This document shows, piece after piece, positions 1-64,000 of a stretch of 64,000 nt of DNA. Where the stretch lies: NCBI RefSeq assembly GCF_009914755.1, contig NC_060925.1, one strand, 5' to 3'. Both the position numbers and the translations under genes were made by a program. Below the pieces are notes generated by a model. That model ran no database searches. It was given only the letters and a program-made list of their open reading frames with translations, and was not told the origin of the DNA. The stretch's first letter is position 1, and every line of letters starts with the position of its first letter. Origin of the DNA: the human T2T-CHM13v2.0 reference genome, Homo sapiens.

Positions 1-425
1 ATACACGGAATTATGGATCAAACAGAACCAGCAAAAGCTAGAACAGTTTGGAAGTTTATCCAACTGTGTCAAAAATAAAGGATCAAGAATAACAACCGGG
101 AGGAAAAAGGCAGCTGAAATGACCTGAAGATTACTGCTGCTATCACCCACTGGCTTTGACTGAACAGCAACTAAATTCTGTAACTAATCCCAGGCAGAAC
201 ACAGCTAGATAGAACCCCAAAGCAACTGAGGGCACCTTGTAAGTCAGATAGATACCCATTTGAAATTCTGAAGTTGGTCTTGGTGCTAAATATAACTACA
301 GCCAGTCTGGCTTTCATTAATACCTTCCAGGTCATTAAGTAAGTCCCAGTTCTGATATTGCTGGCTATTTATTCAATCAACAAGATATACATATGACCTG
401 TTACTATTAGAGAACAAATTTTCTT

Positions 426-1155
<730 letters not shown>

Positions 1156-1204
1156 CTGTTTTATCTTTCTTCTATGATGCATGCCTAGGCAAATCATGAA
1201 GTGA

Positions 1205-1568
<364 letters not shown>

Positions 1569-2323
1569 TAACAACTGGGGATAATTTGGAAGGATTTTTT
1601 TTTTTAAGGATGATTAACACGACACAAAACCATGGTTAATACATATGCATCCAGCATACTTCATTACCTTCCAGTAGCCACTTCAAAGACGTAATAGAAA
1701 GCCAGGGAAGGTACAAAACAGTGAAAAGGAAGTATTCACAGAAATAAAGTGGCTTTTGACTTCAAAGAATAAGAACTCCAATCTGGAGAGAAGAAGTTAA
1801 GGATAAAATTGAATTACACGTAAAATTGTAGTAAGTTGCAGATAAAATACCACAGCCTGGCTCAATCTTATTAAAAACAATTTGAAACAAATTCTGAAAC
1901 ACTCTAACTAGGAGATAATTGGAAACTGGCGAAAGTGTTGAATCACAAAATGTTTAGTAAATGTGTGACAAAAGTCACAAGCACGAAAAAAGCAGTTTGA
2001 GAAATTAGTAAAGTCTCAAAAAGGGCATTGTTCAATTAGTGAAGGCTTACTGACAGCACACAATTTACAAAACGGAAGTTTCTGAGCTATTGAGAGGCTA
2101 TCATTAATCTTAATATCACAACAGAAAATAATTTTTGTTCTTTTTTCTGGAATACCAGTTGTTGGCCCCACCTATAGTCCCGGGCTGGAGAAACTATTAG
2201 CATAACCAGCTAGTGAGTAGTATCCCAGTTTTTCAAAGAAGCCTAATGACATTTACCTAACATGACTGCACAGAACAAGTAAAATCCAGAAGGCAGTACA
2301 CAGTGGTGTTATATATGAGTTCT

Positions 2324-2467
2324 GGGCCAGGTGCAGTGGCTCAAATCTATAATCCCAGCACTTTGGGAGGCTGAGGCAGGAGGATCGCTATGAGCCCAGG
2401 AATTCGTGCCACTGCACTCCAGCCTGGGCGACGAAGTAAGACCCCATCTCGTAAAACAAACAAAAAA
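2324..2467 (+). mobile_element. Alu monomer / internally deleted Alu
   Basis: Alu head joined to Alu tail; TSD atgagttctgg. Confidence 0.8.
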
Positions 2468-2750
2468 TGAGTTCTGGTATCAGATCTACCTGGGTTCAAT
2501 ACTAGATGGGCGACTTCTAGTTGGCACGCCTTAGACTAAAATATGTGTGTCTAGTATCCACATTTATACTTACTTTACAGGGTTAGTATGAAGTTCAGTA
2601 AGTTAACATAAGGTATTTAAGACAATGGCAGCATGCTGGAAATACTCAGTATTAGTTTGCTTTTGAATGAAATTATAACCATTTCAATGTGTTAACCTCA
2701 GTTCTCTCATGCTAGAAGTTCCAGATGGCAGTTTATGGGTCTTAGAACTC

Positions 2751-3036
2751 TTTTTGTTAAAGATAGGGTCTCGTTCTGTCATCCAGGCTGGAGTGCAGCA
2801 GCAAGTGGCACCATTATGGCTCACTGGAGCCTCAACCTCCCCAGCTCAAGTGATCCTCCCACCTCAGCTGGGACTATAGGCATGATCTACCACACCCAGC
2901 TAATTTTTGTATTTTTTGTAGAGATGGGGTTTCGCCACGTCGCCTAGGCTAGTCTCGAACTCCTGGGCTCAAGCAATCTGCCTGCATTGGCCTCACAAAG
3001 TGTGGGGATTACAGGTACGAGCCATTGCGCCTGGCT
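2751..3036 (-). mobile_element. AluJ-like
   Basis: Reverse Alu; TSD ggtcttagaactc. Confidence 0.85.
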
Positions 3037-4588
3037 GGTCTTAGAACTCCTTAAAAAAGAAAATGTTTATGGGTGAAAAATAATAAATAGAGAATGAAGA
3101 GCTGAAAAGGCTGGTTTAGCCACTAGGCTAAACTATGTATTCTTAGGAGACATGTAGTCCTGAGTTTTTTGTTTTGTTTTTAAATAGGAGCTATTATCAT
3201 CTATGTTTTCTTTCTAAAGAAATCACCTCAGCAGTCACTTCTGTCAAATGTACTAATGTTCTATAATATAAAAAATGTATATCAGACACTAGATTAACCA
3301 GTTTCATAAGTCATAGTGAGGAATGGAAAAGCTTGATTTCATCGGGAACCTTATGAGTTACAGGAAATGGATTAAACTGTTATTTTTGGTAAATCTATTC
3401 CATTTTAACCAAGCAACATCTGTATGTCTGTTTTTCTTCAGGGAGGGAGAAATGGTTCAGAAAAGTGATCATTACTTCAGTTCTGACCAAGGATTTCTCA
3501 CATGAAGCTTTAAGTTTTCAGCAATGGAAAAATATTAGGAAACCTACCTTCACCTTTGTTCCTTCAGATTCACACAATCACTCCACCTTTACATTTTAAT
3601 ATTTTCTTTAAATAAAATTTGAACTAGATAGGTGAAAATTCTTAAAAATCAAGTTACTTGATCATATCCAGTGAACATTAAGCTTAATTTTTTTTAGTCA
3701 GCTAAAAAAAAATCAGAATATACATTTTACAAACTCTTCTGCTGTCCTAATCTAAATTATATACATTATTCATGTATTGCAATTACAATCTGAATATTTT
3801 ATTAGGAGCACAGGACACCTTTCAAACTTCCAGTGGTGTTTCTGGAACATTTGGTTTGATGATTATCACTACTATTTATAAACCTTTTATTATCTCCTAC
3901 AATCTTCTCTAAATTATTTGAAGACAATGACCATAACTTACTAATTTTGTATTCCTAACTCCTGAAACAAATACCCAATGGCCATGAAATTTAGAATGAA
4001 TATCATATCAATTATCAATGTTAGGTATAAACTAGACTTAACATTTTCAATATATGGCTGACTTTGAACTAGTTATCTACATTTGATTGATGATGTTTAA
4101 GATCAATCCATTTAATGATATCCCTTCCTAAGCATTAACAGGTTGCTCGAGATGTTACTGCACTTTCTGAAAAGAAAAGTTAAATACTTTTATAATACTT
4201 CTTAAGGACAAAAGCCAGGAGGGGAATTTCTGGAAATTCCTATTATCGTATCACACTATGAAGAAATAAACTAGCAATTGTCATATAGGTCTTGCAATCC
4301 TCATTTTCAAGACAAAAAACCCCATGTTACATCAATAAAAACAAGATTAGAATTAAGAATTTCCAACAATATTGCAAGCCATGATAAAGGTTTCAACAGA
4401 ACTCAATTTGGGTTCTGTTATCTTATTAGAATTAAACATTTTTCTCAAATGTTTATTGGTAGGCAAGATCACATAAGTTATATACTGAGAATAACATGTT
4501 GAGTGTTCAGCTAGTGGAGTACTCACACTTCTTTATTCAAGGCTACATATATTTATATACACTTAAGCAATCTGCCACAGCCAGAATC

Positions 4589-4953
<365 letters not shown>

Positions 4954-4964
4954 TAAAAGATAAG

Positions 4965-5263
<299 letters not shown>

Positions 5264-5488
5264 GAGTTTTTAAAACCATCTTTCTTTCTGTATCAGAGAA
5301 GATAACATTTCCTGTAAGAATACATATGGAAAGCAGGTTCTCTACACCCACCAATTTTACGGCCCAGCATAGTGGCTTCCGTTATGTGTAATTCTGTATC
5401 TTGCATACAAATGCACACACACACTCAGGTCTGATAAGTAAACCTTTTAACAAACTCTTCTATAATGGCCTTGAAAAATATAGGACTA

Positions 5489-5806
<318 letters not shown>

Positions 5807-5947
5807 TTAGGCGATGGGATAGCTTAAAATATTTGCTTTTTGTTTTTGTTTTTTGAGATGATGTCTCACTGTATTGCCAAGGCTGGTCTCCAGGGATCCT
5901 CCTGCAATCTTTTCCAAACAAGTATTAAGTTTACCTAGGTTAAAAAC

Positions 5948-6241
5948 TTTTTTTTTTTTTGAGACAGGGTCTCACTCTGTCACCCAAGTTGGAGTACAGG
6001 GGCCTGATCGCAGCTCACTACAACCTCGACTTCCCGGCCTCAAGTGATCCTCCTACCTCAGCCTCCCAGGTCTGGGTCTACAGAGGTGTGTCACCATGCC
6101 CAGCTAGTTTTTTAAATTTTTTGTAGAGATGGGGTTTCGCCATGTTGCCCAGGACAGTCTTGAACTTCTAGGCTCAAGCAATCCTCCCACCTTGGCCTCC
6201 CAAAGTGCTGGGATTACAGGCGTGAGCTACCATGCCCAGCC
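5948..6241 (-). mobile_element. AluJ-like
   Basis: Reverse Alu consensus. Confidence 0.85.
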
Positions 6242-6504
6242 CAAAAGTGGCTTCCTAAAGACCAAAATCCAGTACGTTTTGGCTTAAATTTTTATAAATG
6301 ATGAAAAAAGAGCAAAACAAATGACAACTATCAACATAAAACAAACAAAAAAGCCTAAGTAATCCTTAATTTCAGACAAAACTATATTAAATTCTAATTA
6401 GGTTAGCTTTATTTTAGACATAAAGAGCTTTTAAGTACACATAAACTTTACCACTTAGTTCTAACCTCACATTAGGTCTTTCTAATCTAGCAGTAAAGAA
6501 TGTA

Positions 6505-6745
6505 CACTTTAAGTCAGGCAGAAGAGGGTTTGAATCCTGGCCTTGCCACTTCATAGACAGGTGGTCAATAGCCACAAATATGAAATTACCTAATCTCAAT
6601 CTTTGAGTTCCTTATATGTAAAGTAGGTAGGAAAAATACCACCTACCTTGCAGGGTTGTAAACTACATGATATACACAGAATATAAAATGCCTCCTTAGT
6701 ACAGAGCATGGTACATAGCACTTACACCATAGTAGGTGTTATTAA
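6505..6745. mobile_element. MIR-like SINE relic
   Basis: gggtttgaatcctggccttgccact...ctacctaccttgcagggttgt resembles the MIR core. Confidence 0.55.
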
Positions 6746-6969
6746 TCTATCATTTTAAAAAAAGCTCACCATGAAAAAAGAAACAGCAGAATGTTTTCCA
6801 CCCATACTTCATCTACACTATTTTTATTTTTCAAGATAAAATTCTAGAGTGAAAATCAGACTTTAAAAAAAAATCACTGTTTTCAGGGATCACCGTCTAG
6901 CTCCTAACTTTATATAAAGATGGATACATTTGTCGTCTCTATTCTTCATGAGAATTTCCCAGCTGTTGA

Positions 6970-7281
<312 letters not shown>

Positions 7282-7295
7282 GAAAGTTGTTTTTA

Positions 7296-7910
<615 letters not shown>

Positions 7911-7971
7911 GTCACCTTTAACAATTTTCTTCATTAGTCTGCTTTCACTTACTACCCAAGATTTACTTTGA

Positions 7972-8228
<257 letters not shown>

Positions 8229-8691
8229 CAAGATTTACTTTGAACTAGTTAGTGAAAACCTTCCTGGGGAGACAAAGTTACAGATTCCAAAAATAAAACC
8301 ACATAGGCATTTTTAGTAACCTATCAATCCTTCCTTTCTGAGCTTTATTTTTTCTATAACTCATGTAACTGTTTTCAGATCTAATTCCTAAATAAACATG
8401 CCATGACATTTTCTCAGCATCCTGATCTTTTCTGCATATGCCTTCCCATTATTTTCTAGCAATTCCTTGAAACTATTAAAGCCTGTTTTTCTAAATTCAT
8501 TTCATTTTTTTGCAGACAATGTTCCTAATCTTTCCTTGGGGTCCCAAACACTATTAAACATTTGTGGCAACATTTATCATAGTTTTAAATCTCAGACCAA
8601 CTACATCCAGGCAAATCACTGCAAACATCTGTTGTTATCTTTTCTACTAAGATCATTCTCCAAAATCCCCCAAAATGTGGGATAATCTGTA

Positions 8692-8845
8692 ACTCTGCTA
8701 CTGAAAGTGTAGTCAGGAACACTGGCATCACCTATGAGCTTGTCAGAAATGCAGACTCTTGCCCATCTCAGATTTAATGAGTCAGAATCTGCATCTTAAT
8801 CAAAATCCCCAGAAATTCCTACCCACTTCAAGTTTGAGCAGCATT
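8692..8845. mobile_element. MER5-family hAT-Charlie DNA transposon relic
   Basis: gcatcacc...cttgtcagaaatgcagactc...cagaatctgcat...aagtttgag resembles the MER5A/MER5A1 consensus. Confidence 0.6.
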
Positions 8846-9428
8846 TTTGAATGATGAATTCTGACCTAGACAGCTTAACTAGAAAATTTAAATAATCACC
8901 AGAAATTCCTTAAAAATCATTTGATATGTCCAAGAAATGGTCTTTCATCTTTTCTTTCACATTTAGGAAAGTAAAATAGAAATGACATTACAACTAATGA
9001 AGACATCCATATTACTACTCATCAATTAAAAGGAAGTTTCAATAAAAATATTTATTGTTGGTTGTATTTAGATCAAATCGTTTTCCATACCAACTCTATA
9101 CAGATTATATTTAAATATGACTAATTTGGTAAGGTTCTATTTCTTAACAGGAAGCATGGAAAAATTTCAAAATGACAAGCCAATGCTAAACATGTACCAC
9201 TTAACCAAAAATATTTAGTTATACGACAGCTAGCTAGAACACCCAAGTCCTTCTGACCAAGCCAATTCAGGTACTTGAACAACAGCCAAATAAATAAGCA
9301 CCATTCTAATCAATAGGTTCAAATGAAAACAGAATGTTTTGATAATATTTTGAGTATAACACATAACACACAAAATTTTCAAAAGTGATTTAGCTGATAA
9401 AAATAGTGGCCTTTTAAAACGTATTAAT

Positions 9429-9794
<366 letters not shown>

Positions 9795-10069
9795 TTAAAG
9801 GATTCCTAACTGAAGTACAGAATAATCTCCCAAGAACACGCGTACAGGAATGTTTCCAAATTCTATTAAACAGTATTGAGATCTGCAATAACGCAGTATT
9901 TTTGTAACTAAGGAAATATTACCCCTTAACATACTTAAAAACTGAGCTCCTTTTCTCACCACCGTTACCATACTTGACAATACTGATTCTCACCTTTACC
10001 CCATGGGAAAGAATCTTAAAATGATCAAACTCCTTGTTATTTTAAAAGGCATGACTAAACTGTGTCTAA

Positions 10070-10381
<312 letters not shown>

Positions 10382-10899
10382 CCTCCTGCCTCTTAACAAA
10401 TAGACATCTAGGCCTAAAAGTCACCATTTGGAATTTTAAGTAAACAGCTGAATAAAACACTACTCTTGCTTATGAGCTAGAGGAAATGTCTACACATGGT
10501 CTTGATTTTGGTCACAACTTTCAATTACAAGGAAATAGAAATTTAATTTCTTTTCATAGCTATAGACAGAAGATATCTCCCTAGGTGAATATAATATACT
10601 CCACAGGAAAATACCTAACAAAATCTTGTTATTTCTAAAACTAAACTAAATAAATTCGGGGCTTTTGGTACAGCTAAAGCTTAAGCAACCCTTTATTTTT
10701 GGAAGAAATACATCGCAAATCAGTGAGCTGCCCCACCTTTCATTCCACCTCCCATTCTGCAAACATCTAAAGATGCCCAAGTTTAGATATTTCTGCTGTT
10801 AGAACATTCCTTCCTGTTTCAGTGAGTGATCTTTTGATCTTGGAACAAAAAGAACATAACAAAACAAGAACAGTAAATTCTGGAAAACACTAACCAAAA

Positions 10900-11242
10900 G
10901 GAAGTATACTGTTTACTCTTTATTACCTTGAAACAATAGGGTATTCACTTTTTCTTCCCCGTAACTCAGTTTAACAGTCTTCATTTGAAAGAAACAAGGC
11001 AGAATACATTACTAGTCCTTCTTAATGCTTTCTTACTCAATTTGTTTATAGACTATTAGGTCCCAATCATCTTCCTTTTAAATATTTTTTGCTATTAATG
11101 GCACTGATTACAGAGGAATCACACATTACTTCAAGTGAATTTCCATTCTGAGTTGCAGAACTTCTATGTTTTTGACTGGTGAGAAACGAAGTACACCCTC
11201 AAGAAAAATAAGTCATAAGAAAAACCACTGTATTAGGGCTAC
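10900..11242 (-). other. Candidate spliced alternative terminal exon downstream of the distal poly(A) site
   Basis: Acceptor tttcctcttctcttgcag|G (AG 11244-11243). AATAAA at 10924-10919 followed by a U/GU-rich downstream element. Confidence 0.55.
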
Positions 11243-11774
11243 CTGCAAGAGAAGAGGAAATCTTATAAAATTAAGACACAAAGAGAGAACTCTTTATACA
11301 GTACTTCCTGTAAATTGGCAGTATCTCCCGATGATGCATCCAAACTGTCCAACAAAGCTTTCCTCAAATAATCCCCTCACCACTTCTCCTTCACTTGTGG
11401 CATGTCACATCGAGGGCACAAGGGCACTGGGGCAATAAAAAGCCTACTGAAAGCACTGTACAAGTGTTTACGTTTGCCCACCTCTGTAGATTCTCTAGGA
11501 TCATTTCCAAAATGCCACAATTTCCTCACAAAAACGCTATTGGCAGCCTGTTATGCCACAGCCAATATTCCTATCTGCCACCTGTAGATCTAGTTCTAAC
11601 CTCAGTCAAGCTTCCTGGCAATTTAATAAATCTCTGGGGAGTTCAGCCTTTTCATTTTTACTATCCTACTCCTTCACTACCTTCCTTAGAACAGGTACAG
11701 TATCTAGTACTAAATTTGAAGACAGAAACTCCATTTAACTACAAAAGCCTAAATCACATAACTACTAAATCTGT

Positions 11775-11923
11775 TTTGCACAATCAAACCCATCACACCC
11801 CACCCAAAATCACCAACACAACATTTTGAACATGTTAAATTTTATTAAAAATATTTAACATCGTACAAATATTCCAATACAGTTATGGTACATGAACACT
11901 GTACCAAAAGCATGATTTTTATT
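11775..11923 (-). terminator. Distal poly(A) site: AATAAA 11846-11841 (second copy 11923-11918), upstream UGUA x3, GU-rich downstream element
   Basis: TGTA at ~11864, 11878 and 11889. Downstream tgtgttggtgattttgggtggggtgtg on the minus strand. Confidence 0.8.
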
Positions 11924-13547
11924 AAACTGATGATTAAATGGAAAAGGTCTTGCAAATGTCCCTATTTTGGTATTTCTTATGTTACTATATCCATATCAGC
12001 AATTTATGTTTGCAGGAGCCTTCAGTCCAATTATAGAAATAGTCTTAGAACATAGTACCTAACATTATAATGGGATTCACTAAGTACAAGTCTACCTACA
12101 TTATCGAAGAGGCTAGAGAAGTCCCTTTTGCCCAACCCTCATATGTGAGAAATCAAGAAAAGCAATGTTCATGGGATCCTGACAAATCTACTATATAAAG
12201 TGAGAGCCCTTATTTAAATTTGAGCAATTTAAGTTTTTCCCCAGAATGTCTCCTTTGTTGGTTCCACAAAATGTATTTTGTTTTTAGTGTTTAAAGTCAA
12301 CAAACTGGCATTGCATTTTCCTTAACTTACATAAACTCATCAGAATTACATGAATATTCCTACTGCTTACCTTAAAACTTCCTAAGGAGCATGCTATTTA
12401 GTGCTAAGTTTTATACCCTGATCCTTTCTGTCACTGACACATGCATAAAATGTTACCTTAACACAACCCTGCAATCACTACAATTCTTAAAAGTATTACA
12501 TAATTTCATTCTAGTGTTGTACAACTAGTCTATAGCAAACTTACAAGTAAGGGTTTATATTCATGACACTGACTAGCACATTTAACATCTAGGAAAGTCT
12601 TTCTAGACTGATATTCTCAACCAATAAAGAAGATACAGTGCTGTAAGAATACTGAGAAGGTTCTTCAGGCATGAAAATCCATAATTACTTTTAATCAGTG
12701 TTTATACCATATTACAATTATTTTTTATATGGTATGGTCAGAAATGCCTAGTTACTAAATTTAATTTCAATCTATACCTTACCATCATGGAATCCCCTAC
12801 AAACTATAAGATGAGGGATTTTAATCTTTAGCAATAATTTAAATATTGACTCTTAATTCTACCAATATCTGCTAATCCTATCAGCTACCCTAGCTTTCAC
12901 ACAAAACACAAGTTGTTCATAGGTTTATGTTTCTGCTATGTTCAAGGTCTTAATATTTCAGCTATGTAATTTCCTCTTGACCCAAAGTCATTGTCTCAAC
13001 ATATCTCTAAATTGAGGCCATTATTGTCAAACTGCTAAAACTTTTTAAAGTTTCATTTTACAGTGTTAAGATTACTTTGGAAGATTTTTAAAAATAGTAT
13101 CTTTGGTGTTTAAGCCCTCCATTCTATCAATGTCTTCTTGTTTTCACTAAAATTAGTGTGCAATAAATATCTCTTTAAGATGCATTATATGTTAATCTAT
13201 CCAACAAAATATAGAAAATATAATACTAGACTGAAATGACAGTTAAAGCAAATTTATTGTCTCTCCAACAGACTTTTTAAGATTATAAGGTGTCTATTTT
13301 GCTCACTTAAAATATACCCTGAGTATTTCATTACTTCATACTTGCAGGCCTTTCCTGCTGATCTGCTACCAATTTAAAAGTAAGTGAAGTGTTATTATAT
13401 GTTCCTATTAAGAACAAAATAATTTAATATTAAAGTCCTATTTTTCTACAAGGCTGACATAATTGCCCACTTATAGGATATGGGCATTCTCCCACACTTA
13501 ATGCCCCACTACTGATAAAAAAAAAAATAGGAAAAAAAAGTTCTTAC

Positions 13548-13708
13548 CAACAATTCCACTGGTTATCGTCCCCAGCGAACCCCACCTAGCAAGTCGACAT
13601 CATGACATGTCAGGTCAGGGCAGCCTCAACCTCGCTTCCCTGATAGTCAGGTGATAAAAGGAAGGAGTTAAAACAGGAAAAGTACACTTGCAGATTTCTG
13701 GATAACAT
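13548..13708 (-). other. Candidate 3'UTR cassette exon (acceptors at 13708 and 13639; donor TTG|GTAAGA)
   Basis: Two pyrimidine-rich acceptors (ttttttaatcattttcag|ATG; ccttttatcacctgactatcag|GGA), a consensus donor, and local CpG retention in an AT-rich UTR. Confidence 0.6.
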
Positions 13709-13721
13709 CTGAAAATGATTA

Positions 13722-13756
13722 AAAAAACAAAAAAACAAAACAAAACAAAACAAAAC
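13722..13756 (-). repeat. (TTTTG)n / U-rich tract upstream of the 3'UTR cassette acceptor
   Basis: aaaaaaacaaaaaaacaaaacaaaacaaaacaaaac on +. Confidence 0.8.
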
Positions 13757-16700
13757 CAGAGCTTCTGGTAACCTCTAAATAAAAAAGTATATATATGTAC
13801 TTTTATTTAAAGAAAAAAAACTTTTCTAGAAGGATTAACAATAATTAACTTCAAATTAAATATTATTAAATTGCTGACCAATACATTGTATATGCAATAT
13901 TTTTAAAGCTTGGTGTTTGCATTTGAAAATTAAGACCTAATCAACAAACTTCTAATATAAAAGTAAACATGTCTGGCTAATGGATTTGTTATTCTGGATT
14001 CTCCAGTCAGTCATCCAATCTACTGGTTTCCTCAGAACAACTCCACCCCTAAGTTAACAGAAGCTCCCATTCTTAGAGAAACATAAACACACTTATAAAT
14101 CCAGTGTAGTCTTTCTATAAGGCTTTTTCTTAGTTGCTCACTTAAGAGATTCCACATAATAATTGTCCACATAATAATGGACTACACTAATATTAACTTT
14201 GGTTAGTTTTCTTTAAGAATATTGGTAGCTCAGTATAATAAAATTATCTTTGAAAAATCAAAATGACAAGTTTTAACATATTTAGAAGCCTTGATAATTG
14301 ACAAGCAATAGCCTTATAGCAAGTATTTACTGGAAGGGTTTGGTTTTACAAATGCACAATTAATAAAACGTAGGTATGATTATATTCAAATGGGCAGGAG
14401 GCAAATGATGTAATGAGTTTCAAGAATAATATTATATGGCTTTATGCTAGGAGTGAAATTTTATGTCCCTTCTCTTTTAGAATTTAAAATATATAATTTA
14501 TTTTTTTGCATGCTGACCTTTTTAAAAAGAATTCATCTCCTAAGTCAGATTTCAAAGTCAAAAGAGAGAAAAATTATCTCCTACTATCAGAAAGCATTGG
14601 GCTTTCTTATGCAGAATAACCCCAGTAACTAAAAAAACCTGAAAAACAATTATGCTGAACTCATTTTAAAAAAACTACAGAATCATAACTCATTTTCCTT
14701 ATCTTTTCACCAAATAAACCTGCATTTATTAGAAATCTGGCAACTTATTAGAACTTTTTTGCTCTTAAAAATTAAAATACCTTCATATAAATACATACAT
14801 TTAAGCAACTGCTATAAATGAGTGATCAAATAAAAATTAGTATTCCATTATGGGGAGGGGCATATTTGTATCGGTCTCACCAGGGTACCTACAAAGAATA
14901 GCTCTATACCTCAATATATTTCCCAACACACACTTTACTGTAACAGGCTCATAAATAAAGCCAAATCAATTAGCTTGGGGAACAAAAAAGATGGAAAGAC
15001 AGGAGAGCAGGAAACCAAATTCCTTACACTCATAATTTGTACCTAATTTAAAAAAAAAAAATGCCAATCTAGAATAAAGACCTCCCTCAACTGACATTTT
15101 TCAGGTTTATATATTACACTGTTAGATTTATTTATGTGAAAAGTTGAGCTCTGAATCTATTTTCTCTGAATGCTGCTACAGTGTTAATTTACAAGACATG
15201 AAAGAAGAAAAGCTCTTGAGTTTTAATGTTTATAGGATTATGCTTTACAATTTAAAATAGCCACAAAACCTATAAACCAAATATTAGAGGGTACCTCTGC
15301 AAATATATTTTTAATTAGTGAAAAGGACAGAGGAGGAGGTGGCCACTTTAAAATTCAAAATATAATTTGCAATTAAAGGAAAGGATTTTGACATGGAACC
15401 CAAGTTTTAATCTTATGTTTTTGCGAGGGTTTGTTTTCTCAGAATCATTTCTATCCCCATTCTTAGCATTCTTTATGACAACTTTGTAGCTTGTAACACC
15501 TAATTAAGAAATACAAACAACTCAAATTTTATTTGTAGATTTTGTTCTTTCCAGGAAAAAAATCAGGGTTTTACTTAAGTCTAATTAGATGTATAGTTAC
15601 AACTTCAAATTGTACTTTCAAAGTTTAAAAGCAGCATTTAAAGAATGTTTGGTGTCTTTACTTGCATACATGGGCATAAGAAAAACAACTGGATCTGTCT
15701 TACCAAAGAAATACCCATGTTAACTCAAAACTATCATACAACAGACCATAATTCCTTTATCAGTTTCCAAAAAACTAAAATATCAATAAGGTCTGTTAAA
15801 TGACTATACTGTGTAATGAGTGTACTTTGAAAAAGAAATGAAATATATTGACTTTCATCAGTAAATAGTAATCTTAAATTGAAATGAAAAGAAGCCATGA
15901 AACCCAATATGATCTAGCCAAGATTACACGGAATTAAGTGGCTTATGATTTTGAAATCTAATATTCCTATCACAAAGACACCAAACAGGAACAAAACACA
16001 GAATAATGGTGTATCCATTTTAATTATTCCCCAATGGCTTCTGATATTTTTATCATTATAAAAACATTTGAGAACCACGTAAGAATAAGATGGAGGGGAA
16101 AACTTAATAGTAATTTGAAAGTGATTCACTTTTCTGTACCGTAAAGCTTAGATTCTTTTGTTCCTCTCATTCTCAAGCAAAAAAGTCATTAGAATAAATC
16201 AGAATTTCTAAAGGAAATAGGGAAATAGATGTTATGTCTTGGCCAACAAAAAATTTGGGCATCAGGGATAGCAGATAAATAAAAATAAACGAAGTGTTAA
16301 CAGAAAGTCAAAGGTATTACTACTGGATATTTTTAAGCCTCTCTTACAAGGCATGAATGTTTCTCAAAGCAAATTTACATAGTAATAGGAAATTATATTC
16401 CTAAACCAGTAACTGAAATGGTAGTCACGATCATTTTCACTAAAACTAAAGTCCGCAGTGCAATTGACGCCACAGTACTAACAATTTTCCCTGTATGTAC
16501 ATTCACTTATCCAGCAAATAAGGTCTTCAGTCACAAATTATCCCTTATAAAGAATGTGGGTCAAAATAAATTGCAGTCTGCTTTCCCAGCCACATTTTAT
16601 TTGTTTTAATGCAAATTATCCAATGCCTGCAAGAATGCTCAAAAGTCTATGAACCTGTTTTTTTTTTTTAATAAAAGATAAAATTTCAAAATTAGAAGAG

Positions 16701-16941
16701 ACTATGAGAGAACACCAATCAATGAAAGTGCTAATTGGAATAAATACTTGAATTTAGACTAATCCTCAGTCTAATATCCACAACACATGTTGGAATAAAC
16801 AAGAAATTTTGCATGAATTTGATCACTCACATAGGCAGTTATACTTTGAAAACAATATTCCTTGCAAGGATTACGAATAAAATAATGTTTTAGGACACAA
16901 TTGAATTTGAAATAGGTAATGTTTTGAATAGATTTTTTAGT

Positions 16942-16947
16942 TTTATT
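16942..16947 (-). terminator. Proximal poly(A) signal AATAAA (~650-nt UTR)
   Basis: TTTATT on + strand. Further AATAAA copies at 17203-17208 and 16596-16601. Confidence 0.7.
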
Positions 16948-17587
16948 GAAATCTTACATGAACAAGAAATTGGAAATACAATCACATCAAAGAACAAATT
17001 GTCACGGCTTTTGACGTTTAAGCCAAACAAATTTTGTAGGGCAGATTTCAAAAAGGTGTGAAGTTATAACAATTTAAAAACACAGTTAACCTACTTCTAG
17101 GAATGCAAAACATACAATCATAGGTTATTTTCAATACAAGAAAACTTAAATTTGTTTGCTTTAATTTCTTAAAACTACTAAGACAAAGCACTAGCTTGTA
17201 TTTTTATTTACAGCATACTCCATACTCCTATGTAATCTATCCCAAATCCAAAAAAATGAAACTGTCCAAAACCAAAGGTTCTGCAAAATCATGATTTAAC
17301 AGTGTGCCCAGCTTGTTTTGAAGCTAAAATGAAGCCTGAAACGATAAAAGCATTGTAATCCCCAGAATAAGGGAACTCTGCAAGCCCAATAATGTCCAAG
17401 AGCATTTATGAAAAGAGGAAAAATAAAAAGACTTGAGTATATACACAATAGTGATTTCTTCAGCCCAATACAAATGGCAGCAAAATGCTACTTAAAGATG
17501 AAACAGTTAAGCCAATTTTTTTTTTTGAAGAATGTAGATCTAGAGCCAATCGTATCTTGCCAGTATCATTTTCAAGCCCTTACTTGT

Positions 17588-48178
<30,591 letters not shown>

Positions 48179-51100
48179 TTTATTATGCTGCTGGAAAAAA
48201 TTCAGGAGCTATATTACATTAAGCCAGAAATAACTAGTTTGTAGGACAATGCATGATTTATCTAAACTAATTTGTATACATGCTGCTAATAACCTCTATC
48301 AAAATAATAATTTATTCCTCCTGTGATGTATCTGACCTAAATTGGCAATAATAATCCTGTAAAACCATAGAAAATGTACATGGAAGCATTAGATCTTTAA
48401 GGAACTTCATGTACACCAGGTAAGATACAGGCTTTAATTTACTGAAGGTAGAATTGCTGATTAACAAAAGCAGCTGTTCTGTCCTGGTGAAAAGATCAAA
48501 ATCACTACAAAATCCTTTACTAAAAAGCCCCTCAGCTCTCGGGTCTTACACAGTTTTAAAAAGTTTTGTTTTAAAAACAGAATGAACACCCACAGACCAC
48601 TTAATCAAGATTTAAGGACTTTCAAATTTTCCTGGCTCTGCTTCAAATACAGTATCGGTGTGAAATAAGTGCCCTGTTTTCTCTAGTTCAACATGCTGGT
48701 GGTTTGGGTTTTCTCCACCTAACAATACAAAACGAAAACAAAAAAAAACCAACTTGACATTAATTTTTGTTCTAAGATTAATTCGCTATTCCCACAGATT
48801 TAAAAGAAAAAATGACCAAGTTTAAAAGCGAAACAATTGTTTTCAGTCCAAATAAAATACTAAGTGAGCTATAGTTTAGGTTGCTTCTTAAAAAAAAAGA
48901 GTACATGTTGAAATTTTCATATCAGTAAAATAAAGATGTAAAAACATACTGAAGAATGGACAACTTCTTCCAAATATTTCAAAAACCGTTACCTAATTAG
49001 GCTAAACTTCAGCCAGATTTCTCAGATTAACCTATCAAAAATAATTTTGTACATTCAGCCTGTAGGTAATGCTGAAATGGACTGACTCCCTGAAGAGAGA
49101 GAGTAAACAATAAACCATACAAGGCCAGTCTGTGTACTGCCTCAAAAGACAGGGAATTAAAGTGCATTTGTCTGTGGTGAAATTACAATGTGATGAAGAT
49201 AATAGGCAGCAGAACAAGACATTGCAACACATACTAAATAAAAGACATAAAGGTGGATCTCAAGAAAAAGCCTACTTTTCTTGATGAAACTCAAGATACC
49301 TAGTCATCTATAAAGAAAATACAAGTCTCCTACAAAGTACTAAGACACATAAGATAACCACACTTCCCGACAGCTTATCGAACATTGTGCAAATGCACCA
49401 GGTGCAGTTTTCTGGCTTAAAACAACTTCTTTTCATTTCAAAGTCCACTGATACTTAGTTGAAGTTAACGAAAGAGGGAGGAAGACCAAGAGGGGAAGGA
49501 GGTAATAGAGAGTAGGAAGAAGAAGAAAATGCAAAGGATTACTCTGAAAATGAGATAAACATGACTCCTCACAATTACAAAACACTATTAAGACTCGATA
49601 GCCCTTAATAGACGCAGACTGTGGTTAAATTCTGGGTGGATGTTTCTCAAGACAAGCTTCAAATTCTGATGAACTAGCAAAAACGGAAACATTCGAAATG
49701 TCACACTTTTGATCAAGAAACTGTATTGTGTGAGATGAATACGTTTACTGATTAACACGACCTATTTCTATAAAGATGCATCCTAAAACACAAAATCTCC
49801 TTGCGAACATAAGGTTCTGTTTTCCCATGCTCCCCCATCCCCACATACTACCTTAAGATCATCAGAACTCAAAAGTTCTCAGTATCACAAGACCCTTACA
49901 GCATTGTACCTAGGAATACTATCAGTCACAGAAAAGAGGCAAATTTTTAACAGAAAAGTTCAATGAACATCTGTTAAGGTGGGGTTTTTAAGTATGTGTA
50001 AAGCAAAAAGACAAGTTGTGTATTAAGTACAAGACAGAAATATTTATGCCTACCATTTCATTGCAAAGGCTCTACAAGTTGATACTGAAATTGGTTAAAA
50101 TTTTCAAAAAAAGTTTGTAAATTTTAACAAAAAAACCGTAAAATAATTAGATTCCAGAAAATAAAACCTTCGGATCAAGGAAAGCCCTCTCTCTTCAAGC
50201 CAAATACAAAATGCTCATTTTGAAAAGACTTTTTATGTCATATGAGACCATTTGAAACTCATTCAAATGTGGCATTCAACACAATGCCACACAGCCAAAC
50301 CATATTTCTGGATGCAGCAAATATACTAACGTGACTGGAGTCATTTGATCTAAACATTTTTGCAAAAAAAAAGGAGACATTTAAAGATTTAAAAGGGCTG
50401 CTGGGAGATTCGGGATGTCAGCACTAACTCCTCCCTGACTTTTTCTGAACCTCTCTGTGCAAATTCTTCATATTAAGAGACGGGCTTTAAAAGAACCAAC
50501 GAAATGAGACTAACGGTTATCTCATGGCTTAGGAGTGTCGAGCTCTCATCCTACGACTGACTCATGAGACATCAATTCAGCCACTTGAGGACTGCAAAAA
50601 TCTCAAACAGGTAGTGTGAAAGGACTGAACCTTCCAAGAAGCCCTGGGCTTTTTTAAAAATTTGGCAATACGGCCACTACCGTGTAAGAAAAAGGATCGC
50701 CTTTCCAATTTGGTGCGCCTCTGACAGTCTCAGAATTATCCATTTCAGGCGCCGCTTGGAGCCTAAGTTCTACGGCCTCTAGTAGTCATTTTTTCCTTCA
50801 AATCTCAGCCCGCGGCATGCAGAATGTGGGAGGGGAGGGAGGCTTCCCACACAAATCGGCCTTTCGGTTTCTGCTCACACAAAACTTTTCTCCCGGCTCA
50901 GATAACCCTGGGATCTGCACCCCGCCTTCCGCCCCCCACCCCCATCCCCTCAGGCCCGTCCGGATCATCAGCACATCCCTCTCGGGCTAGGCCGGCCGCG
51001 GCGGGAGCGAAGCGGCTCCGGCGGGGAGAAGCGGCAGGGCCGCGGGCGCCTCAGGCCCTTCGCGGGATCCGGCCGCATGGAGCAGCGAGCGGAGGCGGGA

Positions 51101-51380
51101 AACGCACGGCCGGCCCCAGCAGGCCGCGCGGAGAGCGCCCAGCGGGCCGGACCGCGGGCTAGAGGGGCGGGGGGAGGAAGAGCGAGGGCGAGAAGCGTTT
51201 CGGCCGGGCTAGGCCCACAGCCGCGCGGCCGGACTAGACCGAAGCCGCCCCCAGCCCGTCCCCACCCCCACCCCGGGGCCTCGGAGCGCAAACGAAACGG
51301 GACCAGGCACGGAGCCCGGGCTGAGTCGGGTCGCATCGGGGCTCCCGGCCCCTCCCCCCACGGGCCGGCGCGAGACTCAC

Positions 51381-51451
51381 CAGGGCAGAGCGGGGGCCGG
51401 CAGCCGGGCCCGTGAGAATCAGCGCGAGGCGCTTTGAAAACGACTAGAAAT
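51381..51451 (-). other. HNRNPR: HNRNPR non-coding exon 1 (5' end approximate)
   Basis: Strong donor CTG|GTGAGT (GT at 51380-51379) inside the CpG island. Inr-consensus CCATTTC with A at 51451. No ATG in the exon. Confidence 0.8.
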
Positions 51452-51634
51452 GGCGCGCGCGCCACCCCCTCCCCCCCCGATGGACTGAGACGCGATCCCG
51501 GCAGCACGCGGGGTTTCCCGGAACTGCTTCCAGGGACTCCGAGCTACGGGGCAATCGCTTGGCGAGGCGGCCTGACAGGCAGCTCAGACGACCAGTAGTA
51601 TCCAGGCAAAACGGACCACGCCGGACGACTCGAG

Positions 51635-51710
51635 AGCCAATCGATGAAGCTGCCGGCTGAACCAATGAGGGTGCTCAGCGCCCCTGGCTGGGGCGCCTCC
51701 GGGGCGGGGG
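51635..51710 (+). promoter_or_regulatory. Two NF-Y CCAAT boxes (51637-51641, 51662-51666) and a GC box (51701-51709)
   Basis: AGCCAATCG and AACCAATGA match RRCCAATSR; GGGGCGGGG is the Sp/KLF motif. Confidence 0.6.
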
Positions 51711-52586
51711 CAGGCACACAAAGGGGTCTGTGGTGGAAGCCCTTGGTGGCTGCAAGGCTTGGGGGCGCTGGGTCCTGGGTGGACGAAGCTCCTCCCTCTT
51801 CGTCTGCCGCCGATGCGAGGCCGAAAATCTAGGCCTCGCGCCGCGTGGCCGCCTCCGGAGCCCCGCCCCCTATGGTCAGCACTGGCCCAGCTCCGCCATG
51901 GCGCTTGCGTCCCGCCACCGGCCGCCCTTAGCCCCCGAGTCCTCCCTCGCACCCCCGCGGCCGGCGTTCCCCCCAGACACGCCCATAGCCACGCGTTCGG
52001 GCCTCTTTCGGTCATCTTTTCGCCTCTAGTGAGCACACGATTTAAGGATGATTTGGCTCGTCATTTTGCTGAGGATTTTGTCTAGATAATCATTCCTTGG
52101 AACGATCGGAGAAATGCCTCTTTCCCTCCCTGGCTGCCGTCCACACATCGTTGGTGGCAGACTGTGAGGGAAATCGTTAAAATGACTCAAAAGCAATGTG
52201 TAACACAAGTGATAGAGCAGGGAGCTTTTCCCCACAGGGTTTGGAGCTACTTGATATTCATAAAATAAAGCAGCTATATACATCTCTGAAGCCAAAAGAG
52301 CCATGCAGGGGAAAGGGGTAATTCCCAAAGGACACTATAATTCGTGTTAGTCCTAAACCTATTTCTCACCTGCCATTCCTACTGATTTGTTCCCTGTCCT
52401 TAGTCCAAACCTGTCTCGTCTCATAGAAACCTTCCGAACTCACTTCTGTGGTGCAAGCGCTTTTTTCCCAACCCCAAACTCCAATGCCCCACCCTTAGGA
52501 AGTGGAGGAAGTCAAGCAGTGGTCTGCAGATTTCCAGATGCACTCAAGGATGATTAAATTTCTCAGAACCTACAAACCTATATTTA

Positions 52587-52900
<314 letters not shown>

Positions 52901-53004
52901 ATATTGAAAACGACTACTATGTGCCCAGTACCAAGTTAAATCTCTGGGTAGATCCAAGTTTTGTGTTATGGGGTGTGAGATTTACAGAAATGCTGGGAGT
53001 CTTA

Positions 53005-53360
53005 GGCCGGGCGCGGTGGCTCACGCCTGTAATTCCAGCACTTAGGGAGGCCGAAGTGGACGATCACTTGAGCACAGGAGTTCGAGACCAGCCTGGCCAA
53101 CATAGTGAAACCCCGTCTCTACTAAAAATACACAAATTAGCCGAGCGTGGTGGCGCGTGCATGTAATTCCAGCTACTTGAGAGGCTGAGGCAGGAGTATC
53201 GCTTGAACCCGGGAGGCGGAGGTTGCAGTAGCCGGGATTGCGCCATTGCACTCCAACCTGGGCGACAAGAGTGAAACTCCTTCTAGAAAGAAAGAGAGAA
53301 AGACAGAGAGAGAGAAGAAAAGGAAAGAAAAGGAAAAGAAAGGAAGAAGGAAAGAAAGAG
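53005..53360 (+). mobile_element. Alu with a long GA-rich tail
   Basis: TSD agaaatg(c/t)tgggagtctt. Confidence 0.9.
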
Positions 53361-53467
53361 AAATGTTGGGAGTCTTTAAGAAAAATCATATTAAATGACG
53401 AATACAAATTTAGGAACAGAGTCTTGGAAGGGCATTGTAAAAGTGAGGGAGGACCCCGAAGCTTAAC

Positions 53468-53611
53468 TTTTTTTTTTTAATAGAGACACGGGAGGTGCGG
53501 AGGGAATCTCGCTATGTTGCCCAGGCCGGTCTTGGCCGGTCTTGAATTCCTGGCCTCAAATGATCCTTCTGCTTCGGCCTCCCAAAGTGCTGAGATTACA
53601 GGCGCCCAGCC
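53468..53611 (-). mobile_element. Alu left monomer
   Basis: TSD gaagcttaa. Confidence 0.75.
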
Positions 53612-53654
53612 TGAAGCTTAAATTTTACTAGCTTCACATAAATCTGCCTCTAGC

Positions 53655-55030
<1,376 letters not shown>

Positions 55031-55044
55031 GGTCAGATATGTAA

Positions 55045-55341
<297 letters not shown>

Positions 55342-55557
55342 TAGATATGTAATTTAAAACGATTCTATCACCCAGTATTTTCTGGGATAATATTTCAAAT
55401 GTTCTGCTATGTAGTCATCAAAGGTATACTCCACATTTCAGACCATATGTCTTGATTTTTTTACTTGGAAAGAAAATTATTGTATAGATACAGATATTCA
55501 TGAATTCAATATTCCACAAATATGTATTGCATGCCTCTATATAAAAATCATGGAGTT

Positions 55558-57510
<1,953 letters not shown>

Positions 57511-57728
57511 ACTAGAATCATTTTTATTATTTTAAAACACTTTGCAAAATGGTGGAGTTCCAACTAAGATTGATCAGCACTTAAGCTGTTTGTCTTTCAT
57601 TTATACCTCCTAAGATGATGCTTCTTTTACAAAAATAAAATGCCATGTGGATGACTTGCAAATGGCTTATAGTTAGCTTACCTCAAGATCTTATTGCAGT
57701 GCCTGCCTTATCATTATTTTTTTAATAA

Positions 57729-58067
<339 letters not shown>

Positions 58068-58437
58068 TGAACTGGTCTATTGAATGCCCTTCTAGTTCTC
58101 AAATGTATCAAAGCCATTTTAAAATGAAAAGAAAGTGTATTTCCATTTTAGTGGCACTATTGCTACCATTTTTGAGCTCCTACTGTGTGTCGAGTGTTCC
58201 ACATATGCTATCGCTGATCCTTATATGGAACCTGCAACCTCAGTAATATTATCCCATTTTTTTGAGGAAATAGGCTTACAGAGATTGAAATGTTCGCTTA
58301 AAGGCACACCACACTCCTGAACCAAGACTCAAACACATGTCGTCTGTGTAACTCCAAAGCTACTTTACCGAGCAACTTTTCAATTATTGTCTCAGTGTTG
58401 GCAGATTCTTCTCTTGAAGGGACCAGTCAAGTAATCA

Positions 58438-59185
<748 letters not shown>

Positions 59186-59319
59186 TAAGTCCTCTTAGGA
59201 TTGTTAAATCCAATTTAAGAGTGCTGAACACTCAGTCACAACATTCTCTCACTCCACAACAGTGGAATTCCCTGGCAACTCTTCACCAGGACTTTGGTGC
59301 ACCCACTCACTGACAGTAA

Positions 59320-59645
<326 letters not shown>

Positions 59646-60087
59646 AGGGGGGGAGGGGGGAAGGGAGAAAGAGGCAACAGCAACAGCTGCAGCCTAATTC
59701 CATCAGTTGAATTCTAGGAGACTTGTACATAACTCCATTGAGTTCTCATTATTATCAGGCTTCCCTATAGACAGACAGAAGAGCCACATGCTGCAAATCT
59801 TTGGTGGAGGTGTTGCTGTGAGGTTTTCACTAAAATCTGGTAGAAATCTAAGATAAGTATTATTACTCATATTCAAATATACAAGTTGAATATACAGTTC
59901 CACAATTCAGATTCTGCAGGGATTGTGAGTCCTGTTCCCAATATCAGTGTAGTGTCATGGAGTAATTATAGCATTCAGTATAACTTGCATATGTTTTGAA
60001 AATTCAATAAAACAATAAGAATTGGTTATAAATAGATTGTGGATATAACTAAATTCTCACTACCCTAAAGTTAAAATATCCATTAGA

Positions 60088-60393
<306 letters not shown>

Positions 60394-60749
60394 ATCCATT
60401 CGAGGAGGGGGCAAGTGCTCTCTAATTATCATTAATGATAACAACACCTTGCACTTAACAGTTTTCCCCTGTAAATGAGTTTCAAGTACTGTATCTCATG
60501 AGATATCTCTGCTGCAGTTGAACATCTTAAAATGTGCCATGACCTTGGCTTGTGACTCTCCTCTCCTGGTTCTTCTCCGGACCCTGTAATACGTCCTTGT
60601 AGGTCCTCTCCTCTGCCCATCATTATCTGTTGGTGTTCCCAGGACTTCATCCCTGACAACTGTTCTCACATTGTGCCACGGTCATCTCATTCACTTGCAT
60701 GGTTTCACTACTACTACCATCTCCGTGCAGATACTAGCTATTCCCATCT

Positions 60750-61375
<626 letters not shown>

Positions 61376-61880
61376 TCCCATTTATTTATAGTACCACGTT
61401 TGGTCCTGAGCTCTGGATTCATATTTCCAACTGCCTGCTGGGCATATGAATATATGCTTGGATGTAACAGTTTCCTCAAACTAAATGACTATAAGATGAT
61501 TTTTATCTCCTACCGTGTGATCCCTTCCTCACTGAGCCCCACTCATAGCGACCCCCTGGTGGTGGTTTCTCCAGCATACCAACTGCTGCTTCAGCATCTT
61601 CACATTTGCTCTTCAATAAACTGAGTAGTTAGAACACTTACCCCAGATATCCTGATGTCTTAGTCAGAGATATGCTCAAACGCCACCTCTTTAGAGAGGT
61701 TTTCCATGACCACTTCCTCTAAAAGCAGTCTCTTTTATTTGTCTTCATTATGCTTGTTACCAGCTAACATTATACATGTCTTTGTTTATTGTCCCTCTCC
61801 CCAGAAAATAGAAATTCAACAAGGGCAGAATCTTTGTCTCATTCGGTTTTATACCAGGCACATAAGTTGGTGCTCAATGA

Positions 61881-62525
<645 letters not shown>

Positions 62526-62537
62526 TAAGTGACTTCA

Positions 62538-63308
<771 letters not shown>

Positions 63309-63359
63309 GAGTAGCTTGGTGTGGTGACAATCAGAAATATGAAGGGAATAAAGTTTATG

Positions 63360-64000
63360 TATATTCTCCTTATTTTATTGTTGCCTGCTTATTCTACGCC
63401 AAACATTTGCTGGGGGTTGAAGACACAATGGTGAGCAAGACAGTGACTTCTTCAAAGATATCAAAGTTTAATGGAGGAGACAAAAAAGTAAGCAGGCAAT
63501 TACAAAACAGGGATAAAGTGCTTTGATTGGGATAAACCCAGGAAAAACAGAAAAGGAACACCTGATCCAGTCTTATGGGATTGGGAAAGGTTTCCTAGAG
63601 CAAGTCAGGTATTTGACCTGAAGGCTGAGTAGGAGTTGGCCAGAAGAGTGGAGAGAGAGATGCAGCTTGGAGTGTGCAGGAAAGAGCAAGTGCAGGAAAA
63701 GAGGAGGGAACCAGAGCTGGGGAGAGCGGCAGAGGCCAGATCATGAATGACCTCCTCAGAAATCACACCAAAGGAGGTTCACTGTTTGCTGCTGGCAATG
63801 GGAAGCATGACAGGGCTTTACACAGAAGAGCGGCATGAAAGGATTTGCCTTTCAGAAAGATTGTTCTAGCAGAAAGGGAGAAAAGACTGACGGGAATCAA
63901 AATAGAAAAGAGGAGACTCATTAGGAGGTCGTTTCAGTAAGCGAGATATGGCCCAGTGATGGTCTGAATAATTGCTGCTAATAATTTGAGCCCCGTGATC
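63360..64000 (-). mobile_element. L2 LINE fragment
   Basis: Purine-rich; ctgggggttgaagacacaatggtgagcaagacag and ggcaatgggaagcatgacaggg resemble reverse L2. Confidence 0.55.

What the first reader, a model, noticed from the sequence alone, without database searches (positions are those of the whole stretch)
10900..17587. Hidden 3'UTR splicing module: candidate NMD/APA autoregulatory switch
Seen: a donor CAA|GTAAGG only 4 nt after the stop codon (GT 17583-17582), a cassette exon at 13639/13708-13548 with donor TTG|GTAAGA, and a terminal acceptor at 11242 with its own AATAAA (10924-10919). By the established 50-55-nt rule, the +4 junction alone is NMD-invisible, so direct 17584->11242 splicing would give a stable mRNA with a ~345-nt UTR that lacks the 5.8-kb UTR. 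Including the cassette adds a junction 96 or 165 nt after the stop, which should trigger NMD. Analogous 3'UTR architectures are established for HNRNPD, HNRNPDL and HNRNPA2B1 (poison exons) and TARDBP (3'UTR intron versus poly(A) choice). Inference: a three-state switch (long UTR / short spliced UTR / NMD) that could be controlled by hnRNP R itself or by its paralogue SYNCRIP.
Basis: partly seen in the sequence, partly recalled or inferred. Interest (0 to 1): 0.85.

Follow-up and report, generated by a model that had tools for sequence, protein, structure and literature searches.

The report
Old alternative exon inside HNRNPR 3'UTR
The HNRNPR 3'UTR holds an ancient alternative exon, related to the exon that makes the hnRNP Q1 form of its sister gene SYNCRIP, but the proposed three-state self-regulating switch is only partly backed by evidence.

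Summary

- **Acceptor 13639 and its 92-nt exon are real and old.** This is the only stretch of the 3'UTR beyond the first ~27 nt after the stop that still aligns with paralogue SYNCRIP (E 9e-12). It aligns to the exon that encodes the hnRNP Q1 C-terminus.
- **That SYNCRIP acceptor is used.** A processed pseudogene carries the junction, and 29 of 125 database proteins, from shark to human, end in the Q1-type tail.
- **A mouse-lemur hnRNP R model uses 13639.** Its tail (…PPPRGKRG) can only come from an in-CDS donor at 17917 spliced to 13639.
- **The +4 donor (17584) is plausible but unseen.** It is the strongest donor in the last exon, but its use would leave the protein unchanged, so protein databases cannot show it.
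- **Acceptor 13708 has no support.**
- **Acceptor 11242 scores highest in the region but is not beyond chance**.
Its poly(A) site lies inside the proposed intron.

NMD sensitivity and autoregulation remain untested. This is a new member of a known kind.

The parts
17588..17590 (-). HNRNPR stop codon TAG
   Evidence: the CDS ends at 17588 in all 18 RefSeq mRNAs.
17578..17586 (-). Post-stop donor motif CAA|GTAAGG. Last exon base 17584, 4 nt after the stop.
   Evidence: Matrix score 7.66 bits, rank 9 of 399 GT sites, 38th percentile of 439 real donors, and the best donor in the last exon. SYNCRIP has only a weak ACA|GTAGGG (3.14 bits) at the aligned place. Retrocopy HNRNPRP1 is unspliced here. 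No junction evidence is obtainable with these tools.
17911..17919 (-). In-CDS donor GAG|GTAGAG. Last exon base 17917, phase 1.
   Evidence: Weak matrix score of 3.53 bits. Reading 17917 to 13639 gives ...GAPPPRGKRG*. This is identical to the C-terminus and the 528-aa length of Microcebus murinus hnRNP R model P0038.
17650..17658 (-). In-CDS donor-like CTG|GTAACT. Last exon base 17656, phase 1; present in both paralogues.
   Evidence: 6.57 bits in both genes. The SYNCRIP counterpart is used in caecilian model P0057, which ends ...GGDHSGKRGRGRS. Use in HNRNPR was not seen.
16942..16947 (-). Proximal poly(A) signal AATAAA. It gives a short 3'UTR of about 663 nt and lies inside the proposed intron.
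   Evidence: Retrocopy HNRNPRP1 (chr10, 90.7% identity) runs unbroken from 18199 to 16922 and ends in an A-rich tail just after this signal. The mouse short 3'UTR isoform is the dominant one. That the mouse site matches this one is my inference.
13640..13730 (-). Conserved upstream flank of the alternative exon: TAAC branch-point-like motif, pyrimidine tract and AG at 13641-13640.
   Evidence: BLAST block 13730-13578 against chr6:86829813-86829663, E 9.4e-12. The last 40 intron nt are 28/40 identical to SYNCRIP.
13548..13639 (-). 92-nt alternative exon, paralogue of the SYNCRIP hnRNP Q1 exon. Stops in all three frames lie 62-78 nt before its 3' end.
   Evidence: The pattern AG|G-K-R-G-stop occurs only here in the whole window. 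The sequence is unique in the genome.
13540..13547 (-). Donor TTG|GTAAGA after the exon; the SYNCRIP counterpart is ATG|GTAAGG.
   Evidence: 6.36 bits, rank 13-14 of 399. The SYNCRIP counterpart ranks 2 of 513 but was left unspliced in the SYNCRIPP1 source mRNA. Use in HNRNPR is unknown.
13709..13710 (-).
   Evidence: 4.07 bits, rank 17 of 430. There is no AG at the aligned SYNCRIP position. Unsupported.
13253..13258 (-). AATAAA 381 nt after acceptor 13639. Candidate poly(A) signal if the exon is terminal, as in SYNCRIP.
   Evidence: Homology of this region to SYNCRIP is not significant: 39 of 300 shuffles reach the observed score. This is inference by analogy only.
11824..11846 (-). RefSeq poly(A) signal (AATAAA 11846-11841) and annotated transcript end (11824). 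UTR length 5,764 nt.
10895..11244 (-).
   Evidence: Best acceptor score in the region, 12.65 bits, 78th percentile of real acceptors. About 0.46 such sites are expected by chance. No similarity to the SYNCRIP 3' end: 51 of 100 shuffles reach the score. Unique in the genome. Lies in repeat-free DNA. The 3' end at ~10895 is estimated, not measured.

Best explanation
The HNRNPR 3'UTR contains an ancient alternative 3' exon whose acceptor is at 13639. It is the paralogue of the SYNCRIP exon that makes hnRNP Q1.

**How it is reached.** Splicing runs from a donor in the last coding exon. Donor 17917 is documented in a lemur model. The stronger donor 4 nt past the stop (17584) is plausible. Any such splice removes the proximal poly(A) site at 16947, which makes the main, translated short-UTR mRNA. 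Splicing and proximal polyadenylation therefore exclude each other.

**What follows depends on how the exon ends.**
- If it ends at a poly(A) site, as in SYNCRIP (candidate AATAAA at 13258), the +4 donor gives the normal protein on a different UTR of about 0.4 kb. An in-CDS donor gives a truncated protein lacking the distal RGG, NLS and Q/N-rich tail.
- If its conserved GTAAG donor (13548) is spliced onward, a junction lies 62-96 nt past the stop in every frame. That transcript is expected to be degraded by NMD.

**Shown versus inferred.**
- Inferred: use of 17584 and 13548 in human, NMD sensitivity, and any feedback by hnRNP R or SYNCRIP.
For: 1. A block at 13730-13578 aligns to SYNCRIP chr6:86829813-86829663 (68% over 156 columns, E 9.4e-12). 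It scores 62.5 bits against a maximum of 44.0 in 100 shuffles. It covers the branch-point and pyrimidine tract, the AG and the exon, and GTAAG follows in both genes.
2. The SYNCRIP block reads (Q)GKGVEAGPDLLQ*. This is the hnRNP Q1-specific tail printed in PMC6125337.
3. Retrocopy SYNCRIPP1 joins the in-CDS donor directly to this acceptor.
4. 29 of 125 retrieved proteins end in this tail, from shark to human. Five more end in GKRGRGRS, which is the same acceptor read in another frame.
5. Lemur hnRNP R model P0038 (528 aa) ends ...PPPRGKRG. This equals human 17917 to 13639, and it is the only place in the window that can encode that tail.
6. Donor 17584 is the best-scoring donor in the last exon.
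7. The proximal poly(A) site lies inside the intron, and a retrocopy shows it was used. The mouse short-UTR isoform is dominant, and the long forms are nuclear and less stable.
8. Hnrnpr is listed among 19 splicing factors with AS-NMD evidence in Upf2-deleted mouse liver.
9. The cassette has stops in all three frames, 62-78 nt before its donor.
10. No repeat of 100 bp or more lies between 10359 and 22108. At 11,750 bp, this gap is in the top 0.44% of chr1 gaps.
Against: - No RNA reads or transcript catalogue could be consulted, so no human junction was seen.
- RefSeq has 0 of 18 models with a 3'UTR intron.
- The only HNRNPR retrocopy covering this region is unspliced. No retrocopy contains the cassette or the 11242 exon.
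- The lemur evidence is a single automatic gene model, and donor 17917 is weak (3.53 bits).
- By motif score alone the cassette is no better than 5 other exon-like pairs in the UTR.
- In the forced global alignment, exon identity (57/96) is only modestly above the flanks.
- In SYNCRIP the GTAAGG donor was not used in the retrocopied mRNA, so the poison-exon mode is not shown in either gene.
- Homology downstream of the donor is not significant.
- The mouse AS-NMD event is unnamed; Table S5 was closed.
- The 55-nt rule did not predict UPF1 sensitivity of 3'UTR-intron transcripts in HCT116 cells.
Confidence: 0.6

Rival explanations
1. It has three states: a long unspliced UTR; direct 17584-to-11242 splicing giving a stable ~345-nt UTR; and cassette inclusion (13708 or 13639 to 13548, then 11242) giving NMD. 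hnRNP R or SYNCRIP sets the balance.
For: - All motifs are present.
- Acceptor 11242 has the best score of 430 AG sites, 12.65 bits, stronger than any of the 10 annotated HNRNPR acceptors (0.57-7.94).
- AATAAA lies 318 nt downstream and is followed by a T/GT-rich stretch.
- The exon lies in unique, repeat-free DNA.
- Recalled, not from any call: the Ensembl gene record for HNRNPR is about 0.9 kb longer at its 3' end than RefSeq's. That would place its end about 30 nt after this AATAAA.
- hnRNP A2/B1, D/DL and TDP-43 use 3'UTR splicing for feedback.
Against: - About 0.46 acceptors this strong are expected by chance in 6.9 kb.
- A[AT]TAAA occurs 24 times in the region, so a signal within 350 nt is expected anyway.
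- There is no similarity to the SYNCRIP 3' end (51 of 100 shuffles reach the score).
- The exon lies beyond the annotated poly(A) site.
- Acceptor 13708 is not conserved.
- The model ignores the dominant short UTR.
- No paper on R/Q autoregulation was found.
Confidence: 0.15
2. The conserved block is kept for a function other than splicing in human HNRNPR, for example a protein-binding or localisation element of the long 3'UTR. On this view the splice-site-like motifs are relics of the ancestral Q1-type exon and are no longer used.
For: - RefSeq shows no splicing here.
- HNRNPR lacks the Q1-type phase-0 donor.
- The most conserved exonic stretch lies after the Q1 stop codon, so it is non-coding in SYNCRIP too.
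- The mouse long-UTR forms are nuclear.
Against: - Conservation covers the branch-point-like TAAC, the pyrimidine tract, the AG and GTAAG, which is the pattern expected of an exon.
- The lemur hnRNP R model uses this acceptor.
- Across vertebrates, several different donors of SYNCRIP splice into the same acceptor.
Confidence: 0.15
3. The GTAAGG 4 nt after the stop works mainly as an unspliced U1 snRNP binding site. In this role it would influence poly(A) site choice or nuclear retention of HNRNPR transcripts rather than act as a donor.
For: - The motif matches 7 of the 9 consensus donor positions (read directly from the sequence).
- A consensus 5' splice-site motif in a terminal exon inhibits mRNA export, according to PMC4380460 (I saw only the search-listing abstract).
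- The mouse medium and long UTR isoforms are nuclear.
- Retrocopy HNRNPRP1 shows the site unspliced in a germline mRNA.
Against: - The short-UTR mRNA carries the same motif, yet in mouse it is cytosolic, stable and ribosome-bound.
- A terminating ribosome would cover a site 4 nt past the stop.
- This reading does not exclude use as a donor.
Confidence: 0.1

Closest known systems
SYNCRIP hnRNP Q1 alternative 3' exon (chr6:86829724-86829636 in this assembly)
   Same: Homologous sequence with the acceptor at the same aligned position, a branch-point-like TAAC, a GTAAG 89-92 nt downstream, and a position 1.8-3.9 kb after the main stop. Several donors of the last coding exon can splice into it.
   Different: - SYNCRIP has a phase-0 in-CDS donor GGG|GTACGT that HNRNPR lacks. 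The exon therefore recodes the SYNCRIP C-terminus ((Q)GKGVEAGPDLLQ). In HNRNPR the strongest available donor lies after the stop.
- The SYNCRIP Q1-frame stop lies exactly 50 nt before GTAAGG. HNRNPR stops lie 62-78 nt before it.
- SYNCRIP has a TAG|CAG tandem acceptor. HNRNPR has a single AG.
TARDBP 3'UTR intron 7 versus proximal poly(A) site (pA1)
   Same: The main poly(A) site lies inside an alternative 3'UTR intron, so splicing and proximal polyadenylation exclude each other. Longer forms are nuclear or unstable. For the TARDBP side I saw a review figure-legend passage in PMC7547044 and the listing abstract of PMC3950720.
   Different: For TARDBP, binding of the protein to its own 3'UTR and the resulting switch have been shown experimentally. 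For HNRNPR nothing of this was tested, and no such report was found.
3'UTR AS-NMD units of HNRNPA2B1 and HNRNPD/HNRNPDL
   Same: An hnRNP gene with splice sites in its 3'UTR that would place a junction more than 55 nt after the stop. The families are described in review passages.
   Different: In those genes, NMD sensitivity and auto- or cross-regulation have been measured. Here only the geometry and an unnamed mouse AS-NMD listing exist.
[quoted passage not shown]
   Same: The donor lies 4 nt after the stop. This class is common: 23 of the 76 chr1 MANE mRNAs with a 3'UTR junction have it within 10 nt of the stop. The class is enriched in RNA-binding protein genes (PMC7310861 passages).
   Different: Members of that class have annotated junctions. 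HNRNPR has none in RefSeq. I could not see the paper's gene list (S3 Table was closed).

Membership tests
Paralogue of the SYNCRIP hnRNP Q1 exon | Significant sequence homology covering the acceptor and the exon | tested here: met
   E 9.4e-12. 62.5 bits against a maximum of 44.0 in 100 shuffles. AG and GTAAG are aligned.
Paralogue of the SYNCRIP hnRNP Q1 exon | Phase-0 donor inside the last coding exon at the Q1 position | tested here: not met
   SYNCRIP has GGG|GTACGT (5.66 bits). HNRNPR has no phase-0 GT scoring above 2 bits at the corresponding point of the coding sequence. Its only phase-0 candidates lie elsewhere and are weak (3.66 and 3.89 bits).
Paralogue of the SYNCRIP hnRNP Q1 exon | Encodes a ...VEAGPDLLQ-type C-terminus found in proteins | tested here: not met
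   Frame 0 would read GSEVEAALT*. None of the 125 retrieved proteins has that tail. The one HNRNPR model using the acceptor reads frame +1, GKRG*. The searches saw only proteins of about 112-567 aa with named sources.
Paralogue of the SYNCRIP hnRNP Q1 exon | Acts as a terminal exon with its own poly(A) signal | tested here: inconclusive
   SYNCRIPP1 shows this for SYNCRIP. HNRNPR has AATAAA at 13258, but homology there is not significant (39 of 300 shuffles reach the score).
hnRNP 3'UTR AS-NMD autoregulatory unit (HNRNPA2B1, HNRNPD/DL type) | Exon-exon junction more than 50-55 nt downstream of the stop in a real transcript | not testable with these tools
   The geometry allows it: +96, or 62-78 nt after in-exon stops. 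No reads or transcript catalogue were available. RefSeq shows 0 of 18.
hnRNP 3'UTR AS-NMD autoregulatory unit (HNRNPA2B1, HNRNPD/DL type) | Isoform rises when NMD is inhibited | tested here: inconclusive
   PMC3446288 section 9 lists Hnrnpr among 19 factors with AS-NMD evidence in Upf2-deleted liver, with the canonical isoform down more than 1.5-fold. The event is given only in closed supplementary tables.
hnRNP 3'UTR AS-NMD autoregulatory unit (HNRNPA2B1, HNRNPD/DL type) | [quoted passage not shown] | not tested
   No CLIP data were available. PMC8643683 only speculates on autoregulation, and for exon 2. The reviews do not list hnRNP R or Q.
TARDBP-type 3'UTR intron versus poly(A) site competition | The dominant poly(A) site lies inside the alternative 3'UTR intron | tested here: met
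   AATAAA 16947 lies within 17583-13640. Its use is recorded by HNRNPRP1. The mouse short UTR is dominant. That the mouse and human sites are equivalent is my inference.
TARDBP-type 3'UTR intron versus poly(A) site competition | The intron is activated by excess of the gene's own protein | not tested
   No experiment or dataset was available.
Stop-codon-proximal 3'UTR intron class | Observed donor within 50 nt after the stop, conserved in vertebrates | not testable with these tools
   The motif is present at +4. The GT is kept in a tamarin read-through model, since Val is always GTN. No other vertebrate genomes and no reads were available.

The most novel reading that the evidence does not exclude
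HNRNPR and SYNCRIP inherited one alternative 3' exon from their common ancestor, before the bony vertebrates diverged. SYNCRIP kept it as a coding switch that makes the Q1 form. HNRNPR converted it into a non-coding device: a donor placed 4 nt past the stop leaves the protein untouched, deletes the main poly(A) site, and either swaps the 3'UTR or, through the retained GTAAG donor and stops in all frames, sends the transcript to NMD. [quoted passage not shown]
Probability: 0.15. Interest if true: 0.7.

Novelty: new member of a known kind. Interest (0 to 1): 0.45.

Why it matters
- **Disease relevance.** HNRNPR and SYNCRIP are both genes in which rare variants are linked to neurodevelopmental disorders (review passages). 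A conserved unproductive or UTR-switching splice would be a natural dosage control. If it is NMD-coupled, it could be a handle for raising protein output with splice-blocking oligonucleotides.
- **Annotation.** RefSeq models here show no 3'UTR splicing, so variants at 13641-13640, 13547-13546 or 17583-17582 would currently be read as plain UTR variants.
- **Evolution.** The pair would illustrate how one ancestral alternative exon can be coding in one paralogue and purely regulatory in the other.

Tried and rejected
- **Retrocopies as fossil cDNAs for the spliced UTR.** The cassette and the 11242 exon match only themselves in the genome. The one HNRNPR retrocopy covering the stop is unspliced.
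- **Homology beyond the cassette.** None was found. Downstream of the donor, 39 of 300 shuffles reach the score. For the 11400-10800 region, 51 of 100 do.
- **Mapping the mouse 3' RACE primers onto human.** The aim was to place the mouse medium and long UTRs. The two short-UTR primers match exactly in the CDS. The medium and long primers do not map; one 4-mismatch hit lies in a masked repeat.
- **Literature search by recalled gene-end coordinates.** This returned only PubMed-id coincidences.
- **Frac-seq paper PMC3787259.** Its HNRNPR event concerns a 5' cassette exon, as its primers and text show, so it is not relevant here.
- **Odd C-terminal tails of database models.** Sheep models P0004 and P0005 and other odd tails (P0020, P0058, P0026, P0110) do not map to the human 3'UTR.
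- **Rfam.** 0 matches in 10300-18300.
- **Papers that gave nothing useful.** PMC10287951 and PMC8056596 had nothing on this question.
- **Motif scoring rejected as sufficient evidence.** The weight matrix was trained on gene-dense, GC-rich loci only: 20 of the 60 planned. It under-scores T-rich acceptors; annotated HNRNPR acceptors sit at the 1st-28th percentile.
- **A counting detail.** In one search the claimed pair 13639-13548 fell out of its own count through a floating-point tie at the threshold. The 5 pairs listed there are all other pairs.
- **Closed supplements that may bear on the claims.** PMC3446288 Tables S3 and S5 (which Hnrnpr event). PMC7310861 S3 Table (whether HNRNPR is among the proximal 3'UTR-intron genes). 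PMC10338680 Supplementary Fig. 2 (positions of the three mouse poly(A) sites).

Full report
**Observation.** On the minus strand the stop TAG is at 17590-17588, followed by ACAA|GTAAGG, with the last exon base at 17584. AG dinucleotides precede 13708 and 13639, and TTG|GTAAGA ends at 13548. ...TCTTGCAG|GT starts at 11242, and AATAAA is at 10924-10919. All 18 RefSeq HNRNPR mRNAs have one unspliced last exon, 18200-11824. The 11242 exon therefore lies 582 nt past the annotated end.

**Are the motifs more than chance?** I trained position weight matrices on chr1 MANE splice sites taken from 20 gene-dense loci. Of 444 donors, 439 were GT and were used, together with 447 acceptors. Only 20 of the 60 planned loci could be fetched.

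Among 399 GT and 430 AG sites between 17587 and 10701:

| Site | Rank | Score (bits) |
|---|---|---|
| Donor 17584 | 9 of 399 | 7.66 |
| Donor 13548 | 13-14 of 399 | 6.36 |
| Acceptor 13639 | 12 of 430 | 4.91 |
| Acceptor 13708 | 17 of 430 | 4.07 |
| Acceptor 11242 | 1 of 430 | 12.65 (next best 7.85) |

- The 10 annotated HNRNPR acceptors score only 0.57-7.94, so the matrix is harsh on T-rich tracts.
- Five other exon-like pairs in the UTR score at least as well as the cassette.
- Acceptors of at least 12.6 bits occur 9 times in both strands of the window, which gives about 0.46 expected per 6.9 kb.
- Motif strength alone therefore validates neither the cassette nor the terminal exon.
- A donor as strong as 17584 within 10 nt of the stop has an expectation of about 0.012 (8 other such sites in 6.9 kb).

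**The paralogue test.**
- I compared the last exon plus downstream DNA with the 3' end of SYNCRIP (L028). Besides the coding region, which aligns to 27 nt past the stop, exactly one further block was found. It is window 13730-13578 against chr6:86829813-86829663, with 68% identity over 156 columns and E 9.4e-12.
- UTR against UTR it scores 62.5 bits. The maximum in 100 dinucleotide shuffles is 44.0 (mean 31.3), and a reversed control scores 29.7.
- The block covers a TAAC branch-point-like motif, the pyrimidine tract, the AG before 13639 and the exon. GTAAG follows 92 nt later in HNRNPR and 89 nt later in SYNCRIP.
- The AG before 13708 is absent from SYNCRIP.
- Nothing downstream of the donor is significantly similar, and neither is the 11242 region.

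**What the SYNCRIP block is.**
- In frame it reads GKGVEAGPDLLQ*, with the stop 50 nt before GTAAGG. This is the hnRNP Q1-specific tail; PMC6125337 prints it as VKGVEAGPDLLQ (passages).
- The processed pseudogene SYNCRIPP1 is 97.5-98% identical to SYNCRIP. It joins the in-CDS donor GGG|GTACGT to this acceptor at the upstream AG of a TAG|CAG pair. It then continues unspliced for 351 nt through GTAAGG to just past AATAAAGAATAAAG. In that mRNA the block therefore began a terminal exon.
- I held 125 related proteins in total: 12, plus 113 new among the 120 listed. In those two searches, 6,270 and 6,014 sample-only candidates were left out. Of the 125, 29 end in a ..VEA.. Q1-type tail. They come from mammals, a turtle, frogs, teleosts, eels and a shark.
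- Five more end in GKRGRGRS, which is the same exon entered in another frame.
- The acceptor is therefore ancient and receives several different donors.

**Is it used in HNRNPR?**
- HNRNPR lacks the Q1 phase-0 donor.
- However, P0038, a 528-aa Microcebus murinus hnRNP R model, matches the human last-exon translation for 95 residues and then ends in KRG. This is exactly the reading of human donor GAG|GTAGAG (17917, phase 1) joined to 13639, and it reproduces the 528-aa length.
- The pattern AG|G-K-R-G-stop occurs once in the 64-kb window, at 13639.
- A splice from the +4 donor would leave the protein unchanged, so protein databases cannot show it. It is nonetheless the strongest donor in the last exon.
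- None of the 125 proteins has the frame-0 tail ...EVEAALT.

- HNRNPRP1 (chr10, 90.7% identity) is colinear with 18199-16922 and ends in an A-rich tail just after AATAAA 16947. It is a fossil of an unspliced mRNA with a UTR of about 663 nt.
- In mouse, 3' RACE found short, medium and long Hnrnpr 3'UTRs. The short form is the most abundant, most stable, cytosolic and ribosome-bound. The medium and long forms are confined to the nucleus (PMC10338680, section 8 read in full).
- The proximal site lies inside any intron that starts at 17583. Splicing and proximal polyadenylation therefore compete, as described for TARDBP (review figure-legend passage; listing abstract).

**NMD.**
- The cassette has stops in all three frames, 62-78 nt before its donor. 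From the +4 donor the second junction is at +96. If 13548 is spliced onward, NMD is expected by the 50-55-nt rule.
- Whether that donor is used is unknown, and SYNCRIPP1 shows the opposite for SYNCRIP.
- Hnrnpr is named among 19 splicing factors with AS-NMD evidence in Upf2-deleted mouse liver, with the canonical isoform reduced more than 1.5-fold (PMC3446288, section 9). The event is given only in closed tables.
- The rule itself is soft. Some stop-proximal 3'UTR introns do respond to NMD or EJC loss, mostly those 36 nt or more from the stop (PMC7310861 passages). In HCT116 cells, position relative to 55 nt did not predict UPF1 sensitivity (PMC13223760 passages).
- Stop-proximal donors are a common class. 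On chr1, 76 of 1,994 MANE mRNAs have a 3'UTR junction, and 23 of those have it within 10 nt of the stop.

**The 11242 exon.**
- In favour: the best acceptor score in the region, a poly(A) signal with a T/GT-rich stretch after it, unique sequence, and a location inside an 11,750-bp repeat-free gap that is in the top 0.44% for chr1.
- Against: the score is within chance expectation, there is no paralogue similarity, and it lies beyond the annotated end.
- From memory only, the Ensembl gene record is about 0.9 kb longer at the 3' end than RefSeq's. That would end close to this signal. I could not check this.

**Literature on regulation.** Five searches found no paper describing HNRNPR 3'UTR splicing or hnRNP R/Q autoregulation. 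Two reviews list A1, A2/B1, D/DL, L/LL, PTBP1/2 and TDP-43 but not R or Q (passages). One paper only suggests autoregulation, and for exon 2.

**Verdict.** The finding contains a real and interesting element: an ancient alternative 3' exon shared with SYNCRIP. It sits in an architecture that resembles known hnRNP and TDP-43 3'UTR controls. The specific three-state wiring is unproven, as are acceptor 13708, the 11242 exon and the proposed autoregulation. The dominant short UTR was overlooked.

Noticed in passing
L004 (chr10:21641632-21645804), matching window 18199-16922: HNRNPRP1 is a processed pseudogene, 90.7% identical to HNRNPR. [quoted passage not shown] It is unspliced at the +4 donor.
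   Followed up: yes
L006 (chr20:6254701-6258065), locus 1501-2216: SYNCRIPP1 is a young (97.5-98% identity) retrocopy of the hnRNP Q1-type mRNA. It uses the upstream AG of a TAG|CAG tandem acceptor. Both acceptor forms also appear in database proteins (RGRGGKGVEA and RGRGQGKGVEA).
   Followed up: yes
L007 (chr11:102250598-102250746): An isolated 153-nt fragment, 86% identical to the RGG-coding part of the HNRNPR last exon (window 17913-17761), lies near YAP1 and LOC105369460.
   Followed up: no
window 10359-22108: No masked repeat of 100 bp or more occurs across 11,750 bp. The gap covers the last three exons, the whole 3'UTR and 1.4 kb beyond the annotated end. It is in the top 0.44% of repeat-free gaps on chr1.
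   Followed up: partly
window 13756-13721: A (GTTTT)n / T-rich tract lies just upstream of the AG before 13708, inside the flank of the conserved exon.
   Followed up: no
window 17526-17516: A run of 11 A begins 62 nt after the stop. It could cause internal priming artefacts in oligo-dT 3'-end data for this gene.
   Followed up: no
Neither has a SYNCRIP counterpart.
   Followed up: partly
P0007 (Fukomys), P0011 (Saguinus); window 17587-17543: Two faulty protein models read past the HNRNPR stop. They show that the first ~45 nt of the 3'UTR are well conserved in a rodent and a New World monkey. The tamarin model keeps a Val codon (GTN) at the donor GT.
   Followed up: partly
PMC6125337 versus L028 and the proteins: The paper prints the hnRNP Q1 tail as VKGVEAGPDLLQ. 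The genome sequence and the retrieved mammalian proteins give (Q)GKGVEAGPDLLQ.
   Followed up: partly
P0079, P0081 (Triplophysa, labelled hnRNP Q): Their tails, ...GKGLEAALD..., resemble the frame-0 reading of the HNRNPR cassette (GSEVEAALT) more than the usual Q1 tail. This may bear on which fish paralogue keeps which form.
   Followed up: no

What the first reader, a model, noticed from the sequence alone, without database searches (positions are those of the whole stretch)
13548..13690. 3'UTR cassette looks like a frameshifted paralogue of the SYNCRIP hnRNP Q1 last coding exon
Seen (minus strand): a ~47-nt AG-free pyrimidine tract, then tatcag|GGA AGC GAG GTT GAG GCT GCC CTG ACC TGA (GSEVEAALT*). 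One base away the frame reads CCT GAC CTG (PDL), followed by ...gacttgctaggtgggg...cagtggaattgttg|gtaag. From memory, the SYNCRIP Q1 isoform ends in an alternative exon encoding GKGVEAGPDLLQ (GGAAAAGGGGTCGAGGCCGGTCCTGACCTG), followed by a similar gacttgcta..gtggg and cagtgga...gtaag stretch. In HNRNPR exon 11 the position matching the SYNCRIP internal donor (QQQRGRG|V, GTA) reads RGRG-S (GGT TCC, 17821-17816), so the in-frame donor is gone. Inference: the alternative-tail exon predates the HNRNPR/SYNCRIP duplication. HNRNPR then lost its coding use (donor loss plus a 1-nt deletion) but kept the exon as a non-coding regulatory/poison exon.
Basis: partly seen in the sequence, partly recalled or inferred. 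Interest (0 to 1): 0.85.

Follow-up and report, generated by a model that had tools for sequence, protein, structure and literature searches.

The report
HNRNPR copy of SYNCRIP's Q1 exon
A 92-base stretch inside the long tail of the HNRNPR gene is the ancient sister of the exon that gives its paralogue SYNCRIP a short alternative protein end, and in HNRNPR it seems to be read in a different frame, which cuts the protein short.

Summary
On the minus strand, window 13639-13548 is a 92-nt unit. A 45-nt AG-free, pyrimidine-rich tract and a CAG acceptor precede it, and GTAAGA follows it. It aligns with the SYNCRIP alternative exon that encodes GKGVEAGPDLLQ* (75% over 97 nt, E 1e-10), colinear with exons 10 and 11. 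The processed pseudogene SYNCRIPP1 confirms the SYNCRIP Q1 junction. HNRNPR has no in-phase GT at the matching donor position, and a 1-nt indel breaks the Q1 frame.

The exon has not simply lost coding use. Read in the +1 frame it gives (G)KRG-stop. Six HNRNPR-type proteins from public sources (skate, two lizards, mouse lemur) end in GKRG. Splicing human exon 11 at three phase-1 GTs (17917, 17671, 17656) onto the cassette reproduces three of those tails exactly. In the same frame SYNCRIP reads (G)KRGRGRS-stop, a tail found in six Q-type proteins. None of 130 R-type proteins has a VEAGPD-like tail.

Best reading: an alternative 3' exon that predates the duplication and is read in two frames. 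In HNRNPR it produces C-terminally truncated, Q1-like isoforms. Use in human, use of the GTAAGA donor, and any NMD or poison role were not tested here. Human RefSeq does not annotate the exon.

The parts
13640..13684 (-). AG-free, pyrimidine-rich tract (45 nt, 78% Y), with a TTAAC branch-point-like motif and the acceptor AG at 13641-13640
   Evidence: 28 of 40 positions upstream of the acceptor are identical to SYNCRIP.
13548..13639 (-). 92-nt exon unit, paralogous to the 89-nt SYNCRIP Q1 exon (chr6:86829636-86829724 in T2T)
   Evidence: BLASTN 75% over 97 columns, E 1e-10, colinear with exons 10 and 11. Exon nt 1-30 are 23 of 30 identical; nt 31-92 are 38 of 62 identical.
13626..13639 (-). 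+1-frame coding part, GG AAG CGA GGT TGA = (G)KRG-stop (stop at 13628-13626). This is the frame used by phase-1 donors.
   Evidence: It matches the GKRG tails of P0026, P0141, P0143, P0146, P0158 and P0159.
13610..13639 (-). Frame-0 reading GSEVEAALT-stop (stop at 13612-13610). This is the broken counterpart of the SYNCRIP GKGVEAGPDLLQ-stop frame.
   Evidence: 0 of 130 R-type proteins carry a VEAGPD-like tail.
13542..13547 (-). GTAAGA 5' splice-site-like hexamer that ends the conserved block (SYNCRIP has GTAAGG). Whether it is used is unknown.
   Evidence: TTG|GTAAGA matches the consensus at 6 of 9 positions. The SYNCRIPP1 retrocopy reads through the SYNCRIP counterpart.
17650..17658 (-). Phase-1 donor CTG|GTAACT (last exonic base 17656). 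Spliced to the cassette it gives ...[11 protein letters not shown].
   Evidence: 7 of 9 consensus match. The conceptual tail equals that of skate R isoform P0159 and matches lizards P0141 and P0143 apart from S/A. The same donor is conserved in SYNCRIP and gives the tail of P0067.
17665..17673 (-). Phase-1 GT AAG|GTGGTG (last exonic base 17671). Spliced to the cassette it gives ...QPLQQGKRG*.
   Evidence: The conceptual tail equals that of skate R isoform P0158.
17911..17919 (-). Phase-1 GT GAG|GTAGAG (last exonic base 17917). Spliced to the cassette it gives ...PPPRGKRG*, a 528-aa protein lacking the rest of the RGG box, the [16 protein letters not shown] stretch and the QN-rich end.
   Evidence: The conceptual tail equals that of mouse-lemur P0026 (528 aa). 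The consensus match is weak, 5 of 9.
17816..17821 (-). Position homologous to the SYNCRIP Q1 donor (GGG|GTACGT). HNRNPR reads GGTTCC, with no phase-0 GT.
   Evidence: The shifted GT at 17820 is phase 1 and matches the consensus at 3 of 9 positions.
17578..17586 (-). Donor-like CAA|GTAAGG, 4 nt after the stop codon. It could splice the cassette into the 3'UTR without changing the protein.
   Evidence: 7 of 9 consensus match. No transcript evidence.
13253..13258 (-). AATAAA 290 nt past the GTAAGA (there is also an ATTAAA at 13428-13423). These are candidate poly(A) signals if the unit is the start of a terminal exon, as in SYNCRIP.
   Evidence: The SYNCRIP Q1-type retrocopy ends about 20 nt after AATAAA, 258 nt past its GTAAGG.

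Best explanation
The segment is HNRNPR's copy of an alternative 3' exon that already existed before HNRNPR and SYNCRIP duplicated at the base of vertebrates. In both genes it lies inside the long 3'UTR of the canonical last exon. It is reached by splicing from internal GT sites in the Gly/Arg-rich coding part of exon 11 to a conserved pyrimidine tract plus CAG acceptor.

The exon is read in two frames. From the phase-0 SYNCRIP donor it gives GKGVEAGPDLLQ-stop (hnRNP Q1). From phase-1 donors, which are mostly GGT glycine codons, its first two G's restore the glycine. It then reads KRGRGRS-stop in SYNCRIP and KRG-stop in HNRNPR.

HNRNPR has kept only the second use. The products would be C-terminally truncated hnRNP R isoforms. 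From donor 17656 the protein would be 615 aa by my arithmetic and would lack the last 21 residues. From donor 17917 it would be 528 aa and would lack most of the RGG box, the C-terminal basic stretch and the QN-rich end. These are architectural analogues of hnRNP Q1.

Shown: the homology, the splice-site anatomy, the frames, and the existence of matching protein models in other vertebrates. Inferred: that the human exon is spliced this way, and what the short isoforms do.
For: - Significant, colinear similarity to the SYNCRIP exon. Identity peaks over the acceptor region, the first 30 nt and the donor hexamer.
- The SYNCRIPP1 retrocopy joins SYNCRIP exon 11 (last base 7786 of my locus coordinates) to the cassette, which proves the Q1 junction.
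- 6 of 130 R-type proteins end in GKRG (skate X2 and X3, Salvator x2, Anolis, Microcebus) and 6 of 88 Q-type proteins end in KR[G/T]RGRS.
- Conceptual human splices from 17917, 17671 and 17656 give ...PPPRGKRG...QPLQQGKRG and ...GGDYSGKRG, identical to P0026, P0158 and P0159.
- Between the paralogues the KRG codons differ only synonymously: AAG/AAA, CGA/AGG, GGT/GGT.
- 22 of 26 GTs in the HNRNPR exon-11 coding sequence are phase 1.
- Poly(A) signals follow the unit in both genes.
- The duplication is placed at the base of vertebrates in PMC2660306 (passages).
- Q1 lacks the second NLS and the RGG region, and an unassigned ~71 kDa hnRNP R band is reported in PMC6125337 (passages).
Against: - None of the 18 RefSeq HNRNPR transcripts in the window splices the last exon.
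- The only HNRNPR retrocopy that covers the 3' end (HNRNPRP1) has an unspliced 3'UTR ending at a proximal poly(A) site.
- No other copy of the cassette exists in the genome.
- The supporting proteins are computational gene models, and their transcript support could not be inspected.
- Donor 17917 is weak (5 of 9 match to consensus) and 17671 looks weak by eye (one search did not score it).
- A three-residue tail is little to select on.
- The database is clustered at 90% identity and only the best 120 hits of each search were listed, so the counts are samples.
- The papers seen describe only N-terminal or internal hnRNP R isoforms.
Confidence: 0.6

Rival explanations
1. This is the reader's reading: a regulatory, unproductive (poison) cassette. 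The unit is included as an internal exon, entered from a coding donor or from the CAA|GTAAGG site 4 nt after the stop. It is left through GTAAGA at 13547 to a downstream acceptor. The stop codon then lies more than 50-55 nt upstream of the last exon junction, and the mRNA is degraded by NMD. That would give hnRNP R, or hnRNP Q, a way to hold HNRNPR output down. This does not exclude the main explanation, because the KRG-ending transcripts could themselves be the NMD substrates.
For: - The GTAAG hexamer and the non-coding 3' part of the unit (GACTTGCTA.GTGGG and CAGTGGA blocks) are conserved between the paralogues even though they lie after the stop in every frame.
- Geometry: in HNRNPR the stop ends 78 nt (+1 frame) or 62 nt (frame 0) before the GTAAGA. 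From the canonical stop via 17584 the distance is 96 nt. In SYNCRIP the Q1 stop ends exactly 50 nt before GTAAGG and the +1-frame stop 63 nt before it.
- A 7-of-9 donor sits 4 nt after the HNRNPR stop.
- Mouse Hnrnpr is named among splicing factors with AS-NMD evidence in Upf2-knockout liver (PMC3446288, passages).
Against: - No transcript, retrocopy or gene model seen here uses the 13547 donor.
- The one SYNCRIP retrocopy reads through the equivalent GTAAGG to a poly(A) site.
- My acceptor scan found no compelling downstream partner: the candidates are 13230, 11926 and an impossible one 36 nt away. The scan does not discriminate, though, because annotated HNRNPR acceptors score 0.45-0.9 on the same measure.
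- The event behind the mouse AS-NMD statement is in a closed supplement and may be a different exon.
Confidence: 0.25
2. The exon is a relic in human. It was functional in the vertebrate ancestor and still is in SYNCRIP, but in mammals the HNRNPR copy is no longer spliced. It survives only as a 3'UTR sequence element (for example a protein-binding site) or through slow decay.
For: Human RefSeq does not annotate it. The Q1 donor and frame are gone. No structured-RNA family matches the 3'UTR, and the local fold is not unusual (z -1.05).
Against: - Identity to SYNCRIP (75%) equals that of coding exon 11 (76%) after a split at the base of vertebrates, while the rest of the 3'UTR shows no detectable similarity. 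This argues for continued constraint.
- The acceptor tract, the KRG-stop reading and the three donors are all intact in human.
- A primate model (P0026, mouse lemur) uses the exon.
Confidence: 0.1
3. The similarity comes from a recent gene conversion or other sequence exchange between SYNCRIP and HNRNPR, not from ancient shared descent.
For: None specific. Considered because the match is an isolated island in otherwise unalignable 3' regions.
Against: - The island is no more similar (75%) than the neighbouring coding exons (76% and 86%).
- R-type GKRG and Q-type VEAGPD tails are already distinct in cartilaginous fishes.
- The two copies differ by an indel and by their acceptor type, TATCAG against TAGCAG.
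Confidence: 0.03

Closest known systems
SYNCRIP alternative 3' exon that defines hnRNP Q1 (tail GKGVEAGPDLLQ; PMC6125337 prints VKGVEAGPDLLQ)
   Same: - Same position, downstream of exon 11 inside the long 3'UTR, and same orientation.
- Homologous pyrimidine tract and CAG acceptor.
- 75% identical body, the same GTAAG at the end, and poly(A) signals downstream.
- Entered from internal donors of exon 11 and removes the C-terminal domains (paper passages).
   Different: - HNRNPR has no phase-0 donor at the Q1 position, and a 1-nt indel breaks the VEAGPDL frame.
- The only frame supported by protein models is +1 (KRG-stop).
- The acceptor is single (TATCAG) rather than the TAGCAG tandem that gives SYNCRIP its +/-Q variants.
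- Human RefSeq does not annotate it.
Unproductive-splicing (AS-NMD, 'poison') exons of SR and hnRNP genes (described in PMC3446288, passages; further examples recalled)
   Same: A strongly conserved small exon unit in an RNA-binding-protein gene, carrying stops in all three frames. Its stop-to-junction distance would trigger NMD if the downstream donor is used.
   Different: Neither use of the downstream donor nor NMD sensitivity has been shown. The unit can equally be the start of a terminal exon, which would not trigger NMD.
Dual-coding alternative exons read in two frames (examples such as CDKN2A and GNAS are recalled, not checked here)
   Same: One stretch of RNA is translated in two frames depending on the upstream splice. 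Both readings are supported by protein models in SYNCRIP (VEAGPD-like 34 and KRGRGRS 6 of 88 Q-type proteins).
   Different: The overlap is very short (4-13 codons), lies at the extreme C-terminus, and in HNRNPR only one frame appears to be in use.

Membership tests
Paralogue of the SYNCRIP hnRNP Q1 exon | Significant sequence similarity to the SYNCRIP exon | tested here: met
   75.3% over 97 columns, E 1.05e-10 against the 40-kb locus. 106 of 156 identical, E 3e-14, with a second scoring scheme.
Paralogue of the SYNCRIP hnRNP Q1 exon | Same relative position and orientation in the gene (colinear with exons 10 and 11) | tested here: met
   Three colinear hits in the same order and on the same strand. 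The acceptor lies 3949 nt after the stop in HNRNPR and 1836 nt after it in SYNCRIP (coordinates).
Paralogue of the SYNCRIP hnRNP Q1 exon | Conserved 3' splice site and exon boundaries | tested here: met
   28 of 40 positions identical upstream of the acceptor, CAG|GGAA in both genes, and GTAAG at the 3' end in both.
hnRNP Q1-type isoform (functional equivalence) | In-phase (phase 0) internal donor after ...QQQRGRG | tested here: not met
   SYNCRIP has GGG|GTACGT. HNRNPR has GGTTCC at 17821-17816. The nearest GT is phase 1 and matches the consensus at 3 of 9 positions.
hnRNP Q1-type isoform (functional equivalence) | Tail G.GVEAGPDL.. in the translated frame | tested here: not met
   Frame 0 reads GSEVEAALT* because of a 1-nt indel. 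0 of 130 R-type proteins have a VEAGPD-like tail, against 34 of 88 Q-type.
Alternative 3' coding exon of HNRNPR (KRG tail) | Protein models whose C-terminus equals exon-11 donor plus cassette | tested here: met
   P0026, P0158 and P0159 are identical to the conceptual human splices. P0141, P0143 and P0146 also end in GKRG. All are from species other than human.
Alternative 3' coding exon of HNRNPR (KRG tail) | Transcript evidence in human | not testable with these tools
   No read data or GENCODE annotation were at hand. RefSeq has 0 of 18 transcripts with this splice. No retrocopy carries it.
Poison (AS-NMD) cassette exon | Both flanking splice sites used, so that an exon junction lies more than 50-55 nt after the stop | tested here: inconclusive
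   The geometry fits (62-96 nt), but use of the 13547 donor and of a downstream acceptor is unsupported. The acceptor scan does not discriminate.
Poison (AS-NMD) cassette exon | Isoform stabilised when NMD is blocked | not testable with these tools
   There is only a literature hint: Hnrnpr is listed among factors with AS-NMD evidence in Upf2-knockout liver, with the event given in a closed supplement (PMC3446288).

The most novel reading that the evidence does not exclude
The unit is an adaptor exon more than 450 million years old and read in two frames. Its leading GG repairs any GGT glycine codon used as a donor in the RGG region. Its conserved non-coding tail and GTAAG site set the distance from the stop to the next junction. 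In SYNCRIP Q1 that distance is exactly 50 nt, which would make the mRNA NMD-immune and productive. In HNRNPR it is 62-96 nt, which would make the mRNA NMD-sensitive. After duplication the two paralogues would thus have turned one ancestral exon into opposite outputs: a stable cytoplasmic isoform in SYNCRIP, and a dosage valve in HNRNPR that either paralogue could operate.
Probability: 0.15. Interest if true: 0.65.

Novelty: new member of a known kind. Interest (0 to 1): 0.42.

Why it matters
hnRNP R is studied almost entirely through its full-length and N-terminally short forms, often with antibodies against the C-terminus (PMC8643683, passages). Isoforms ending in KRG would lack that epitope. 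Depending on the donor, they would also lack the QN-rich end, or the RGG box and the C-terminal basic stretch as well. hnRNP Q1 lacks the corresponding regions (PMC6125337).

If the human exon is used, there is an overlooked class of hnRNP R proteins, or an overlooked route to unproductive HNRNPR mRNA. [quoted passage not shown]

It is also a clean example of an alternative exon that survived a vertebrate-base duplication in both copies while the copies settled on different reading frames.

Tried and rejected
- **Retrocopies as fossil transcripts.** A whole-genome search with the HNRNPR cassette found only itself (1 match). HNRNPRP1 carries an unspliced 3'UTR that ends at a proximal poly(A) site. 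HNRNPRP2 and HNRNPRP3 cover only 5' exons. For SYNCRIP the same approach worked (2 matches; junction).
- **Long open frames in the pseudogenes as full-length protein queries.** None was long enough. I therefore stepped up from the exon-11 translation to a 324-aa partial protein and then to a 528-aa protein.
- **Structured RNA.** No Rfam family reached its threshold in 11800-18300. Both paralogues fold so that the pyrimidine tract pairs with the purine-rich exon start, but the z-scores are -1.05 and -0.58. I make nothing of it.
- **Downstream acceptor prediction.** My pyrimidine-fraction scan is too crude. Annotated HNRNPR acceptors score 0.45-0.9.
- **Transposable-element origin.** Rejected: no masked repeat of 100 nt or more overlaps 11000-20000.
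- **Gene conversion.** Rejected (see rivals).
- **Dating the 1-nt indel in other vertebrates.** Not possible.
- **Literature.** Nine searches listed no paper describing an HNRNPR exon homologous to the Q1 exon, a KRG-ended hnRNP R, or spliced HNRNPR 3'UTR isoforms. I saw listings and the passages named in the report, not whole texts. Supplements are closed, and Table S5 of PMC3446288 may name the Hnrnpr NMD event.

Full report
**What is there.** HNRNPR lies on the minus strand, and RefSeq draws its last exon as one block, 11824-18200. All 18 RefSeq transcripts in the window share that unspliced block, and no masked repeat of 100 nt or more lies in 11000-20000. Inside the 3'UTR, read on the minus strand, the features are as follows:
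- A 45-nt AG-free stretch (78% pyrimidine) ends in tatcAG at 13641-13640.
- A 92-nt unit runs from 13639 to 13548.
- GTAAGA follows at 13547-13542.
- All three frames of the unit stop early: frame 0 reads GSEVEAALT*, offset 1 reads EARLRLP*, and offset 2 reads KRG*.

**Is it related to SYNCRIP?** I fetched the SYNCRIP locus from the same genome and ran BLASTN.
- The 451-nt region around the unit gave one hit that was not low-complexity: 75.3% over 97 columns, E 1.05e-10.
- With window 11000-19000 as query the hits were colinear: exon 11 (76.1% over 645, E 9e-128), exon 10 (85.6% over 104, E 2e-27), then the unit (E 1.9e-9). Nothing else in the two 3' regions aligned.
- A second scoring scheme extended the match through the pyrimidine tract (106 of 156 identical, E 3e-14).
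- The SYNCRIP counterpart is an 89-nt unit behind a tagCAG acceptor. It encodes GKGVEAGPDLLQ* and ends ...GTAATG|GTAAGG.
- In a global alignment, identity is 28 of 40 just upstream of the acceptor, 23 of 30 in exon nt 1-30, 38 of 62 in the rest of the exon, and 6 of 6 at the GTAAG(A/G) site. The flanks score 46 of 80 and 64 of 114.

The cassette is therefore as similar between the paralogues as coding exon 11 is.

**Is the SYNCRIP unit really the Q1 exon?** The processed pseudogene SYNCRIPP1 on chromosome 20 matches SYNCRIP exons in order. It joins exon 11, ending at my locus coordinate 7786, directly to the unit. It then continues past the GTAAGG to coordinate 5379, about 20 nt after two AATAAA signals. 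This is a fossil of a Q1-type mRNA in which the unit is the start of a terminal exon. Conceptual splicing at 7786 gives ...RGRGGKGVEAGPDLLQ*. Use of the upstream AG of the TAGCAG tandem gives ...RGRGQGKGVEAGPDLLQ*. Both tails occur among the retrieved proteins. A paper gives the Q1-specific end as VKGVEAGPDLLQ and says Q1 lacks the second NLS and the RGG region (PMC6125337, passages).

**The donor and the frame in HNRNPR.** SYNCRIP has CGCGGG|GTACGT. At the aligned position HNRNPR has CGTGGTTCCCGT (17821-17816 = GGTTCC), so there is no phase-0 GT. Relative to SYNCRIP, HNRNPR lacks one base after GAGGC.G., which puts PDL out of frame 0.

I searched proteins from named public sources in three steps. 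The searches found 12 hits, then 152 with the best 120 listed, then 484 with the best 120 listed. Together they stored 218 distinct proteins. I classed each protein as R-type or Q-type by which human exon-11 translation its C-terminal 230 residues align to better.

| Tail | R-type (n = 130) | Q-type (n = 88) |
|---|---|---|
| Canonical ...QQWK | 99 | 25 |
| GKRG | 6 | 0 |
| VEAGPD-like | 0 | 34 |
| KR[G/T]RGRS | 0 | 6 |
| Other | 25 | 23 |

- The six GKRG proteins are two isoforms from the skate Rhinoraja, two from the lizard Salvator, one from Anolis, and one from the mouse lemur Microcebus.
- The VEAGPD-like Q-type tails include two isoforms from the shark Heptranchias.
- In HNRNPR the offset-2 frame of the unit is GG AAG CGA GGT TGA. 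In SYNCRIP it is GG AAA AGG GGT CGA GGC CGG TCC TGA.
- Conceptual splicing of human exon 11 at the phase-1 GTs 17917, 17671 and 17656 onto 13639 gives ...PPPRGKRG*, ...QPLQQGKRG* and ...[11 protein letters not shown]. These are identical to the ends of the lemur protein and the two skate isoforms.
- The SYNCRIP equivalent of the 17656 donor gives ...GGDHSGKRGRGRS*, identical to a caecilian Q isoform.

The exon is therefore read in two frames. The KRG frame is shared by both paralogues, and in that frame the K, R and G codons differ only synonymously (AAG/AAA, CGA/AGG, GGT/GGT). In frame 0 the V and A codons of VEA also differ only at third positions (GTT/GTC, GCT/GCC). This suggests the ancestral exon served both frames.

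**Why phase 1?** In the HNRNPR exon-11 coding sequence, 22 of 26 GT dinucleotides are phase 1, mostly within GGT glycine codons. In SYNCRIP the figure is 28 of 36. Cutting a GGT codon after its first G and adding the cassette's GG restores glycine. Any such donor therefore yields ...G-KRG-stop.

By simple match to CAG|GTAAGT, three sites between the start of exon 11 and the cassette reach 7 of 9:
- 17656, CTG|GTAACT, phase 1.
- 17584, CAA|GTAAGG, 4 nt after the stop.
- 16958, CAT|GTAAGA.

Site 17917 scores 5 of 9, and the cassette's own TTG|GTAAGA scores 6 of 9.

**Age.** Skate and chimaera have R-type proteins and a shark has Q-type proteins in the retrieved set. A paper places hnrnp-r and hnrnp-q in paralogous chromosome tracts, with single Ciona and amphioxus outgroups, compatible with a duplication at the base of vertebrates (PMC2660306, passages). 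Since both copies carry the exon, it predates that event. The rest of the two 3'UTRs has diverged beyond recognition, so the exon has been under constraint in both genes.

**Terminal exon or cassette?** This remains open.
- For a terminal exon: the SYNCRIP retrocopy reads through GTAAGG to a poly(A) site. HNRNPR has ATTAAA at 13428 and AATAAA at 13258.
- For a cassette: the GTAAG site and the untranslated 3' part of the unit are conserved. The distances from stop to GTAAG are suggestive. In SYNCRIP they are 50 nt for Q1 and 63 nt for the +1 frame. In HNRNPR they are 78 nt for the +1 frame, 62 nt for frame 0, and 96 nt from the canonical stop via 17584.
- My scan for a downstream acceptor is not informative.
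- One paper names mouse Hnrnpr among splicing factors with evidence of splicing-coupled NMD, but the event is described only in a supplement I could not open (PMC3446288, passages).

**Evidence against use in human.**
- RefSeq has no such transcript.
- HNRNPRP1 reflects an mRNA with an unspliced 3'UTR that ends at a proximal site after AATAAA at 16947-16942.
- No retrocopy carries the cassette.
- The papers I saw describe only N-terminal or internal hnRNP R isoforms. One notes an unassigned ~71 kDa hnRNP R band, which has other possible explanations.
- The supporting proteins are automatic gene models from other species, and I could not inspect their transcript support.

**Other checks.** No Rfam family matched. 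The local folds are not unusual.

**Verdict.** The claim that HNRNPR lost coding use of the exon is not supported. HNRNPR lost the Q1 frame but appears to keep the exon in the +1 frame as a three-residue alternative end, which truncates the protein in a Q1-like manner. A poison-exon role is possible and compatible with this, but it was not tested. I rate this a new member of a known kind, of moderate interest.

Noticed in passing
window 17591-18199 (minus strand); SYNCRIP exon 11 in L001: GT dinucleotides in the exon-11 coding sequence are almost all phase 1: 22 of 26 in HNRNPR and 28 of 36 in SYNCRIP. They sit in GGT glycine codons, so the RGG region offers many same-phase cryptic donors.
   Followed up: yes
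L001 5725-5730 (SYNCRIP acceptor): The SYNCRIP acceptor is a TAGCAG tandem. This explains the protein tails with and without an extra Q before GKGVEAGPDLLQ. HNRNPR has TATCAG and no tandem.
   Followed up: partly
window 17578-17586 (minus strand): A donor-like CAA|GTAAGG sits 4 nt after the HNRNPR stop codon, with a 7-of-9 consensus match. SYNCRIP has ACA|GTAGGG at the aligned place.
   Followed up: partly
window 16922-16960 (minus strand); L008 2040-2110: The HNRNPRP1 retrocopy ends in poly(A) just after the AATAAA at 16947-16942. This marks a proximal poly(A) site that gives a 3'UTR of about 666 nt. A donor-like CAT|GTAAGA lies at 16958, just upstream.
   Followed up: partly
window 13626-13680 (minus strand); L001 5700-5755: In both paralogues the predicted fold pairs the pyrimidine tract with the purine-rich start of the exon and leaves the acceptor AG in the loop. 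The z-scores are -1.05 and -0.58, not significant.
   Followed up: partly
window 17991-17998 (minus strand): A phase-0 GCA|GTAAGA lies in exon 11 after ...DDGYA. Two sheep gene models (P0004, P0005) leave the HNRNPR sequence exactly there. Spliced to the cassette it would give the frame-0 tail GSEVEAALT*, but no protein with that tail was seen.
   Followed up: no
window 13725-13765 (minus strand): A (GTTTT)n microsatellite followed by a T-run lies about 90-125 nt upstream of the cassette acceptor.
   Followed up: no
proteins P0165, P0197, P0209, P0212 (teleost R-like): Several teleost R-like models leave exon 11 at or next to the ...G(G/A)DYSG donor but continue into different tails (GEDGG..., (G)GEKNPQW..., (G)SRGAAQS...; P0197 runs ...GADYSEKMD...). 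The downstream exon may have diverged in teleosts.
   Followed up: no
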